A stretch of 62,925 nucleotides of DNA, counting the filler. It is 3 parts of 3 records of this genome, joined end to end, with 100 filler letters (N's around TTAATTAATTAA, not from the genome) between each part and the next. Parts side by side here need not be neighbours in the genome. Positions count along the whole stretch, not along the records: positions 47,091 to 62,925 come from DRR723986_31541; 2 more parts are not named here. The stretch is one strand, 5' to 3'. The position numbers and the translations under genes are program-made. Positions 1-62,925 of the stretch are shown here, one piece after another. The notes under the pieces are model-generated. The model ran no database searches. It was not told the origin of the DNA and saw only the letters and a list, made by a program, of their open reading frames with translations. Position 1 is the stretch's first letter, and every line of letters starts with the position of its first letter.

Positions 1-81
1 AAGTTTAACAGATCTTACATTGCTTTTGCTGTCTTACTGGTAGAAAAGCGGATATACATTATAAAATATTTAGATTTTTAC

Positions 82-116
82 AAAAAGGGCAGAACCATAA
101 ATTCTGCCCTTTTTTT
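82..116. terminator. Intrinsic terminator-like hairpin
   Basis: AAAAAGGGCAGAA-ccataaa-TTCTGCCCTTTTTTT inverted repeat with T-tract. Confidence 0.75.
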
Positions 117-244
117 ATTGGATTGATAGTCAAGAGCATAGAGAATGGTCACATTTAATTAACCATAAATTCTCATTGAAACTTTGTCAATAGCCCAAAT
201 ATTTTTCTAAATTAAATCACATAGTACCACTACACTACCTGCGC

Positions 245-1591
245 ATGCCTAGAGCCAAATCCGATAAAGATCGGAAAATCTTTGTGCTGGATACTTCTGT
301 GATCCTTTACGCACACAACTCCATTATGAACTTTGCCGAGCACGATGTGGTCATCCCAATCACGGTGCTGGAGGAACTTGATCAATTCAAGAAAGGCAAT
401 GACACCAAGAATTTTGAAGCCCGTGAATTTATCCGATTACTGGATAAACTTTCGCAGGATCATATGATTCACAATTGGACTCCCCTGAATGGGAAGACCA
501 AGGGGAATTTTAGGGTGCTGATGAATCCAGAGAATCAGATCAACGCCAATGAGATTTTTGGTGAAGAAAAGAATGATCACAAGATTCTAAACTGCGCCTT
601 GTATCTAAAGCAGCACGAAAAAGGCAGAAAAGTAATCTTGGTAAGCAAGGATATTAATCTCCGACTGAAGGCTAAATCCATTGATTTGCTTGCTGAGGAT
701 TATGAAACTGGAAAGATCAAGAATATCGTTGAGCTGGAAAATACCGGGAAGTACATTCTGGATAATATTGATCCTGAGCACATCAATAAGCTCTATGATC
801 AGGGCTACGTAGAAGCAAAAACTGTATTGGGAACCCGCAAGAGAAAATCAAATGCCTACTACATTCTAAAAAGCGACAAGAACTCTGTCTTGGCTTATTA
901 CAATTCCGAGGAAAGCATTCTGGAGCGAGTAGATAAAAAGCTTGCCTACAATATCAAGCCTAAGAATGCTGAGCAAACTTTCGCGCTGCATGCCATCACA
1001 AATCCTAATATCCGTCTAGTATCAATTCAAGGTGTAGCTGGAACGGGTAAAACCTTGCTGGCTTTGGCAGGAGCATTGGAACAAAGAAGAGAATACAAGC
1101 AGATCTTCTTGGCCAGACCGATCGTACCATTGAGTAATAAGGACATCGGCTATTTACCTGGAGATATCAAGTCCAAGTTGAATCCATATATGGAGCCACT
1201 TTGGGACAATTTGAAATTCATCCAAAATCAATACAAGGAAACGGATAAGGAATTTCAGAAAATCACTGAGCTAGTCAATCAGGAGAAGTTGGTAATTCAG
1301 CCATTGGCTTATATCCGTGGACGTTCGCTTTCCAATATCTTCTTTATCGTGGATGAAGCGCAGAACTTGACTCCTCATGAGATCAAGACGATTATTTCCA
1401 GAGCTGGAGAAAATACCAAGATTATCTTCACTGGAGATGTCTTCCAGATTGATACTCCGTACTTAGATTCCCAGTCGAATGGATTGTCTTATCTAATCGA
1501 CAGAGTAAAAGATCATCCACTTTATGCGCATATCAAGCTCGAGAAAGGAGAGCGATCAGAGCTTGCCAATCTGGCGAATGAGTTATTATAA
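245..1591 (+). CDS. phoH: PhoH family ATPase with N-terminal PIN domain
   Basis: PIN start FVLDTSV, DHKIL and SKDINLR motifs; Walker A GVAGTGKT; IGYLPG, RGRS, DEAQN, GD..QID PhoH motifs. Confidence 0.92.
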   Translation: MPRAKSDKDRKIFVLDTSVILYAHNSIMNFAEHDVVIPITVLEELDQFKKGNDTKNFEAREFIRLLDKLSQDHMIHNWTPLNGKTKGNFRVLMNPENQINANEIFGEEKNDHKILNCALYLKQHEKGRKVILVSKDINLRLKAKSIDLLAEDYETGKIKNIVELENTGKYILDNIDPEHINKLYDQGYVEAKTVLGTRKRKSNAYYILKSDKNSVLAYYNSEESILERVDKKLAYNIKPKNAEQTFALHAITNPNIRLVSIQGVAGTGKTLLALAGALEQRREYKQIFLARPIVPLSNKDIGYLPGDIKSKLNPYMEPLWDNLKFIQNQYKETDKEFQKITELVNQEKLVIQPLAYIRGRSLSNIFFIVDEAQNLTPHEIKTIISRAGENTKIIFTGDVFQIDTPYLDSQSNGLSYLIDRVKDHPLYAHIKLEKGERSELANLANELL

Positions 1592-1607
1592 AAGATTCAT
1601 TTTAAAT

Positions 1608-1646
1608 TAATCAAAAAGCTGTCTCTTAGGAGCAGCTTTTTGATTA
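1608..1646. terminator. Bidirectional terminator between convergent genes
   Basis: AATCAAAAAGCTG...CAGCTTTTTGATT inverted repeat. Confidence 0.75.
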
Positions 1647-2999
1647 TCAAGGCTCTAATTTTTCCATAAAACTAAATTCCCATCTACGCTGGGTGATGAC
1701 CCCCTTGTCACCAAAATCATATACAGCTAAATAGTAAGGACTAAAATCCGCGTGGATCAATGTTTCTTCACCTGTATTGAGATCTACGCTATATATTCCA
1801 TCTATTAAATAACTGTGATTACTTTTATGAGTTTTGTGGTAGATAAACTTTCCGTTTGAAACTTTAAATTTTAGGAATAGGTGGACATACCCTAAATCAG
1901 ATGGCTTTGTTTCAAATAATTTCTGGCCACCTTTATAAACGAACATTTTTCGATAGGAAAACGCATCTTCCCGTGGTAGAATATCTAGATAGAACTCAAA
2001 ACCGTTCTCGTCTTCATATAGAAAGATAGATTCCTCACCAGTCTCTGGAATAGGATTTAAACTTAAATCGTTTGATTCAATGTAGTAATCCCCCACAATA
2101 AAGCGCTCAAAGTTATCTTCACGGACGAAATTTTGTATTTCGCCTAAGTTTATATTTTCACCGGATTTAACATCTATTGCTTTTTGAGAATAAAGTGTTG
2201 GCTCAGATGTGTTTACTATCATTTTTCCATCTATGATTCTAGAAACTCTCCCATAGCTCGAAGAGTAATCTCCTATAATTGTGGAGATTTTGCTATGGAT
2301 ATCCATTTTTCTGAGAAAGGATCTATCAGGATGTGCAGGGTCGTAAGGCTCATTCGGAAGCCCAGTGAAAATAAATTCATGATCAGATGCAGCTCGGATC
2401 AAGTTTCCATAGATTTCACTTTTAGAGAAAAATGTATCCATGGATTGGTTTCTCAAATCAATTCTATTAATACTAAATTCATTACCACTGAAATCACTTA
2501 CAAACAAAAAGTCTCTGGAAGGACTAAAATCATAATCAACCATTCGATCAAATTCAGCTATTGGTCGAAAAGAAAATGCTTCTGCAAAAATGTGTTTATA
2601 AGGAGGTAATTGGTATGTAAATCTAGTATTTGGAATACTATAATCCACAGCTTCCACTAGGAAGTAGTATTCCTCCTCAGTGTCAAATTTATATGGAACA
2701 CTGACTGCTAGCTTTTCCTGCGTATTAAAATCGGAAGTAGTGAAATCGGCTTGACTTAAGGTATCCTCACCCGACATCAGGAAAATAGTTTTGAATTGAA
2801 AGCGGTCGATTCTATCAAATTGGAAGTTGATTACAGAATCAGACTTTGGAATAGTATGAAAAGTCAATTCATCCTGCAGTCGGACATATTCTATCGGATC
2901 AGGATTGGGTGTGAGAGGTGAGGGATCTTCCTCACAAGAGCTCAATGCAAGGGCTAAAATGGTAGCGATTCCGAGGTTCCGATAAATGTGCAGTCGCAT
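1647..2999 (-). CDS. Hypothetical lipoprotein (beta-rich, possibly propeller-like)
   Basis: 450-aa ORF with hydrophobic N-terminus and lipobox LSSC followed by a Pro/acidic linker. Confidence 0.7.
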   Translation of the reverse strand: MRLHIYRNLGIATILALALSSCEEDPSPLTPNPDPIEYVRLQDELTFHTIPKSDSVINFQFDRIDRFQFKTIFLMSGEDTLSQADFTTSDFNTQEKLAVSVPYKFDTEEEYYFLVEAVDYSIPNTRFTYQLPPYKHIFAEAFSFRPIAEFDRMVDYDFSPSRDFLFVSDFSGNEFSINRIDLRNQSMDTFFSKSEIYGNLIRAASDHEFIFTGLPNEPYDPAHPDRSFLRKMDIHSKISTIIGDYSSSYGRVSRIIDGKMIVNTSEPTLYSQKAIDVKSGENINLGEIQNFVREDNFERFIVGDYYIESNDLSLNPIPETGEESIFLYEDENGFEFYLDILPREDAFSYRKMFVYKGGQKLFETKPSDLGYVHLFLKFKVSNGKFIYHKTHKSNHSYLIDGIYSVDLNTGEETLIHADFSPYYLAVYDFGDKGVITQRRWEFSFMEKLEP

Positions 3000-3491
3000 G
3001 GTAGGATAGTTAGTTGAGGTAAAATACGGATTTATAACTGTTTTGTTAGTCTACCCTTGTAATTTTTTAATTTAGGTAGCTAAAGAAATAACCAAAATCA
3101 GCAGCTGTGCGCATAAATTATTACGGTTTCTGTTAAAAAAAATGGACTTTAACTTCCCTTGGGAAATGATCTAAAGACTAGTGCATTGTTGGTATTTCCA
3201 ATCCAAATCTTGCAATTGAGCAATTAATAGCTTCAATGCACACATAAATCAGTTTAGGAAATTTTTTAAATCACCAATTGAAAAGTTCTCTTAGCTTTTT
3301 ATGAAAATTTCTCCACTAAATTGTAACCCTCTGTTTTATAAACAATTGTCCATCTCTGGGTTTCAGGTGTTCACAACCGTACAACAAATTTGCTTTGATA
3401 TTAGGCATTCCCCTGATTATCATCGTCTTACAATTTTGGGTCGCTTTTTGGCATATAGAGGATATAGAAATTAAACCAACTTATTACTGCC

Positions 3492-3713
3492 ATGATTACT
3501 TCACTATTTTCCCAAAAAAACATTTGTGCTGCATTGGGCTTGGTAATGGCGCTCACCATTGTTTGGCAAGCTAAAGTAGAAACAAATATTGCAAAGCATA
3601 CTGCCCTTATTGACTATACTGAACCAACTTACAATACTGGCAAATCATCTAATTCGGACAATGAAAAAGTCTATGAATTCAAAAAAATAAGGACCGCTGA
3701 TGCAGTCCTCTGA
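3492..3713 (+). CDS. Small hypothetical membrane-anchored/secreted protein
   Basis: 73 aa with an N-terminal hydrophobic helix; occupies intergenic space and is followed by a terminator. Confidence 0.55.
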   Translation: MITSLFSQKNICAALGLVMALTIVWQAKVETNIAKHTALIDYTEPTYNTGKSSNSDNEKVYEFKKIRTADAVL

Positions 3714-3780
3714 TAATCTTACTGGGTGAAATTCCCATAACGAATACTCGTAAGGGTAGATTTGGTTGATTGGTTAATCG

Positions 3781-3812
3781 AAAGAGGTGGGTGATAACCC
3801 ACCTTTTTGTTT
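3781..3812. terminator. Intrinsic terminator
   Basis: AGGTGGGT-gata-ACCCACCT followed by T-tract. Confidence 0.75.
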
Positions 3813-4568
3813 TTAACTTTCTGTGATGGTACTTAGTTTTGCTAGAAAACTATTGTAATACTGCCTTCCGACCTGCACCATCGATCCAGAGCGAAGCGTA
3901 ATTTCTTTAGTATTGAAGCTCTCTATTTGTCCCAATTGAACAATGAATGACTTTTGTACTCTTAGGAATAACTGAGAAGGAAGAATCTCCTCTATTTCCT
4001 TCATGGACTTCCTAATATTGTAGTCTCTATTTTTGGTGAATATTGTAACCATATTTCCATTGGCCTCCACATAATAGATATCTTCATAAGATACACGCTC
4101 AAAAGCATTATCCGCTTTGATAAAGACCGCATCAGTTACCAAAAACGGGCTATCGCTAGCTGCACTAACTGTAGCAGTTTCTGTGGTAGGTTTGGTGCGT
4201 TTGTTATAGAGAACGATCTCCACAATGGCATGAATGTCATTTGTATTGAAAGGCTTCACAATAAATCCAGCTGGATTAATTCTTTTAGCCCGTTCGATGA
4301 TTGTAGGATCTGAGTAGGAAGTCACATAAACCAATGGTGCATCTACCATTTGCTTTACGATTTCTCCTAGTTCTATTCCATCCTTATCGCCTTTGAGTTT
4401 GATGTCCATGAAAATCAAATCCGGACGATATTTCTTGATGATTTTAATGCATTGATTTGCAGAGTTTGCAATGTCTGTATTGACATATCCCAGGAGTTCT
4501 AATATTTCCTGAATGTTCTCTGCGATACTGATATCGTCTTCGACGATTAAGATCCGCTCTTCTTTCAT
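3813..4568 (-). CDS. LytTR-family response regulator
   Basis: Receiver domain (ILIVEDD, DLIFMDI, KP) plus LytTR domain (IYYVEA, FLRVQKSFIV). Confidence 0.9.
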   Translation of the reverse strand: MKEERILIVEDDISIAENIQEILELLGYVNTDIANSANQCIKIIKKYRPDLIFMDIKLKGDKDGIELGEIVKQMVDAPLVYVTSYSDPTIIERAKRINPAGFIVKPFNTNDIHAIVEIVLYNKRTKPTTETATVSAASDSPFLVTDAVFIKADNAFERVSYEDIYYVEANGNMVTIFTKNRDYNIRKSMKEIEEILPSQLFLRVQKSFIVQLGQIESFNTKEITLRSGSMVQVGRQYYNSFLAKLSTITES

Positions 4569-4690
4569 AAGATGGTGGCAGATGATGCGTTTTAGTGTGA
4601 AAAGTAAATTATCATGCTATTCCAAGCAATTACTCTCTATTTACAGAATTTATCTCTGAAATCAAATGCTTTTTATTGGATATGAAAGTT

Positions 4691-5425
4691 TTAAAGGCTC
4701 ATCATTTCTTTGAATCGTGCCGCTTGCCTTCTGCTGACCTCAATTCTATCACCACCTCTTAAAGTCACTACAAGGCCTCCATTGAACCAGGGTTCTATAC
4801 CTTCTACCCAACCAAGGTTGATGATATGCTTTCGACTTGCTCTGAAAAAAGATTTCTCATCCAAACGCTCATCCAGCGCATTTAGTGATTTATGAATCAT
4901 TGGCTTAAAGTTATCAAAGTACACTTTGATGTAATTGCCATCTGATTCAAATAAGCGCACATTGGATAATCTTACAAACCAGCATCTATCTCCATCTTTT
5001 ACAAAAACTTGATCTTCAAGCGTTAACTTTTTTTGATTTTGACTGGAAGTAGATTCCTCACTCTTGGAATAGCCTTCTATTTTACTTTGAAGCTTTGTAA
5101 TTGCCTCTTCAAGTCGTTTGGGCTCAATAGGTTTCAACAGATAATCGAGTGCATTTACCTGAAATGCTTTCAAGGCATACTCATCATAGGCTGTAGTAAA
5201 TATTACATGGGGCACATTGTCCAATTCTTCCAATAGCTCAAACCCAGTTTTTTCTGGCATCTGAATATCTAAAAAAATAACATCAGGATTTAATTGATCA
5301 ATTTTTTCCTTGGCATCATCAACGTTTACTGCCTCGCCTACTACTTCTACACTTTCAAGCTGATTTAAGAGGGTGATCAGTTCTTTACGTGCTAATCTTT
5401 CATCATCTATTACAATGGCTCGCAT
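4691..5425 (-). CDS. LytR/AlgR-family response regulator
   Basis: IVIDDE, FLDIQMP, TTAYDEYA, LLKP; LytTR FFRASRKHIIN. Confidence 0.93.
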   Translation of the reverse strand: MRAIVIDDERLARKELITLLNQLESVEVVGEAVNVDDAKEKIDQLNPDVIFLDIQMPEKTGFELLEELDNVPHVIFTTAYDEYALKAFQVNALDYLLKPIEPKRLEEAITKLQSKIEGYSKSEESTSSQNQKKLTLEDQVFVKDGDRCWFVRLSNVRLFESDGNYIKVYFDNFKPMIHKSLNALDERLDEKSFFRASRKHIINLGWVEGIEPWFNGGLVVTLRGGDRIEVSRRQAARFKEMMSL

Positions 5426-5439
5426 TTTTCTTGAGTTTG

Positions 5440-6492
5440 TTATTCGAATGTAACTTTTTGTTTCGGAATCTTAATTTCTGTAATAACGAACTGAATTCCT
5501 GAGTTGAAGATACGGAAGCTTGCTTTATCTCCATATATCAACTTCAGTCTTTGTACAGTATTACTTAATCCGTGCCCTTGTTCATCTTGGGAATTCAATG
5601 TGGGCTGATGGGTAAGCTGTCCGCTATTCTTAACTTGAATATACAGATCATCGTTCAAACCTTCCCTACACTTGATTTCAATCGTCCCCCCTTTCACTAG
5701 ATTGGAAACCCCATGCTTTATTCCATTTTCCACGATCGTCTGCAACATCATAGGTGGGATTTTATAGCTAAAAGCCTCATCTTCTATGTGGTACACTACG
5801 TTTAGCCTTTCCTCAAAACGAATGGATTCAAGTTCTAAGTAGTCTTTTACCGTATTGAGTTCATCCCCAAAATCAATGGTTTGTTTCTTATCCATCATCA
5901 AGGAAAAGCGCAACATATTGGAAATTCTAGTAATGGCAGTTTTAGCTTTTATAGGATCTTCATCCACCAATGCTCGTACGCTATTCAGCGCATTGAAAAT
6001 AAAATGCGGATTGAGCTGACTTTTAAGGTGATTAAGTCTGATTTCATTGATTTTAGCCTCATACTTCAGTGTGGTATTGTAATTATCCAAAAAGTGAACT
6101 AAGAAGTAAATAACAAACCAAAGCGCGAATATCAGGAATGCCAAAAATATGTTAGACAAAATCACCAATACCTTAAAATCCTCAGAGGGATTAAGAATGC
6201 CAAAGGCAATATTAATAAGAATTTGCGCTACAAAATTGGCAAGAGAAAGCGCCACAATAGCAAGGAAAGACTGAAACAATAGCTGAGGAATACTTAGCTT
6301 AAACCAGTTGTATTCTTTGACTACATGGCGAAGGAAATGTGATGAAATAAGATTGGTAACAGCAAGTACAATAAATGCCCAAACCTGAACCGAAGAAATT
6401 TCGCCCGTCAAAGTGGCTAAGGCAATAGTGACCAAGGCGAATCCACCCCAACCTAATATCTGCAAAAACCAATAAAGCCTAATTCTGTTCAT
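5440..6492 (-). CDS. LytS/YehU-type sensor histidine kinase
   Basis: Four TM segments; LKSQLNPHFIFNALN H-box; VENGIKHG; GHGLSN. Confidence 0.92.
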   Translation of the reverse strand: MNRIRLYWFLQILGWGGFALVTIALATLTGEISSVQVWAFIVLAVTNLISSHFLRHVVKEYNWFKLSIPQLLFQSFLAIVALSLANFVAQILINIAFGILNPSEDFKVLVILSNIFLAFLIFALWFVIYFLVHFLDNYNTTLKYEAKINEIRLNHLKSQLNPHFIFNALNSVRALVDEDPIKAKTAITRISNMLRFSLMMDKKQTIDFGDELNTVKDYLELESIRFEERLNVVYHIEDEAFSYKIPPMMLQTIVENGIKHGVSNLVKGGTIEIKCREGLNDDLYIQVKNSGQLTHQPTLNSQDEQGHGLSNTVQRLKLIYGDKASFRIFNSGIQFVITEIKIPKQKVTFE

Positions 6493-6499
6493 AATCGCC

Positions 6500-6507
6500 C
6501 AAAGATA
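6500..6507 (-). promoter_or_regulatory. Bacteroidota sigma-A -7 element (TATCTTTG)
   Basis: Exact TAnnTTTG on the minus strand just upstream of the kinase start. Confidence 0.5.
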
Positions 6508-6572
6508 AATAACAGAGTTGTGGCCTTTTTTATAATTTGATAAAAGGAGGATACCCTTGATTATTCCCCTTG

Positions 6573-9404
6573 TTAGCTATTTAATTCCATTTTCAGGAAT
6601 TTACCAGTGTAGCTGTTTTTAGTAGCTGCTACTTTTTCTGGAGTGCCTTGTACTACGATTGTTCCGCCTTTGTTTCCACCTTCAGGTCCCAGGTCCACAA
6701 TGTAATCAGCCATTTTGATCACATCCATATTATGCTCAATGATCAACACCGTATTGCCTTTTGCTACCAATCCATTAACTACCAGCATCAACAATTCAAT
6801 ATCCTGAAAATGAAGCCCAGTGGTAGGTTCATCAAGGATATAAAACGTCTTTCCTGTATCTTTTTTAGATAGCTCGGTCGCCAACTTCACCCGCTGAGCT
6901 TCTCCACCAGATAGCGTAGTAGCATGCTGCCCAAGGGTGATGTAGCCCAACCCCACATCATTTAGTGTTTTGATTTTCCTAAGGATTTTCGGAAGCTTAT
7001 CGAAAAACTCCACTGCTTGTTCCACAGTCATATCCAACACATCAGAAATCGATTTGCCTTTGTATCGGATTTCTAGCGTCTCCCGATTGTAACGTTTGCC
7101 TTTGCAAGTTTCGCAGGGCACATGCACGTCTGGAAGGAAATCCATCTCTATCAGCTTCATTCCTGCGCCTTCACAGTCTTCACATCTTCCACCTTTTACA
7201 TTAAAAGAAAAGCGACCTGGTTTATAACCTCGGATTTTTGCTTCAGGAAGCTCGGTGAAAAGTGTGCGAATATCTGAGAAAACTCCAGTGTATGTAGCAG
7301 GATTTGACCTTGGAGTTCTGCCTATTGGGGACTGATCTACTTCTATTACCTTATCCAAATGCTCCAAACCTTCCACACTTTTGTATGGCATCGGGTTTTT
7401 CTTCGAATGATAGATTTGCTGATTGAGTATTGGATAAAGCGTCTCGTGAATGAGTGTACTTTTCCCACTTCCTGAAACTCCAGTGATGCAAATCAAGGTC
7501 CCCAGTGGAAGTTTAAGGTCAATATTTTTAAGATTATTGCCTGTAGCACCCTTTATTACTAGTGTTTTTTCTTTTCCGCTTCTACGTTCTTTAGGTACTG
7601 GCAGGCCAATCTTTCCAGCAAGGTATTTTGCTGTAAGTCCGTCTGTTTTCAATATCTCAGCAGGCGTTCCATCTGAAACAATATGACCTCCATGTCTACC
7701 AGCACCTGGCCCCATATCTAATACATAGTCAGATGCAAGCATCATGTCTTTGTCGTGCTCTACCACTAAAACAGAATTACCCAAATCTCTTAGGCTTTGA
7801 AGCGCTTGAATTAATTTTTCATTATCGCGCTGATGGAGACCAATACTCGGTTCATCCAAAATATAAAGTACACCAACCAATTGGGTACCTATTTGAGTAG
7901 CTAATCTGATCCGCTGAGCTTCTCCGCCAGAGAGTGTTCGAAGCGGCCTATTCAGAGAAAGGTAATCCAAGCCAATATCGAGCAGAAAGCCAATTCTCTT
8001 CCGAATTTCTTTGAGAACCTCAGCAGCAATCACATTTTGTTTGTCAGAAAGCCTAGATTCCAAGCCTTCAAACCACTCTCCCAAAGACCGAATATCCATC
8101 ACCGCCAATTGCCCAATGTGCGTGTCATCAATTTTGATATGAAGAGCCTCTTGCTTAAGCCTATAACCATGACAATCAGGACAAGTTTGAGTGATAGTGA
8201 ACTCGCTGACCCAATCTTGAATTTTGTCAGAACTACCTTCCTGATATTTCTTCAAAAAGTTAATAATGCCTTCGAACGTTGTGTGCCATTTGGTGCCCGG
8301 GTGTTTTACAGAATCTACTGCAACTTCAATTTTATCCCCACTGAGGAGGATATCGACCACATTTTCTGGCAAATTCTTAATTGGCGTACTCATGCTGCAC
8401 TTATAGTGCTTGAGAATAGCTTCTATCTTCTTGAAAATCCAAATATCCCGGTATTCACCCAGCGGTGCAATTCCCCCTCGCGTGATACTTAATGTCGGGT
8501 CTGGGATTATACTTTCTCGCGTGATTTCTTCGGTAATCCCTAAGCCATTACAAGTAGGACATGCTCCATAAGGACTGTTAAATGAAAATGTATTTGGAGC
8601 CGGTTCTTCGTAAGAAAGCCCTGTCTCTGGATCCATTAGGTACTTTGAGAAATGGTGTATTTCTCCTTCTTCATCCCGAATCATGATCACCCCTTTACCA
8701 TGCTGTAAGGCCGATTTCAGAGATTGAGTGATTCTAAAACGATCGGATTCTTCAGCTACTATTCTATCAATTACAATCTCAATATCGTGGATTTTATAGC
8801 GGTCCACCTGCATTTTGGGAACCATCTCCATCACTACGCCATCCACTCGTACTTTTGAAAAACCCATTTTCCGGATTTGTTCAAATAGCTCACGATAATG
8901 GCCCTTTCTTCCTTTTACCACAGGGGCAAGGATGTAAAGTTTCTTGTTTAAAAAATTCTCAAACAGTAAATCGATAATCTGATCTTCTGTCTGACGAACC
9001 ATCTTTGTTCCAGTCAAATAGGAATATGCCTCGCCTGCTCTCGCATAAAGCAGACGCATAAAATCATAAATTTCAGTAACGGTACCAACGGTAGAGCGAG
9101 GGTTTTTAGACGTTGTCTTTTGCTCGATGGCAATGACAGGGGAAAGCCCGTTAATTTTGTCAACATCGGGACGCTCCATTCCACCGAGAAAAGATCTCGC
9201 ATAAGCCGAAAACGACTCCATGTACCTTCGTTGACCTTCAGCATAAATCGTGTCGAAAGCGAGAGAGCTCTTACCACTACCACTAAGACCGGTAATTACC
9301 ACCAATTTATTTCGGGGAATTTTCAGGTCTAGATTTTTAAGATTATGCTCTCGGGCTCCAAATATCTCTATGTATTCTTCCTGTGCAGGAGTGACTTGAC
9401 TCAT
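6573..9404 (-). CDS. uvrA: Excinuclease ABC subunit A
   Basis: Two ABC ATPase modules ([26 protein letters not shown] twice) and zinc fingers; ATG at 9404 preferred over TTG at 9419. Confidence 0.98.
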
Positions 9405-9576
9405 ATAATCGGCGGGCAATTTTAAACGGCGAAGGTACGAAATTTCAGCTGCACGAGGCAGTAAAGTTCAAAGAGTATAACCAGAGTTAGGAGGATTGGT
9501 TCAATGAATTGACAGACTTTGTCGGGTATTGCTTATTCTCTTTCTTGAAAAGAACCGACTTACCTTTTTCAACAAA

Positions 9577-10515
9577 TTATTCCGGTAATGTGATCTCATA
9601 CGTTTTACCTCGCTTTACATTGAGGTCTTTGTCACGCAGCCAAGGATTATACAACTTCAATTCCTTGTAATTACTTCCCTGCTGCTTGGCCCAGTGGGCA
9701 AGATTTTTAATGTCAGCATTTACGCTCACCGTTTTAAACCTTGGGTTTTGGTAATAATCTGACTCCCTCAAATGAAAACCAAATTCTCCTGGGTTTTCAA
9801 AGATTACTTTGAAAGCGAGTATTCTAAAGAGGTACCTGCTCGTTTCATCATTCAGGTATAGATCATAGTAGTTTTTAGCCAATTGATCCTCTTGTCTCCT
9901 GGAAAAGCCAGCCTGCCCCATATTATAACTTGCTGCCACTGCTGTCCAATCACCAAACCTATTATGAGCTTTATTGAGGTATTTTGATGCAGCAAGTGTA
10001 GCTTTTTCAAGATTATATCGCTCATCTACATCTTTGGATACTTCTAGTCCATATTCTTTACCCGTTGATTCCATTATCTGCCAAAAACCTTTTGCTCCAG
10101 CCGGCGAGGCTACATTCATTAGGGCAGATTCAGCCATTGCCAAGTATTTGAAGTCATCGGGAATTCCATTTTTTTTCAACATTTCTTCAATTTCGGGAAG
10201 AAATTTACTTGAGCGCTTCATTAGCAAAATCATATTTGATTGCCAATAGGCATTCACATAAATCTCTCGCTCCAATCTCTCTTTTACATCTTCTATTTCC
10301 AGCGGAACTTTTTCTCCAGCAAAAGTCAACTCAGTAGGAATATTAAATAACCGAACTGTGTCTCTAGAAGCAAGAGGCATGGATTGTAATAGTTGAACAT
10401 TCGCTACGCTGGGTTCTGAGCTTAATTCTGCGGGTGTTTTCCAGATTGCATATCCAGCCATACCCAGACAAATAAAAACTAAAACATAAAGGGGTAGTAA
10501 TTGAGGCTTATTCAT
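9577..10515 (-). CDS. Lytic murein transglycosylase (SLT/MltD-like)
   Basis: AESAL catalytic Glu, GAKGFWQIM, ASYNMG motifs; N-terminal TM anchor. Confidence 0.9.
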   Translation of the reverse strand: MNKPQLLPLYVLVFICLGMAGYAIWKTPAELSSEPSVANVQLLQSMPLASRDTVRLFNIPTELTFAGEKVPLEIEDVKERLEREIYVNAYWQSNMILLMKRSSKFLPEIEEMLKKNGIPDDFKYLAMAESALMNVASPAGAKGFWQIMESTGKEYGLEVSKDVDERYNLEKATLAASKYLNKAHNRFGDWTAVAASYNMGQAGFSRRQEDQLAKNYYDLYLNDETSRYLFRILAFKVIFENPGEFGFHLRESDYYQNPRFKTVSVNADIKNLAHWAKQQGSNYKELKLYNPWLRDKDLNVKRGKTYEITLPE

Positions 10516-10532
10516 GCAATAAAGATGTAGAA

Positions 10533-11255
10533 TTAGAAGTTTGGACTTAATAAATACTTGCCATAAAAATCATCAATTACTTTCACAGCTTCCGTTTCAT
10601 CTTCTACTACAGAGAACAGATCTAAATCTTCCTCATTAATATAGTGATGACTTAGCAATGATTTTTTGATCCAATCAACCAGTCCAGTCCAGTATTCCTT
10701 CCCTACCAGCACGATAGGAAACTTCCCGATCTTGTTAGTCTGAATTAACGTCAAGGCTTCAAAAAATTCATCCATGGTGCCAAATCCACCCGGAAGCACC
10801 ACAAATCCCTGAGAATATTTCACAAACATTACTTTTCTCACAAAAAAGTAATCAAAGGTGATCAACTTATCTCTATCAATATAAATGTTGTCAAACTGTT
10901 CAAAAGGCAGAACGATATTTAATCCCACAGACTTACCTCCTTCAGAATGAGCTCCCTTATTACCTGCTTCCATGATCCCTGGACCGCCACCTGTGATAAC
11001 TCCATATCCATGGCGAACGAGCTTTGCAGCGATTTCTTCTGCCATTTTATAGTGATGGTGGTCCCTAGGAGTTCGAGCAGATCCAAAAATAGAAACACAA
11101 GGGCCAATTTTGGCAAGTTTTTCAAAGCCTTCCACGAATTCAGACATCACTTTGAAGATTGCCCATGAATCAGCACTTTTTATTTCATTCCAATCCCGCT
11201 CTTTGAATGCTTGGCGGATCTTATCTTCTTCATTTTGATTTTCTATACTGCTCAT
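10533..11255 (-). CDS. LOG family Rossmann-fold protein (TIGR00730)
   Basis: FGSAR, TGGGPGIMEA, PGGFGTMDE motifs. Confidence 0.92.
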   Translation of the reverse strand: MSSIENQNEEDKIRQAFKERDWNEIKSADSWAIFKVMSEFVEGFEKLAKIGPCVSIFGSARTPRDHHHYKMAEEIAAKLVRHGYGVITGGGPGIMEAGNKGAHSEGGKSVGLNIVLPFEQFDNIYIDRDKLITFDYFFVRKVMFVKYSQGFVVLPGGFGTMDEFFEALTLIQTNKIGKFPIVLVGKEYWTGLVDWIKKSLLSHHYINEEDLDLFSVVEDETEAVKVIDDFYGKYLLSPNF

Positions 11256-11427
11256 ACGCTTGTTTTTAATAAAGAAAACGATCTCTGCGCTGAAATGGAC
11301 AGGGAAAGTAGCACTATTAAGCTTTGAGAAAGCTAATTACCTGATGCTCAATATAAAAAAATAGTAGCTCTCGAGAATCAATCGACTAAGACTGGTGTAT
11401 TTTTGCGCCACAATTTGAAATATTGAG

Positions 11428-12027
11428 ATGAATCTCGCTGAAAAATCTCAAGCTACACTGGACGTGTTCGGTGAGCTAGAGTCAGAAACAAAGCAATTTG
11501 TATCTGAGAGTGGATTAGGCTGTGTGTCAGGATGTGGTTTTTGCTGTGCAAATCCCAAAGTACCAGCTTCCCCGTTAGAATTTCTGCCATTGGCCTTTGA
11601 CCTCTATGCCAAAGGCTTGGCCGAATCAACTTTAGAATCACTCGATAGCCTCGAGGAAGGTGCTAGCTGTGTGATTTATAGACCTCAATCCGCAGACGGT
11701 AAACAAGGTTTTTGTGGCAATCACAGCAAAAGAGGAATGATCTGCCGCCTATTTGCAGCCTCGGCCCGAAAAACCAAGTATGGCAAAAAAGACCTCATTA
11801 TCTGCAAAGTTCTAAAGGAAGAGAAGACTGCGGAGTTTCAAAATACAAGCGAAAGAATTAACATGGACATGGAGATTCCGCTTGCTACTGCATTCTATAG
11901 CCGATTAGATGAGATAGATCAGTCTCTTTGTCAGCAATTCACAATTAATGAGGCAATCGCCTTTGCATTGGAATTAGTTTTGAGATATAAATTCTACGAG
12001 GAGCAGGAAGTTGATGTGGTTGCATAA
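11428..12027 (+). CDS. YkgJ family cysteine-cluster protein
   Basis: CxxGCGxCC plus later conserved Cys and RGMICR; TATTTTTG promoter element at 11398-11405. Confidence 0.8.
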   Translation: MNLAEKSQATLDVFGELESETKQFVSESGLGCVSGCGFCCANPKVPASPLEFLPLAFDLYAKGLAESTLESLDSLEEGASCVIYRPQSADGKQGFCGNHSKRGMICRLFAASARKTKYGKKDLIICKVLKEEKTAEFQNTSERINMDMEIPLATAFYSRLDEIDQSLCQQFTINEAIAFALELVLRYKFYEEQEVDVVA

Positions 12028-12097
12028 TTTTTTTGCTCCTTTCAATTCAAGTATATTGTGTTCTATTTGAAGAATAAAATCTCACAAATTTTTAATT

Positions 12098-12463
12098 ATG
12101 CTAAAAATCGGAGAAATAGTACAGACAGTCAAAGGGATAGTTGAGACCAAAATTGACATGGTCAAACTGGACATTCAAGATCAGTTTGCGAGTGTATTAT
12201 CAAGAATGATTTTCTTGATATTGATGGGAGGCAGTCTCCTGCTGGTTCTTTTATTCTTGAGTTTATCTTTGGCATTTTTCTTAAGCCAATATTTTGAATC
12301 TCCTCATATGGGGTTCTTGCTTGTAGGATTACTTTACTTACTAGTTCTTTTGATTTTATTTTTGGCTAGAGATCATGATCCCACACAAGAAAAAATACAA
12401 AAGGGAATGAAGAGCTTTGTTTTTAGGACTAGATTATTCAAAAAGCTTAAGGTAGATGAATAA
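12098..12463 (+). CDS. YqjE-like two-TM membrane protein ('phage holin family' annotation)
   Basis: Amphipathic N-terminal helix (ETKIDMVKLD) and two TM helices. Confidence 0.7.
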   Translation: MLKIGEIVQTVKGIVETKIDMVKLDIQDQFASVLSRMIFLILMGGSLLLVLLFLSLSLAFFLSQYFESPHMGFLLVGLLYLLVLLILFLARDHDPTQEKIQKGMKSFVFRTRLFKKLKVDE

Positions 12464-12839
12464 GGACTTGAAAAATAAGGAAAAGGAGCTTGAGCAAACG
12501 CTAGCACGACAATTAGAATTGTTTAAAGCTGAATCTGGAGATTGGATAAAAGTAGGGGGCATGGTGGTTGCCGGTGGTTTGATAGCCTTAGCAATTGTAC
12601 AAACTCGTAAAAAACGCAGAGACCGGAAAACAGATGAGGCTCTAGAAGTACTCGAACGAGAAGGTTTGCTTACGAAGGAAATTGAGAAAAAACTTACAGA
12701 AGGCTCTAAATCATCCTTTTGGCCTAGCATAGGACAAAGATTATTTATTTTAGGGCTCGCTTTTGCAAAAGAGAAATTTCTTCCAAATCTATTTGCTACT
12801 CATTCAGAAGATGTCACAACTGAAGAAGAAAGTCAGTAA
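12456..12839 (+). CDS. Hypothetical membrane protein
   Basis: Overlaps upstream stop; single TM segment followed by a basic patch. Confidence 0.7.
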   Translation: MNKDLKNKEKELEQTLARQLELFKAESGDWIKVGGMVVAGGLIALAIVQTRKKRRDRKTDEALEVLEREGLLTKEIEKKLTEGSKSSFWPSIGQRLFILGLAFAKEKFLPNLFATHSEDVTTEEESQ

Positions 12840-13590
12840 AATTCTTAAGGACTTTAATAGCTCAGGTACCAAAGGACTGGCTTGGTTGGTTGACCCAGAC
12901 AAAATTATCAACCCTACGCTTTTCGAAGAAAAATTTGACTGGGTTAAGGATTCTTATTTGGATTTGATTTTTGTGGGTGGAAGCACGCTTAGTCGGGATA
13001 ATTTTCGGGAGGTAGTCCTCTCTGTGAAACAAATCGCCGGAGAAATCCCTGTAGTAATTTTTCCTGGATCCCAAATGCAGCTTGCGGAGGAGGCAGATGC
13101 TATTTTATTTCTTTCACTTATTTCAGGTAGAAACCCCGAATACTTAATCGGACAACAAGTCTTAGCTGCGCCTATCATTAAAAAAATGAAGTTGGAGCCT
13201 CTTCCTACCGCCTACATGCTGGTAAATGAGGGTGAAATCACTAGTGTACAGTATGTGACTCAAACAATTCCTTTACCTAATTCTAAGCCTAATCTTGCTA
13301 AAGCAACAGCCCTTGCAGGCCACTATTTAGGAATGAAGTATTTCTATATGGATGCCGGGAGTGGGGCCAAATCACCCGTGTCACCCGCAGTGATAAAAGC
13401 AGTAAAATCGGTAACCAAAAAACCAATTATTGTCGGCGGAGGATTGGATTCATTAGAAAAAGTGAAAAATGCCTACGAAAGCGGGGCTGACCTGTTGGTG
13501 ATAGGTAATGCAATAGAAAAAGACCCTAGCTTTTTAGCTAAGGTCTTAGATTATAAGGTGCTTCTAAACTTGTCGTTAAACGTTAATTAG
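12811..13590 (+). CDS. Geranylgeranylglyceryl-phosphate synthase family protein (group II-like)
   Basis: LVDPDK, FVGGS, FPG, LISGRNPEYLIG, YMDAGSGA, VGGG, IGN motifs; ATG at 12811. Confidence 0.88.
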   Translation: MSQLKKKVSKILKDFNSSGTKGLAWLVDPDKIINPTLFEEKFDWVKDSYLDLIFVGGSTLSRDNFREVVLSVKQIAGEIPVVIFPGSQMQLAEEADAILFLSLISGRNPEYLIGQQVLAAPIIKKMKLEPLPTAYMLVNEGEITSVQYVTQTIPLPNSKPNLAKATALAGHYLGMKYFYMDAGSGAKSPVSPAVIKAVKSVTKKPIIVGGGLDSLEKVKNAYESGADLLVIGNAIEKDPSFLAKVLDYKVLLNLSLNVN

Positions 13591-14502
13591 CGACTCTCTT
13601 CTTCTCATTTTTCCGGCTGGAACTCCATACATCATTTTAAATCTACGGCAGAAATAAGCTGTGTCTTTGTAGCCAACTTCTTTGCCTATGTCTCTGATGG
13701 ATTTTTTAGTAGTTCTCAAGAGCTCCACTGCTGCTTCCATACGCTGGTATTCGATATAGTCCTGGGGATTAATTCCAGTAAGCATTTTGAAATACTGACC
13801 AACGTAGTCTTCAGAAACATTGGCAACTTTAGCGAGAATCTTATTGGATAAATCACCTCCCAAGTTAGTCTTGATAAAATTGAACAAATCAATCAATCGT
13901 GGGTCTTTGAAGTAAGTAGCATTGGTTGAAAGTTCTTCGAGAAACAACCTGTTTTTGAGAATGTGACGAAGTAGCTCGATGACTAGTAATTCCGTGTGGG
14001 ATTTCAGCGCTCGCTCTTTACCGACGTTACTGACTTCCACTTCTTTCATCAGATCCTCAATTATTGTCGCCAAACGATCGTTAAACCGAATAATAAATGG
14101 AGGAATATCCAGTGAATTAAAAAAGTTTACTACATCAAAGACTTTAGATTCAAAACCAAGAATAGAAATACAATCGTCTTCTGTACTTTTTATATCCCTG
14201 AAACTAATACTCTGCAAGTACTTTCTCTTATTCTCCTGAAATTGCTCTTTAGAGATTTCACCTTTTTTTGACCCTCCTCCCAATGTAAGTTTGGTTTTTT
14301 GATCCGCAGGCAAAAAGAGTACTTCTCCTTCGTTAAGTAATTCTTGGTCCTCTCCAAACTTAAGTGTACCATGGTGAAGTAGAATCAACGTATTATCAGA
14401 TTCAGCATAATCATTTACTGAAATAGGTTTTTCGACGCTGAAGTTACTCCCTCTAATGAACCTCACATTGACCGATTCGATCACCTTGTTGTAATATTCC
14501 AT
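13576..14502 (-). CDS. AraC-family transcriptional regulator
   Basis: C-terminal double HTH (IGKEVGYKDTAYFCRRFK). Confidence 0.9.
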   Translation of the reverse strand: MEYYNKVIESVNVRFIRGSNFSVEKPISVNDYAESDNTLILLHHGTLKFGEDQELLNEGEVLFLPADQKTKLTLGGGSKKGEISKEQFQENKRKYLQSISFRDIKSTEDDCISILGFESKVFDVVNFFNSLDIPPFIIRFNDRLATIIEDLMKEVEVSNVGKERALKSHTELLVIELLRHILKNRLFLEELSTNATYFKDPRLIDLFNFIKTNLGGDLSNKILAKVANVSEDYVGQYFKMLTGINPQDYIEYQRMEAAVELLRTTKKSIRDIGKEVGYKDTAYFCRRFKMMYGVPAGKMRRRESLINV

Positions 14503-14590
14503 GAATAATTATTAAAAAAACAGAATAACAAAAATATAATTTTATTAATGAATATTCATAGGTTTTGTATAGATGGTGTTAAAAAAACAA

Positions 14591-14624
14591 AAAAGGGTAT
14601 AGTTTTATTTAACTATACCCTTTT
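14591..14624. terminator. Intrinsic terminator
   Basis: AAAAGGGTATAGTT...AACTATACCCTTTT inverted repeat downstream of the acyl-CoA dehydrogenase. Confidence 0.8.
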
Positions 14625-14640
14625 CTGAATAAAATAGTTT

Positions 14641-15780
14641 TTACCGGAGAATACCTCGGGATATGACTATTTTCTGAATTTCCGAAGTGCCTTCATAAAT
14701 CTGGGTGATTTTAGCGTCCCTCATCAGTCGTTCTACATGGTACTCTCTCACATATCCATAACCTCCATGTATCTGAACAGCTTCAATACTCACGTCCATC
14801 GCTACCTGAGATGCGTAGAGTTTGGCCATGGCAGAGGCGTGAGAATAATCTTGTCCTTGATCTTTGAGCCAGGCTGCTTTGTACACCAAAAGTCTAGCTG
14901 CTTCTATTGTAGTAGCCATATCAGCTAGTTTAAATTGTATAGCCTGGTGCTGACTGATTGGCTTACCAAATGTCTTTCGCTCTTTGGAATACGCCAAAGC
15001 AAACTCATAAGCTCCTGCTGCAATTCCAAGTGCCTGTGCAGCAATTCCAATCCTGCCTCCATTTAAGGTTTCCATAGCGTATTTGAAACCAAATCCTTCG
15101 TCACCGATTCGATTCTCGACTGGCACTTTCACATCAGTAAACATCAATGAGGTGGTGTCGGAAGCCCTGATCCCAAGTTTATCTTCTTTATGACCTGAAG
15201 TAAAACCTTCCCAGCCTTTTTCAACAATAAAAACGGAAATTCCTTTGTGCCCTTTGCTATGATCCGTTTGGGCAAAAACTAAGTAGGTATCAGCTTTTGA
15301 TCCATTCGTAATCCAGTTTTTAGTTCCATTCAAGATGTAGTGGTCCCCATCTAAATAAGCTTCTGTTTTCTGCGAAGTAGCATCCGATCCTGCTTCTGGC
15401 TCCGAAAGCGCAAAAGCTCCCAGCTTCTGACCTGATGCTAGAGGCTTAAGATATTTCTCCTTTTGGGCTTCGGAAGCATATTTTTCCATTCCCCAGCATA
15501 CTAAGGAATTATTTACAGACATGACTACTGATGCTGAGGCATCTATCTTAGATAGTTCTTCCATCGCAATGACGTATGAAACAGTATCCATTCCACCTCC
15601 ACTATATTTTGGATCGACCATCATTCCCATGAAGCCGAGTTCTCCCATTTTTTTGATTTCTTCTACTGGAAATCTGCATTCAATATCTCGTTCTATTACT
15701 CCTGGAAGTAATTCATTTTTAGCAAAATCTCTCGCAGCTTCTTGGACTGCGCGATGCTCTTCTGTTAATTCAAAATGCAT
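14641..15780 (-). CDS. Acyl-CoA dehydrogenase (short/branched-chain type)
   Basis: FALSEPEAGSDA, NGTKNWITN, GRIGIAAQ, IYEGTSEIQ; start MHFELT at 15780 because the upstream extension crosses a terminator. Confidence 0.95.
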   Translation of the reverse strand: MHFELTEEHRAVQEAARDFAKNELLPGVIERDIECRFPVEEIKKMGELGFMGMMVDPKYSGGGMDTVSYVIAMEELSKIDASASVVMSVNNSLVCWGMEKYASEAQKEKYLKPLASGQKLGAFALSEPEAGSDATSQKTEAYLDGDHYILNGTKNWITNGSKADTYLVFAQTDHSKGHKGISVFIVEKGWEGFTSGHKEDKLGIRASDTTSLMFTDVKVPVENRIGDEGFGFKYAMETLNGGRIGIAAQALGIAAGAYEFALAYSKERKTFGKPISQHQAIQFKLADMATTIEAARLLVYKAAWLKDQGQDYSHASAMAKLYASQVAMDVSIEAVQIHGGYGYVREYHVERLMRDAKITQIYEGTSEIQKIVISRGILR

Positions 15781-15822
15781 AATTATCTCTTTGGGTTTAG
15801 CTATCTGCATTGAATATATGGC

Positions 15823-15856
15823 AAAAAAAAAAGAGGGACAATCTTTGCCCCTCTTC
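15823..15856 (-). terminator. Intrinsic terminator
   Basis: A-run followed by GAGGGACAA/TTGCCCCTC hairpin downstream of the zinc peptidase gene. Confidence 0.65.
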
Positions 15857-15877
15857 CAAAATTTTATTTGATCTGTA

Positions 15878-16567
15878 TCAATCCCGATTACCAAAGAAGA
15901 CGAAAATGTAATAAGCTAAAGTGGCCATAGAAGCTAATGCTGCCACCACGTAGGTCATTGCAGCCCATTTAAGCGCATCTTTGGACATGGTATATTCATC
16001 AGGGGTAACAATATTTCTAGTTTTGATCCAAGCCAAAGCCCGATTACTCGCATCAAACTCTACTGGCAAGGTTACAATAGTGAAAAGTGTCATTATGCTA
16101 TATGCACCTACAACAATAAAACCAACCCATTCGTAAGGTAGGCCTAAAGCAAATCCGCCAAATAAAGAAGCAATCAAGACAATATTCAGGATCTTTCCAG
16201 CACTGTTTTGAAGCGGGACAAGCGTCGACCTCAGGTTAAGCCAAGTATAGGATGTGGCATGTTGTACAGCGTGTCCACACTCATGGGATGCAACTGCAGC
16301 GGCAGCAGCATTTCTTCCATAATACGCATCAGGGCTTAGATTTACAGTTTTGTTTGCAGGATTATAATGGTCTGTCAACTGACCCTCTACAGCATGAACC
16401 TGGACATCTGAGATGTTGTGGTCAGCAAGCATCAGCTTAGCGATTTCTGCTCCGGACAAGTTGGCCTTAAGGGCAACTTGTGAGTATTTAGCAAATTTAC
16501 TTTTGAGTTTTCTACTTACCACAAATCCGGCAATGGCGAAAACGACTACAATTAAGATAAGTATCAT
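15878..16567 (-). CDS. Putative neutral zinc metallopeptidase (YugP-like)
   Basis: LTDHYNP, HECGHAVQH (HExxH), VEFDAS, AAMTYV. Confidence 0.9.
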   Translation of the reverse strand: MILILIVVVFAIAGFVVSRKLKSKFAKYSQVALKANLSGAEIAKLMLADHNISDVQVHAVEGQLTDHYNPANKTVNLSPDAYYGRNAAAAAVASHECGHAVQHATSYTWLNLRSTLVPLQNSAGKILNIVLIASLFGGFALGLPYEWVGFIVVGAYSIMTLFTIVTLPVEFDASNRALAWIKTRNIVTPDEYTMSKDALKWAAMTYVVAALASMATLAYYIFVFFGNRD

Positions 16568-16598
16568 AAGATATAATGTTAGCAGAGTTGATTACGTG

Positions 16599-17603
16599 TT
16601 ATACTTCTTCAGGTTTAATCCAAGAGGGTAATTTTATCATAATTAACCAACTTATAAGTCCTGCACCTAATAAAAGAAGAACCTGTGTACCGTGGATAAT
16701 AGCTGCAAATATTTTTCCATCTATTTCCGATATACCTAACTGTATCAAAATGAAGGCCACTAGCGCATGAAAGGTACCTATACCACCTTGGACAGGCGCT
16801 ACCATGCCAATACTGCCCATTACCATGACTAACAGGACTTCTCCAGGAGACAAATTGGCAGTACTTGGTATTCCAAAAGCAATCGTGTACATAGTTAAAA
16901 AATAAATCATCCAGAGTAGAATTGAGCTGATCCAAAATCCGGCAGGGTTGGCCAGAGTCCCTATTCGTTTGAGACCAGAAAGGATTTCTCTGAAAAAATG
17001 TTGCAGTTTATTGATTAGTCCATGATCACGAAATCTCTTGAGAATATAGATAACCAAAAGCAAAAGAATTGCTAACCCTCCTATGACTATGGGAAGATTT
17101 GAAACTAACTGTTCAGCCAAAGTATCAATCGAAATAAGCTGACTGGCAAGGTTTAAAAACAACTCTTGTTCGACAAGAAATGCTAACAAAATTACCGAAA
17201 CAAGGCAAAGCAAATCAACACTGCGCTCCACGATGACAGTACCTATCAAATACCCTACAGAAATTCCATTCGTCCGGGTGAGTACACCACATCTGGCTAC
17301 TTCTCCAGCCCGGGGAATAAGCATATTGACTAGATTACCAATCATTACTGCATGATAAGCACGGGAAACTGAGACCTTCTTACCTTCTTCCGCATCAATC
17401 AGTAGGGTCCACCGCCAACTTCTCACTAGGTATCCGAGCATTGAAATAGACAGCGATAACACTATCCAAGCCCAATTACTTGTTTTGATCTGGTCAATAA
17501 GAGAATCAAAGGCTATATCCTTATACAAAAACCAAAAAATCCAGATCGCAATTCCTAATGAAATTACTACCTGGATAAATTGCTTGATGTATTTTGGACC
17601 CAT
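16599..17603 (-). CDS. Lysylphosphatidylglycerol synthase-like TM (flippase) protein
   Basis: RSWRW, PRAGEVAR, ERSVD, GGIGTFH; multiple TM helices. Confidence 0.85.
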   Translation of the reverse strand: MGPKYIKQFIQVVISLGIAIWIFWFLYKDIAFDSLIDQIKTSNWAWIVLSLSISMLGYLVRSWRWTLLIDAEEGKKVSVSRAYHAVMIGNLVNMLIPRAGEVARCGVLTRTNGISVGYLIGTVIVERSVDLLCLVSVILLAFLVEQELFLNLASQLISIDTLAEQLVSNLPIVIGGLAILLLLVIYILKRFRDHGLINKLQHFFREILSGLKRIGTLANPAGFWISSILLWMIYFLTMYTIAFGIPSTANLSPGEVLLVMVMGSIGMVAPVQGGIGTFHALVAFILIQLGISEIDGKIFAAIIHGTQVLLLLGAGLISWLIMIKLPSWIKPEEV

Positions 17604-17950
17604 CAGATGAGTTTATTTTGCTCGTCTGGGAAAATCAATACGGGCTTGTATTTTTTAGCTTCCTCTACTTCCATTCCTGCATAAGAAATGATGATTACAA
17701 CATCTCCCACCTGAGCTTTTCGCGCAGCAGGACCATTGAGGCATACTTGCCCAGACCCTCTTTCGCCAGTGATGACGTACGTTTCCAATCGTTCGCCATT
17801 ATTTACATTGACGATTTGAACTTTCTCATTTTCAATTAGATTCGCTGCATCCATCAGATCTTCATCGATGGTAATTGAGCCTACGTAGTGCAATTCTGCC
17901 TGGGTAATTTTCACCCGGTGAATTTTGGATTTCAGTACCTGAATTTGCAT
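17603..17950 (-). CDS. panD: Aspartate 1-decarboxylase
   Basis: [14 protein letters not shown] cleavage site, [15 protein letters not shown]. Confidence 0.97.
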
Positions 17951-17966
17951 TGGTTTAATTTTGCCG

Positions 17967-17974
17967 CAAAATTA
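17967..17974 (-). promoter_or_regulatory. Possible internal -7 promoter element (TAATTTTG) for panD
   Basis: TAnnTTTG match overlapping the panC stop codon. Confidence 0.4.
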
Positions 17975-18820
17975 AGGAATTATTGGAAGGTTGTCGATTA
18001 ATCTGATTTTTCCTAGATAGGCCGCAATACAAATTGAAGACTTTTGTTTTGCATCAAACGCTGAATATCTTGTAAAACTCTCAGGATGAATCAGTTCGAA
18101 ATATTCCAAACTAGCCAAAGGCATTTCCTCAAAATCGTGATTGATTTGATTCTGGACCTCAAACCATGGCTTACTAGCTAAAAGTTCCTGCTTTGCCTTT
18201 TCCAAACTGTTAATTAAAATCAATGCTTGCTTTCTTTCTTCGGAGGAAAGACGCAGATTTCTAGATGACATGGCCAGTCCATCATTCTCTCTTTTGGTAG
18301 GCACTATTACCAACTGGACATCCATTGACAAGTCTTTGACTAATCGCTTAATGATGCCTGTTTGCTGTAGATCTTTCTGACCAAAGAAGGCTTTATGAGG
18401 CCGGATTAAATTAAATAATTTGGAAACAATAATCCCGACTCCGTTAAAGTGGCCTGGCCGAAAAGCGCCTTCCAAGACATTCTCCAGGTCCCCAAAATTA
18501 ATGCTCAGTTCAGGTTTTTCAGGATAAATTGTTTCTGTTTTTGGCAGGAAAACAAAGTCCACATTTTCTTTCCTAAGTTTATCCAAATCTTCGTTTATCG
18601 TAGTTGGATAATTGTCATAATCTTCCTGATTATTGAATTGTGTAGGGTTTACAAAGATGGAAACGACTACAATATCCGTTTCTGTCTTGGCTTTTCTTAC
18701 TAAGTCAAGATGGCCTTCATGAAGTGCGCCCATCGTTGGGACCAAACCTATCGTTTTATCGCTTTTAAGGGAATTAAGCCAGTATTTTTGCCAATCGGCG
18801 CCAGTATAGACTATATGCAC
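17972..18820 (-). CDS. panC: Pantoate--beta-alanine ligase
   Basis: VPTMGALHEGH, SIFVNPTQF, RPGHFNGV, FGQKD, GLAMSSRN, RLIDN. Confidence 0.97.
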   Translation of the reverse strand: MHIVYTGADWQKYWLNSLKSDKTIGLVPTMGALHEGHLDLVRKAKTETDIVVVSIFVNPTQFNNQEDYDNYPTTINEDLDKLRKENVDFVFLPKTETIYPEKPELSINFGDLENVLEGAFRPGHFNGVGIIVSKLFNLIRPHKAFFGQKDLQQTGIIKRLVKDLSMDVQLVIVPTKRENDGLAMSSRNLRLSSEERKQALILINSLEKAKQELLASKPWFEVQNQINHDFEEMPLASLEYFELIHPESFTRYSAFDAKQKSSICIAAYLGKIRLIDNLPIIP

Positions 18821-18851
18821 TGGAAGAGGGTTTAGTATGGGTAAATAGGGG

Positions 18852-18909
18852 CAAATGTATATTATTATTCAACAAAACAAGGCTATTAAGGCTTTTTTTA
18901 TTATCTTTG
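18852..18909. promoter_or_regulatory. Divergent promoter pair (panC / glgA-like operon)
   Basis: TACATTTG on minus strand (18852-18859) and TATCTTTG on plus strand (18902-18909), both matching TAnnTTTG. Confidence 0.6.
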
Positions 18910-18950
18910 CGCAGTTGTTTTTTCACCTTCAACATTAAAATCCAATAAAC

Positions 18951-19769
18951 ATGTCCAAATTACGTATCCTCTACGTTGCCAGTGAAATCAACCCTTTTCT
19001 CCAAACATCAGAAGTCGCCAATTTCTTAAGATCCCTTCCTCAAGCTATGCAAGAGCGTGGAATGGAGATTAGAATTTTGGTTCCAAGATTCGGCCTGATC
19101 AACGAGCGAAAGAATAGACTTCACGAGGTAGTGAGATTGTCAGGAATTAATATTGCGGTAGGAGAAGAGGAAAAACCTTTGGTGATTAAAGTAGCTTCCA
19201 TTCCAAATGCAAAACTTCAAGTTTACTTCATAGACAACGAAGATTATTTCCAGCGCAAGCATGTATTCCATGACAAGCAGCAAAAGTTCTATGAGGACAA
19301 TGATGAGCGAGCTATTTTCTTCTGCAAAGGCGTAATTGAAACAGTGAAAAAACTTGGTTGGGCCCCGGATATCGTGCATTGTAACGACTGGATGACCAGC
19401 TTGATCCCGATGTATTTGAAGACCACTTACAAGAGCGAGCCTTTATTTAAAGACACGAAGTCTGTATTTGCGATCTACAACAACGGATTTTCTCATACCT
19501 TTGGCGATGATTTGTTAAACAAGGTTAAGATGGTGGATATAGATGACGCTATTTTAGCACCTTTGAAGAGCAAAGACTTTACAGGATTTATCAAGATGGG
19601 CATGGAGTATGCTGACTTGGTAGTCAAAGGCGGTGAAGTTTCCGCAGAATTAAACCAACTAATCGAGGATTTCTCAAAAGACAAGAAGTTTGACATCAGC
19701 ATTGAAGCAGAATCAGAAGCACAAGCTCACGAAGAGCTGTTCGATATTTACACGAATCTCGCCGGTTAA
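18951..19769 (+). CDS. Glycogen/starch synthase catalytic-domain-only protein (GT5 N-domain)
   Basis: ILYVASEI.PF, PRFG, DNDERAIFF, PDIVHCNDW; only 272 aa. Confidence 0.85.
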   Translation: MSKLRILYVASEINPFLQTSEVANFLRSLPQAMQERGMEIRILVPRFGLINERKNRLHEVVRLSGINIAVGEEEKPLVIKVASIPNAKLQVYFIDNEDYFQRKHVFHDKQQKFYEDNDERAIFFCKGVIETVKKLGWAPDIVHCNDWMTSLIPMYLKTTYKSEPLFKDTKSVFAIYNNGFSHTFGDDLLNKVKMVDIDDAILAPLKSKDFTGFIKMGMEYADLVVKGGEVSAELNQLIEDFSKDKKFDISIEAESEAQAHEELFDIYTNLAG

Positions 19770-21066
19770 TCTGGCTTTTGGCGCAATCGCGTCCCTTATC
19801 CTTATTAGTTCATGTAGTGACCCTGCCACTGTAGGCATTGAGCTTGCTCCCGGAAACAACCAAATCGGTGTTGTTTTCGAGGAGTTTGAGCTTCCTGCTA
19901 CGGTAGTATTACTGGATTCTTTTAATACTACAAATCAGTCTGTACTGGTAGTAGGAGAAGAGGAAGATGATTTCTTTGGTAAAACCTCTGGAACCGGCTA
20001 TTCTAGATTGTACATTAATTCATCTGCTGATAGACCAGAAATGGACGCTATTCTGGATTCTATTCATTTTGATCTCAATATTTTGAGTGTAGATGGAGCT
20101 AACTTAGATGAACCGAAATATTTCTCCATCCATAAGCTAACTGAGCCAATATTGGATACGCTGTATTACAATTTTGATGAGCTTTCCTATGAGGCTAGCC
20201 CGTTTTCATCTGGAGAAATTGTATTTGGAGAGGCGACAGATTCCCTTGCGTCTTTTCAAGTGGAAGAACCTTTTGCAGAAGAAATTTTCAGCAAAATGAA
20301 AACTGGTGTTGAATTCAATGATCTCTTTAGCTTCCGTGACTATTTCCCAGGAATAGCTGTAAAAGCTAGAAAAGGAGACAATTCTTCGATAGGAGTGGGT
20401 GTGGGTAGTTCTACTGGACTGAAGATTTACTACCACTATGATGGAGATACTACTTCTACCCTTTATAATATTACCACAGCCTCTTCCAGAAGCTTCAACG
20501 GAGTGAAAAGTGATCGAAGCGGCACACCAACTTCCTCAGTTACTGAAACAAAAACCGCTTACAATATTGGCCCTTTAGTGGGAATAAAATCAAATCTTGG
20601 GATGGTTATCAAATTGGATACCAGTCCGTTTGATGAGTTTTTGGATACACTTTCAGGAGTAACTTTCAATCAGGTACTTCTTGAACTTGGAGAAATTGAG
20701 CCAAGAACTGAAACTGAACTGGTGCCTGCAAATATTTCAATCTATTTCACTGATTCAAGTAATGAAATATTAACAACGAGCGAAGGAACACCATTCACCG
20801 TACAGGCAGATGGATATCCTCAGGTTATTGTTAGTGAAGATGGAGATGAGACTCCAAATACCAGTTACCCAGCTGCATTAATTTATGATTCCGAAGCCAG
20901 AGATTACAGTGAATTAATCACTTCCCACGTGAATGCTCTATTTAGAGGAGACCTAACAAGAAAAGATTGGTTGCTTTATAATTCTGATTCAAAAAAATCA
21001 CTAAGCCAGCTAGTTGTAAACAACAATAAAATAAAGGTTAAAGTGATTTACTCTAGATCCAGGTAG
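19690..21066 (+). CDS. DUF4270-like lipoprotein (start uncertain)
   Basis: Lipobox ISSC, YFPGI motif, position between glgA-like and glmS as is typical in Bacteroidota. Confidence 0.75.
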   Translation: MTSALKQNQKHKLTKSCSIFTRISPVNLAFGAIASLILISSCSDPATVGIELAPGNNQIGVVFEEFELPATVVLLDSFNTTNQSVLVVGEEEDDFFGKTSGTGYSRLYINSSADRPEMDAILDSIHFDLNILSVDGANLDEPKYFSIHKLTEPILDTLYYNFDELSYEASPFSSGEIVFGEATDSLASFQVEEPFAEEIFSKMKTGVEFNDLFSFRDYFPGIAVKARKGDNSSIGVGVGSSTGLKIYYHYDGDTTSTLYNITTASSRSFNGVKSDRSGTPTSSVTETKTAYNIGPLVGIKSNLGMVIKLDTSPFDEFLDTLSGVTFNQVLLELGEIEPRTETELVPANISIYFTDSSNEILTTSEGTPFTVQADGYPQVIVSEDGDETPNTSYPAALIYDSEARDYSELITSHVNALFRGDLTRKDWLLYNSDSKKSLSQLVVNNNKIKVKVIYSRSR

Positions 21067-21092
21067 CAGAGGTATTTTAATAAAGAACACTC

Positions 21093-21129
21093 AATCCACT
21101 TTCTAATTTATAGGAAGTGGATTTTTTTT
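21093..21129 (+). terminator. Intrinsic terminator
   Basis: AATCCACTTTC...GGAAGTGGATT followed by T-run. Confidence 0.7.
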
Positions 21130-21186
21130 ATGGCACGAAAGCTGTTTCTTTGTCGAAGTTCAAACAAACAGAAAGAATTTTTATTT

Positions 21187-22203
21187 ATGTGTGGAATTGT
21201 AGCCTACGTAGGACAGCAAGAAGCTTTACCTATTATTATCAAAGGACTTAAAAGATTAGAATATCGGGGCTACGATAGCTCAGGTGTTGCACTATTAGAT
21301 GATAAAGGCCTTACTGTCTATAAAAAGAAGGGTAAAGTAGCTCAATTAGAAAAAGTTCTACACAGCTCCTCCAATTTAGAATCCAAAATTGGAATTGGCC
21401 ATACGCGCTGGGCTACTCACGGAGAGCCTAATGATGTAAATGCTCACCCACACTGCGGATCTTCACAAAAAATTGCAATGATTCATAATGGAATCATTGA
21501 AAACTACGAGGTTCTAAAGAAAGACTTGTCCAAAAAAGGATACACCTTCCAATCAGATACAGATACTGAAGTATTTATTAAGTTTATTGAAGACATTCAA
21601 TTAAACAATCATTGTAGCCTAGAGGAGGCTCTTAGACTTGCGCTTCACAAAGTAGTCGGGGCATATGCGATTGTTCTAATCAATCAGGATGAGCCCGACA
21701 CACTTATTGCAGCAAGAAAAGGGTCCCCCTTGGTAATTGGGGTAGGTGAAGATGAATATTTCTTAGCATCTGATGCTACACCAATAGTAGAGTACACGAA
21801 CAAAGTGATTTATCTGGATGATTTTGAAATCGCAGTAATCCGTAATAATCGCCTTCTTATAAAGAATATAGAGAATGTAGAAACCAATCCTTACATCAAT
21901 AAACTGGAAATGGAGCTGGAAGCCATCGAAAAAGGTGGATACGAGCATTTCATGATGAAGGAGATCTATGAGCAACCCAAGTCAATCGCGGATTGCTTAA
22001 GAGGTCGCTTGGATGCTAAAGCAGGGCGTTTAGTGCTTGGAGGTTTGCGGGATTATATGAATAAATTCCAAAACGCTGAGCGGATTATCATCACTGCCTG
22101 CGGTACTTCTTGGCATGCTGGACTAGTCGCTGAATATTTATTCGAGGAATTTGCCCGAGTACCTGTCGAAGTGGAATATGCTTCAGAATTCAGGTATAGA
22201 AAT
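21187..22203 (+). CDS. glmS: Glutamine--fructose-6-phosphate aminotransferase (3'-truncated by assembly gap)
   Basis: MCGIV N-terminal Cys, RLEYRGYDS, GHTRWATHG, HNGIIEN, ACGTSWHAG, YASEFRY. Confidence 0.97.
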
Positions 22204-22303
22204 NNNNNNNNNNNNNNNNNNNNNNNNNNNNNNNNNNNNNNNNNNNNTTAATTAATTAANNNNNNNNNNNNNNNNNNNNNNNNNNNNNNNNNNNNNNNNN
22301 NNN
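22204..22303. other. Assembly gap with TTAATTAATTAA contig linker
   Basis: N-runs flanking a 12-mer (22248-22259) that has stops in all frames. Confidence 0.95.
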
Positions 22304-22355
22304 CCGACCAGATAAGCAAAGAATCTAAGGCACCTGGCATCATTGCGGATAATCA
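22304..22355 (-). repeat. Partial copy of dispersed ~110-nt element (copy A)
   Basis: CCGACCAGATAAGCAAAGAATCTAAGGCACCTGGCATCATTGCGGATAATCA matches 44494-44545 and 47091-47116. Confidence 0.8.
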
Positions 22356-22574
22356 CATTATATTTTTAGCAAATATTGAGTTTAACTAGGGAATACAGCT
22401 TCCATAAAAATCTTCTGAATGTAAATCAAAGTATTAATTCCCCGTCAGCGCATATTGTTTAAAAAAGAGCCCATTAATTGAAGCGTATCTGCTTCTGAAA
22501 GTGATCTTAATGTAAGACTATCAATAGTTACTTTGCAAAACCTCAGCGAGTTACCACGGTAAATATTTTCATAA

Positions 22575-22602
22575 AAAAACCACGAGATAAATCCCGTGGT
22601 TT
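22575..22602 (-). terminator. Intrinsic terminator
   Basis: AAAAAACCACGAG...CCCGTGGTTT hairpin after the DUF2911 gene. Confidence 0.7.
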
Positions 22603-22625
22603 CAAATTCATTTAAATTGGTAATC

Positions 22626-23138
22626 TTAAGAACCTAGCTTAGCTGAGGCTTTTCCATATTCCCATCTGATCTCAAAGCTTGAAGGCTTCACTTCATATAC
22701 CAAACGCTCTTCAAGAGTAGAAGTTTGTCCAGAAGGAACAGAAACTCTTAATACATCTTCAGCGGAATCATAATCAAATGCTCCCCATTGCTTAGCAACT
22801 TTGTTGAAGATAAAAGTAGAAGAAGCTTCACCTGGAATCACGAAGAAACTATAAGTTCCGGCAGGTAGTTTTTTACCTTCTACCATGATGTCTTTTGTAG
22901 TAGTGAAAGTAGTAGCTTCATTCGCACCTGCTCTCCATACTTCTCCTAGAGGGACCAAGTCCCCCCAGATCATTCTGCCTTTTACTGCAGGAGAAGAGTA
23001 ATTGATTGTGATTTTAGCATCACCTACAGTTCCTTCTGCGGTTTTGGCTGGACTAGCTTTCTCTTGTGCAAATGCCGCAAGACCGATAAAGGCCATCAGG
23101 GCTGTTGCTAGTAAAGTCTTTTTTAAATTCATTGTCAT
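22626..23138 (-). CDS. DUF2911 domain secreted protein
   Basis: Signal peptide (AFAQ); ASP, YSSPAVKGR.IWG, WRAGANEAT, LPAGTYS, QWGAFDY; start 23138 or 23132. Confidence 0.88.
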   Translation of the reverse strand: MTMNLKKTLLATALMAFIGLAAFAQEKASPAKTAEGTVGDAKITINYSSPAVKGRMIWGDLVPLGEVWRAGANEATTFTTTKDIMVEGKKLPAGTYSFFVIPGEASSTFIFNKVAKQWGAFDYDSAEDVLRVSVPSGQTSTLEERLVYEVKPSSFEIRWEYGKASAKLGS

Positions 23139-23210
23139 TGGTTTTAGATTTGCCTTCAAAATACGACTTTTTATCAAAATAGAACGTCTCTTATTCTATG
23201 AATATCGACA

Positions 23211-23294
23211 GATGTCGGATGTACGATGTTTTAAAGATGTTATGAATAACTCTAGCGCTACATCGGACATCCAACACCCGACATCCTACATTCT
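23211..23294. repeat. Inverted degenerate heptamer array (GATGTnn / ACATCnn)
   Basis: gatgtcg gatgtac gatgttt .. gatgtta, then acatcgg acatcca acacccg acatcct acattct. Confidence 0.75.
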
Positions 23295-23296
23295 TT

Positions 23297-24445
23297 TTAA
23301 ATCTTCACCCAAGCTTCCTTGGTATTACTTTCCACAATAGCTTCACCAATAATCAACTCTCTCAAGCCGTCAGCAAAAGTTGGGAAAGTAGGGGCTTCTG
23401 GCTGTTTGCCATCTCTGATAGCTGCATAAACTTCTTTGAAAAGTTGCTTTGAAGTATCAGGGAATCCCTCTTGGTGACCTCCTGGGAAGCTTACCAATGA
23501 ACGAGCTCCTTCATCCACCAAAGCTGGATCTTTCATTAAAATTGAATTTGCTTTATCTCGATGACCAATCCAAAGTTCATTTGGCTTCTCAGCATTGAAT
23601 TCCATATTTGATTTGGAACCAGAAATCTCAATATTCAAGCGGTTTTTACGGCCTGCATTTACCTGACTTACTACGATAGACCCTGTTCGACCATTGTCAA
23701 AGCGAAGCATAATTGTAGCGTAATCTTCAGAGGTTACTTCATATTCTTCATAATCCTTAGGATCAAGCGCTTTTCCAGAGAAGGACTCCACAGCTTTTAA
23801 TGGTTTCAAACGAGTAGGATGGACGATAGAGAAATCAGCCATAACAGCAGTGATTTTCAAACCAGTCACATATTCAGTCATATCCAACAAATGAGAACCT
23901 ATATCAGCTACTACTCTAGAACCACCTGACTGCTTAGGATCTAATCTCCAGCTATAGTCAGTTTTGTGAATTAGCCAATCCTGAAGGTAGGAACCCATTA
24001 CTGAGTACACATCTCCCAATTCACCTTTTTGACGCATTACTCGCATCTGGCGAACCATCGGATAATATCTCAAATTGAAGTGAACTGCGTTGATTAATCC
24101 TGTTTCTTTCGCCACCTTCACAAGCTCTTCTGCTTCTTCAATTGTCATCGACAAAGGTTTTTCACAAACCACATGCTTGCCTGCTAGCATACATGCTTTT
24201 GCCTGCGGAAAGTGAAGGAAGTTAGGAGTACAGATGTGTACTACATCGATGCTTTCATCTTTCAACATATTATCAAAAGTGTAAGCATTTGGGATTCCAA
24301 GCTCTGCGGCTTTGGCATCTGCCACTTCCTGATTTACTTCTACAAGGCCAGTTACCTCGATGTTAGGAATTCTTCTAAGTGCTTCTAAATGAGCTGGGCC
24401 GATAAATCCGGTTCCCACGATAGCTGCTTTGATAGTCTGAGCCAT
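23297..24445 (-). CDS. Gfo/Idh/MocA family oxidoreductase
   Basis: GTGFIG, ICTPNFLH, CEKP, DIGSH motifs. Confidence 0.92.
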   Translation of the reverse strand: MAQTIKAAIVGTGFIGPAHLEALRRIPNIEVTGLVEVNQEVADAKAAELGIPNAYTFDNMLKDESIDVVHICTPNFLHFPQAKACMLAGKHVVCEKPLSMTIEEAEELVKVAKETGLINAVHFNLRYYPMVRQMRVMRQKGELGDVYSVMGSYLQDWLIHKTDYSWRLDPKQSGGSRVVADIGSHLLDMTEYVTGLKITAVMADFSIVHPTRLKPLKAVESFSGKALDPKDYEEYEVTSEDYATIMLRFDNGRTGSIVVSQVNAGRKNRLNIEISGSKSNMEFNAEKPNELWIGHRDKANSILMKDPALVDEGARSLVSFPGGHQEGFPDTSKQLFKEVYAAIRDGKQPEAPTFPTFADGLRELIIGEAIVESNTKEAWVKI

Positions 24446-24591
24446 AGGTTTTTTAGGTTGTTTTTTGTTTTATTTCAAAATGTCAAATTAGGAAAAATGC
24501 CTCAAAACATTCCCATTACAGGAAAGTGATTTCAGGTTAGACTTTTTTTGATTTCTGGAAAAGCCCTAGAAATAGGATAAGAATGAAAATT

Positions 24592-25764
24592 CTATTGCTT
24601 GGAAATCATCGTATTAGAAATCGAGGAGGGTTCTAACCACCATCTTCTTCCGGTCTGCAGATTTTTATCCAATTCAATAAATTCTCCAATTTCAGGAACG
24701 TAGATCGGCTGATTTATTTCTTTGGCCTTGGCAATAACCCGTTCTACAGGATCAGTCCAAGAGTGCATAGCCAGAGTAAATGCTGCCCAATGTATTGGCA
24801 TAAAGGTTTTTGCTTGTATGTCCTGAGCTGCTTGAGCTGTTTCCTCCGGCACCATATGAATATCTGTCCAGCGCTCATTGTATTGACCACACTCCATCAT
24901 TGCAAAGTTGAATGGGCCATATTTCTCACCAATCTGCTTAAAGTGCGGACCATATCCGCTATCTCCACTGAAATAAATATTGTCAGATTCTCCTTGAATT
25001 ACCCAGGATCCCCAAAGGGTAGAGAAACGATTGTTCAAACCTCGGCCAGAGAAATGTCGAGCAGGAGTGAGAGCTAGAAGCAAGCCATCCGCCTGAATCT
25101 CATCCCACCATCCTAATTCATGGATTTTCGAAGCATCAACGCCCCAATCCTCGAAATGTGCTCCCATGCCCAATGGCATATAAAAAGACTTGGTCTTATC
25201 CTTCAACTTTTGAATAGATTCATAATCTAAGTGATCGTAGTGATCATGGGACATAATGATCATATCGATCTGTGGTAACTTCTCAACTTGTATTGGAAGC
25301 TCTTTACTGTAGCGTTTCTTACCCAAGAGCGGATTCGGAGCAGGAACTTCCCCAAACATTGGGTCTATAAGTATGGTCTTTCCATCGATTTGAAGCAAAA
25401 ACGAAGAGTGTCCAAACCAAACCAGACGAGTGGGATGATCTTTATTTACCAATTCCAGAGAATCCCGGTGCTCAATTGGTAATTCAAAATCAGGACGTCT
25501 GGAAGGATCATTTTTGAAAAACTCCGGAAGCATTTTGATAGCTTCAGTAAAATCCATGTCCATGTTGGTGGGCATGAGATTACTGAATTTCCCATTTTCG
25601 AAATAGTCCAATTTTTCGTACTGAAGAACCTTTTCTTTGGAAGGATTTGCGCCAAATTGAGGACTAAGATTTACAAATAATATAACGACAATGACGACGA
25701 GGACTATGAGGGAAATGACGGTGATCATTAGATATTTTAGTGTGTTAAGGAAAAACTTAAGCAT
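24592..25764 (-). CDS. MBL-fold metallo-hydrolase (RomA/NAPE-PLD-like)
   Basis: WFGHSS, SHDHYDHLD, PARHFSGR, GDSGY, PIHW; N-terminal TM segment. Confidence 0.9.
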   Translation of the reverse strand: MLKFFLNTLKYLMITVISLIVLVVIVVILFVNLSPQFGANPSKEKVLQYEKLDYFENGKFSNLMPTNMDMDFTEAIKMLPEFFKNDPSRRPDFELPIEHRDSLELVNKDHPTRLVWFGHSSFLLQIDGKTILIDPMFGEVPAPNPLLGKKRYSKELPIQVEKLPQIDMIIMSHDHYDHLDYESIQKLKDKTKSFYMPLGMGAHFEDWGVDASKIHELGWWDEIQADGLLLALTPARHFSGRGLNNRFSTLWGSWVIQGESDNIYFSGDSGYGPHFKQIGEKYGPFNFAMMECGQYNERWTDIHMVPEETAQAAQDIQAKTFMPIHWAAFTLAMHSWTDPVERVIAKAKEINQPIYVPEIGEFIELDKNLQTGRRWWLEPSSISNTMISKQ

Positions 25765-26012
25765 ATAGAGCCGTAAAAGCGGGGATTAAACTATTGGCTT
25801 TAACTGAAATGAACTGTAAAAGGTGCGAGATGAGTGATTTTTTTATCGATTTTAAACTTTAATAAATGTGAGCTTTTTTCAATATATAAAGAGAGGTGTA
25901 CTTAATAACTCAGCTCCGCCACGAGAGATTTAGCCACTAATTTTATACAATCGGTTTCTATACTCTTCTGATTTTCTATAACTTAATCGGATAAAACTTA
26001 ATTAAAAACCCA

Positions 26013-26471
26013 ATGGCAATTATAAACCTCAAAATCAACGGAAAGGCTCATTCAGTTGATGTAGAAGAAGATACCCCTCTTTTATGGGTGCTTCGAGATC
26101 ATCTCGGATTAGTCGGAACAAAATACTCTTGCGGTGTCGCTCAATGTGGAGCCTGTACGGTCCATAGAAATGGAGAGGCAATGTTTTCCTGCATCACACC
26201 TGCCGCTAGTTTGACCGAAGATGAAATCACCACGATTGAAGGACTCTCCAAAAATGGTGATCATCCCGTACAAAAAGCCTGGGCTGAAGTGGATGTGGCT
26301 CAATGTGGATATTGCCAAGCTGGGCAGATTATGAATGCTTCCGCTTTTCTCAAAAAGAACCCAACTCCCTCAATGGATGAAATAGATGAAGCGATGAATA
26401 GAAATATCTGCAGATGTGGTACTTATCATAAAATCAGAGAAGCCGTTGCAATGGCTGCTAAATCCGAATAA
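26013..26471 (+). CDS. iorA: Isoquinoline 1-oxidoreductase alpha-like (2Fe-2S) subunit
   Basis: TKYSCGVAQCGACTV, QCGYCQAGQI, NICRCGTY. Confidence 0.9.
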   Translation: MAIINLKINGKAHSVDVEEDTPLLWVLRDHLGLVGTKYSCGVAQCGACTVHRNGEAMFSCITPAASLTEDEITTIEGLSKNGDHPVQKAWAEVDVAQCGYCQAGQIMNASAFLKKNPTPSMDEIDEAMNRNICRCGTYHKIREAVAMAAKSE

Positions 26472-26473
26472 TC

Positions 26474-28639
26474 ATGGCTACACTGACAAAAACTAACAGA
26501 AGAGACTTCCTTAAAATAGCCGGAACTACGGCTGGAGGTCTATTTATTGGCTTTAATTGGATGAGCTGCGATTCGCCAAAAATGGATGTGCTCAACACTG
26601 AAGAAGTACTCGCAAATGCCAAGAATTTCAATGCATTTTTGAGTATTGCACCTAGTGGAGATATAGTGATTTATTCCCCTAATCCTGAATTGGGGCAAAA
26701 TATTAAGACCTCATTCCCGATGGTAGTAGCTGAAGAATTGGACGCAGATTGGAGTAAAGTAAGAGTGCTTCAGGCAAATCTCGATACAGATAAGTATGAA
26801 CGACAATTAACTGGTGGCTCTGGAGCTATGCCTCATTCATGGGAGCGGCTTCGCAAAGCCGGGGCTACAGCTAAATTTCTTTTGGTAGCTGCTGCTGCGA
26901 AAAAATGGGAGGTTTCAGCTGACGAGTTGAGTACATCTGAAGGCATTATTTACCACAAAGCCAGCGGAAAGAAAATAGGTTATGGAGAAGTAGCTAATGA
27001 TGCAGCTTTGTTGACTGCACCTGAAGAGATTACCTTAAAGGATAAGAAAGATTTTAAAATCATAGGCACACCAGTAAAGAATGTTGAAAATGATGCAATT
27101 TTCACTGGAGAGCCACTTTTCGGATTGGACTTCTACAGACAGGGGATGCTACATGCGATGATTCAGCGGGCACCTTTTGGGATGAAAATCAAATCCATTG
27201 ATGATGCTGCAGCTAGAAATGTAGCTGGTGTTAAAGATGTGGTAACTTTTGAAAATAGCGTGGCAGTGGTCGGAACGTCTACTTGGTCGCTGATGAAAGC
27301 AAAGAAGCTCTTAAAAGTGGAGTATGAGGCAGATGGAAAAGTAGAGAGTTCGACAGATCACGATCAGATTTTCAAAGATCTACTTGCAAATGGAAAGGCT
27401 GAAGTAAAGCGGGAAGACGGAAATGTTCAAGCTGCTTTCAAAAATGCCGCACAAGTTGTCACTGCTGAATATCAGTGTCCTTTCCTTTCACATTCGCCTA
27501 TGGAACCAATGAATTTCTTTGCGCATGTGCAAGCAGACAAAGTGGAGTTGATAGGACCAACACAAACTCCTGAAAGTGCCAGAAGGGCTGCTGCAGAAGT
27601 TACTGGAATTGCTCCTGAGAATATTTCAGTAGAAATCACCCGATTAGGTGGTGGATTTGGAAGAAGACTTCGCGCAGATTATGTATCTGAAGCTGTTCAC
27701 GTTTCCAAAATGATGAATGCTCCAGTGAAACTTACATGGAGCAGAGAAGATGACCTGACTGGAGGAGCTTACCGGCCAGCTGTTCGCTATAGATTTGAAG
27801 CGGCATTGGATACAGACGGAAATTTGATTGGCTACAAACTCAGAGGAGTAGGTATGAATGCCGGTAACAGTACTCGTGAAACTAATTTTCCGGCTGGGGC
27901 AGTTGATAACCTTCTGATCGAGAATGTCAATTATGAATCATCCATTACTACAAATGCTTGGAGAGCTCCGATTACCAATTTCTTGGCTTACGCGGAGCAG
28001 TCATTTTTGGATGAAGTTGCCTTTGCTGCCAAAAAAGATCCTGTGGAATTCAGAATGGAATTGTTCCAAAAAGCCAAAGCAAATCCTGTAGGTGGAGAAC
28101 TTCGCTATGATGTGGACCGAATGATTGGAGTTACAAAAATGGCTGCAGAGAAATCAAATTGGGGTAAAAACCCGAATGTTAAACAAGGCTTCTCTGTCTA
28201 TTTTTCACACAGAACTTATGTCGCACAAGTAGCTGATATTGAAATAGAAAACGGTACTCCATCTCTAAAAAAGATTCATGTGATTACCGACTGTGGAATG
28301 GTGGTAAATCCTACCGGAGCTGACCACCAAGTTCGTGGTGGAGTGGTCGATGGAATGGGGCATGCGATGTATGGAAACCTAACCTTCGAAGGAGGACTTC
28401 CAACACAAACGAACTTTGATAAATACCGATTGATCAGAATGAAGGAAGTTCCTGCAGTGGATACCTATTACGTAGACAGTGGCTTTGACCCAACTGGACT
28501 AGGTGAGCCTTGCTTGCCGCCAACAGGTGGAGCTATCGCAAATGCTATCTTTAGTGCCACTGAAAGGAGATTGAGAAGTCAGCCTTTTATCGAGCAAAAG
28601 GAATTCACTGACCTTAAGTTGGGTATAAAAAGAGCTTAG
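26474..28639 (+). CDS. iorB: Xanthine-oxidase-family molybdopterin-binding subunit (IorB-like), Tat-exported
   Basis: RRDFLK twin-arginine; ELGQ, AEELDADW, TGGS, PMEP, LGGGFGRR, GLGEP. Confidence 0.9.
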   Translation: MATLTKTNRRDFLKIAGTTAGGLFIGFNWMSCDSPKMDVLNTEEVLANAKNFNAFLSIAPSGDIVIYSPNPELGQNIKTSFPMVVAEELDADWSKVRVLQANLDTDKYERQLTGGSGAMPHSWERLRKAGATAKFLLVAAAAKKWEVSADELSTSEGIIYHKASGKKIGYGEVANDAALLTAPEEITLKDKKDFKIIGTPVKNVENDAIFTGEPLFGLDFYRQGMLHAMIQRAPFGMKIKSIDDAAARNVAGVKDVVTFENSVAVVGTSTWSLMKAKKLLKVEYEADGKVESSTDHDQIFKDLLANGKAEVKREDGNVQAAFKNAAQVVTAEYQCPFLSHSPMEPMNFFAHVQADKVELIGPTQTPESARRAAAEVTGIAPENISVEITRLGGGFGRRLRADYVSEAVHVSKMMNAPVKLTWSREDDLTGGAYRPAVRYRFEAALDTDGNLIGYKLRGVGMNAGNSTRETNFPAGAVDNLLIENVNYESSITTNAWRAPITNFLAYAEQSFLDEVAFAAKKDPVEFRMELFQKAKANPVGGELRYDVDRMIGVTKMAAEKSNWGKNPNVKQGFSVYFSHRTYVAQVADIEIENGTPSLKKIHVITDCGMVVNPTGADHQVRGGVVDGMGHAMYGNLTFEGGLPTQTNFDKYRLIRMKEVPAVDTYYVDSGFDPTGLGEPCLPPTGGAIANAIFSATERRLRSQPFIEQKEFTDLKLGIKRA

Positions 28640-28641
28640 AA

Positions 28642-28873
28642 AGTATCAAGACGTTAGACATAAGTATCTAGATGCTAGAATCAAGTAACAGGATTAAATA
28701 ATCAAGAAAATAGATTCAAGAACTAAAAGAAAAGCACTTCCATAAATTTTTGGAAGTGCTTTTTATTTGATTTTAATGCCGCAAGTATTTTATCAATGAG
28801 ACTGTAATCTTTACTCTTGCCTCTCACTTCTTATGTCTTAAGTCTAAATACTTATGTCTTGCTACTTGATACT
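28642..28873. repeat. Inverted degenerate heptamer arrays (AGnnnnn x7 / nnnnnCT x9) around a terminator
   Basis: agtatca agacgtt agacata agtatct agatgct agaatca agtaaca (28642-28690) and complementary units at 28811-28873. Confidence 0.8.
28730..28764. terminator. Bidirectional terminator
   Basis: AAAAGCACTTCCA...TGGAAGTGCTTTT. Confidence 0.8.
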
Positions 28874-28877
28874 AACT

Positions 28878-29222
28878 CTAAATCTCATCCATCTCTCTCT
28901 CAGGCCAATAAGGTCCTTTGAGATTCATATTGACTCCTTCAATTTCAAAGGTAATTTTCATACTTTCCCGCTTTTGATCGTGGATAGCAAGGCAAGCATT
29001 GTAGTGGATGAGGTCAAATTCCAATTCGAAATCACCTGAGATTTCATCCTGGAAATTAATATCAGAAGCCAAATCCACCTTCTCGGTATGAGCACCTTCT
29101 TTCCTGAAATAATAGGAGAGAAAGATTCCCAAATCTTTTTGGTTTTCTCTTAAAACCTTCTTGACTTCTTCTGAAGTTGGCTTTTCCGATGAGGGGAGTG
29201 TTAAGGTCCATGATTCTTGCAT
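28878..29222 (-). CDS. Hypothetical protein
   Basis: 114-aa ATG ORF with natural composition, ending WPEREMDEI. Confidence 0.7.
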   Translation of the reverse strand: MQESWTLTLPSSEKPTSEEVKKVLRENQKDLGIFLSYYFRKEGAHTEKVDLASDINFQDEISGDFELEFDLIHYNACLAIHDQKRESMKITFEIEGVNMNLKGPYWPEREMDEI

Positions 29223-29326
29223 GGCTAAAATTAGTCAATTATTGTTTGTTCATCATTTAGCTGACAAGGTGAATTATGATTGATATATGTAATTCCTCAC
29301 GCTAGAAAAATCCCTATTTTGCACTC

Positions 29327-30481
29327 ATGAATTACCCGATTTACCTTGATTACAATGCTACCACTCCTTGTGCTCCAGAAGTAATTGAAGCTATGATTCC
29401 ATGGTTTGGAGAACATTTTGGCAATGCAGCGAGCAAGTCACATGCTTTTGGTTGGATGGCTGAAAATGCTGTAGATGAAGCTAGGGAAAATGTGGCAAAT
29501 CTGATTGGGGCACAGGCCAAGGAAATCATTTTTACTTCTGGAGCTACTGAAGCAATTAACCTTGCAATCAAAGGGACTTTCGAGATTTTCAAGGGTGAAA
29601 AGCAACACTACATTACCAGCCAGACAGAACATAAAGCAGTATTAGACTGCATGAAATCCATTGAGGAAGCAGGGGCAGAGGTTACATATTTGTCTGTAGA
29701 TAAACAGGGAAATATCAGCTTAGCTGATCTGAGAGCAAGCATTCTTCCGCACACCAAAATGATTTGCCTGATGTGGGCAAATAATGAAACTGGTATCATT
29801 CATCCCATGGAAGAACTTAAGGCATTGGCGAAGGAGAATAATATTATTTTCCTGACTGATGCTGTGCAAGCAGCAGGTAAAATCCCAATCTCTGTTGAGG
29901 GTGTACATCTGATGGCTATTTCAGCACATAAACTTTATGGCCCGAAAGGGATAGGAGCGCTTTATGTTCGTCATAATCATTCCCTCCCAAAGCCTTTAGC
30001 TCAGATTCATGGCGGAGGTCATGAGAAAGGTTTTAGAAGTGGAACATTGAATGTCCCCGGAATTGTAGGTTTTGGTAAAGCTGCTGAGTTAAGAATGTCG
30101 GAAATGAAAGCGGAATCAAATCGACTGGAAAAGCTTCGTGATCTGCTGGAAAGCAAACTATTATCACTAGAAGACACTTTTTTGAATGGAAGTCAGAATA
30201 GACTTTCTCATGTAACAAATATCGCTTTCGGTGGAGTAGAAGGGGAGGATTTGCTCCGCAAAGTTTGCCAGAAAGTCGCGGTAAGTTCAGGTTCTGCCTG
30301 TACCAGCATTTCCCCAAAACCATCTCACGTTCTACAAGCGATGGGTTTAGATTCAGACCTAGGAAGAGCCTCTATTCGTTTTAGCTTAGGAAGGAATACT
30401 ACTGAGAAGGATGTGTTGGATACTGTGGCTTGGGTGGAAAAGGTGGTGGGGGAATTGAGGGGGAAAAGTGGTAAAGTTTGA
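29327..30481 (+). CDS. iscS: Cysteine desulfurase
   Basis: YLDYNATTP, FTSGATE, NNETG, SAHKLYGPKG (PLP Lys), SSGSACTS (catalytic Cys). Confidence 0.93.
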   Translation: MNYPIYLDYNATTPCAPEVIEAMIPWFGEHFGNAASKSHAFGWMAENAVDEARENVANLIGAQAKEIIFTSGATEAINLAIKGTFEIFKGEKQHYITSQTEHKAVLDCMKSIEEAGAEVTYLSVDKQGNISLADLRASILPHTKMICLMWANNETGIIHPMEELKALAKENNIIFLTDAVQAAGKIPISVEGVHLMAISAHKLYGPKGIGALYVRHNHSLPKPLAQIHGGGHEKGFRSGTLNVPGIVGFGKAAELRMSEMKAESNRLEKLRDLLESKLLSLEDTFLNGSQNRLSHVTNIAFGGVEGEDLLRKVCQKVAVSSGSACTSISPKPSHVLQAMGLDSDLGRASIRFSLGRNTTEKDVLDTVAWVEKVVGELRGKSGKV

Positions 30482-30536
30482 AAGTTGTAAGGCTAGGTAA
30501 TCCAAACCTTGCAACTTTTATACTTTCCGACTTAAA
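30465..30536. repeat. Inverted degenerate octamer array between convergent genes
   Basis: aaagtggt aaagtttg aaagttgt aaggctag / aaccttgc aactttta tactttcc gacttaaa. Confidence 0.55.
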
Positions 30537-30538
30537 AC

Positions 30539-31120
30539 CTAAAGGTTCAAGTCCCTCAAATCCTCTTCCGTATCAATATCTACTTTGCCTTTAGTGAAAG
30601 TTACAGTGACCATATCATCTTCGTGCGCCATTGCAATTTTCTTCGCACCTTCATCACCTTTAAGCTCCATCAATTCTTTGAAATAAGCCTTTCCAAATAG
30701 AATAGGAACGCCAAATGTCTTGGAATATGCACAGGCTACAATGCCCTTTTCTTCCTTCTTCTGAGTCGCAATAAGCTTATTTAGGATCTTCGCATCCACA
30801 AAAGGCTGATCGCAAAGCATTATAATCACTTGATCAGGCTTGTCGAACTTCAACATGTATTCAAGTCCAACTTTTATGCTGGATGACATGCCTTTTTCGA
30901 AGTGTTGATTAGGAATATTAGGAATGCTTGCTCCTGGGAAAGTCTTCTTGATTTCGTCACGGTTTGCACCCAACACCAAAACTCTTTTATCCACTTTAGC
31001 ATCATTTGCAGCATCAATAGCAAGTTGAAGCAAGGTCTTTTCCTTATATTTTGCTATCTGTTTTGGATAGCCAAGTCTGGTTGATTCTCCTGCTGCTAGT
31101 ATGATGATTCCTGTTTTCAT
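30539..31120 (-). CDS. mocA: Molybdenum cofactor cytidylyltransferase-like NTP transferase
   Basis: ILAAGESTRLG..K, GMSSSI, LCDQP, GDEGAK, DIDT; context with XdhC and Ior. Confidence 0.8.
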   Translation of the reverse strand: MKTGIIILAAGESTRLGYPKQIAKYKEKTLLQLAIDAANDAKVDKRVLVLGANRDEIKKTFPGASIPNIPNQHFEKGMSSSIKVGLEYMLKFDKPDQVIIMLCDQPFVDAKILNKLIATQKKEEKGIVACAYSKTFGVPILFGKAYFKELMELKGDEGAKKIAMAHEDDMVTVTFTKGKVDIDTEEDLRDLNL

Positions 31121-31124
31121 GAGT

Positions 31125-32234
31125 TTAATCGTGTATTGGGCCTGTCTTATTTCGCAGAAAGGTACCTTGTTTTTTTGCCAAAACCGCTTTCACTTCTGCT
31201 AAAATGGACAAAGCAATCTCTTCCGAACCCTCAGCCCCAATATCCAAACCCATGGGAGAATAGATAGTTGCTTGATTGACAGGGATTCCTTTCTTAGCTA
31301 AGCGCTCAATTAATTTCTGGGACTTTTTTTTCGGACCCAAAATTCCCAAATAGGGCAGATCGAGTTTAGACAGCTCTTCCATTACCAAAGCCTCATATTC
31401 AAAATTATGAGTCATTAAAAGTGCTGCTGAATGTTCATCTGTTTCGAGGTGCTCAACGACTTCTTCCCCAGAACCAGTGATAATTTTCAACGCTGAAGGA
31501 AAGCGAGTAGGCGTAGCCAAGTTCTTTCTCCCATCAATGAGAATTACTTCCAAACCAAGAATATCAGCCATCTTGGCTAGAGGAATTGTATCATTTCCAG
31601 CCCCAAAAAGTAAAATTCGAATGGTTGGTTTGATGGATTCGATAAATACTTGAATATCATCTAAGCTTTCATACTTACGAATTTTATGATGGTTTGTGTC
31701 CATGGTTTTTAACTCGTCTTGGATTTTTTCCCAAAGAGGAGTTTCCAACTTATCTTCATCCCCAAAAACATGATTTCCTTTCAAAAGTATCTTTGTTCCA
31801 ATCTGTTCTTGCTTAGAATATTTGACTGAAAAGACTGTAAGTAATCTGCTGAAAACCCGATCTTGGAGAGCGATTTTCAACAACTCTATTGGATTTATAG
31901 TATTTTGATAATCAATGGGTTCTAACAATACATGAATAATTCCATTACAGCCTAATCCAACTCCAAACTTTTGGTCATCTTCGTCTGTAGTGTCGTACGT
32001 AACCAACATCGATTTCTGCTGGAAAATTACAGTTTGAGCTTTGCGTAGCGCGTCCCCCTCCAGACAGCCACCGCTTATAGCGCCTGTCAATTCACCATCT
32101 TCAGACACTAACATCCTCGCCCCAGGTCGTCGGTAGGCAGAGCCATCCACCTGGACTACTGTTGCCAGTGCAGTATTCTTTCCAGCTACTTTATATTGCT
32201 CATAAGCCTCAATGATGGCTTTAAATTCTTTCAT
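31125..32234 (-). CDS. xdhC: XdhC/CoxI family Moco chaperone
   Basis: GSAYRRPGARM, GAISGGCLE, GLGCNG, FGAG, MTHN, PMGLDIGA, EIALSI. Confidence 0.92.
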   Translation of the reverse strand: MKEFKAIIEAYEQYKVAGKNTALATVVQVDGSAYRRPGARMLVSEDGELTGAISGGCLEGDALRKAQTVIFQQKSMLVTYDTTDEDDQKFGVGLGCNGIIHVLLEPIDYQNTINPIELLKIALQDRVFSRLLTVFSVKYSKQEQIGTKILLKGNHVFGDEDKLETPLWEKIQDELKTMDTNHHKIRKYESLDDIQVFIESIKPTIRILLFGAGNDTIPLAKMADILGLEVILIDGRKNLATPTRFPSALKIITGSGEEVVEHLETDEHSAALLMTHNFEYEALVMEELSKLDLPYLGILGPKKKSQKLIERLAKKGIPVNQATIYSPMGLDIGAEGSEEIALSILAEVKAVLAKKQGTFLRNKTGPIHD

Positions 32235-32432
32235 AGATAGATAATCTGTAAGCTTTCGTGATTTAAGTTAGGCTACTGTTTTTTCAATATCAAAAGAATA
32301 AATGTGAACGGAGGCTAAGGTTTGAAATTCGTAAATATTTATTTGTTTTACGAAGCATGGAATTTTGCGATGAATGAAGCTTGATCAATATATTATGTTA
32401 AAATTTGAAGTTATTAATCACTCCATTGACCA

Positions 32433-32906
32433 ATGAAAATCCCAAGTCTAGCACAACTCAAAAAAGAACTCAGCTTTCTCAATGAGAAGGAATTGATCGA
32501 ATTGGTGGCAGATCTTAGTAAATTCAGTAGAGATAATAAGTCTTACCTATTTTTTAAACTTAACGAGAAAGACCAACCACAACTGTATGTAGAAATGGTG
32601 CAGAAAGAGTTGGAGCTCGATTTTCAAACTGCAAGAGGTGATCATTCCTATTATGCAAAAAAGTCAGCTCAAAAGCTTCGCCGAAAGATGAACAAGCTAC
32701 TTAAACTCAGTAAAGTCAAAACTGATCAAATAGAAGTGTTGTTGTTTTTCTGCGAAAAGCTTAAGGAATATGGCTTTTTGCGCCATAGAAATCAGGTGTT
32801 GGATAATATCTATCAAATGCAATTAGCAAAAGCAGTTAAACTAATCTCTGGATTGCATGAGGATTTGCAATTTGATTACGAGGGCAGAATTGAGGAGTTG
32901 ACCTAA
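32433..32906 (+). CDS. Hypothetical all-helical protein
   Basis: 157-aa ATG ORF ending LHEDLQFDY, a motif typical of a conserved Bacteroidota protein. Confidence 0.75.
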   Translation: MKIPSLAQLKKELSFLNEKELIELVADLSKFSRDNKSYLFFKLNEKDQPQLYVEMVQKELELDFQTARGDHSYYAKKSAQKLRRKMNKLLKLSKVKTDQIEVLLFFCEKLKEYGFLRHRNQVLDNIYQMQLAKAVKLISGLHEDLQFDYEGRIEELT

Positions 32907-33084
32907 ACTTAAAACTTTTAGTTGATTTCAAGAAAAGTGTTGGTTGGTTTGCATGGAAGCAAGGCAAAAGATACTTTGTATCTAAATTGATAATAAACCT
33001 AGATAATACTAGCAGATTGTAGATCAACAAGCTATGTGTTCACCTTAGGTTTAATTTCAATGAGCCCAACCTAAAACCTGTAGA

Positions 33085-33891
33085 ATGAAATCAATTTTTA
33101 AAATCCTATCACTGGGATTAATCTGTGTATCCTATCACAGTTTTGCACAACAAGCATCCACTTCAAATGAACTTTGGCAAGGTAGACAAGCTGCTGTAGT
33201 CCTCACATACGATGATGCGCTGAATGTACATTTAGACAATGTAGTTCCTGCCCTAGAAGCTCATGGGCTCAAGGGTACATTTTACCTCTCAGCATTCTTT
33301 GATGGAAGTAAGAATCGAATAAATGATTGGAGAAAAGCAGCCGAATTAGGACATGAATTAGGCAATCACACACTATATCATCCTTGTGATGCTTCATTAC
33401 CTGGAAGATCCTGGGTAAGTCCAGATAACGATTTGCATAACTACACGACAGCCCAAATTCTGAAGGAAATCCGAATGACCAATGTGTTTTTGGAAACACT
33501 TGATGGTAAAAAGGAGCGGACTTTTGCCTATACCTGTGGAGATACAGCAACTGGCGAAGGTTCATTCATGGAGGATATCAAAGGTGATTTTGTAGCTTCC
33601 AGAGGAGTTCGAGGAGCATTGAATTTGATTGGAAATATAAATCTTCTCAATGTAGATAGCTATGGAATCAATGGAGAATCAGGTGCAGAATTGATTCAAT
33701 TGGTAAAAGAAGCGCAAGAAAAAAATGCACTGATAACCTTCCTTTTTCATGGAGTAGGAGGTGAGCATAACTTAAATGTGTCATTGGAAGCGCACCAGAT
33801 GCTTATTGACTATTTGGCAGAAAATGAGGAAACCATCTGGACCACAACCATGCTGGAAGCAGCAAAACATGTGAAGGAACACCAGAACTAA
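33085..33891 (+). CDS. Secreted polysaccharide deacetylase (CE4/NodB)
   Basis: Signal peptide; LTYDD, GHELGNHT..H, FAY, FLFHG. Confidence 0.88.
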   Translation: MKSIFKILSLGLICVSYHSFAQQASTSNELWQGRQAAVVLTYDDALNVHLDNVVPALEAHGLKGTFYLSAFFDGSKNRINDWRKAAELGHELGNHTLYHPCDASLPGRSWVSPDNDLHNYTTAQILKEIRMTNVFLETLDGKKERTFAYTCGDTATGEGSFMEDIKGDFVASRGVRGALNLIGNINLLNVDSYGINGESGAELIQLVKEAQEKNALITFLFHGVGGEHNLNVSLEAHQMLIDYLAENEETIWTTTMLEAAKHVKEHQN

Positions 33892-33917
33892 TACGCTCAA
33901 TATACCCGAAACCTATT

Positions 33918-35450
33918 ATGAAAAAGACAATTATTATAACCTTAATGCTTGGAATTGGCGGCTTTGCCAATTCTCAAACGACCAAAATTGACGCAAGCAA
34001 GTATCCCGCACCTGTTACTTTTACCAATGAACAGGATCACGCCAATATGCAGCAGCAGTTGGGTATCAAAGTGCTTCGACCTGGGCCAAGCGGAAATGAA
34101 TCTGCTCCAAATGCGGCAAATTACGATGAGGCAAAAGCAAACCCATGCCCAGAACTACCGGATATTTTGATAACAAACGCAGATCAAAAAGTGACATCCC
34201 AAGAAATGTGGTGGAAAACTCGAAGACCTGAATTGGTGGATGCTTTAGAACGTGAAGTTTACGGCAAACTTCCAGAAAATATTCCTGATGTAAATTGGGA
34301 AGTGAAAATCACTGATCGGGAATTTGTGGCCAGAACGCCTGTGATTGCAAAGCAGGTTATCGGACATGTAGATAATAGCTCATATCCTCTGATTGAAGTG
34401 GATATTAATATGATGCTCGTCGTTCCTGCGAATGCCAAAGGTCCTGTTCCTGTTCTGATGATGTTTGGTCGTCCATCTTTTCCCGCACCGGCACAACCGA
34501 ATGGGGAGGATATGGAAATATTGAATTCTTCTTTTAAAGAAATGATGATTAAGAATGATCCTTCTTTGAAAGCTCTTTTTGATAAATATCCTGCTTACAA
34601 TCCAGTGACTCGTTTACCTGGTCCGAGCTTCTTTGCGCCAGCTCCAAATGGAGATTCGCCATCAACAGAACAATTGCTGGCTGCTGGCTGGGGCTATGTA
34701 ACTATTGACCCGAGCAGTATACAGGCGGACAATCACGCAGGGATTACTAGAGGAATAATTGGTTTGGTGAACAAAGGTCAACCTAGATCTCCTGAAGATT
34801 GGGGAGCACTTCGTGCTTGGGCTTGGGGAGCGGCTAGAGCCTTGGATTTCTTGGAAACAGAACCATTGGTAGATGCTAAAAAAGTTGGAATTGAAGGTGT
34901 TTCCCGATATGGAAAAGCAGCTTTAGTAACGATGGCTTTTGAGCCCCGTTTTGCGACAGCTTTAATCGGGTCATCTGGAAAAGGAGGCACCACTCTTCAC
35001 AGACGAGTTTTTGGCGAAGCAGTAGAAAGCCTTACCGGTGGAGAAAACTATTGGATGGCAGGAAACTACATGAAATATGGTGCTGAAGAGTCGGTTTTTG
35101 GAAGAATGGATGGTTGTGATCTTACAGTTGATTCTCATGATATGTTAGCATTATGTGCTCCTAGGCCAGTTTTTGTGAGTTATGGCATTCCTGAGAGTGG
35201 AGATGCAAAATGGCTGGATCAAAAGGGGAGTTACATGGCTGTTGTGGCTGCTGGGGTAGCTTACAAACTATTAGGAGCAACTGATCTCGGCGTATCAAAT
35301 AATTATATGAAAGAAGAAATGCCGCCTTATAATACTGATATGCTGGACGGAGATTTAGCGTGGAGACAGCACGATGGAGGACATACCGATGGACCGAATA
35401 TGCAGCATTTTATACCTTGGGCTAATCGGGTGTTGGATTATGAGAAGTAG
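33918..35450 (+). CDS. CE15-like (glucuronoyl/acetyl xylan) esterase
   Basis: NYDEAK, WGALRAWAWGA, GVSRYGK nucleophile motif, APRP, HDGGH. Confidence 0.85.
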   Translation: MKKTIIITLMLGIGGFANSQTTKIDASKYPAPVTFTNEQDHANMQQQLGIKVLRPGPSGNESAPNAANYDEAKANPCPELPDILITNADQKVTSQEMWWKTRRPELVDALEREVYGKLPENIPDVNWEVKITDREFVARTPVIAKQVIGHVDNSSYPLIEVDINMMLVVPANAKGPVPVLMMFGRPSFPAPAQPNGEDMEILNSSFKEMMIKNDPSLKALFDKYPAYNPVTRLPGPSFFAPAPNGDSPSTEQLLAAGWGYVTIDPSSIQADNHAGITRGIIGLVNKGQPRSPEDWGALRAWAWGAARALDFLETEPLVDAKKVGIEGVSRYGKAALVTMAFEPRFATALIGSSGKGGTTLHRRVFGEAVESLTGGENYWMAGNYMKYGAEESVFGRMDGCDLTVDSHDMLALCAPRPVFVSYGIPESGDAKWLDQKGSYMAVVAAGVAYKLLGATDLGVSNNYMKEEMPPYNTDMLDGDLAWRQHDGGHTDGPNMQHFIPWANRVLDYEK

Positions 35451-35747
35451 TTGAACTATGTTTAACACCTGATTTTGAAAATCCATTTTATATAGGTTAA
35501 TGAATTTTCATTGTGATTTTTAGCTAATTAAAATTGACTAACATACGCTTAAAGGAGTTCCAAAACTTTTTTAAATGATGATTAGCAATATTAAACGAAC
35601 AACTAGATTATTCTAAATCCCAACTAGGTATATCAATTTTAAGGATGTTGAAAAACAACTAGTTATATGATTCTTTTCTCAAAAATAGCTAATTTGTAGA
35701 TCCTTGATATGAATACTTTTTCTGAAAATTTTTAAACTTTACCGAAT

Positions 35748-36899
35748 ATGACAGGATTGATAGTATTGGATACTTTTATCAGTTTGGTTTTCATCTTTCT
35801 TTTGTACAGCCTCTTTACAATGACTTTGATAGAATCCCTTACTTCAATTTTTAGTTCAAGAGCTAAAAATTTGATGGCTGGAATTGAGCGTTTATTGGCA
35901 GACGAAAATGAATCCAATAAAGCAAACCATACCATTGTAAATTTATTTTGGGCCAAGACCAACAGTGGTCTTACAAAAGCCTTTTACAGTCATCCCTCCA
36001 TTAGGTACTTAGGGCCAAAAGGAATCAATAGTAAGCCTTCCTATATAAGTTCAGATTGTTTCAGTTCAACCTTGGTTGATTTATTACAAAAAGGTACTAA
36101 TAGCAATCAAGTCGAGAATATTAATGCAGCATTGGGCATAATTCCAAAGTTTGAATTGGAAGAGCTAGAAGCTGATATCAGGGAATTAAAAGAAGAAATC
36201 AAGGTTCTAAAAGGGCTTGAATCTGTAGACGAATTTGAAATTGAATCAGCAAAACAAGAGCTTTCTTACCTTCAATTGGAATTGGATAACCGTACCAAGA
36301 CCAAGAATCCGTTTCTCCCGAAAGACTTTAGCATAGGAGCAGATACCAAATATCAATTTAATCTACTTTGGAATGAGGCAGGTGACGACATAGAAAAATT
36401 CAAGGGACTACTTGAGCAATGGTATAATGAGCAAATGGATAGAATTTCGGGTTGGTATAAGAGGAAGTTATCACTTCTTACTTTTATCCTGGGTTTTATA
36501 ATAGCTTGTTCATTTAAAGTTGATACCATCCAATTAGCTATGGAATTGTCAAAAAATGAAGATTTGAGAGCAATTTATGTGGAAGGTGCTAAAGAATTAA
36601 TAGCTAACAATGAAACCTTGGATAGTGTGAAACTTGATAATAACAGGCAATATTTTGATAAAAAGCTACAAGAAAATAATCTTGTTTTTTCTGTCACAGA
36701 CATCAGTTTTAAAGATATAAAATTCTTGAATTGGATAGGGTTCTTAATCACAGCTTTTGCGATATCCTTGGGAGCACCTTTTTGGTTTGATCTGCTCAGT
36801 AAGCTGATGCGCGTAAGAACTTCACTACAGCCTGCGGCTCCATCATCCTCAGGTACTTCTACTTCCACAGAGACTAAAAACACCAAAGCAGTAGGATAA
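35748..36899 (+). CDS. Uncharacterised membrane protein with GAPFWFD motif
   Basis: N-terminal TM, FYSHPSI, PSYIS, WYNEQMDRISGWYKR, VDT, C-terminal TM with SLGAPFWFDLL. Confidence 0.8.
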   Translation: MTGLIVLDTFISLVFIFLLYSLFTMTLIESLTSIFSSRAKNLMAGIERLLADENESNKANHTIVNLFWAKTNSGLTKAFYSHPSIRYLGPKGINSKPSYISSDCFSSTLVDLLQKGTNSNQVENINAALGIIPKFELEELEADIRELKEEIKVLKGLESVDEFEIESAKQELSYLQLELDNRTKTKNPFLPKDFSIGADTKYQFNLLWNEAGDDIEKFKGLLEQWYNEQMDRISGWYKRKLSLLTFILGFIIACSFKVDTIQLAMELSKNEDLRAIYVEGAKELIANNETLDSVKLDNNRQYFDKKLQENNLVFSVTDISFKDIKFLNWIGFLITAFAISLGAPFWFDLLSKLMRVRTSLQPAAPSSSGTSTSTETKNTKAVG

Positions 36900-38116
36900 T
36901 GGCTACTTATAAAGGAATTGTAACTAAGTTGGTGAATACCAGAATTTTCAAACCATCTGTAAACGCTCCTAAATCTCAGGAACTTCAACCTAGATGGGAT
37001 GTAGAAATTTCGCATGCTATTCGTGGTGAAGTTCATCGGGGGATCGATATTTGGTATGTATTGACTAACCGTACTTTTGTATGGAGTGGAGCTATTTTTT
37101 CAAGCCAAAATATCCCAATATTGGCTAAACAATATCTAGTGACTGCCGACGATATAGGAGTAAATAAAGAGATAGATCTTGGAGCAAAACTTGCCTTAAA
37201 AAACGGATGGATAAATTCAATAGCTGTCTTGATTAACCGTACGGAAAATGCTGATGATGAGCAGTTAGAAAGTCTGAATAAATTTCTCAATGAAACACAT
37301 AGTATCGGATCTTCTACTCCCTTAGCCAATACAGCTCACGTAGGTCTGCACTATACTATTACATCAGGCAAACCTGTTTCTCCAATTGAAGAAGTTAAAA
37401 ATCTTGTTGACGAAAATGGGTACTTTCCTGAATATAAGGGTTTGGATAGTAACTATGGTACTGATGCCTATGTAACACAAGCCATGCATGAATTAGAATC
37501 CCAATACATCAAATTTAAAAGAGTTTTCAAGAGAGAACCTGCCCACCTGACTTCTCATCATGATGTCCATACATTTACTTATCCTCTCTTCAATTCTATT
37601 CATAGCTGGGCGATTAACAAAAAGATTCCAATTCGTTCACATAGTTTCCTGCCTCCTATAAGAAGGGAATTTTATGATTTGGGCGTTAAACTGAATTTGC
37701 CATCAATTGATACAATGGATTCCTGGTCTATAAAACTAGGTTGTCAATCATCTTCAGACCATACTATGGTTGGCCATTATGGTCCGGCCCCTTTTCTTCC
37801 ATTGATTAGTTACACCAGTGTAATTAGCAAGAAGCATAAAACTTTAGATGCTGGGATCTATGATTTTTTGGCTAGCACTGACCAATCGAGGGAAATCATG
37901 GTTCATATCATAAAGTCGGATTTCACAAAAAAAAGGGAATTTAAAGATCACTACAAACCATTCGTGAGAGAATACCCTGGAGTAGATACTAGATATTTTG
38001 CCGGACGTGTTGCAGAATTTCGCTCCCTACAGAGCAGGAGTCTTGCTTTAGAAGGAAGAACTAACAGTTACTTTATTCCATTTGATTTCATTATTCCTGA
38101 AATAAGGCCAGTATAA
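36899..38116 (+). CDS. SH3-like domain fused to YdjC/ChbG-type carbohydrate deacetylase
   Basis: N-terminal GE...IWY...FVWSG segment; TADDIG, HVGLH, HLTSHHDVH, EIMVH motifs; start overlaps upstream stop (TAATG). Confidence 0.75.
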   Translation: MATYKGIVTKLVNTRIFKPSVNAPKSQELQPRWDVEISHAIRGEVHRGIDIWYVLTNRTFVWSGAIFSSQNIPILAKQYLVTADDIGVNKEIDLGAKLALKNGWINSIAVLINRTENADDEQLESLNKFLNETHSIGSSTPLANTAHVGLHYTITSGKPVSPIEEVKNLVDENGYFPEYKGLDSNYGTDAYVTQAMHELESQYIKFKRVFKREPAHLTSHHDVHTFTYPLFNSIHSWAINKKIPIRSHSFLPPIRREFYDLGVKLNLPSIDTMDSWSIKLGCQSSSDHTMVGHYGPAPFLPLISYTSVISKKHKTLDAGIYDFLASTDQSREIMVHIIKSDFTKKREFKDHYKPFVREYPGVDTRYFAGRVAEFRSLQSRSLALEGRTNSYFIPFDFIIPEIRPV

Positions 38117-38141
38117 ATACGAGTTGAACAGATCGTAGGAA

Positions 38142-39053
38142 TTAAATCTCGAATTTTTCGTGAGTCATTTCTTCTGCCGCTGTCCATAATTTAGAGGCGA
38201 CTAGAAGATCATGTGATCTTGAGGAAGAACTCACCACTTTTGGCGGACCTTTGATTTCTTTGAAACCAGAAGGCCCAAAGTATGCTCCACCGTTAGCCGA
38301 GGGATCTAAGGCAGCTTGTAAAATAGGAAGTGCACCTGCTTTGGCATCTTGTCCTATAAATGATGCAAATGGGGCAAATAATTTAGCGCCGACACTTGGA
38401 AGTAAGTGGCCTAAATTAGTGCTTGAAAAACCAGGATGTGCAGCAAGAGATTTTAGTTTTAATCCATTATCTTCTATTCTTCTCTGAAGTTCATATGCAA
38501 AAATCAGACATGCCAGCTTGCTTTGGCCATATACTTTCCAAGTCGAATAGTTCTTTTCTGCATTTAGATTAGTAAAATCTATCTTTGCATTTTTATGCGC
38601 AAGACTACTTAGCATCACCACTCTCGATCCTAAGGTAGTTTTAAGAATAGGAAATAGACGCTTAACCAATACAAAGTGGGCTAGGAAATTCACTCCAAAT
38701 TGACTTTCAAACCCATCCTTAGTGGTTTGGAAGGGAGGCATCATTATTCCAGCATTTGCTATTAGAAAATCAAGTCTATCGTATTTTTCAGAGAATTCTT
38801 TTGCAAAAGCCCGCACAGATTCCAGGCTCATTAAGTCAACCAACAAAATTTCAAGATCAGCATCCGGTACTTTTCGTAGAATTTCGCTCATCGCTTCCTG
38901 TGCTTTTGCAAGGGAGCGACATGCTAAAATCACTGTAGCTTTCTTTTTAGCCAATGCCAAGGTAGTTTCGAATCCTATTCCATTGTTGGCTCCTGTGACA
39001 ATAGCTACCTTGCCTTTTTGAGATGAAATAGATTCTAAAGAAAAGTTTTCCAT
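38142..39053 (-). CDS. Short-chain dehydrogenase/reductase (retinol dehydrogenase-like)
   Basis: TGANNGIG, NAGIM, YGQSK (YxxxK), HPG. Confidence 0.92.
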   Translation of the reverse strand: MENFSLESISSQKGKVAIVTGANNGIGFETTLALAKKKATVILACRSLAKAQEAMSEILRKVPDADLEILLVDLMSLESVRAFAKEFSEKYDRLDFLIANAGIMMPPFQTTKDGFESQFGVNFLAHFVLVKRLFPILKTTLGSRVVMLSSLAHKNAKIDFTNLNAEKNYSTWKVYGQSKLACLIFAYELQRRIEDNGLKLKSLAAHPGFSSTNLGHLLPSVGAKLFAPFASFIGQDAKAGALPILQAALDPSANGGAYFGPSGFKEIKGPPKVVSSSSRSHDLLVASKLWTAAEEMTHEKFEI

Positions 39054-39219
39054 GTAGATTAAAAACTATAAGTGGTTGAATGTAAGAAGGAAATATCGAA
39101 ACCTAATATTATCTTTTAGTAATCCTACCTCTTGTGGAAGGGAGGCTAGGGTCATAACAGTTCAGATTTGCCAACTCAGTTTTTTCATTTATCTTTTCAA
39201 AAACACCACCAAACAAAAT

Positions 39220-41247
39220 ATGAAAAATTTACTTTATGCCTCAGCATTTTTGATGCTATTAGCAGCATGCTCCCAGCAAGAAGCTGTTGAGAATCCCCCT
39301 CAACGTGAATTTGTGAGCGTAGCTGGAATAGACCCTTCTATAAAGCCAGGAGATAATTTCTTTATGCACGTAAATGGGATCTGGTACGATTCTGCAAAAA
39401 TTGCTGATGACCAATCTGGTGTAGGTTCGTATTCTTTTTTGAATATTCCTCAAAAAAAACTTCTTGAAAACATATTGGAAGAAGTGTCCAAATCCAAAAA
39501 TCCAGCTGGAAGTATAGAACAGAAGGTTGGTGATTTTTACGCTTCAGGTATGGATACTGCGGCGATAAATCAGCGGGGTTTTGAACCTATAAAACCTATT
39601 CTTGATGAAATTGAGGCAATTTCAGACTTGCCTTCTTTGTTGAGTTTTGTAACTGATGAAATCAAATCAAACAGCGAATCTATCATTGGTCTTGGAATTT
39701 CTCCGGATGCCGAAAATAGCAGTATTAACATAGCACATTTTAGCCAAACTGGACTGGGTTTACCCGATCGGGACTATTACTTCAATACAGATTCTTCTAC
39801 GATTGCTATCCAAAAAGCTTATTTGGATTATGTTTCGGCACTTTTCGAATTAACTGGAAGTGAAACGACTGAAGCTCAGAGGAATGCGGAAAAGGTGTAT
39901 GAAATTGAAAAACAGTTGGCTCAATCTCACAAAACACGAATCGAACGAAGAATTGTAAAGGAGAATTACCATAAAATGTCCGTAACTGAACTAAATCAAA
40001 AACAACCGACAATTGGGTGGAGTACCATGCTTGAGCAGCTAGGACTAGATGCAGATTCGGTAGATGTTCGTCAGCCAGTTTACTATGCGACTTTGGATAA
40101 AATGCTAAAAGCAGTTCCTCTTTCGGATTGGAAGATTTATGTCAAAGCTCATACTCTGGATTCCTTTGCCGAGGTGTTAAGTAAGACATTTGAAGATGCT
40201 TCATTTGATTATCAAAAAGTAATCAATGGTCAGTCAACCCAATTGACCAGAGCTCAGCAAATGGTACAAAAAGTGGATAGACAATTAGGGTTTGCATTAG
40301 GCCAACTGTATGTGAAACGTTATTTCAATGAAGATGCCAAAAAGCGGGTTCTTGATTTGGTCAATAATCTTCAAAAGGCTTTTGAAAGTAGAATCAATCA
40401 ATTGGACTGGATGAGCGACAGCACCAAAACTCAGGCGAAAGAAAAGCTGTATGCGATCACTAAAAAAATAGGCTATCCAGACGAATGGAGAGAATATGAT
40501 GTGACCATAGATCCATCCAAATATTTTGAAAATGTACTTGCTCTTCGTAAGGATCAGAGTCGTTATCAATTGGATAAATTCGGCAAGGCTCCAAATAAGC
40601 TCGAGTGGGGTACGACGCCTTCTACTGTAACAGCGTATTACAATCCTTCTTTGAATGAAATCGTTTTTCCGGCAGGAATCTTACAATATCCCTACTTTGA
40701 TCTTTATGCTGATGATGCGATTAACTACGGTGGAATCGGAATGGTAATTGGCCATGAGCTAACCCATGCTTTTGATGATCAGGGAGCGCAATATGATAAG
40801 GATGGCAATGTGAAAAACTGGTGGACTGCGGAGGATTATGAGAAGTTCAAAGGCAAAACGCAGCAATTGATCGAGCGCTATGACACGTTCACCGTCCTGG
40901 ATTCTATACATGTGAAAGGTGCAATGACTATTGGAGAAAATACCGCTGATAACGGGGCTTTATACATTGCTTATGAAGCCTTTAAGTTGACAGAACAAGG
41001 TCAGGATACTACTAAAATCGATGGATATACTCCTGATCAGCGATTTTGCCTTTCCATCGCCAGAATCTGGAGAGTGAAGACTAGGGATGAGTTTTTGAGA
41101 ACTTATGTTAATACAAATTCGCACTCGCCTGCTGTTTGGCGCGTAAATGGACCGTTGATGAATTTTGATCCATTCTACACTGCATTTAATATTCAGCCAG
41201 GTGATTTGAATTATAAGTCAGAAGCAGAAAGAATTAAAATCTGGTAA
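39220..41247 (+). CDS. M13 family metallopeptidase (PepO-like) lipoprotein
   Basis: Lipobox LAAC; AYYNP, GHELTH (HExxH), GENTAD, HSP..RVNG; ATG at 39220. Confidence 0.92.
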   Translation: MKNLLYASAFLMLLAACSQQEAVENPPQREFVSVAGIDPSIKPGDNFFMHVNGIWYDSAKIADDQSGVGSYSFLNIPQKKLLENILEEVSKSKNPAGSIEQKVGDFYASGMDTAAINQRGFEPIKPILDEIEAISDLPSLLSFVTDEIKSNSESIIGLGISPDAENSSINIAHFSQTGLGLPDRDYYFNTDSSTIAIQKAYLDYVSALFELTGSETTEAQRNAEKVYEIEKQLAQSHKTRIERRIVKENYHKMSVTELNQKQPTIGWSTMLEQLGLDADSVDVRQPVYYATLDKMLKAVPLSDWKIYVKAHTLDSFAEVLSKTFEDASFDYQKVINGQSTQLTRAQQMVQKVDRQLGFALGQLYVKRYFNEDAKKRVLDLVNNLQKAFESRINQLDWMSDSTKTQAKEKLYAITKKIGYPDEWREYDVTIDPSKYFENVLALRKDQSRYQLDKFGKAPNKLEWGTTPSTVTAYYNPSLNEIVFPAGILQYPYFDLYADDAINYGGIGMVIGHELTHAFDDQGAQYDKDGNVKNWWTAEDYEKFKGKTQQLIERYDTFTVLDSIHVKGAMTIGENTADNGALYIAYEAFKLTEQGQDTTKIDGYTPDQRFCLSIARIWRVKTRDEFLRTYVNTNSHSPAVWRVNGPLMNFDPFYTAFNIQPGDLNYKSEAERIKIW

Positions 41248-41277
41248 ATTACCTAAAAGAACGTTTGGCAGAATACC

Positions 41278-41313
41278 TATAGAACCCATATCTCGTATGG
41301 GTTCTATTTTTTT
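41278..41313 (+). terminator. Intrinsic terminator
   Basis: ATAGAACCCATA-tctcg-TATGGGTTCTAT followed by T-run. Confidence 0.8.
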
Positions 41314-41466
41314 AGGGATATAAATATGACTCAAGATTAAAGAACCTAGAAGAACCGTTAGACCGAATACTTTTGTAAAATTTTTACTTTCATGGATATC
41401 TTTCTAACAAATTCTATTGGAATTCAGAAGGCCTTACTTTATTTGCCTAAACACTATTGTTTTCAG

Positions 41467-44289
41467 ATGAATATTAAAACCAAAATTCTCCAAAGTATTT
41501 TCCTACTTCAAGCTTTACTTTTTTCGCTTTGTTCAGTGGCTCAAACTGACTGGCTAATAGATAATAGCTCTTATACTGCCAAACTAATTGAGTCAGGTGA
41601 TAGGCTTGAGCTTTCTAATGGTTTGGTGAAGCGTGTGATCAAAATCTCCCCAAACGCAGCAACTATCAGCTTGGACAATTTATACAGTGGAGAGTCATTT
41701 TTAAGAGGGGTAAAGCCCGAAGCTGAAATAACAATAGACGGAGTTAACTATGAAGTAGGTGGCTTAAAGGGACAGCCTAATTATGCATTTCTAAAGAAAG
41801 AATGGATAGCTGATCTCAGCAATAATTCTACTGCAATGCAATTCTCTGGATACGAAATTTTAGATACTGAAATGCCATTTGAATGGGCGAAAATTAGATA
41901 TGGGGATCATAATGCTCCTTGGCCTCCAAAGGGTATTCACCTTCGATTGGATTTTGATCTACCAGAAACCAATCAACTGTTACTTTCCGCCAGCCCTTTA
42001 CCAAGTGATTTGGGGAGGAAAACTATTTATGAAACTAATTTCAATAGTTTGGATAAAGGCTGGACTAGGTATGAATCTACTTCTCATGCTAGATCCTCCT
42101 TCGAAAATGAAGGAAAATTAGGAGAGATCTATACGCTACAAAATTCATCTGTCTATGTAGAGCGAAAGATAGACCAAAGTACAAGAATTATAGAGGCGAC
42201 TTTCAATACAGGAACTGATCAAGCAGAGGAATTTGGACCAGGAATCAGCTTAGTTTGGGCTGATAAAACTATCAAATTTTATTTAAGGCCAGGTGATAAT
42301 TCATATGACGATGGGATTCCCATGTTTGGGCTTTGGGATGGAGAAAAGCATATCCAAGCTGCTGGAGGAAGATCTACACAAGGTATATCTACTGCTTGGT
42401 CACTTCGCTTTAGAATAACTGATGAAGCGGTTTTTTGCGAAGCTAAACCCAAAAAAGGCGATTGGTTAACTATAGGGGAATTACCTGCTTTCTCTACCTC
42501 ACCGATGAGTGTGCGTATTGGAAAAACCAATGGAAGTGGTGAAGGGAAGGATGATAAAGAATTAGGCGAATTAGTTCGACTGCAGGTGGTTGACTTCGCT
42601 TTGTATGGGGACATTGACACCACTATTGTACCTAAATTACAACCTGGAGATTTGACAGTTTCGGTACATTATGAGTTATATGATGGTATTCCGGTTTTTG
42701 GGAAATGGATTTCAGTCAAAAATTCGAGTGGAAAAACAATAAATATTGGAGATTTTACCAGCGAAATAATTGCAGCTGTGGAGTACGAATCCCTAGTGGA
42801 AATGCGTGAAAACACCGTTTTCCACGAGCCTAATATCCATGTGGAAACTGACTTTGCTTTTTCTAGTATGACGGCCAGAGACGCCAATTCTCATGTAGTA
42901 AAATGGCTACCAGACCCAGAATACAGTAGTCAGGTAAATTACCTCAGGCAGACTCCAGCATTGCTAAAGGTAAGCCCTGAATTTGGTCCAGATCAAGACT
43001 TAAAGTCAGGAGATGAATTCACCTCCTTCCGAACTTTTGTATTGCCTCATGACAGCTATGAAAGAGAGAGGCAAGGTTTGGCGCTGCGCAAAATGTATAA
43101 AACGCTGGCGCCTTGGACTACCGAAAACCCATTGATGATGCATGCCAGGTTTGCGGATTGGGAAGGAGTTAAAAATGCGATTGACCAAGCTTCAGAGGTA
43201 GGTTTTGAAATGGTAATTCTGACATTCGGTAGTGGCTTTAACATTGAAGACGATAGTGATGAATACCTTGCGGAAATGAAGAGGTATGCGGATTACGCCA
43301 AGGGAAAAGGCGTGGAGATTGGTGGTTATTCTTTACTTGCTTCACGAAGCATAGATGCGGAAACTGATGTGGTTATGCCTGAAGGAAAGCGCCCAACTTT
43401 TGGGAATTCCCCATGCATAGGAAGTGATTGGGGACAGGAATATTTCCAAAAACTCTACAATTTTTATGAGAAATCGGGCTTCACACTTTTGGAACATGAC
43501 GGCTCCTATCCTGGAGATATTTGTATATCTGAAGATCATCCCGGACATAAAGGACTGGCAGATAGTAGATGGAATCAATATCAAGTCATTTCCGACTTCT
43601 ATAAATGGAGCCGTGGAAAAGGAATTTATCTCAATATTCCGGATTATTATTTCATGACTGGTGGTAGTAAAATTGCCATGGGATATCGGGAGGTGAATTG
43701 GAGCCTGCCGAGAAACGAACAGTTGATTCATGCCCGTCAGAATATCTTTGACGGCACTTGGGAGAAAACGTCAACAATGGGATGGATGTTTGTACCCTTG
43801 ACAGAATACCAAGGCGGAGGAGCAGCTGCCACTATCGAACCTTTAAATGAGCATTTGGCACATTATGAAATGATGATAGCATCAAATCTTGGAGCTGGTG
43901 TACAAGCATGCTACCGAGGACCTAGGCTTTATGATACCGAGGAAACCAAAATGATGGTGAAAAAGAGAGTAGAATGGTATAAAAAGCATCGCGCTGTATT
44001 AGAAGGGGATATTATTCATTTGAAAAGAGCAAATGGTATCGACCTGGATTATTGGCTAAATGTAAATCCCTCTGGGGAGGAAAAAGGAATGTTGGCAGTG
44101 TATAATCCTACAGATCATGAAATCACAAAGAAGATTACAGTCCCCCTTTACTACGCTGGCTTGAGTGATAAAACCAAAATGATTGGGAGTGATGGTTCTG
44201 TAAAAGAACTAACTCTGAACAGAGAATACGAAGTTGAAGTTGAAGTGATTGTCCCAGCAAATGGAGATGCTTGGGTAATTTTTCAATAA
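41467..44289 (+). CDS. Secreted alpha-galactosidase-like glycoside hydrolase (GH36/clan-D-like)
   Basis: Signal peptide; TIM-barrel-like C-terminal half with GFEMVILTFGSG, EHDGSYPG, YREVNWSLPR; family assignment is tentative. Confidence 0.6.
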   Translation: MNIKTKILQSIFLLQALLFSLCSVAQTDWLIDNSSYTAKLIESGDRLELSNGLVKRVIKISPNAATISLDNLYSGESFLRGVKPEAEITIDGVNYEVGGLKGQPNYAFLKKEWIADLSNNSTAMQFSGYEILDTEMPFEWAKIRYGDHNAPWPPKGIHLRLDFDLPETNQLLLSASPLPSDLGRKTIYETNFNSLDKGWTRYESTSHARSSFENEGKLGEIYTLQNSSVYVERKIDQSTRIIEATFNTGTDQAEEFGPGISLVWADKTIKFYLRPGDNSYDDGIPMFGLWDGEKHIQAAGGRSTQGISTAWSLRFRITDEAVFCEAKPKKGDWLTIGELPAFSTSPMSVRIGKTNGSGEGKDDKELGELVRLQVVDFALYGDIDTTIVPKLQPGDLTVSVHYELYDGIPVFGKWISVKNSSGKTINIGDFTSEIIAAVEYESLVEMRENTVFHEPNIHVETDFAFSSMTARDANSHVVKWLPDPEYSSQVNYLRQTPALLKVSPEFGPDQDLKSGDEFTSFRTFVLPHDSYERERQGLALRKMYKTLAPWTTENPLMMHARFADWEGVKNAIDQASEVGFEMVILTFGSGFNIEDDSDEYLAEMKRYADYAKGKGVEIGGYSLLASRSIDAETDVVMPEGKRPTFGNSPCIGSDWGQEYFQKLYNFYEKSGFTLLEHDGSYPGDICISEDHPGHKGLADSRWNQYQVISDFYKWSRGKGIYLNIPDYYFMTGGSKIAMGYREVNWSLPRNEQLIHARQNIFDGTWEKTSTMGWMFVPLTEYQGGGAAATIEPLNEHLAHYEMMIASNLGAGVQACYRGPRLYDTEETKMMVKKRVEWYKKHRAVLEGDIIHLKRANGIDLDYWLNVNPSGEEKGMLAVYNPTDHEITKKITVPLYYAGLSDKTKMIGSDGSVKELTLNREYEVEVEVIVPANGDAWVIFQ

Positions 44290-44443
44290 TATTAGTAGAC
44301 TCCTTTAAAATAGAGTTGAACGGTTTAAAGAGACCAACTATAGTTTCAAACTTCCCTATTCTAGTTTTATAGTATATGCATATCCGCTATTGTGCCAGTA
44401 TGGAGTCAAAAGCGAAAAATGATATCTTAAACTTAAGAATTGG

Positions 44444-44545
44444 GGCCGCTTCAGCCTGTCCCACCAGTGCAGGAGTCATCGGTTATCGTTCTTCCGGCCA
44501 TATAAGCAAAGAATCTAAGGTGAATGGCACCATCGCGTATATTCA
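44444..44545 (-). ncRNA. Putative structured RNA, full copy of dispersed element (copy B)
   Basis: Shares GCTTCAGCCTGTCC..CCAGTGC.G.AGTCA with 55873-55906 and AGCAAAGAATCTAAGG..TGGCA.CAT.GCG.AT with 22304-22355. Confidence 0.55.
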
Positions 44546-44553
44546 TTGTATAA

Positions 44554-45995
44554 TTAGCTCTCATTGAACTTTTTCATCAATTGATAGGTAAACTGAATAA
44601 TTTCTTTGTAGTTCTCTTTTGATATTTTCTCATCAATTCCATGAAATCTTGTCATAGACTCTGAAGTAATACGGAGCGGGTAATATCTGTACACATCCTC
44701 AGAAATCTTATAAAAATATCGAGCGTCAGTTCCACCACCAATTAAACCAGGTACCACCACCGTTTCAGGAAAGACAGACCGAACTGTAGCTTCCAAAAGT
44801 TTATAGGAATCTGAATCAATTCGCGAAGAAGGGGATGGATTAGTTAAAAAGCCTGATTTCTCTACTCGAACTTTATCACTGATGGTACTCTCTATGTGTT
44901 TCTGAACCGACTCAATTGTTTCTCCCTGAAGAATTCTAAAATTGATAGTAGCCTCTGCAACTGTTGGAATCACATTATTTTTAACTCCTCCATCGATGAT
45001 AGTAGCAGCTGTGGTGGTATGTGAATTTAGCGCTTCCAAAATAGGCCCTTTCAATAGCCATAGATTAGCAAAGGCAACTTTCTGAGCAAAGGGCATCTCA
45101 GGACCTAAATATTCGAGTTGGTATCGAACAGGATCTACTAATCTGTATGGTCGTTGATTATTTTCTAAGTCTACAATAGCTTGAGCAAGCATACCAATCG
45201 TGTTCTCTCGTGGCGGAGCAGAACTATGACCTCCATTTGTCTCGACAATTAATCGAAAAGATGCAAATCCCTTTTCTGCAACATTGATCATAGATACAGG
45301 CTGATCAATTCCCGGAACCATTCCTTCAGCTATCATTCCTCCTTCATCTAGGGTGAAGGCAGCACGAATTCCTTTCTCTTCTAAATAATCGGCAATTTTA
45401 GCTGCACCATTTGTTCCACCAACTTCCTCATCGTGACCAAAAGCAAAATAAATCGTTTGGTTTGGGACAAAACCTTCTTTAATAAGTATCTCGGCGCTTT
45501 CTAATAAAGCAATAAGAGATGATTTGTCGTCCATAGTACCACGGCCAATAATATGATCTTCCGTGATTTTACCTTCAAATGGTCCCGCTTCCCACATATT
45601 TAATGTAGGCACATCTACCGGTACTACATCCTGATGTGACATCAAAATAATTGGTTTTTTGTAGGGTCAGCACCTTCCCAAGTATAAAGGAGGCTGTATT
45701 CACTGATTTTAGTAAGCGACATTGCCTCATGCACCAATGGGTAAGTTTCCGCCAAAAAAGCATGAAACCCGCTAAATGCTGCAGAATCAGGGATGGCCTC
45801 TTCACTGAAAGATATCGTCTTAAATCGTATGGCCTTCGATAAATTTTGAAAAGCATTTTCTGAAATTTCGACTACCTGAATAGGCTGTGGTTCTACCTGT
45901 TTAGACTCCATCCTAAGTGCATTGAAAATCAAAATGGCACCTAGAAGGATTACCAATACAAATAGTCCTAAAAATATTTTTCCGATTTTCTTCAT
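44554..45995 (-). pseudogene. M20 family peptidase (Gly-Xaa carboxypeptidase/PM20D1-like) split by a 1-nt frameshift
   Basis: Adding one T to the T6 run at 45655-45660 joins the two ORFs into ...GADPTKKPIILMSHQDVVP; GRGTMDDK, HDEE, DEGG, GGHSS, GGTD motifs. Confidence 0.85.
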
Positions 45996-46191
45996 GTGAA
46001 ATACTGTTGAGATTTGGGATAATAGGTTGAATATAAGAAAGTAGACTGAATTCTCTTAAATTGAATTTAATCCTAAAATGCACGGGGTTACAATCTCACA
46101 TTCAGATAATCAGAATCTATTCTGGATATTTTAAGATCTTTAGCCTACTTGCACAGCAAAACTGAACACAGAAATCATTTGAATTACACTT

Positions 46192-46446
46192 ATGTTTGAC
46201 GGTCCTGATTATCCCAAATCAATCACTGAAGAAGAGTTTGAATCCTGGTTGGAAGAGGGTAGAACTAGTAAAATCAGCTACCATTTTTTGCTGATTGTAT
46301 GGAATGTATATGATGAAAAGTACAATCCCGTCTTTGTGGAAACTAGAGATGAAATAGGAAATTATGAATTATACCCCGATGCTAGAGGTTCCGAAGGATT
46401 GATAGCAGTCTATGATCTCTATTCTGAAAGTAGAGTTGGTCTCTAA
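46192..46446 (+). CDS. Small conserved hypothetical protein
   Basis: 84-aa ATG ORF with natural composition (FESWLEEGR, YDLYSESR). Confidence 0.7.
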   Translation: MFDGPDYPKSITEEEFESWLEEGRTSKISYHFLLIVWNVYDEKYNPVFVETRDEIGNYELYPDARGSEGLIAVYDLYSESRVGL

Positions 46447-46567
46447 GATTAGCTGTAAAATACCATATAACTAATATATGTTTTTGGTGAATTTTGCCGA
46501 TCAACACACAACTAGTGGATTCGAGTTAATATTTCTATTATTTAGCTGTAAGAAAACCTCCCTATCT

Positions 46568-46990
46568 ATGTTAAAAAGAATCACCTCACTTGTTCTACTT
46601 GTTATCCTTAGCACTGCCTGTAGCAAAAAGTCTGAAAAAGCTCCTCAGGAGTTTAATGTAGAATTTGAAAAATTCAAGCTAGACAATGGTCTCGAGGTGA
46701 TTTTTCACATTGATAAATCAGATCCAGTGGTGGCTGTTTCACTCACTGCTCACGTGGGGTCCGCTCGTGAAAAAGAGGGTCGAACTGGCTTTGCGCATCT
46801 TTTCGAGCACCTGCTTTTTCTAGAATCAGAAAACTTAGGTAAAGGTGGATTGGATAAAATGACAGCTAGAATAGGAGGCTCTGGAGCAAACGGTTCAACG
46901 AGTCGAGACAGAACGAATTACCTTCAGACTGTTCCGAATGATGCATTGGAAAAAATGATATGGGCAGAAGCAGACAAACTAGGTTGGTTT
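46568..46990 (+). CDS. M16 family zinc peptidase lipoprotein (3'-truncated by gap)
   Basis: Lipobox STAC; LDNGL, VGSARE, GFAHLFEH (HxxEH), NGST. Confidence 0.9.
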
Positions 46991-47090
46991 NNNNNNNNNN
47001 NNNNNNNNNNNNNNNNNNNNNNNNNNNNNNNNNNTTAATTAATTAANNNNNNNNNNNNNNNNNNNNNNNNNNNNNNNNNNNNNNNNNNNN
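46991..47090. other. Assembly gap with TTAATTAATTAA contig linker
   Basis: N-runs around linker at 47035-47046. Confidence 0.95.
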
Positions 47091-47116
47091 GTGACTGGCA
47101 TCATTGCGGATAATCA
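47091..47116 (-). repeat. Partial copy of dispersed element (copy C)
   Basis: GTGACTGGCATCATTGCGGATAATCA; CTGGCATCATTGCGGATAATCA is identical to 22334-22355. Confidence 0.75.
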
Positions 47117-47153
47117 TAATTTTAATTTACCTTTATTCTTTATTTCAACACAA

Positions 47154-47498
47154 ATGAAAAAACAGCTGTCATTCCTAGTAATTTCCCTGAGTTGGGTGAT
47201 CTGGTTTATAGCTGTTTTCGCATTTCCTGTCTCAACTACCTCTACCCATACAGACTTCTCCCACGATTCTGTATCCAATCATATACAGCTTAGTGCTAAT
47301 CCATTAAGCGCAGGTATTGACATACTTAAAATTCCCGAATTTAAAGTAGACTGGAGCTTAAACTACAAGTTAAATTCCGATTACAAATTTGAATTAATCA
47401 GTCCATACAAGGCTTATTTATCGCCTTCATTTTTCAAAAAGTCACTTCCACTTTTCGACGTCAAAGACACTTTTATACATTTTTTCTACACTTGGTAA
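47154..47498 (+). CDS. Hypothetical protein with N-terminal hydrophobic segment
   Basis: ATG at 47154 (MKKQLSFLV...), signal/TM helix, ends HFFYTW. Confidence 0.6.
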   Translation: MKKQLSFLVISLSWVIWFIAVFAFPVSTTSTHTDFSHDSVSNHIQLSANPLSAGIDILKIPEFKVDWSLNYKLNSDYKFELISPYKAYLSPSFFKKSLPLFDVKDTFIHFFYTW

Positions 47499-47565
47499 AA
47501 TAACATAGAATCCAGTTCAGCGATGCTGAATCGCATAAAATTCTATTCATTTTAACCAATTTCCT

Positions 47566-48060
47566 ATGATCTCAATAGATCCAGTTACACTCGCTGTGAC
47601 TTCATTTGCTATGGTGGCTACTGCTTCACCATTTGTATATTACAGTTATAAAATCAAAAAGTTAAACTCAGCTAATCTCGCCTCATTTGAGGAGTTTGCT
47701 AGCGCTAATAACTCCTTCCCTACACAGCATGAACGTTGGAGAAATCATTACCATCTCGGCTTAGATATTCAACATAAAAAGTTGATATATCACAGATTTG
47801 GAAGCTATCCTGAGCAAAGCATGGTGGACCTCAAAGAGGTAAACAAAGTAAGTATTCAAGAGAAAAGTCGCATGGTAAAGGTAGGTAAGGAGAAGCGTCA
47901 TATTCTTGAATACCTTGCCTTGCAATTTCATTTTAAGGACTCAAATCATTCTCCGAAAACAATAGAAATGTATGATGGAGAGCTATTTACTGATGTTGCT
48001 GGAGAACGTGGAATTGCCGAAAAATGGCAAAAAATACTTGAAAAACAGCTAAAGGATTAA
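47566..48060 (+). CDS. Hypothetical membrane-anchored protein
   Basis: 164 aa with an N-terminal TM helix and a soluble beta-rich domain. Confidence 0.7.
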   Translation: MISIDPVTLAVTSFAMVATASPFVYYSYKIKKLNSANLASFEEFASANNSFPTQHERWRNHYHLGLDIQHKKLIYHRFGSYPEQSMVDLKEVNKVSIQEKSRMVKVGKEKRHILEYLALQFHFKDSNHSPKTIEMYDGELFTDVAGERGIAEKWQKILEKQLKD

Positions 48061-48127
48061 TCCTTTTAATCCTTAAAAAATGGTGTCAAATGACTCTAAA
48101 ATATCATAAATGATTCAATTGATTATG

Positions 48128-48158
48128 CAAGACCCGGTTAGCTAACTGGGTCTTTTTT
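48128..48158 (+). terminator. Intrinsic terminator
   Basis: AAGACCCGGTTAGCTAACTGGGTCTTTTTT. Confidence 0.8.
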
Positions 48159-48234
48159 ATTAATCTGCTTTCCGTTTTATAACTCAAAAATCGATAATTT
48201 GTAAATCTTAAACATTCCAGTTTTTAATCCAATT

Positions 48235-48669
48235 ATGTCAGATACCCCTATTCATAAAGAGTATTCCAACGGAGAAGTTACCATCACTTGGGAACCACAT
48301 AAATGCATTCATTCTAAAAATTGTGTCAAAGGCCTCCCTTCTGTATTTGATTTTGAAAAAAGACCTTGGGTAAAAGCAGATGGAGCAAGTACGGAGGAAA
48401 TTGTAAAGCAAATAGATAAATGCCCAAGTGGTGCACTTGGCTACTATTTCAAAGAAGAAAAAGAAACAAGCTCAGGAGATGTGATGTCTGAGCAATTGGT
48501 GGAAGTAATGCCTAACGGTCCTTTGATGGTCTATGGAAACCTGAAGGTGAAGCTCCTTAATGGACATATCAAAAACCAAAGTAAGGTCTCAGCTTTTTGC
48601 AGATGTGGTTCCAGTCAAAACAAACCTTTCTGTGATGGCACACATAAGAAAATTAATTTCCAAGGATAA
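48235..48669 (+). CDS. Divergent 4Fe-4S (Fer4_19/YjdI-like) + CDGSH iron-sulfur protein
   Basis: CIHSKNC...RPW...CPSGAL; FCRCGSSQNKPFCDGTH. Confidence 0.9.
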   Translation: MSDTPIHKEYSNGEVTITWEPHKCIHSKNCVKGLPSVFDFEKRPWVKADGASTEEIVKQIDKCPSGALGYYFKEEKETSSGDVMSEQLVEVMPNGPLMVYGNLKVKLLNGHIKNQSKVSAFCRCGSSQNKPFCDGTHKKINFQG

Positions 48670-48680
48670 AGGCAGTATAG

Positions 48681-49241
48681 ATGCGTAAAGTACTTGTTCT
48701 TTTTGCCCACCCTAAATTCGAGCATTCCGAGGTAAATCAAGCGTTAATTCAAGCTATTTCAGGAATTGAAAACATTGAAATTCGAGATTTATACGAACTA
48801 TATCCTGATTTCAATATTTCCATTCAAGCTGAGCAAGAAGCACTTTTTGAGGCTGAGGTAGTCATTTGGCATCATCCTATTTATTGGTATTCCTGTCCTC
48901 CGCTCATGAAGCAGTGGATAGATCTGGTGTTGGAGTTTGGCTGGGCGTATGGACCAGGAGGTATTTATCTCAAAGGAAAATACATCGCAAATGCCATCAC
49001 TTCAGGTGGATCTCAGGAAGCATATCAATACGATGGAAGAAATAAGTATAAAATTGAAGACTTTCTAAGGCCATTTGAGCAAACTGCAAGATTGTGTAAC
49101 ATGACTTATTTACCTCCTTTCCAAGTGGCTGGAACTCATAAAATCTCCGCCCTTGATCTCAAGGAAAAAGCAAATTCCTATCGGGAATTTCTCCTAGAAC
49201 TTCGAGACGCAGCTGACCTCTCTTACCTTAAAAATCTTTAA
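48681..49241 (+). CDS. KefF/KefG-like NAD(P)H-dependent oxidoreductase
   Basis: FAHP, DLYELYPDF, HPIYWYSCP, WID.V...GWAYG; upstream of the Kef antiporter. Confidence 0.9.
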   Translation: MRKVLVLFAHPKFEHSEVNQALIQAISGIENIEIRDLYELYPDFNISIQAEQEALFEAEVVIWHHPIYWYSCPPLMKQWIDLVLEFGWAYGPGGIYLKGKYIANAITSGGSQEAYQYDGRNKYKIEDFLRPFEQTARLCNMTYLPPFQVAGTHKISALDLKEKANSYREFLLELRDAADLSYLKNL

Positions 49242-49252
49242 TATCTAAACTC

Positions 49253-51151
49253 ATGAATGGATTCTTGGTAAATGCCATCCTATATATTATTGCTGCGATT
49301 ATCTGTGTACCTGTTGCCAAAAAACTTGGAATGGGCTCGGTGCTTGGATATTTGATTGCAGGAATCCTGATCGGCCCCTACTTGCTTGGCTTTATTACCA
49401 ATGAAGGCCAAGGCCAAGATATCATGCATGCCACAGAGTTTGGAGTGGTAATGATGCTATTTCTGATAGGTCTGGAATTAGAGCCCAAGAATCTTTGGAA
49501 AATGCGTCAGTTGATTCTAAAAGTCGGGTTGAGTCAAGTGCTGATTACCTCTGCTTTGGTATTTGGAATAGGAATTCTATTGCAAGTCCAATGGCAGATC
49601 TCCCTCGCGATTGGACTTTCAATGGCACTTTCATCCACCGCTATTGTGCTGCAATCTCTCAAAGAAAAAAATCAAATGAACGGTCCAATCGGGAAGCTTT
49701 CCTTTGGTGTGCTTTTGATGCAGGATATCGCTGTCATCCCAATTTTAGCAATCTTACCATTACTGATAGTCGGTGACCCTATTCCAGCATCCAATGCTTC
49801 AGAGATGCATGGATTGATTGATAGCTTACCCGGTTGGGCTCAAACTTTGTCTATTTTTGGTGCGATTGGAATTGTAGTTCTTCTTGGTCAATTCGGATTT
49901 GGCCCATTGCTAAATTATGTAGCTAAAAGTAGACTTCGCGAATTATTCACAGCATCCGCCTTATTGATCGTAGTAGGAATTTCCTTTTTGATGGAGCTTG
50001 TGGGACTAAGCCCTGCCTTGGGAGCATTTTTGGCGGGAGTTATCCTAGCCAATTCGCCATACCGACACGCGCTAGAATCCGACTTAGAGCCGTTCAAAGG
50101 ATTGCTTTTAGGCCTATTTTTTATGGCTGTTGGATCTACGATCAATTTCAGTTTGATATTCAATAATGCTACCACCGTCATTTCTTTGACCTTAGGAATA
50201 ATTGTTCTGAAAACAATCATCTTGCTAATCATAGGAAAGTCAAAAAAACTTAGACCAGCTGATAATCTGAGTTTTGCAATTGGCCTTTCGCAAGTCGGAG
50301 AATTCTCATTTGTAACATATGCTTTCGCACTTCAGTTGGGGATATTCGATCAGTCCATTTCCGATACACTGATGGCTGTCACCGCATTGAGCATGACTAT
50401 CACTCCTATTCTGATGGTTATTCTCGACAAAGTCATCCTTCCTACTTTAAATAGAAAAGATCAAGTGATTGAAAAAGAAATGGATCGCATCGACGAGCAC
50501 AACAAGGTGATACTAGTAGGATTTGGTCATTTCGGGTCCACTCTCGGAAGATTTCTAAGGGCGAATGGTGTGGAGGCAACCATTCTGGATGCAGACCCTG
50601 ACCGCGTAGAGTACCTTCGCAAAATGGGGTTCAAAGTATATTTTGGCGATGGCACCCGTGCAGATCTTTTGCTTTCAGCAGGAGTCATGGATGCATCAAT
50701 ATTGATTTCAGCACTTGACAACACGGAATATAGTATCAAACTGGTAGAACTTTGCAAAGAGGAATTTTCACATTTGGAAGTTATGATCAGAGCAAAAAAC
50801 CGATATGATGCTTTTGAACTCATGGAAATGGGGGTGAAAAATATCTACCGTGAACACTTAGATACTTCTATCAAAATGGGAGAAGACGTATTGAAAAAGC
50901 TTGGTTTCCGTGCTCATACAGTTCATCGTTTGGCAAAACAATTCCGGGATTACGATGAAGGTGCTTTGAAGGTATTGGTGAACTTCAAAGACAACAGGGA
51001 TGAGTATATCACCAAAAGTAGACAGCAAATAGAAATGCAGGAAAGTCTATTAAATGGTGAATTGATGAGAAAATTCTCAGTGAACGACCATACTTGGGAT
51101 AGTGACTCTATCAAGGAAGCAGTAAACTCAGACGTAAAAACTTCGAAGTAA
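49253..51151 (+). CDS. Glutathione-regulated K+ efflux antiporter (KefB/KefC, CPA2)
   Basis: EFGVVMMLFLIGLE, LSSTAI, QD, LEPFKGLLLGLFF, GEF, KTN domain GFGHFG. Confidence 0.93.
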   Translation: MNGFLVNAILYIIAAIICVPVAKKLGMGSVLGYLIAGILIGPYLLGFITNEGQGQDIMHATEFGVVMMLFLIGLELEPKNLWKMRQLILKVGLSQVLITSALVFGIGILLQVQWQISLAIGLSMALSSTAIVLQSLKEKNQMNGPIGKLSFGVLLMQDIAVIPILAILPLLIVGDPIPASNASEMHGLIDSLPGWAQTLSIFGAIGIVVLLGQFGFGPLLNYVAKSRLRELFTASALLIVVGISFLMELVGLSPALGAFLAGVILANSPYRHALESDLEPFKGLLLGLFFMAVGSTINFSLIFNNATTVISLTLGIIVLKTIILLIIGKSKKLRPADNLSFAIGLSQVGEFSFVTYAFALQLGIFDQSISDTLMAVTALSMTITPILMVILDKVILPTLNRKDQVIEKEMDRIDEHNKVILVGFGHFGSTLGRFLRANGVEATILDADPDRVEYLRKMGFKVYFGDGTRADLLLSAGVMDASILISALDNTEYSIKLVELCKEEFSHLEVMIRAKNRYDAFELMEMGVKNIYREHLDTSIKMGEDVLKKLGFRAHTVHRLAKQFRDYDEGALKVLVNFKDNRDEYITKSRQQIEMQESLLNGELMRKFSVNDHTWDSDSIKEAVNSDVKTSK

Positions 51152-51432
51152 GAAGATCTTGTAGAGCGTATCCCATTCATTTTTATCCATCAATCCAACA
51201 AACATCTTGTATTCGTAGATGTTAAGAATAGAAATCATTTTCTAACCCGCCAACAGATTGAGTGTGAAAATTAACAAAGCTATAAATTGTTAAATCTATA
51301 GTTTGAAGTAGCGAATATTCAGTTTATCACGTTATTTCAAATACTGGGAACTTAGACACACGATTTCTGTTTTAAGTGACAGTGATTAGAATTCCATATA
51401 GCTATTAACTTTTCACTTCTATACACATCACT

Positions 51433-51681
51433 ATGAACCAACACTTTACACTACTAAAAAAAGCCATCGAAGTATTTCACTCCTATGGTATCACTTTGAC
51501 AGGTCAGAAAAAAAATGCGGACTTTGTACAGCAATTGAACATGGATCAAGTCTTTATTAATGGTCTGATTTTCGAATTGGAATATCAGCTTCAGGTGATT
51601 TTTCAGGATGAAAAACTAGGTACTGTACATACGCCGAAGGATTTGATAGCGTTACTTGTAAACATCCCCCAAGACAATTGA
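51433..51681 (+). CDS. Acyl-carrier-protein-like protein lacking the conserved serine
   Basis: ADFVQQLNMDQVFINGLIFELE..IFQDE...HTPKDLI aligns with the ACP pattern ASF..DLGADSLD.VEL...LE...I.DE....T. Confidence 0.65.
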   Translation: MNQHFTLLKKAIEVFHSYGITLTGQKKNADFVQQLNMDQVFINGLIFELEYQLQVIFQDEKLGTVHTPKDLIALLVNIPQDN

Positions 51682-51708
51682 TGGGTGTTTTGAAAACTAA
51701 ACCAACTT

Positions 51709-51745
51709 AAAAGGGCTGACTTCCATAGGAATCATCCCTTTTTTT
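51709..51745. terminator. Bidirectional terminator
   Basis: AAAAGGG...TTCC-ata-GGAA...CCCTTTTTTT. Confidence 0.65.
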
Positions 51746-51773
51746 GTTCTGAGTAATGAAACTGTAAACAACC

Positions 51774-52244
51774 TTACTTCTCTACTCTAGTATAAATAAT
51801 CCCTAAGGAGCTTGCATAAAGTGGCATAATGGTATGGAGCTCTTTATTCTTATTTCTGAGTTGAAATTCTCTCGATAGATTTCCTTGATCCTGCAAGCTG
51901 AGCCCTTCTTTGTCCGAAAACATCGTTCCACCCATGTTAATGTAATGTTCTGAAATAGAAACTGTTATTTTATTTTCAACAATTTGGTAGTTGCCATTAT
52001 AATATTCCAGAAAGCCTAACACACTCCCAGTCTCCATATCCTTGGCAAAAACCTCAGCATACACCTCACCATCTAACTTGAATTCAATGGAATAAATAAT
52101 ATCGTAGGACTGATCATCAGTCTTGTATTCAATGACTTTTTGCCAATGACTCTGGGTCAATACCTCGGGATTGACATCATCATTATCCTTGCAACTGATA
52201 ATAAACAAAACAATAGCGAGTAGAGGAAGCAGGTTTGTTTTCAT
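51774..52244 (-). CDS. Hypothetical lipoprotein
   Basis: MKTNLLPLLAIVLFIISC lipobox followed by KDNDD. Confidence 0.75.
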   Translation of the reverse strand: MKTNLLPLLAIVLFIISCKDNDDVNPEVLTQSHWQKVIEYKTDDQSYDIIYSIEFKLDGEVYAEVFAKDMETGSVLGFLEYYNGNYQIVENKITVSISEHYINMGGTMFSDKEGLSLQDQGNLSREFQLRNKNKELHTIMPLYASSLGIIYTRVEK

Positions 52245-52420
52245 ATACAAAGGTCGGTTTATTTGAAAAGTCCACTGATTAAATAAAGAAAATCAGGATA
52301 TACGGGATATAACTATTACGTGACTTAGCTGCATAGCGCTACAAAAAATCTACTCTCAAATTTATACTGGCATTCTAACTAAGCAGAGTAACTTGCACCT
52401 ACAAACCCGACAAACTCAAA

Positions 52421-52636
52421 ATGGAAAAGAAAACTCTGTCTGGAACCATCCGAAAAAACATTCAAATCGACAGCGAAGTCACCATTGTACAAAAACACCA
52501 TCAAAGATCTGGTGAACTCACCGAAGGCTTCGTCAAGCGAATTTTAACCTCCTCTCCAACACATCACCATGGGATCAAAGTAATGCTGGATACCGGAGAA
52601 GTGGGAAGAGTAGTAGACGTCTTTGTCGAAGACTAA
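52421..52636 (+). CDS. YwbE family protein
   Basis: V.IVQK..QRSG.LTEG.V..ILT.S..H.HGIKV.L..G.VGRV. Confidence 0.85.
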   Translation: MEKKTLSGTIRKNIQIDSEVTIVQKHHQRSGELTEGFVKRILTSSPTHHHGIKVMLDTGEVGRVVDVFVED

Positions 52637-53101
52637 CTAGCCCGTTGGACGGTGTTTCTTTTTTAATCCATTCAAGAAATTCCTGAGAATTTGGTCTTTA
52701 CAAGGTCTGTATTGGGATTGGCTAGGTTTTCTGAAAAAGGCACTCAACTCGTGTGGACTGATATGCATACCTACGGAAGAGAGAATTTCAAGCACATCGT
52801 CTTCCTTCAAATTCAGGGCTATTCGAAGTTTCCTGAAAATGATATTGTTATTTAAGGACTTTTCAGGCTTTGGGTCTTCACCATCCTTTTTCCCTCTCTT
52901 GTCAATAATAAAACCGTTCAAAAAAGCCGCCAGGTCTTTATCGATAATAGCTTGGAAATACTCCTCGTCATCATTTTTCAAAAAATTTGCAACCTCTTCC
53001 CGTTTTAGATCCAATCCTCCGGCTTTAAAAATGGCTACCATTTCAGGGTCTTTGTAATTGAAAATATACCGAATGGTCCGTAAAATATCTGAATTTGTCA
53101 T
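52637..53101 (-). CDS. DUF1456 (YehS) family protein
   Basis: MTNSDILR.IRY, FLNGFI..KRG, NN.I.RKLRIAL, ELSAFFRK, C.DQ.LRNFL.GL; TACCTTTG promoter element upstream. Confidence 0.88.
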   Translation of the reverse strand: MTNSDILRTIRYIFNYKDPEMVAIFKAGGLDLKREEVANFLKNDDEEYFQAIIDKDLAAFLNGFIIDKRGKKDGEDPKPEKSLNNNIIFRKLRIALNLKEDDVLEILSSVGMHISPHELSAFFRKPSQSQYRPCKDQILRNFLNGLKKKHRPTG

Positions 53102-53425
53102 GAATGCTCTTTGCTGAGTTTAACTCAAAGGTAAGGATGAATTAGGAATTGCTGCCTGGAAATTAGCAATGAAATGTTATTCAAAAATTCAGTCAGATAA
53201 AATCTAGTATGACTTAAAAGCCACAAATTGGGATGTTTTCTGGTTCAAGTTTCATGATTAGACCCCACAATAATGAAGTCTTCTGACTTCTATTTCAGTT
53301 TCATACAGCAATCTGAAGACTGCAATAAAATAGGCACAAGTCTGATGACTTGCGCCAATCAATCAATACAGGTTTGTAGGATTGTCATGTGCCAAGCTGG
53401 ATTGAATTAGATATCGAACGCCTGA

Positions 53426-53863
53426 TCAACTCTGAGGAGCAGCTTCAGCAAAAGAAATCATCCAATTAATTCCAAATCGATCAGTAAGCATCCCGAAATA
53501 ATCTCCCCAGAAAGTACTTGCCATAGGCATTGTCACCTTTCCATCGGCGGAAAGCTTCGTAAAAAAGTCATCAGCTTTCTCCTTAGAATCAGTGTTAATA
53601 GAAATAGAGAAATTATTACCAACAATTAAAGGACCACCATGCCCTCCTGTATCAGATCCCATCAAAATACATTCTTTGCTTATAGGCAAACTGATATGCA
53701 TGATTTGGTTTCTAAACTCATCTCCAATAGGATAAGTGGGGTCAGCGGGCATGTCAGAAAATCTTCCCACATGGGCAAATTCTCCTCCGAAAACAGAGCG
53801 ATAAAAATTGAAGGCATTCTCACAGTTTCCTTCGAAGGTCAGATAAGTGTTTAAAGTAGTCAT
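53426..53863 (-). CDS. VOC/PhnB family protein
   Basis: YLTFEGNCE.AF.FY, IMH, LMGSD, TFWG..FGMLTDRFGINWM. Confidence 0.9.
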   Translation of the reverse strand: MTTLNTYLTFEGNCENAFNFYRSVFGGEFAHVGRFSDMPADPTYPIGDEFRNQIMHISLPISKECILMGSDTGGHGGPLIVGNNFSISINTDSKEKADDFFTKLSADGKVTMPMASTFWGDYFGMLTDRFGINWMISFAEAAPQS

Positions 53864-53915
53864 AGTGTTTAGGGTTATAATGGATAAAATTTTAATGCTG
53901 TTTGGCTGAAGGTTA

Positions 53916-54230
53916 TCAGCACTGTTTTTGAATTAATTCGTCAATGTATATATCAATTTGGGATAAGAAAGTAGTATCAGTTCGGTAATCTGCCTGCACT
54001 TCATCAGCCGCGGAAAAACAAACAGGAGAGGTAAATTTGGCTAAGCTTATCTCGTTGTTTTTACTATCAACGCTCGGATATTGTAAGCCCTTCATTCTAA
54101 CCCTGATTCTTTCGATCAAATATTCATCAGTAGGAAGTGGACCAATACTAGCATTGCTAAGAGCAAGGACAAGTTTCTGTAGAATACGGCGTTCAAATTC
54201 CATAGCTGTAGATTTTGCTGTAGAGGCCAT
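53916..54230 (-). CDS. Hypothetical protein
   Basis: 104-aa ATG ORF co-oriented between MATE and VOC genes; contains FTSPVCF. Confidence 0.5.
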   Translation of the reverse strand: MASTAKSTAMEFERRILQKLVLALSNASIGPLPTDEYLIERIRVRMKGLQYPSVDSKNNEISLAKFTSPVCFSAADEVQADYRTDTTFLSQIDIYIDELIQKQC

Positions 54231-54265
54231 TTAATTTAACAAAATCACCTGACTTGACCCTGCTT

Positions 54266-55645
54266 CTAAACCTCCTTTAGCTTCCATTTGCCTTTTCTAA
54301 AGAAATAAAGGGAAACTACAGAATGGAAACTATGGCTAAATGCGATGGAAATGAAAATCCCCAAATGAGCCAATCCTAAAGGAAAAGCCAACACATAAGC
54401 TAGCGGAATTTCTATAAACCAAAGTACACCTATGTTGATCCAAGCAGGTGTTTTGGTATCTCCTGCCCCATTGAAAGCCTGTGTCAGCACCATACCAACA
54501 GCGAAGAAAACGTAACCAAGCGCGACCACCCAAAGTCCTTGAGCGGCTACTGACTGCACTTCGGGAATAGAGGTGAAGAATCCAGCCAATTGCTGATTAA
54601 AAAGCAGATAAATGCCTGTGACTGATGCCATGAAAATCACCGTGTATCTGGTGGTTAACCAAACAGCTTTCTCAGCACGATCTGGTTGCTTGGCACCCAA
54701 GTTTTGACCCACCAACATAGATGCAGCTCCAGATAAACCCCAAGCAGGCAACAGGGTAAAAATCAGTATTCTAAATGCTATAGTAAATCCAGCTAAAGAG
54801 GCTGATCCAAACTCAGCATTCATACGAGTTAGCGCAATCCATGACACGGAATCAATCAGAAATTGTCCCATTCCGCCTATAGCGATTTCCATTATTCTCT
54901 TGATGATTTCCCAGGAGATCACAATGTTTTCCTTTAGGATTTTCAGCTTGTGCTTTCCGTTGAATAGATGATACAACTGATAAACTACACCAACTCCTCT
55001 ACCAAACGTCGTCGCAATTGCTGCTCCTTCTAAGCCAAAACCTTCAATATTTCCAACTCCAAAAATCAGAATTGGATCCAAAATCATATTCAGTCCATTA
55101 GCAATCCAAAGTGATCGCATCGCATGATGTGCTTGGCCTGCCCCTCGAAATGCTCCATTCAGAAGAAATAAGAGCATAATGGCAGTATTTCCAGCAAAAA
55201 TAATTCGTGTATAATTGACTCCGGTTTCTATCACTTTTGGCTCTGCTCCCATTAAGCCTAGAATATCCGGAGCGAAGATCCATCCCAGAATTCCAAGTAC
55301 AATAGAAATAGCTCCACCAACAATTAGCAATTGGAAAGCTGCAGCTCCAGCCTCGAAGTATTCTTTTTCACCAAATCTTCTGGAAATCAAAGCAGTCGCT
55401 GCCATGCTTATGCCAAATCCCATTGCATAAACCAACACCACAACGGACTCAGTCAATCCAACCGTAGCGATAGCATGTTCACCCAGTTTGGCTACAAAAA
55501 AGATATCCACTACTGCAAAAGCTGACTCCATCATCATCTCTAGGATCATGGGAATAGCAAGTACAAAAATTGCCGTTTTAAGGGAAAGACTGGTGAAATC
55601 CTGCTCTTTGCCACGCAGGGCATCTTTTATTAATTGCCAGGTCAT
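54266..55645 (-). CDS. MATE family efflux transporter
   Basis: LAIP..LEM, VDIFFV, RGAG, N.ILDP.LIFG, GAAIAT, LVGQNLGA, GAGDT. Confidence 0.93.
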   Translation of the reverse strand: MTWQLIKDALRGKEQDFTSLSLKTAIFVLAIPMILEMMMESAFAVVDIFFVAKLGEHAIATVGLTESVVVLVYAMGFGISMAATALISRRFGEKEYFEAGAAAFQLLIVGGAISIVLGILGWIFAPDILGLMGAEPKVIETGVNYTRIIFAGNTAIMLLFLLNGAFRGAGQAHHAMRSLWIANGLNMILDPILIFGVGNIEGFGLEGAAIATTFGRGVGVVYQLYHLFNGKHKLKILKENIVISWEIIKRIMEIAIGGMGQFLIDSVSWIALTRMNAEFGSASLAGFTIAFRILIFTLLPAWGLSGAASMLVGQNLGAKQPDRAEKAVWLTTRYTVIFMASVTGIYLLFNQQLAGFFTSIPEVQSVAAQGLWVVALGYVFFAVGMVLTQAFNGAGDTKTPAWINIGVLWFIEIPLAYVLAFPLGLAHLGIFISIAFSHSFHSVVSLYFFRKGKWKLKEV

Positions 55646-55872
55646 TTGAAAATTGGAAAAATAATGAGGGGCGAAATAAAAGGAAATTTCCGCTGATCGA
55701 AAAACTCTAAGAGTTATTAAAGAATTATCAAACGCATATCAGACAGTTTTTGTCGCTTTTAGCCATGGCTTCCCGTTTTAAAATCAACTGCTCTATCCCA
55801 TAATTTGAGTATCTGCTTTTCTGCAAGCAGAGAGACCAAAGCACTATAAGTATTGGTCAACACTATCGCTAA

Positions 55873-55972
55873 GGTCGCTTCAGCCTGTCCGCCAGTGCGG
55901 AAGTCACCCATCTTCGGTCACCTAACAGAATGAGCAAAGGGATTTTGGCTAAAGCCATCTTTTGGGGTATCG
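55873..55972 (-). ncRNA. Putative structured RNA, divergent copy of dispersed element (copy D)
   Basis: GGTCGCTTCAGCCTGTCCGCCAGTGCGGAAGTCA and AGCAAAG align with 44444-44511; located immediately 3' of a minus-strand stop codon. Confidence 0.5.
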
Positions 55973-55979
55973 ATATTTA

Positions 55980-56693
55980 TCAATGAACCGACTTCCTATC
56001 CACGATCACATGTGCATTTGGGTGAAGCCAGAGAACTGAAGCGGGAAGGTCTGTCCGGATTTTTCCTTCCATTAATAAATCCAAAGCCTGCTTTTTGCCC
56101 TTTCCAGTGATAAAGAGAATGACCATTTTCGAAGCCATAATATTTCCCACTCCCATTGTCATTCCTTGAGTTAAGGGAATTCCAACTTTCTCAATCATTC
56201 CACTCGCTAAAGTAACCGGATGCAAATTGGCTACATGGCAATCTGGTTGAAGATAATCTCCAGGCTCATTTAACGCGATGTGACCATTTATACCTATCCC
56301 CAGAATACAAATATCTATGCCAGTGAATTCAACAATTTTATCCTGGATCCTATCGCATTCTGACTCCGGGTCATCTGTTTCCACATCAAATGAGAAGTAT
56401 CTATCATCCTTTATCCCCAATTTTTTGACCAACTTCTCCTGAATATCATATTCGGAAGTAAATGTGGAATCCTTGGGCAATCCCACCCACTCATCGAGTT
56501 TGATCACATTCATCCAATCGAAAAAGCCAGGTGAATCGAGTTGTTTTTCCACCATCAATTCATACAATCCAGCGGGGGAATTTCCACTTGCTGCGCAAAA
56601 AAGCAAATCAGGATTGATCTCAACCTCTGCATGAACGAGCTCAGCTCCTAGCTGAGACATTTCTTGGTAGTTTTTGCAATTATGTAGCTTCAT
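55980..56693 (-). CDS. Glucosamine/galactosamine-6-phosphate isomerase family protein
   Basis: ASGNSP, LDEWVGL, LGIGINGHIALNEP, TMGVG.I, PASVL.LH. Confidence 0.88.
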   Translation of the reverse strand: MKLHNCKNYQEMSQLGAELVHAEVEINPDLLFCAASGNSPAGLYELMVEKQLDSPGFFDWMNVIKLDEWVGLPKDSTFTSEYDIQEKLVKKLGIKDDRYFSFDVETDDPESECDRIQDKIVEFTGIDICILGIGINGHIALNEPGDYLQPDCHVANLHPVTLASGMIEKVGIPLTQGMTMGVGNIMASKMVILFITGKGKKQALDLLMEGKIRTDLPASVLWLHPNAHVIVDRKSVH

Positions 56694-56780
56694 GATCTAG
56701 GTTTAGTATGTGAAAATGAATGTAAGTGATGACTAAAATAAGTTGATTTTCAATTGAGGTTATCCTGATAGTTCAAAATT

Positions 56781-58169
56781 TCAACCTATTCCCGTTCCGA
56801 GCCAATCACCTCGATGTCTGATCGTCCGTATTTTCCAATGGCCGGTTTTGAAATAAATAAAGGCAACCAATGCTGCTATAAAATTGGAAATTGGGAAAGC
56901 CCACCAAATCCCCTCAAAAGCCAGCGTTGTTTTCTGAGAAAGCACAAATGCTGTAGGAAAGCGCACGATCCACAAACTAAAAATGGAAATCAATAAGGAA
57001 GCTTGGGTAAATCTTGCTCCGTTGAAGAGTCCATTCAGAACTTGGTTGACACCAAGCAAACCAAAGCTAGGTGCCATAATTCTTATAAAAGTTGCTCCGT
57101 CTCTGATCACTTCAGGATCATTGGGGACGAAGAATGCCGTTAGATTCTCCGCAAAAACAAATAATAAAAGGCCAATTCCAGTCAGGCCAAAGAAGGCGAC
57201 TTTTACGCTTAGATTTCCAATACTTTCGGCTTTCTTAATTTTAGAAGCTCCAATATTCTGACCTACCATGGTCGTCGTCGCCATGGCTAATCCTTGCGCC
57301 GGAACAATTACCAAACTCAAAATCCTTGCTCCAATTCCATAAGCAGCAACTACCCCACTACCAAAACTCGTAACCAACATCACCAATACCGTCAAGACTG
57401 CGGAGCGAGAGGATTGCTCCAAACTGGCTGGAATCCCCAATTCAAACATACGCTTGATCCACTGGAAGTCTGGTTTCATGTCAGCAAGTCGGATTTTAAT
57501 CCCTTTTTTACCACGAAACAGAATCACAATTCCTACGAGAGCAGATAAGCCCTGCGTGATAATACTCGCCACAGCTGCACCAGCTACTCCATAGCCCTCA
57601 ATGGATCCAAACCCAAAAATGAAAAGTGGATCCAAAACCAGATTTAGCAGAACGGTACCCAAAACGATATACATCGGCATCAACACATTTCCAATGCCTC
57701 GCATCAGCGACTGGAAAGTGAAAAACATAAAGAGAAAAACGAACCCAAAGGATGAAACCTGGAAATACTTAACCGAATCATCCAGCGTTTCTGGCCCTGC
57801 ACCAACCAAATTCATTAATGGTGAAGCACCAACATAGCCTAAAACTGCCAGCATGGCAGACACAAAGAAGATCACTAAAACGGTTTGCGAAGCACTAAAA
57901 TCTATCATCCGCTGATCATCGGCTCCTTTATATTGGGAAACGATAACTGTTCCCGCCAAGGTAAGTCCAGCGCCAAGAGATAGCACCAGAAATAATATCG
58001 GAAAACTAATACTCACTGCAGCTACAGCGTTTGCGCCTAATCTCCCCAGCCAAAAAGTATCAATTAGCTGATAGGCAGTCTGCAGAATATTTGCCATAAT
58101 AATCGGCCAAGCCAAGGTAAAAAGGCTCCGTATTAAATTCCCTTGGGACAAATCTGACTTTTTACTCAT
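56781..58169 (-). CDS. MATE family efflux transporter
   Basis: LAWP, YQLIDTFW.G.LG, MRG.G, N.VLDP.FIFG, GAAVA, VGQNIGA. Confidence 0.93.
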   Translation of the reverse strand: MSKKSDLSQGNLIRSLFTLAWPIIMANILQTAYQLIDTFWLGRLGANAVAAVSISFPILFLVLSLGAGLTLAGTVIVSQYKGADDQRMIDFSASQTVLVIFFVSAMLAVLGYVGASPLMNLVGAGPETLDDSVKYFQVSSFGFVFLFMFFTFQSLMRGIGNVLMPMYIVLGTVLLNLVLDPLFIFGFGSIEGYGVAGAAVASIITQGLSALVGIVILFRGKKGIKIRLADMKPDFQWIKRMFELGIPASLEQSSRSAVLTVLVMLVTSFGSGVVAAYGIGARILSLVIVPAQGLAMATTTMVGQNIGASKIKKAESIGNLSVKVAFFGLTGIGLLLFVFAENLTAFFVPNDPEVIRDGATFIRIMAPSFGLLGVNQVLNGLFNGARFTQASLLISIFSLWIVRFPTAFVLSQKTTLAFEGIWWAFPISNFIAALVAFIYFKTGHWKIRTIRHRGDWLGTGIG

Positions 58170-58468
58170 GAATCCAAAATCTAGCTTTTCACTTGATATC
58201 CTAAGATGCTAGTAAAATTCTGGAATCAGAAATTTGAACCATCAGAAGAATGTAAATCCTTATAAAACACCCAGCTTCATTAGACTTAAGGTCACGTAAA
58301 ACTTAAACGCCTAGAAATCCATGAGGCTCTTCACAAATCTTATAGGACAAATCCCCCTTAAAAATTTCACACATACGAGGATTCCCAACAAAGCCAATAC
58401 CTATGAAACTATATTCCTTTTATCCCTTCAGGCTTCGCTCATGTTAGAATTGACACCTTCTGCAAAGG

Positions 58469-58503
58469 TCTTGATTCTAGCGTCTTGCTTCTTGCTACTC
58501 CTA
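58469..58503. repeat. Half-copy of heptamer array 3' of kynA
   Basis: tcttgat tctagcg tcttgct tcttgct; its reverse complement AGACGCTAGAATCAAG nearly matches 28670-28685. Confidence 0.6.
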
Positions 58504-58507
58504 AAAT

Positions 58508-59467
58508 CTACTCTTCCCCAAAAATCTCCTTAACTACCCAACCTTTGCCCCAGTCTTCTCTTTCCTGCTCAGTCCAAAGTTCCGGGTAGAAAATCACCTT
58601 CTGGAAGCGCGGAGGAAGGTATTTCTGCCAGTTGGTTCCACCTGTCGCAGCAATATCCACAGGATCTCTCTGTAGAAATCTAACTGCAGACTTGTAATGC
58701 GCCAGTGGCCAAAAAACATTTGCCTTCAGATCAAACTGCTTCATCTCTTCCGTCAATTCAGCTGAAGGATCAGGAAGATCTATGTACTTCTGCCATAGAT
58801 TTTTGCGTCTATAGGCATCGATGAGATCCATTAATTTCTTGCTGTACTTCGCTTCAAAATTCTTTAGTGTCAGCGTTTTCTCTCCAGTCGCCAATTCAAC
58901 TGCCCCCTGCTGCCAATACAGATTTTCAAAAATCTCATCCGTCGGCGTATGGAAATCAGGATCAGTTCGCTTATCCAATGCAACGAGGTTAAATGCATCC
59001 GCAGCCATCAATTCTATCTCCCGATATTGTGCACTTTGGAACCCACTGGCAGGAAGCAGGGACATTCGGAATTTGAGAAATTGCTCCTGCTCCATCCCTT
59101 TCCACATCATAGCAAAAGAACCGATCAACTGATCAAAGTACATATTGATACGCTCCAGTCTTGCCTTAAAAAATTGCTCTGTAATCGGCTGTAAATCTGA
59201 AATTTGCTCCATTTCAGAAATAATTAACTTAAAATAAAGCTCCGTAATCTGATGATAAATAATGAAAATCTTTTCGTCTTTGAAAGAAGTCTTCGGCTGC
59301 TGCAGAGAAAGCAACACATCCAAGTTGATATAATCCCAATAGGCCAAATAATCCGCATACTGCAAACCTTCCAAGTAAGAAAGCATATCCTGTCCGGAAG
59401 CTTTAAATTTCTGCTGAAGCAGTTCAATTTTATCTAATATCTTGGGGTCAAATTGGGACTCTTCCAT
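58508..59467 (-). CDS. kynA: Tryptophan 2,3-dioxygenase
   Basis: Y.DYI.LD.LL.LQ, FIIYHQITELYFK, PASGFQSAQYR, TGGT. Confidence 0.9.
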   Translation of the reverse strand: MEESQFDPKILDKIELLQQKFKASGQDMLSYLEGLQYADYLAYWDYINLDVLLSLQQPKTSFKDEKIFIIYHQITELYFKLIISEMEQISDLQPITEQFFKARLERINMYFDQLIGSFAMMWKGMEQEQFLKFRMSLLPASGFQSAQYREIELMAADAFNLVALDKRTDPDFHTPTDEIFENLYWQQGAVELATGEKTLTLKNFEAKYSKKLMDLIDAYRRKNLWQKYIDLPDPSAELTEEMKQFDLKANVFWPLAHYKSAVRFLQRDPVDIAATGGTNWQKYLPPRFQKVIFYPELWTEQEREDWGKGWVVKEIFGEE

Positions 59468-59586
59468 AAGTACTTTTAGGACAAAAAGGTAGTATTTTCG
59501 TGAGCGATCCGTTTAATTAGGATCAGCTCTGGATTTTTAAAATCCCGACAAAAGTCACAGATTCATTCTATAAAACCAAAAAAACC

Positions 59587-60792
59587 ATGGAGTCAATTGA
59601 AATCCGAAAGTCATTAAAGCAAGATACCTTCGAGGGCGTTGATTTTTTAGACCTTGATGATTTGCTTACTGATGAGCATAAATTGATCAGATCTTCCATC
59701 CGGGATTTTGTCAAAAAGGAGATCTCTCCTTACATAGAAAACTGGGCTCAGAAGGCTCACTTCCCTAGCGAAATCGTCAAGAAATTCGGTGACGTGGGAG
59801 CTTTTGGACCGCAGATTCCTGAGCAATATGGAGGTGGTGGCTTGGACTATATTGCCTATGGCTTAATCATGCAGGAAATCGAACGGGGTGACTCAGGTAT
59901 GCGCTCGACGGCCTCTGTGCAGGGTTCGTTGGTAATGTATCCTATTTATAAATTCGGTTCGGAAGAACAGCGAAACAAATACTTGCCAAAACTAGCTTCT
60001 GGCGAAATGCTGGGCTGCTTCGGTCTTACTGAGCCAGATCACGGCTCCAACCCATCTGGCATGGTGACCAACTTCAAAGATATGGGCGATCATTACTTGC
60101 TGAATGGTGCCAAAATGTGGATTTCAAATTCTCCAGAAGCGGATATCGCAGTGGTCTGGGCAAAAAATGAAGAAGGCCGAATTCATGGTTTGATCGTGGA
60201 GCGGGGAATGGAAGGATTCACCACGCCGGAAACTCATGGCAAATGGTCGCTTAGGGCTTCCTGCACCGGAGAATTGGTTTTTGATAATGTGAAAGTGCCA
60301 AAGGAAAATCTTCTTCCTGGCAAATCAGGTTTGGGTGCACCGCTGATGTGCTTGGATTCTGCCCGATTTGGAATCGCCTGGGGAGCGATCGGCGCTGCAA
60401 TGGACTGTTACGAGTCTGCGAGAAAGTACGCCGCTGAGCGCATCCAATTCGGCAAACCCATTGCTGGTTTTCAACTGGTGCAGAAGAAACTCTCTGAAAT
60501 GCTTACCGAAATCACCAAAGCTCAGTTTTTAGCCTGGAAAGTCGGCAAGATGATGAATGAGGGAAAAGCCAAAACTGTCCATATCTCCATGGCAAAACGA
60601 AACAATGTGGAAATGGCGCTCAATATCGCCCGAGAAGCCAGACAAATCCATGGAGGAATGGGCATCACAGGAGAATATCCGATTATGCGCCATATGATGA
60701 ACCTGGAATCGGTGATTACTTACGAAGGAACGCATGATATTCACTTGCTGATTTTGGGTCAGGAGATTACTGGGATTCCGGCTTTTGTGTGA
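59587..60792 (+). CDS. gcdH: Glutaryl-CoA dehydrogenase
   Basis: YGLI.QEIERGDSG.RS.ASVQ.SLVMYPI, GCFGLTEPDHGSNP, ARFGIAWG, NLESV.TYEGTHDIH. Confidence 0.9.
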   Translation: MESIEIRKSLKQDTFEGVDFLDLDDLLTDEHKLIRSSIRDFVKKEISPYIENWAQKAHFPSEIVKKFGDVGAFGPQIPEQYGGGGLDYIAYGLIMQEIERGDSGMRSTASVQGSLVMYPIYKFGSEEQRNKYLPKLASGEMLGCFGLTEPDHGSNPSGMVTNFKDMGDHYLLNGAKMWISNSPEADIAVVWAKNEEGRIHGLIVERGMEGFTTPETHGKWSLRASCTGELVFDNVKVPKENLLPGKSGLGAPLMCLDSARFGIAWGAIGAAMDCYESARKYAAERIQFGKPIAGFQLVQKKLSEMLTEITKAQFLAWKVGKMMNEGKAKTVHISMAKRNNVEMALNIAREARQIHGGMGITGEYPIMRHMMNLESVITYEGTHDIHLLILGQEITGIPAFV

Positions 60793-60800
60793 GGTTTTTA

Positions 60801-60839
60801 ACCGCGGAGGGCACGGGAGGATACGCGGAGGGCGCAGAG
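60801..60839. repeat. Short GC-rich direct repeat (CGCGGAGGGC x2)
   Basis: CGCGGAGGGC at 60803-60812 and 60824-60833, directly after the gcdH stop. Confidence 0.55.
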
Positions 60840-60889
60840 TAGAGATTTAATTTTAAAATAAGAGTTCTTGAAAGGAAAGATCTATGAAA

Positions 60890-60935
60890 AATGTACTCAA
60901 CTAGTTGCGAATAGCGACACGTTATGGCTCAGATT
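60890..60935 (+). mobile_element. Putative array-proximal (attI-like) recombination site
   Basis: Palindrome CAACTAGTTG (60898-60907), then AGCGACAC|GTTATGGCTCA; the box is complementary to 62057-62071. Confidence 0.5.
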
Positions 60936-60948
60936 AAAACCACACTAA

Positions 60949-62070
60949 GTGAACTTAAGAAATAGAATACTAAACTTTGAACACTGGATATCTTCTGACT
61001 TCAAACTTGACGAACCAGTTATATATCAGCGAGAACTAATGAAACTGTTCTCGGAAAACAAAGAAGCTTTTGCTTATTATAGAAATTGGTTGTTTACTTT
61101 ACTACTAAACAGTGACGAGCAAGAGGCACTTAGCGAATTCAAGAATATTTTAGATTTTAAAGTTGGTACTTCAAAACACGACCAACTATTAAAGCATTTT
61201 CTGGAGAACAACTCATCTGAAATATTCTCTCAAAAAAGATTTAACACCTTTGAAATTGCATTGCAAGCGCCGAATTCTAATTTAAACCAAAACACTTGTT
61301 TTCTATATCAACAATATTACGAAATAGAAATTCTTTTTATGGTTCTATACTCATTCATTACTCTAAACGAAAGTGATACAATTGAAACGGACTTAAACAA
61401 ATTTAAAGACAGAAGTGGGAGATTAAAAAAAGGTGTTTTGATAGACAATCTAAAATCCAAACTAAGACCTTACCCTCTAACTCATAAATTATTTGAAGCT
61501 GCATACAATCCAAAAATTCGAAATATTATTGGACACAACAACTATAAAATTGTAGTAGATGCAATTGAGTCGTTAGAAGATAGAAATATTAAACTGAGTA
61601 AACTTGAAGTTTTTAAGTCGATTTACTCAATACAAAGCCTCAATAACTACTTACTAAATTATTTTTCAAGTAAAAGCATTCTAAATGATGATTTACAAAA
61701 TGCAGGTATATTAGGAATGGCTTTTGGTTTAGAAAAGGAACGTCCTGTCCTCAGTATATTTCAACTAAATAATTTCTATCATTTAGGTGATTTTCAATGG
61801 GCAGATAAAATAATTTTCAGCATACGCAATAACGAATTAGAGACAGACTTTGGATTTCAGTCTCCTATGATTGGACCATACTCAGTGGAGTTGGATCAAA
61901 TATGGTTTAATCCTTTAAGAGAAATAAAAAAGCTAAGAATTTATTTAACCCCAATAGTTCCAAGGGATGAAGAAGATGATTTTATCACCTTAGATGTTGG
62001 AGAATTTGTTGTTTCAGAAGTCGGAAAACCAATAGATTTAGAGTATGAAATAAATAAATATGAGCCATAA
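60949..62070 (+). CDS. Cassette-borne hypothetical protein with HEPN-like RxxxxH motif
   Basis: 373-aa AT-rich ORF with IRNIIGHNNY; stop codon lies inside the TGAGCCATAAC box. Confidence 0.65.
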   Translation: MNLRNRILNFEHWISSDFKLDEPVIYQRELMKLFSENKEAFAYYRNWLFTLLLNSDEQEALSEFKNILDFKVGTSKHDQLLKHFLENNSSEIFSQKRFNTFEIALQAPNSNLNQNTCFLYQQYYEIEILFMVLYSFITLNESDTIETDLNKFKDRSGRLKKGVLIDNLKSKLRPYPLTHKLFEAAYNPKIRNIIGHNNYKIVVDAIESLEDRNIKLSKLEVFKSIYSIQSLNNYLLNYFSSKSILNDDLQNAGILGMAFGLEKERPVLSIFQLNNFYHLGDFQWADKIIFSIRNNELETDFGFQSPMIGPYSVELDQIWFNPLREIKKLRIYLTPIVPRDEEDDFITLDVGEFVVSEVGKPIDLEYEINKYEP

Positions 62071-62194
62071 CAGGCGTTTAGCTCAATGGCGGGGACTTGG
62101 TTAATTGAACATTCTACTCGCATCAACTTTGGTGGTGAATTAAAAGTTTTGTGCTCCGATATCCGCCACTGCGTCAAGCGACAAAACGTTTGCA
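62061..62194 (+). mobile_element. attC-like long imperfect palindrome (cassette boundary)
   Basis: Starts ...CCATAAC and ends AC|GTT; arms CGTTTAGCTCAATGGCGG / CCGCCACTGCGTCAAGCG; inner AACTTT/AAAGTT stem. Confidence 0.65.
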
Positions 62195-62236
62195 ACAAGC
62201 TGGAAAAACCACAGCAATTAATTTTAAAATAAAATT

Positions 62237-62509
62237 ATGATAAAAAATGAACAGAAATATTTAGCATGGATTGAAAAAAATGGTGTTGGAAAAAATGATT
62301 ATGTTGCCTCTTCAACCAAATCCTATATTTCATATTTGAACACTGTTTCTAAACTTATTGGAGAAGATATATCTGAAAAAAATCTTTTTAACGAAAATTG
62401 TGTAAATGAAATAGCCGATAAACTGAATGATTTAAGAAGTCCCAAATCAATTTCAAATTATAAATCTGCTTTGAAACAATATGCTCAAATGGTAGAAAAA
62501 AGATTTTAA
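62237..62509 (+). CDS. Small helical protein, possibly integrase N-terminal/SAM-like domain
   Basis: 90 aa; STKSYISYL and SPKSISNYKSAL resemble the two 'T..Y...L' helices of core-binding domains. Confidence 0.55.
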   Translation: MIKNEQKYLAWIEKNGVGKNDYVASSTKSYISYLNTVSKLIGEDISEKNLFNENCVNEIADKLNDLRSPKSISNYKSALKQYAQMVEKRF

Positions 62510-62513
62510 AGAA

Positions 62514-62876
62514 TTGAAAATTTTATACAAAATATCTTAAATAATCCTAAATCTACTATTAAGTTGTGGAGTCAAAGAAATGGAATTTGAAAAGTCTAAA
62601 TGGTATGAGAGATTTGACTGATTTTATGAATATCGAGAAAACATGGTTCAAGACTTAATGGAAAATCACCTTGTAATAGGAATGGAATTAAAAAAAGTCG
62701 TTGAATTGTTAGGAGAACCTGAAAATTATCAAAACAAAAAAGATAACGAAATTACTTATGAGATAATGGTTGATTATGGTTAAAACATTGACCCAATGGA
62801 AGGAAAAGAATTGTATATAGAATTTGACAAAGATTCAACTGTAATTGATTTTAGATTAGAACATTGGGGTAAGTAA
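62514..62876 (+). pseudogene. Decayed SmpA/BamE-like lipoprotein gene
   Basis: One frame reads MKILYKIS*IILNLLLSCGVKEMEFEKSKWYERFD*FYEYRENMVQDL...GMELKKVVELLGEP...YG*NIDP...HWGK with stops at 62538, 62619 and 62781. Confidence 0.7.
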
Positions 62877-62883
62877 AAAAAAG

Positions 62884-62925
62884 CCAGTTGCCAATACCGT
62901 ATATAATTTATTGCTAGTTCTAGCC
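62884..62925 (+). mobile_element. Start of the next attC-like site (truncated by window end)
   Basis: CCAGTTGCCAATACCG right after the pseudogene stop; partly complementary to GTTTGCAACAAGCTGG at 62188-62203. Confidence 0.5.

Follow-up and report, generated by a model that had tools for sequence, protein, structure and literature searches.

The window analysed here is a stretch of 62,925 nucleotides, in which runs of N with a central TTAATTAATTAA linker (22204-22303 and 46991-47090) mark separate contigs joined artificially. Within it, positions 44376-44546 on the minus strand hold a complete 171-nt repeat, copy B, read here as a miniature inverted-repeat transposable element (MITE). Its two ends form terminal inverted repeats (TIRs), for which the inverted-repeat finder reported arms of 22 nt at 44376-44397 and 44525-44546 with 82% complementarity; the arm at 44525-44546 matches that end of an insertion sequence (IS, described below) which bears the transposase stop codon. 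Outside the arms, copy B is flanked by decayed, AT-rich target-site duplications of 9-10 bp. A hairpin with an ACUG loop, UCCUGC-ACUG-GUGGGA, can be read from the sequence at 44459-44474 (minus strand), where it forms an optional, GC-rich central cassette. The sequence-only reading had described an element of about 110 nt at 44444-44545, which corresponds to the 5' 60% of copy B in minus-strand orientation. When the copies of G001, the nearest genome used for the family analysis (it shares 73% of sampled words), were aligned together with their flanks, the similarity extended about 60 nt beyond the 3' limit drawn by that reading and stopped abruptly at both ends. The copy boundaries given here are taken from this alignment and from the inverted-repeat finder, and they lengthen the element to about 171 nt.

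Copy B lies beside an M20-type peptidase gene (44554-45995, minus strand), which in the window is split into ORFs of 363 and 117 aa overlapping near 45642-45645. The orthologous gene in G001 (L001 1625..3067) is a single ORF of 480 aa, and the split is either a frameshift or an assembly sequencing error.

A profile built iteratively from the repeat's own copies was used to search the window. All four copies listed by the sequence-only reading were recovered on the minus strand: copy B at 44546-44379 (E 3.9e-50), copy D at 55969-55809 (E 2.1e-29), copy A at 22355-22303 (E 3.1e-13) and copy C at 47117-47091 (E 4.2e-05). A fifth copy, absent from that list, matched on the plus strand at 1-57 (E 1.4e-10). 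Copy D (55805-55974, minus) is an old, strongly diverged MITE whose inverted repeats and target duplication have decayed, and the repeat finder reports no inverted repeat in it; its ortholog in G001 (L194) is 96.8% identical over 401 nt. Copy A (22304-22356, minus) is the 5' third of an element and copy C (47091-47117, minus) is its terminal 27 nt, the rest being cut off by a contig end in both cases; both match the TIR pattern as well as the profile, copy A with 0 mismatches. The fifth copy (1-59, plus) is the 3' third of an element truncated by the start of the window. Orthologous copies exist in G001 for all five: L001 for copy B, L194 for copy D, L035 (a hairpin-less copy) for copy A, L034 for copy C and L005 (full-length) for the fifth. 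Because copies A, C and 1-59 are cut at contig joins or at the window start, the shared orientation of the four listed copies, although correctly observed, carries no information across artificial joins. Repeats tend to fall at contig ends in short-read assemblies, and the position of three of the five MITE copies at contig ends explains the contig breaks in this assembly. Just after the 1-59 copy, at 85-115 (plus strand), there is a GC-rich stem-loop, GGGCAGAA...TTCTGCCC, which has a run of T's behind it and resembles an intrinsic terminator.

The family is far larger than the window suggests. A 131-nt query found 42 places in G001, and a 22-nt TIR pattern with up to 3 mismatches found 69 (36 forward and 33 reverse), compared with 0 for the reversed control. 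In the fetched loci the profile confirmed 71 unique G001 copies, and three found later bring the number to at least 74, dispersed over both strands and at least 10 contigs. Copies measured end to end span 129-193 bp with a median of 159, under the limit of about 500 bp used for MITEs. Over about 25 nt (reported range 22-25) their two ends are imperfect inverted repeats of one another, with the consensus ATGATTATCCGCAATGATGCCAGT ... ACTGG(T/C)A(G/C)AAAAGCGGATATACAT, the second end of which is also given as ACTGGyAsAAAAGCGGATATACAT. Some of the aligned copies have lost 7, 21 or 28 nt internally. Pairwise identity within G001 has a median of 77%, and nearest-neighbour identity has a median of 89% and a maximum of 98.5%; the family is old, with at least one young subfamily, and it includes a subfamily with 95-98% identity. 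A 63-aa ORF at 44376..44567 (plus strand) was considered as a coding reading of copy B and dismissed, since its start codon is the ATG at the end of the element and just 23 of 60 copies have a stop-free frame of any kind across the element. At one locus of another genome (L073, G074:C16:90043-90490) a second copy follows the first in head-to-tail order and starts within its end, where an N marks the junction; the pair stems either from nested or tandem insertion or from faulty assembly.

The centre of the element varies strongly. The hairpin is legible in copies B and D, and had been taken as conserved on that ground; it is deleted cleanly in about one quarter of the aligned G001 copies. The CAGGCUGAAGCG motif after the hairpin and the CUUUGCU upstream of it are likewise legible in both copies, yet the former, described as invariant, has variants across the family that include GAAGUG, CAGGCAG and GGAG. 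The centre also contains a 7-nt unit, GA(A/T)GACC, in one to three copies (e.g. window 44459-44495; L070-L089). The hairpin-less GATGACCGAAGACC is the most frequent centre, seen in 15 of the 135 distinct copies in the fetched loci taken together, and shorter one-unit forms also occur. Unrelated GC-rich palindromes of about 20 nt occupy the same central spot in other species, where TCCCGAGCTATCGGGA, CCTGCCCGAACTACAGGCGGGG or GCCTGCCTGCCGGCAGGCAGGG stand in place of the ACUG hairpin. At this variable position the ACUG hairpin is a dispensable cassette rather than the conserved functional core of the element. We also considered the hairpin as an independently dispersed unit in G001, and rejected this, as 30 of its 30 matches fall inside MITE copies.

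Immediately outside many copies there is a direct repeat of about 10 AT-rich bases, for example ATTAAACAAT, TTAAATTAAT, AACTGAGATT, ATTCTATTAT and AAAGAATTTT. Among the 60 copies with both ends available, 32 (53%) match at 8 or more of the 10 flanking bases, 7 of them perfectly, and the remaining 28 match at fewer than 8. In a control of mismatched pairs (n=3540) only 2.3% reach 8/10, which argues against an artefact of AT-rich flanks. Identity between the two flanks is 0.6-0.83 at positions 1-9, 0.5 at position 10 and at background beyond, and the duplicated bases are 90% A+T. An empty site was found for one copy, L104, from a record titled Algoriphagus yeomjeoni DEN5. This copy is missing from G085 (C3, around 2010-2019), where its flanks (98% and 84% identical) lie directly side by side, with a 10-bp overlap in the search alignment. 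The sequence ATGCTTTAAA (about 10 bp) is present once at the empty site and on both sides of the L104 element, with 8/10 and 9/10 matches; this is a single filled/empty pair, and a 7-bp duplication would also be compatible with it. A second comparison, L101 against G085, led to a rearranged locus.

G001 also contains an IS with the same ends. At L047 300-1339 lies a 1040-bp element with one transposase gene and inverted-repeat ends, of which 22/24 bases match the ATGATTATCCGCAATGATGCCAGT end of the MITE and 20/26 match the other end. It is flanked by a 10-bp target duplication, AAAAGTTAAT, and is single-copy in G001. Its ORF (L047 307-1236, minus) is intact and encodes 310 aa, the last codons and the stop lying inside one inverted repeat. 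The protein matches the Pfam domain DDE_Tnp_IS1595 (PF12762, E 2.7e-22, 2-153/153) above Pfam's cut-off and the NCBIfam model transpos_IS1595 (NF033547, E 3.5e-58, 1-215/215), with an N-terminal Zn_ribbon_IS1595 (PF12760, E 6e-05) that remains sub-threshold at 23.4 vs 25.4 bits. Relatives of the IS encode proteins 92-98% identical in G083, G080 and G085 and 63% identical in G089, and those at L090 and L092 (G083 and G089) have like ends and duplications of 9-10 bp. This IS fits the description of the IS1595 family in PMC8101967 in its single transposase ORF, its DDE domain, its N-terminal zinc ribbon (just below the Pfam cut-off) and its inverted-repeat ends. The MITE differs from the family in that it is itself non-coding. 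The family is described as usually flanked by 8-bp duplications, a usual and not a defining feature (PMC8101967), compared with 10 bp at L047 and 9-10 bp at L090, L092 and the MITE.

Taken together, the repeat is very probably a MITE, that is, a non-coding element bounded by TIRs. A small mobile element had been the last option named in the sequence-only reading, and it is the one borne out, by directly observed TIRs, target duplications, a copy number of at least 74, ends common to an intact IS, and one filled/empty pair. Mobilisation in trans by an IS1595-family element is the most likely explanation of its spread. The DDE transposase of such an IS, encoded elsewhere in the genome, would bind the inverted repeats of the MITE and insert it into AT-rich intergenic DNA, and the insertion would duplicate 9-10 bp of target. 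That the transposase at L047 is the mobiliser, and that the move follows this chemistry, is what we infer from the ends, since only the terminal 24-26 nt are common to the two elements and the MITE interior (about 120 nt) is unrelated to that of the IS. The two do not always occur together: MITE matches without a transposase match at E <= 1e-20 are seen in G096 and G062, and the IS without a MITE match in G083 and G080.

Bacterial MITEs are non-autonomous derivatives or partners of insertion sequences, and the Correia elements of Neisseria and RUP of Streptococcus pneumoniae are examples. The present family resembles them in being small and non-coding, in its TIRs and target duplications, in its dozens of intergenic copies, in ends shared with an IS and in presence/absence polymorphism. 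It differs from them in sequence family, in host (Algoriphagus-titled records), in the family of the partner IS, in its AT-rich duplications of 9-10 bp and in its variable centre, where GA(A/T)GACC is repeated one to three times and alternative palindromes occur. It is thus an undescribed MITE family paired with an IS1595-family IS, and ordinary selfish DNA whose only textbook departure is the length of its duplication.

The alternative favoured by the sequence-only reading was that the element, or many of its copies, acts as a structured minus-strand RNA in which the ACUG hairpin and the closing helix would be functional. It would stabilise a 3' UTR, serve as a processing element or be a small RNA (a ribozyme had also been suggested). 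Several observations are in keeping with such an RNA. Copies B and D had been placed within about 10 nt of an upstream minus-strand stop codon, and they indeed begin 7 nt (ORF 44554..45645) and 5 nt (ORF 55980..56693) after one. More generally, copies tend to sit directly 3' of genes: at the G001 loci L001-L067, a copy lies at most 25 nt from 25 of 62 neighbouring gene 3' ends, compared with 9 of 58 gene 5' ends, and the median distance is 52.5 nt to 3' ends vs 107 nt to 5' ends, genes being called crudely as the longest ORFs of at least 90 aa. Orientation relative to these genes, on the other hand, is random (28 copies in the same direction as the upstream gene and 22 in the opposite, p 0.48; 36 vs 34 for the downstream gene). 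The scan of the whole window against Rfam at the gathering score gave 0 matches, so that the family comparison proposed as a check produced no hit, and a permissive scan of 44380-44600 with E values up to 10 gave just chance-level matches to 6A, Zeta-pan, sR24 and Fluoride (E 2.9-8.8). With MFE z-scores against shuffles of -0.36 (minus strand) and +0.05 (plus strand), the fold of copy B is not more stable than shuffled sequence. A scan of 44250-44700 found 0 terminator-like sites, and a sigma-70 scan of the same region found 4 promoter-like sites vs 1.8 expected, under a model that does not cover Bacteroidota promoters.

The copies were also compared with one another. RNAalifold on 32 full-length copies gave a consensus energy of -0.89 kcal/mol with a covariation term of +0.05, which amounts to no consensus structure. 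For the pair test we named a structure of two terminal helices and three hairpins, 29 pairs in all, and evaluated it over 32 sequences. Its covariation score was 0.106 compared with 0.100 in shuffled controls (reached by 67 of 500 shuffles), and pairs changed on both sides numbered 4 compared with 3.4 (226 of 500), so the covariation proposed as a further check does not rise above the controls. Only the share of paired cells, 88.3% vs 87.5%, exceeded most shuffles (5 of 500 reach it), a hint of an RNA layer, and the 88.3% reflects sequence conservation. The G-U wobbles of copy B had been read as favouring the minus strand; over all named helices in that orientation G-U cells do outnumber A-C cells (196 vs 107), but the excess is driven by four subfamily-defining sites, and in the ACUG hairpin itself the family-wide counts are 17 and 16. 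Folding energy also leans a little towards the orientation of that reading, which is the better one for 25 of 31 copies (mean -45.0 vs -41.7 kcal/mol). One hairpin closing pair changes from C-G to U-A in 5 copies, but it does so as a single three-base haplotype common to all 5, which suggests descent over repeated compensation. With the hairpin lost from so many G001 copies and replaced by different palindromes, or by none, in other species, a structured minus-strand RNA finds no support in the Rfam, folding, covariation, orientation and hairpin-loss results combined, and we regard it as improbable.

Two further explanations are more doubtful still. REP/BIME-type extragenic palindromes, spread by a RAYT (Y1, IS200/IS605-like) transposase, are also intergenic, numerous and rich in GC-rich hairpins, and they too often lie just after genes. 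REPs, however, are not known to carry terminal inverted repeats or target duplications, whereas the copies here have 25-bp TIRs and 9-10-bp duplications, their ends match a DDE-type IS1595-family element, and their hairpin is dispensable, which leaves this reading with hardly any probability. The copies could otherwise be simple internal-deletion derivatives of the present IS, i.e. fresh solo remnants, as the ends and the duplication length common to IS and MITE would allow. But the interior of about 120 nt bears no resemblance to that of the IS, and the family is old and diverse, with a median identity of 77% and subfamilies, while the same MITE interior is nevertheless common to several species; we consider such an origin extremely unlikely.

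The preferred reading, a MITE mobilised in trans, also matches how the family is distributed. Of 41 sampled genomes of the genus, 12 contain matches, and restricting the sample to the 23 of good quality leaves 10. In a sample of the taxonomic family with one genome per genus, 1 of 61 has a match, namely G001. An exact 26-nt pattern was found in 65 stretches across 185,579 species genomes, 64 of them in records titled Algoriphagus, and the family is found almost solely in this genus. The sole exact-pattern match outside such records is L127, a 9.7-kb contig titled MAG: Owenweeksia sp., which might be due to inter-genus transfer or to misbinning. Among the papers listed in a literature search, none linked Algoriphagus with MITEs.

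With these results, one candidate for a new ncRNA or ribozyme falls away. For Algoriphagus genomics, they provide instead an unannotated repeat family of about 74 copies in G001 together with its likely IS1595-family driver, and the copies are usable as strain markers. Given how frequently they are inserted within 25 nt of stop codons, the copies may also affect neighbouring genes.

A broader possibility concerns the variable centre, which might be a landing pad or hot spot for unrelated short GC-rich palindromes that come and go, CCGATAGCTATCGG among them. Because insertions favour the stretch 0-25 nt behind a stop codon, copies with a hairpin might in some cases have been co-opted as RNA 3'-end modules. 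We consider this combined proposal unlikely, if somewhat less so than the structured-RNA reading of the whole element; if it were true, the variable centre and the dispersed palindrome CCGATAGCTATCGG would be signs of a distinct and very small mobile palindrome or of a hairpin-generating repair process. As to CCGATAGCTATCGG itself, this 14-nt perfect palindrome may be an independent mini palindromic insert. G085 and G074 have 25 occurrences each, G001 and G096 have 3 each, and the reversed control has 0; the window itself does not contain it. Among the 21 sites that were read (within L172-L191), 9 lie directly before an ATG in a single conserved setting that resembles a 5' UTR, and the palindrome is also found in the centre of one MITE (L184) and within MITE inverted repeats (L185, L189 and L078).

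Follow-up and report, generated by a model that had tools for sequence, protein, structure and literature searches.

Introduction

The DNA behind an acyl-CoA dehydrogenase gene in a Bacteroidota chromosome raises the question of whether genes are captured there as mobile cassettes, in the manner of integrons, and by which recombinase they would be handled. In Smyshlyaev et al. 2021, integrons are defined by IntI with its extra domain, which is held necessary for attC recombination. Surveys place integrons almost only outside Bacteroidota (PMC9024848), and this phylum has been called a clade 'previously found without any integrons'. An earlier sequence-only reading of the stretch analysed here (62,925 nt, hereafter the window) had proposed an integron-like cassette array; the coordinates and letters of its boxes proved accurate, and the proposal is borne out by a site that matches a covariance model, by recombinase-linked relatives and by box pairing across the whole family. 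Positions 60855-62925 very probably represent the start of an integron-like gene-cassette array without integrase, comprising its head and its first two cassettes and belonging to a Bacteroidota-wide system. The assignment to integron-like gene capture, of a kind widespread in Bacteroidota and with its own recombinase absent from the window copy, is supported. A full-text search of openly accessible articles returned no account of a Bacteroidota cassette system run by an enzyme other than IntI.

Architecture of the locus

The array adjoins the 3' side of the dehydrogenase gene (gcdH in the earlier reading), whose best NCBIfam match, glutaryl-CoA dehydrogenase, reaches 290 bits and lies under its cut-off of 470. 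The G+C content falls from 0.42-0.50 in this gene to 0.25-0.36 beyond it, in agreement with the AT-richer DNA noticed earlier. The features, all on the + strand, are as follows.

59587-60792, +: acyl-CoA dehydrogenase gene, glutaryl-CoA dehydrogenase type (Pfam Acyl-CoA_dh N, M and C domains)
60855-60878, +: left junction, the first bases without counterpart behind the same gene in genome G001, whose homology runs on to 60854 and stops there
60879-60923, +: attI-like head, 80% identical to the sequence right after the recombinase gene in G001:C5
60879-60887, +: head part, remnant of the last codons and stop of the recombinase gene, GATCTATGA
60894-60913, +: head part, degenerate palindrome, followed by a spacer
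60921-60923, +: head part, GTT junction
60921-62071, +: cassette 1 module, GTT to AAC, with an intact ORF and boxes at both ends
60921-60935, +: cassette 1 start box GTTATGGCTCAGATT
60949-62070, +: cassette 1 ORF, 373 aa, GTG start, intact
62057-62071, +: cassette 1 end box AATATGAGCCATAAC, mirror of the start box plus AAC
62069-62190, +: attC-like site 1, AAC...GTT, 122 nt (covariance model match 62061-62198)
62188-62895, +: cassette 2, decaying
62188-62203, +: cassette 2 start box GTTTGCAACAAGCTGG
62237-62509, +: cassette 2 ORF, 90 aa, intact
62580-62876, +: cassette 2 pseudogene with in-frame stops at 62619-62621 and 62781-62783
62884-62895, +: cassette 2 degenerate end box CCAGTTGCCAAT, last triplet AAT
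62893-62925, +: probable third site, of which only the first part lies inside the window, with AAT for AAC (by-eye match)

The left junction is common to G090 and G049; the matching stretch is 60562-60924 for G090:C2 (91%) and 60630-60913 for G049:C10 (82%). When six heads are compared, those of the window, G090 and G049:C10 and the recombinase-linked ones of G001, G025 and G049:C28, the sequence is shared up to GTT and diverges right after it. In the recombinase-linked copies the conserved head follows the recombinase stop codon, where cassettes would enter, and the attI palindrome consists approximately of two arms around AACTAGTT. Positions 60879-60923 read as a putative attI-like docking site, a feature beyond the reach of the sequence-only reading. 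That reading had suggested comparing the locus downstream of gcdH among relatives: the window, G090 and G049 share this head downstream of the dehydrogenase gene and each continue with a different first cassette, so the platform appears to have taken up cassettes after it was formed. In G090 the right border of the array adjoins a serine-hydrolase gene, and the window array would be expected to end at the corresponding place.

Within the window, the array holds one site verified by the covariance model and one degenerate site cut by the window end, and tblastn of the full 62.9 kb finds no recombinase, as the earlier reading had indicated. Cassette 2 shows decay. Its start box at 62188 and the end box at 62884-62895 are present as previously described, but the mirror holds only with gaps and closes in AAT, not AAC. 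In G080 (L137) the intact homologue is a lipoprotein and carries a signal peptide, which is missing from the window copy. At 62884-62925 the covariance model gives no match with filters off; by eye, ACCGTATATAAT (62896-62907) agrees at 11/12 positions with ACCGTATATAAG, which belongs to the 5' portion of one type of site (L118:20506).

These signs of erosion bear on whether the window array is a fossil, built by the system but with its shuffling ended, its recombinase gene lost and its sites eroding, an explanation that we place only slightly below an even chance. Relative to G001, G025 and G049, the head palindrome has a degenerate left arm, the pseudogene and terminal AAT of cassette 2 fit such a history, the single site of the G090 copy has AAA and ATT for AAC and GTT (41.6 bits), and cassette 1 departs from the A-C mismatch that is usual at box position 11, whereas site 1 is intact, ORF 1 is full length, the differing first cassettes point to uptake after the platform was formed, and G049 and G090 each carry a complete recombinase gene elsewhere in the genome.

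Site family and pairing of cassette ends

With covariance model R1, site 1 scores 90.7 bits (+ strand) vs 17.5 bits (- strand), and it is the sole match in the window. The site combines a basal stem of ~20 bp containing fixed mismatches with a loop of ~72 nt that has direct-repeat periodicity. The search for homologues in relatives, recommended by the earlier reading, yielded copies in other genomes that are 83-91% identical, with BLAST borders at 62066-62070 and 62189-62195. Of the imperfect palindrome of ~130 nt described previously, the site itself is real, although it is palindromic only in its outer ~20-bp arms, the central ~72 nt carrying direct, not inverted, repeats. In the family, the loop repeats have periods of 18-19 and 37-38 nt. 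Folded as single-stranded DNA, 62050-62205 shows no excess stability over shuffles on either strand (z -0.46, -0.14), and RNAalifold on the sites gives no conserved loop hairpin. A scan of three array loci against Rfam, which does not include the attC model, returned chance-level matches only, all under gathering scores.

AAC and GTT are invariant in 61/61 aligned sites, and 18/18 pairs of the basal stem have changed on both sides, and these sites, which were picked for having the stem, share with integrons an imperfect palindrome between AAC and GTT whose stem covaries. The covariance model and first stem statistics were built on sites selected for AAC, GTT and stem, which makes the pairing percentages (88% of basal-stem cells paired, vs 31-39% with partners slid) partly circular; the box test and the upstream/downstream asymmetry are free of that circularity.

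In the box test, the start box of a cassette pairs with its own end box at 8.8/12 positions (n=79 cassettes), compared with 4.2/12 for the boxes of other cassettes (n=6162) and 4.5/12 for the two boxes flanking one site (n=116). The match between start and end boxes that the earlier reading had proposed to test is seen family-wide, and the cassette start complements its own end as in integrons. Diverged homologous cassettes in L142 and G001:C3 differ in their boxes, each of which still pairs with its own partner. In the window, the boxes of cassette 1 are reverse-complementary at 14/15 positions, as was claimed, and the TAA of the 373-aa ORF lies inside the end box. Such an inverted repeat by itself is not beyond chance in AT-rich DNA, where the repeat listing holds three other 14-15-nt pairs at 93%; it is significant because it lies exactly at the borders, with GTT after the attI-like head and AAC before the site, and because own-box pairing is family-wide.

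The canonical 7-nt boxes of integrons are RYYYAAC and GTTRRRY. The sites described here fit R'' in 7/116 cases, R' in 5/116 and both in 0/116; their consensus is GTT-RKSSGYMA and pairing extends to ~15 nt, which supports the earlier impression of boxes longer than, and unlike, the canonical ones.

A cassette found in different contexts

The cassette 1 module (1151-1152 nt) recurs at 82-88.5% identity in metagenome contigs L147 and L149, where homology spans exactly GTT to AAC and the module follows attC sites, not attI. In these different contexts the site bodies are unrelated (64% identity vs a background of 61 +/- 7), an outcome not expected from a plain integron, where gene and attC move together. 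The uncoupling of site body and gene is read from this one cassette, as all-against-all BLAST of 103 cassette interiors returned nothing beyond the three cassette 1 copies and a single diverged pair. The cassette proteins match no Pfam, NCBIfam or PADLOC family; for the 373-aa protein there are 28 homologue clusters only, and its ESM Atlas matches are unnamed clusters.

The associated recombinase

Complete copies of the array carry at their head a Xer/IntI-like tyrosine recombinase of 437-455 aa, co-oriented with the cassettes and followed after its stop by a palindromic attI. The site family lies directly behind this enzyme, which answers the earlier call for a co-occurring tyrosine recombinase. 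Across 80 recombinase loci from other Bacteroidota, 124 covariance model matches lie downstream on the recombinase strand and 1 upstream, in searched lengths of 293,855 nt downstream and 582,135 nt upstream; 71/125 matches are outside the training set of the model, and 70 of the 71 are downstream. Of the 80 contigs, 38 stop within 1 kb past the recombinase gene; among the 42 loci that extend 1 kb or more downstream, 36 have a match, 27 have at least two and 6 have none. Genome G103 contains 32 matches and no recombinase of the array-linked family at E<=1e-50. Among 600 candidate stretches 565 were confirmed, and the system occurs in hundreds of Bacteroidota species. The polar arrays directly behind a dedicated recombinase (nearest genome G001), together with a window that has none and a cassette 1 that, with GTT and AAC as its limits, also lies in other array contexts, support the proposal that a tyrosine recombinase encoded elsewhere acts on the cassettes.

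Judged by alignment and profile scores, the array-linked recombinase is not an IntI. It has an N-terminal extension of ~160 aa, and when the G001 enzyme is compared with its best PDB relative, VchIntIA (2A3V), its residues 333-360 (28 aa) replace IntI 180-245 (66 aa), so that the IntI-specific insertion is missing. TIGR02249 gives 216.5 bits vs a cut-off of 265, in two stretches, and the archaeal XerA model NF040815 matches the catalytic part almost as well (208.7 bits vs 220), as do structures 4A8E and 5HXY. Among the G001 open frames, none passes the integron-integrase cut-off, the best being the co-oriented recombinase in two pieces (123 + 99 bits). The N-terminal part has no Pfam match at E<=10 and no Foldseek match at E<=0.001; VIA-align gives Z 6.8 (eIF1, T4 UvsW N-domain), 6.1 (XPB) and 4.4 (SMARCAL1 HARP), all under the trust level of the tool, and a HARP-like fold is a lead only.

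These findings weigh against the explanation that the window holds an ordinary integron fragment (CALIN) served by a canonical IntI that is encoded elsewhere in the genome. The AAC/GTT triplets, the cassette logic, the 120-127-nt sites and the polar arrays would fit integrons, and reviews count Bacteroidota among the integron-bearing phyla (PMC8618304). Nevertheless, the explanation is highly improbable, given that the arrays follow a recombinase without the IntI insertion in 36 of the 42 informative loci, that no G001 frame reaches the integrase cut-off, that none of the 116 sites fits both canonical boxes and that IntegronFinder 2.0 has In0 elements and, in Salinibacter ruber, a single complete integron as its only reported Bacteroidetes findings (PMC9024848). 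Highly improbable as well is the notion that the palindromes are non-mobile intergenic repeats, REP-like or terminators, with incidental box complementarity, since their position between co-oriented genes, the stop codon overlapping the end box and a window site that folds no better than shuffles are outweighed by strict strand polarity, invariant AAC and GTT, own-box pairing far over controls, a module that recurs in different contexts and is delimited there by GTT and AAC, and sites found near-exclusively behind one recombinase family.

Comparison with known systems

Like chromosomal integrons (e.g. the Vibrio cholerae superintegron) and CALIN, the system arranges small genes, mostly unknown, in co-oriented arrays; an imperfect palindrome between AAC and GTT follows each gene, and cassette starts complement cassette ends, as would be expected for a circle. 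It likewise shows several integrase-less clusters within one genome and a docking site next to a tyrosine recombinase, which has VchIntIA as its closest relative of solved structure. It differs in a recombinase that lacks the IntI-specific insertion, has the added ~160 aa and is co-oriented with the cassettes; in ~15-nt boxes of its own consensus in place of GTTRRRY; in a loop of direct repeats instead of a hairpin; and in site bodies that, in the sole traceable cassette, are not inherited with the gene. An integrase that reads in the same direction as its cassettes is also known from the Treponema-group integrons with an inverted integrase (Cury et al. 2016, PMC4889954), although theirs is an IntI by the IntegronFinder definition and the family described here is not. 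Xer-type recombinases (XerA, and XerC/D acting on dif-like sites) resemble the present enzyme in its catalytic part, near XerA, and in the two-armed attI palindrome, but the added N-terminal domain and the arrays of 120-190-nt structured sites with cassettes set the system apart from a single 28-bp chromosome-resolution site.

If integron logic operates here with a simpler, Xer-like enzyme, gene capture at folded sites would not need the IntI insertion, and current integron finders would under-count the cassette pools of marine, soil and gut Bacteroidota. The window adds an integrase-less second platform with a fixed chromosomal place and cassette turnover, and one cassette whose tracing through several arrays places the borders at GTT and AAC.

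Proposed mechanism

Recombination throughout the system is reconstructed from sequence comparison. Each unit consists of GTT with a cassette-specific box of ~12 nt, a short leader, an ORF, the mirrored box with AAC and a site body of 120-127 nt, in which the basal stem (~20 bp) and loop (~72 nt) close in the next GTT. An excised cassette would be a circle in which its own start and end boxes pair to complete a site, as in integrons. The sites presumably fold as single strands, exchange would take place at or beside GTT, and attI would be the entry point for new cassettes. The window copy is probably a second platform behind the acyl-CoA dehydrogenase gene, which kept attI and ~9-25 nt of the 3' end of the recombinase gene and lost the gene itself; it would then be serviceable only in trans.

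A different reading, which we consider possible but distinctly less likely, limits the mobile unit to GTT-box, gene and box-AAC, with the 120-127-nt site bodies as interchangeable platform pieces. Exchange would then occur at both the AAC and GTT borders, e.g. via either folded strand, and the extra N-terminal modules of the recombinase would read the periodic 18/37-nt loop repeats. If this reading were true, a phylum held nearly integron-free would possess an integron-like capture device with a different enzyme architecture and a different cassette definition. The borders at GTT give an indirect hint on the exchange point. A similarly indirect hint on the strand involved comes from box position 11, where the A-C mismatch would become a T-G pair on the opposite strand.

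The cassette array and its first cassette

The array at the 3′ end of the window (60855-62925) is a real feature. Behind the dehydrogenase gene, the G+C content falls from 0.42–0.50 to 0.25–0.36, the shift towards AT noted in the sequence-only reading; the gene it labels gcdH encodes a glutaryl-CoA dehydrogenase-type acyl-CoA dehydrogenase, but the score lies under the family cut-off. The letters and coordinates of that reading for the boxes of the first cassette proved correct on re-reading of the sequence, as did the placing of the stop codon (TAA) within the end box.

60921-60935: start box, GTTATGGCTCAGATT
60949-62070: ORF 1, 373 aa
62057-62071: end box, AATATGAGCCATAAC
62061-62198, + strand: the one covariance-model match in the window (90.7 bits on +, 17.5 on -)

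An inverted-repeat search of the window end found the two boxes complementary at 14 of 15 positions. The same search returned others as large, which are not rare in this AT-rich stretch, and the meaning of the pair derives from its position and from family-wide statistics. The element that follows (62069-62190), described earlier as a ~130-nt imperfect palindrome, pairs in its outer arms alone, and shuffled sequences fold just as well as it does in single-stranded form. ORF 1 starts with GTG (60949-60951), where the homologues in loci L147-L150 have ATG.

Site 1 is intact, as is ORF 1. In cassette 2 a 90-aa ORF is intact and is accompanied by a pseudogene broken by two in-frame stops; another genome (G080) has the unbroken homologue of this pseudogene, which codes for a lipoprotein. 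The cassette 2 end box is gapped and ends in AAT. The model makes no call on a third site, clipped by the window end, and the left arm of the head palindrome is degenerate. The chances that the window array is eroding are about even.

Box pairing across the site family

The covariance model was built from 61 aligned sites that had been chosen for AAC, GTT and a stem, so that the pairing figures are partly circular: AAC and GTT show no variation, both-side changes occur in 18/18 basal-stem pairs, and 88 % of basal-stem cells are paired, against 31–39 % with slid partners. No conserved hairpin was found in the central ~72 nt of the sites, and the loop shows direct-repeat periodicities of 18–19 nt (z 8–10) and 37–38 nt (z 11–18) in 100 sites. 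The window's own loop (62095-62166) has direct-repeat character and is not a hairpin. The sites fall into two length classes, 120–127 nt (100/116) and 177–194 nt (12/116). As proposed from the sequence alone, the boxes deviate from the canonical integron consensus, with which they agree in the triplets only; RYYYAAC and GTTRRRY are fitted together by none of the 116 sites.

Pairing was compared over box positions 4–15 in 79 cassettes bounded by two model matches, after removal of 11 of 127 matches in which AAC or GTT was missing from its expected place.

Mean complementarity of cassette boxes
Start box and own cassette's end box: 8.8/12 matches (n=79)
Start box and other cassettes' end boxes: 4.2/12 matches (n=6162)
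Two boxes either side of one site: 4.5/12 matches (n=116)

The pairing partner of the start box is therefore the far end of its own cassette, as it would be if the cassette were a circle joined at GTT. At position 11 the start box has A in 77/79 cassettes, opposite C 43 times and A 17 times; this mismatch is fixed, and in the opposite strand would form a T-G pair. In one diverged homologous cassette pair the boxes differ, yet each matches its own partner.

Other copies of cassette 1 and of its site

Homologues of the 373-aa protein form only 28 clusters in a large protein collection, patchily distributed (Belliella, a Sphingobacterium MAG, a Cytophagales isolate, Myroides and Flavobacterium). 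Two metagenome contigs (L147 and L149) carry it as a GTT-to-AAC module of 1151–1152 nt, 82–88.5 % identical to that of the window and placed behind another cassette's site, not attI; the homology begins at GTT and ends at AAC. The site bodies after the cassette 1 copies are 64 % alike, which is at background (61 ± 7). The window's own site body is not single-copy: 83–91 % identical copies lie beside unrelated genes in other genomes, at least 15 of them, the BLAST alignments being bounded by 62066-62070 and 62189-62195. The plain integron model, which has attC move together with its gene, does not predict these unrelated site bodies. Either exchange may take place at both borders or the bodies may be replaced by conversion, as judged from one traceable cassette among 103 compared.

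Association with a tyrosine recombinase

Arrays with these sites follow members of one family of tyrosine recombinases, a co-occurrence suggested in the earlier reading. In species-representative genomes, 565 of 600 pattern matches to the family were confirmed, distributed over Cytophagales, Bacteroidales, Sphingobacteriales and some Flavobacteriales; Algoriphagus provides the closest named relatives. The upstream/downstream, strand and out-of-training counts are independent of site picking.

Model matches in 80 recombinase loci
All matches: 125, every one on the recombinase's strand
Downstream of the recombinase gene: 124 (293,855 nt searched)
Upstream: 1 (582,135 nt searched)
Outside the training set: 71 (70 downstream)
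Loci with at least 1 kb downstream and a match: 36/42
Loci with at least 1 kb downstream and two or more matches: 27/42
Contigs ending within 1 kb past the recombinase gene: 38/80

Repeats break short-read assemblies in the same way as these 38 contigs end.

The closest relatives of the recombinase's catalytic half are the integron integrase VchIntIA (2A3V, E 1e-38) and archaeal XerA. The protein scores below the integron-integrase cut-off (216.5 vs 265 bits), and has 28 residues where VchIntIA has residues 180-245. A profile search found no Pfam family in the N-terminal ~160 aa, for which the predicted model (mean pLDDT 79) gives two alpha/beta modules with weak fold matches: Z 6.8 (eIF1, T4 UvsW N-domain), 6.1 (XPB damage-recognition domain) and 4.4 (SMARCAL1 HARP).

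One relative, G103, has 32 model matches over many loci and no array-linked recombinase at E≤1e-50; its clusters are either orphaned or served by a more distant enzyme. A 338-aa Xer-like frame with one in-frame TGA scores equally at G001:C2:674623-675441, G049:C11:228326-229144 and G103:C3:399260-400078, and the TGA looks kept rather than a random break.

Bacteroidota are listed among integron-bearing phyla in reviews (PMC8618304) and in a preprint by Ghaly et al. In the IntegronFinder 2.0 paper the entries for Bacteroidetes are limited to In0 elements and a single complete integron, that of Salinibacter ruber (PMC9024848), and Darracq et al. refer to Bacteroidota as a clade in which integrons had not been found before. 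In a search of open-access main texts, no account of a non-IntI cassette system from this phylum was found.

A proposed docking platform behind the dehydrogenase gene

The nearest genome, G001, has no array behind its dehydrogenase gene, and homology stops at window position 60854. On its contig C5, radA precedes the gene for a 437-aa tyrosine recombinase, which is followed by ACTAGTTGCGTATAGCGACTC|GTTAGCGGTCAGCTT, a region 80 % identical to window 60879-60939, and then by a gene, a mirror box with AAC and a 124-nt AAC...GTT element; contig C6 begins inside an array of the same build. The whole genome has 24 model sites in several clusters and one recombinase of the array-linked family.

Window 60879-60923, the attI-like head, aligns with the sequence after the recombinase stop codon in G001, G025 and G049:C28. 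The shared features are the recombinase's last codons and stop (GATCTATGA vs GATATATGA or GATATATAA) and a palindrome around AACTAGTT. In agreement with the sequence-only reading, no recombinase was found in the whole 62.9-kb stretch. G049:C10 and G090:C2 carry this recombinase-less head too, likewise after the dehydrogenase gene (G090 is 91 % identical to window 60562-60924), and both genomes have a complete recombinase-linked array elsewhere. Six heads share a common sequence up to GTT and diverge after it; the first cassette at the dehydrogenase-linked locus is another one in each genome: the window has a gene for 373 aa, G090 one for 249 aa, and G049 a third, different cassette. In G090, one eroded site (AAA...ATT, 41.6 bits) is followed by a serine-hydrolase gene, the chromosomal neighbour in G001. 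The window array reads as a second docking platform, which probably arose from a copy that lost its recombinase gene and then acquired different cassettes, served in trans.

A mobile unit lies directly after the AAC of attC-like sites at G001:C19 (L009), G001:C6:1-90 and 3447-4107 (L025) and G001:C2:77-838 (L032), one copy being an internally deleted remnant. The unit is oriented outward from the array and encodes another, shorter tyrosine recombinase of Xer/IntI-like type (TIGR02249, 178 bits); the start of the next ORF may resemble IS91-family transposases.

The G+C-rich stretch just past the dehydrogenase stop codon (60791-60841) contains two half-repeats resembling CGCGGAGGGC. Copies of it are numerous and dispersed in genomes of the genus (query 232-282 matches in G014, G029, G030, G036, G049, G095, G106 and G145); a REP-like element is one possibility, a terminator another. 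The final 100–160 nt of the acyl-CoA dehydrogenase gene occur twice, on either side of a 0.8–1.3-kb insert, in G001:C1:188561-189402 (L002 ~660-1500), G036, G049:C10, G092, G101, G108, G116, G125 and G141, the G001 insert holding a 205-aa ORF of no known family. Apart from the cassette array, this gene end looks like a site-specific integration hot spot.
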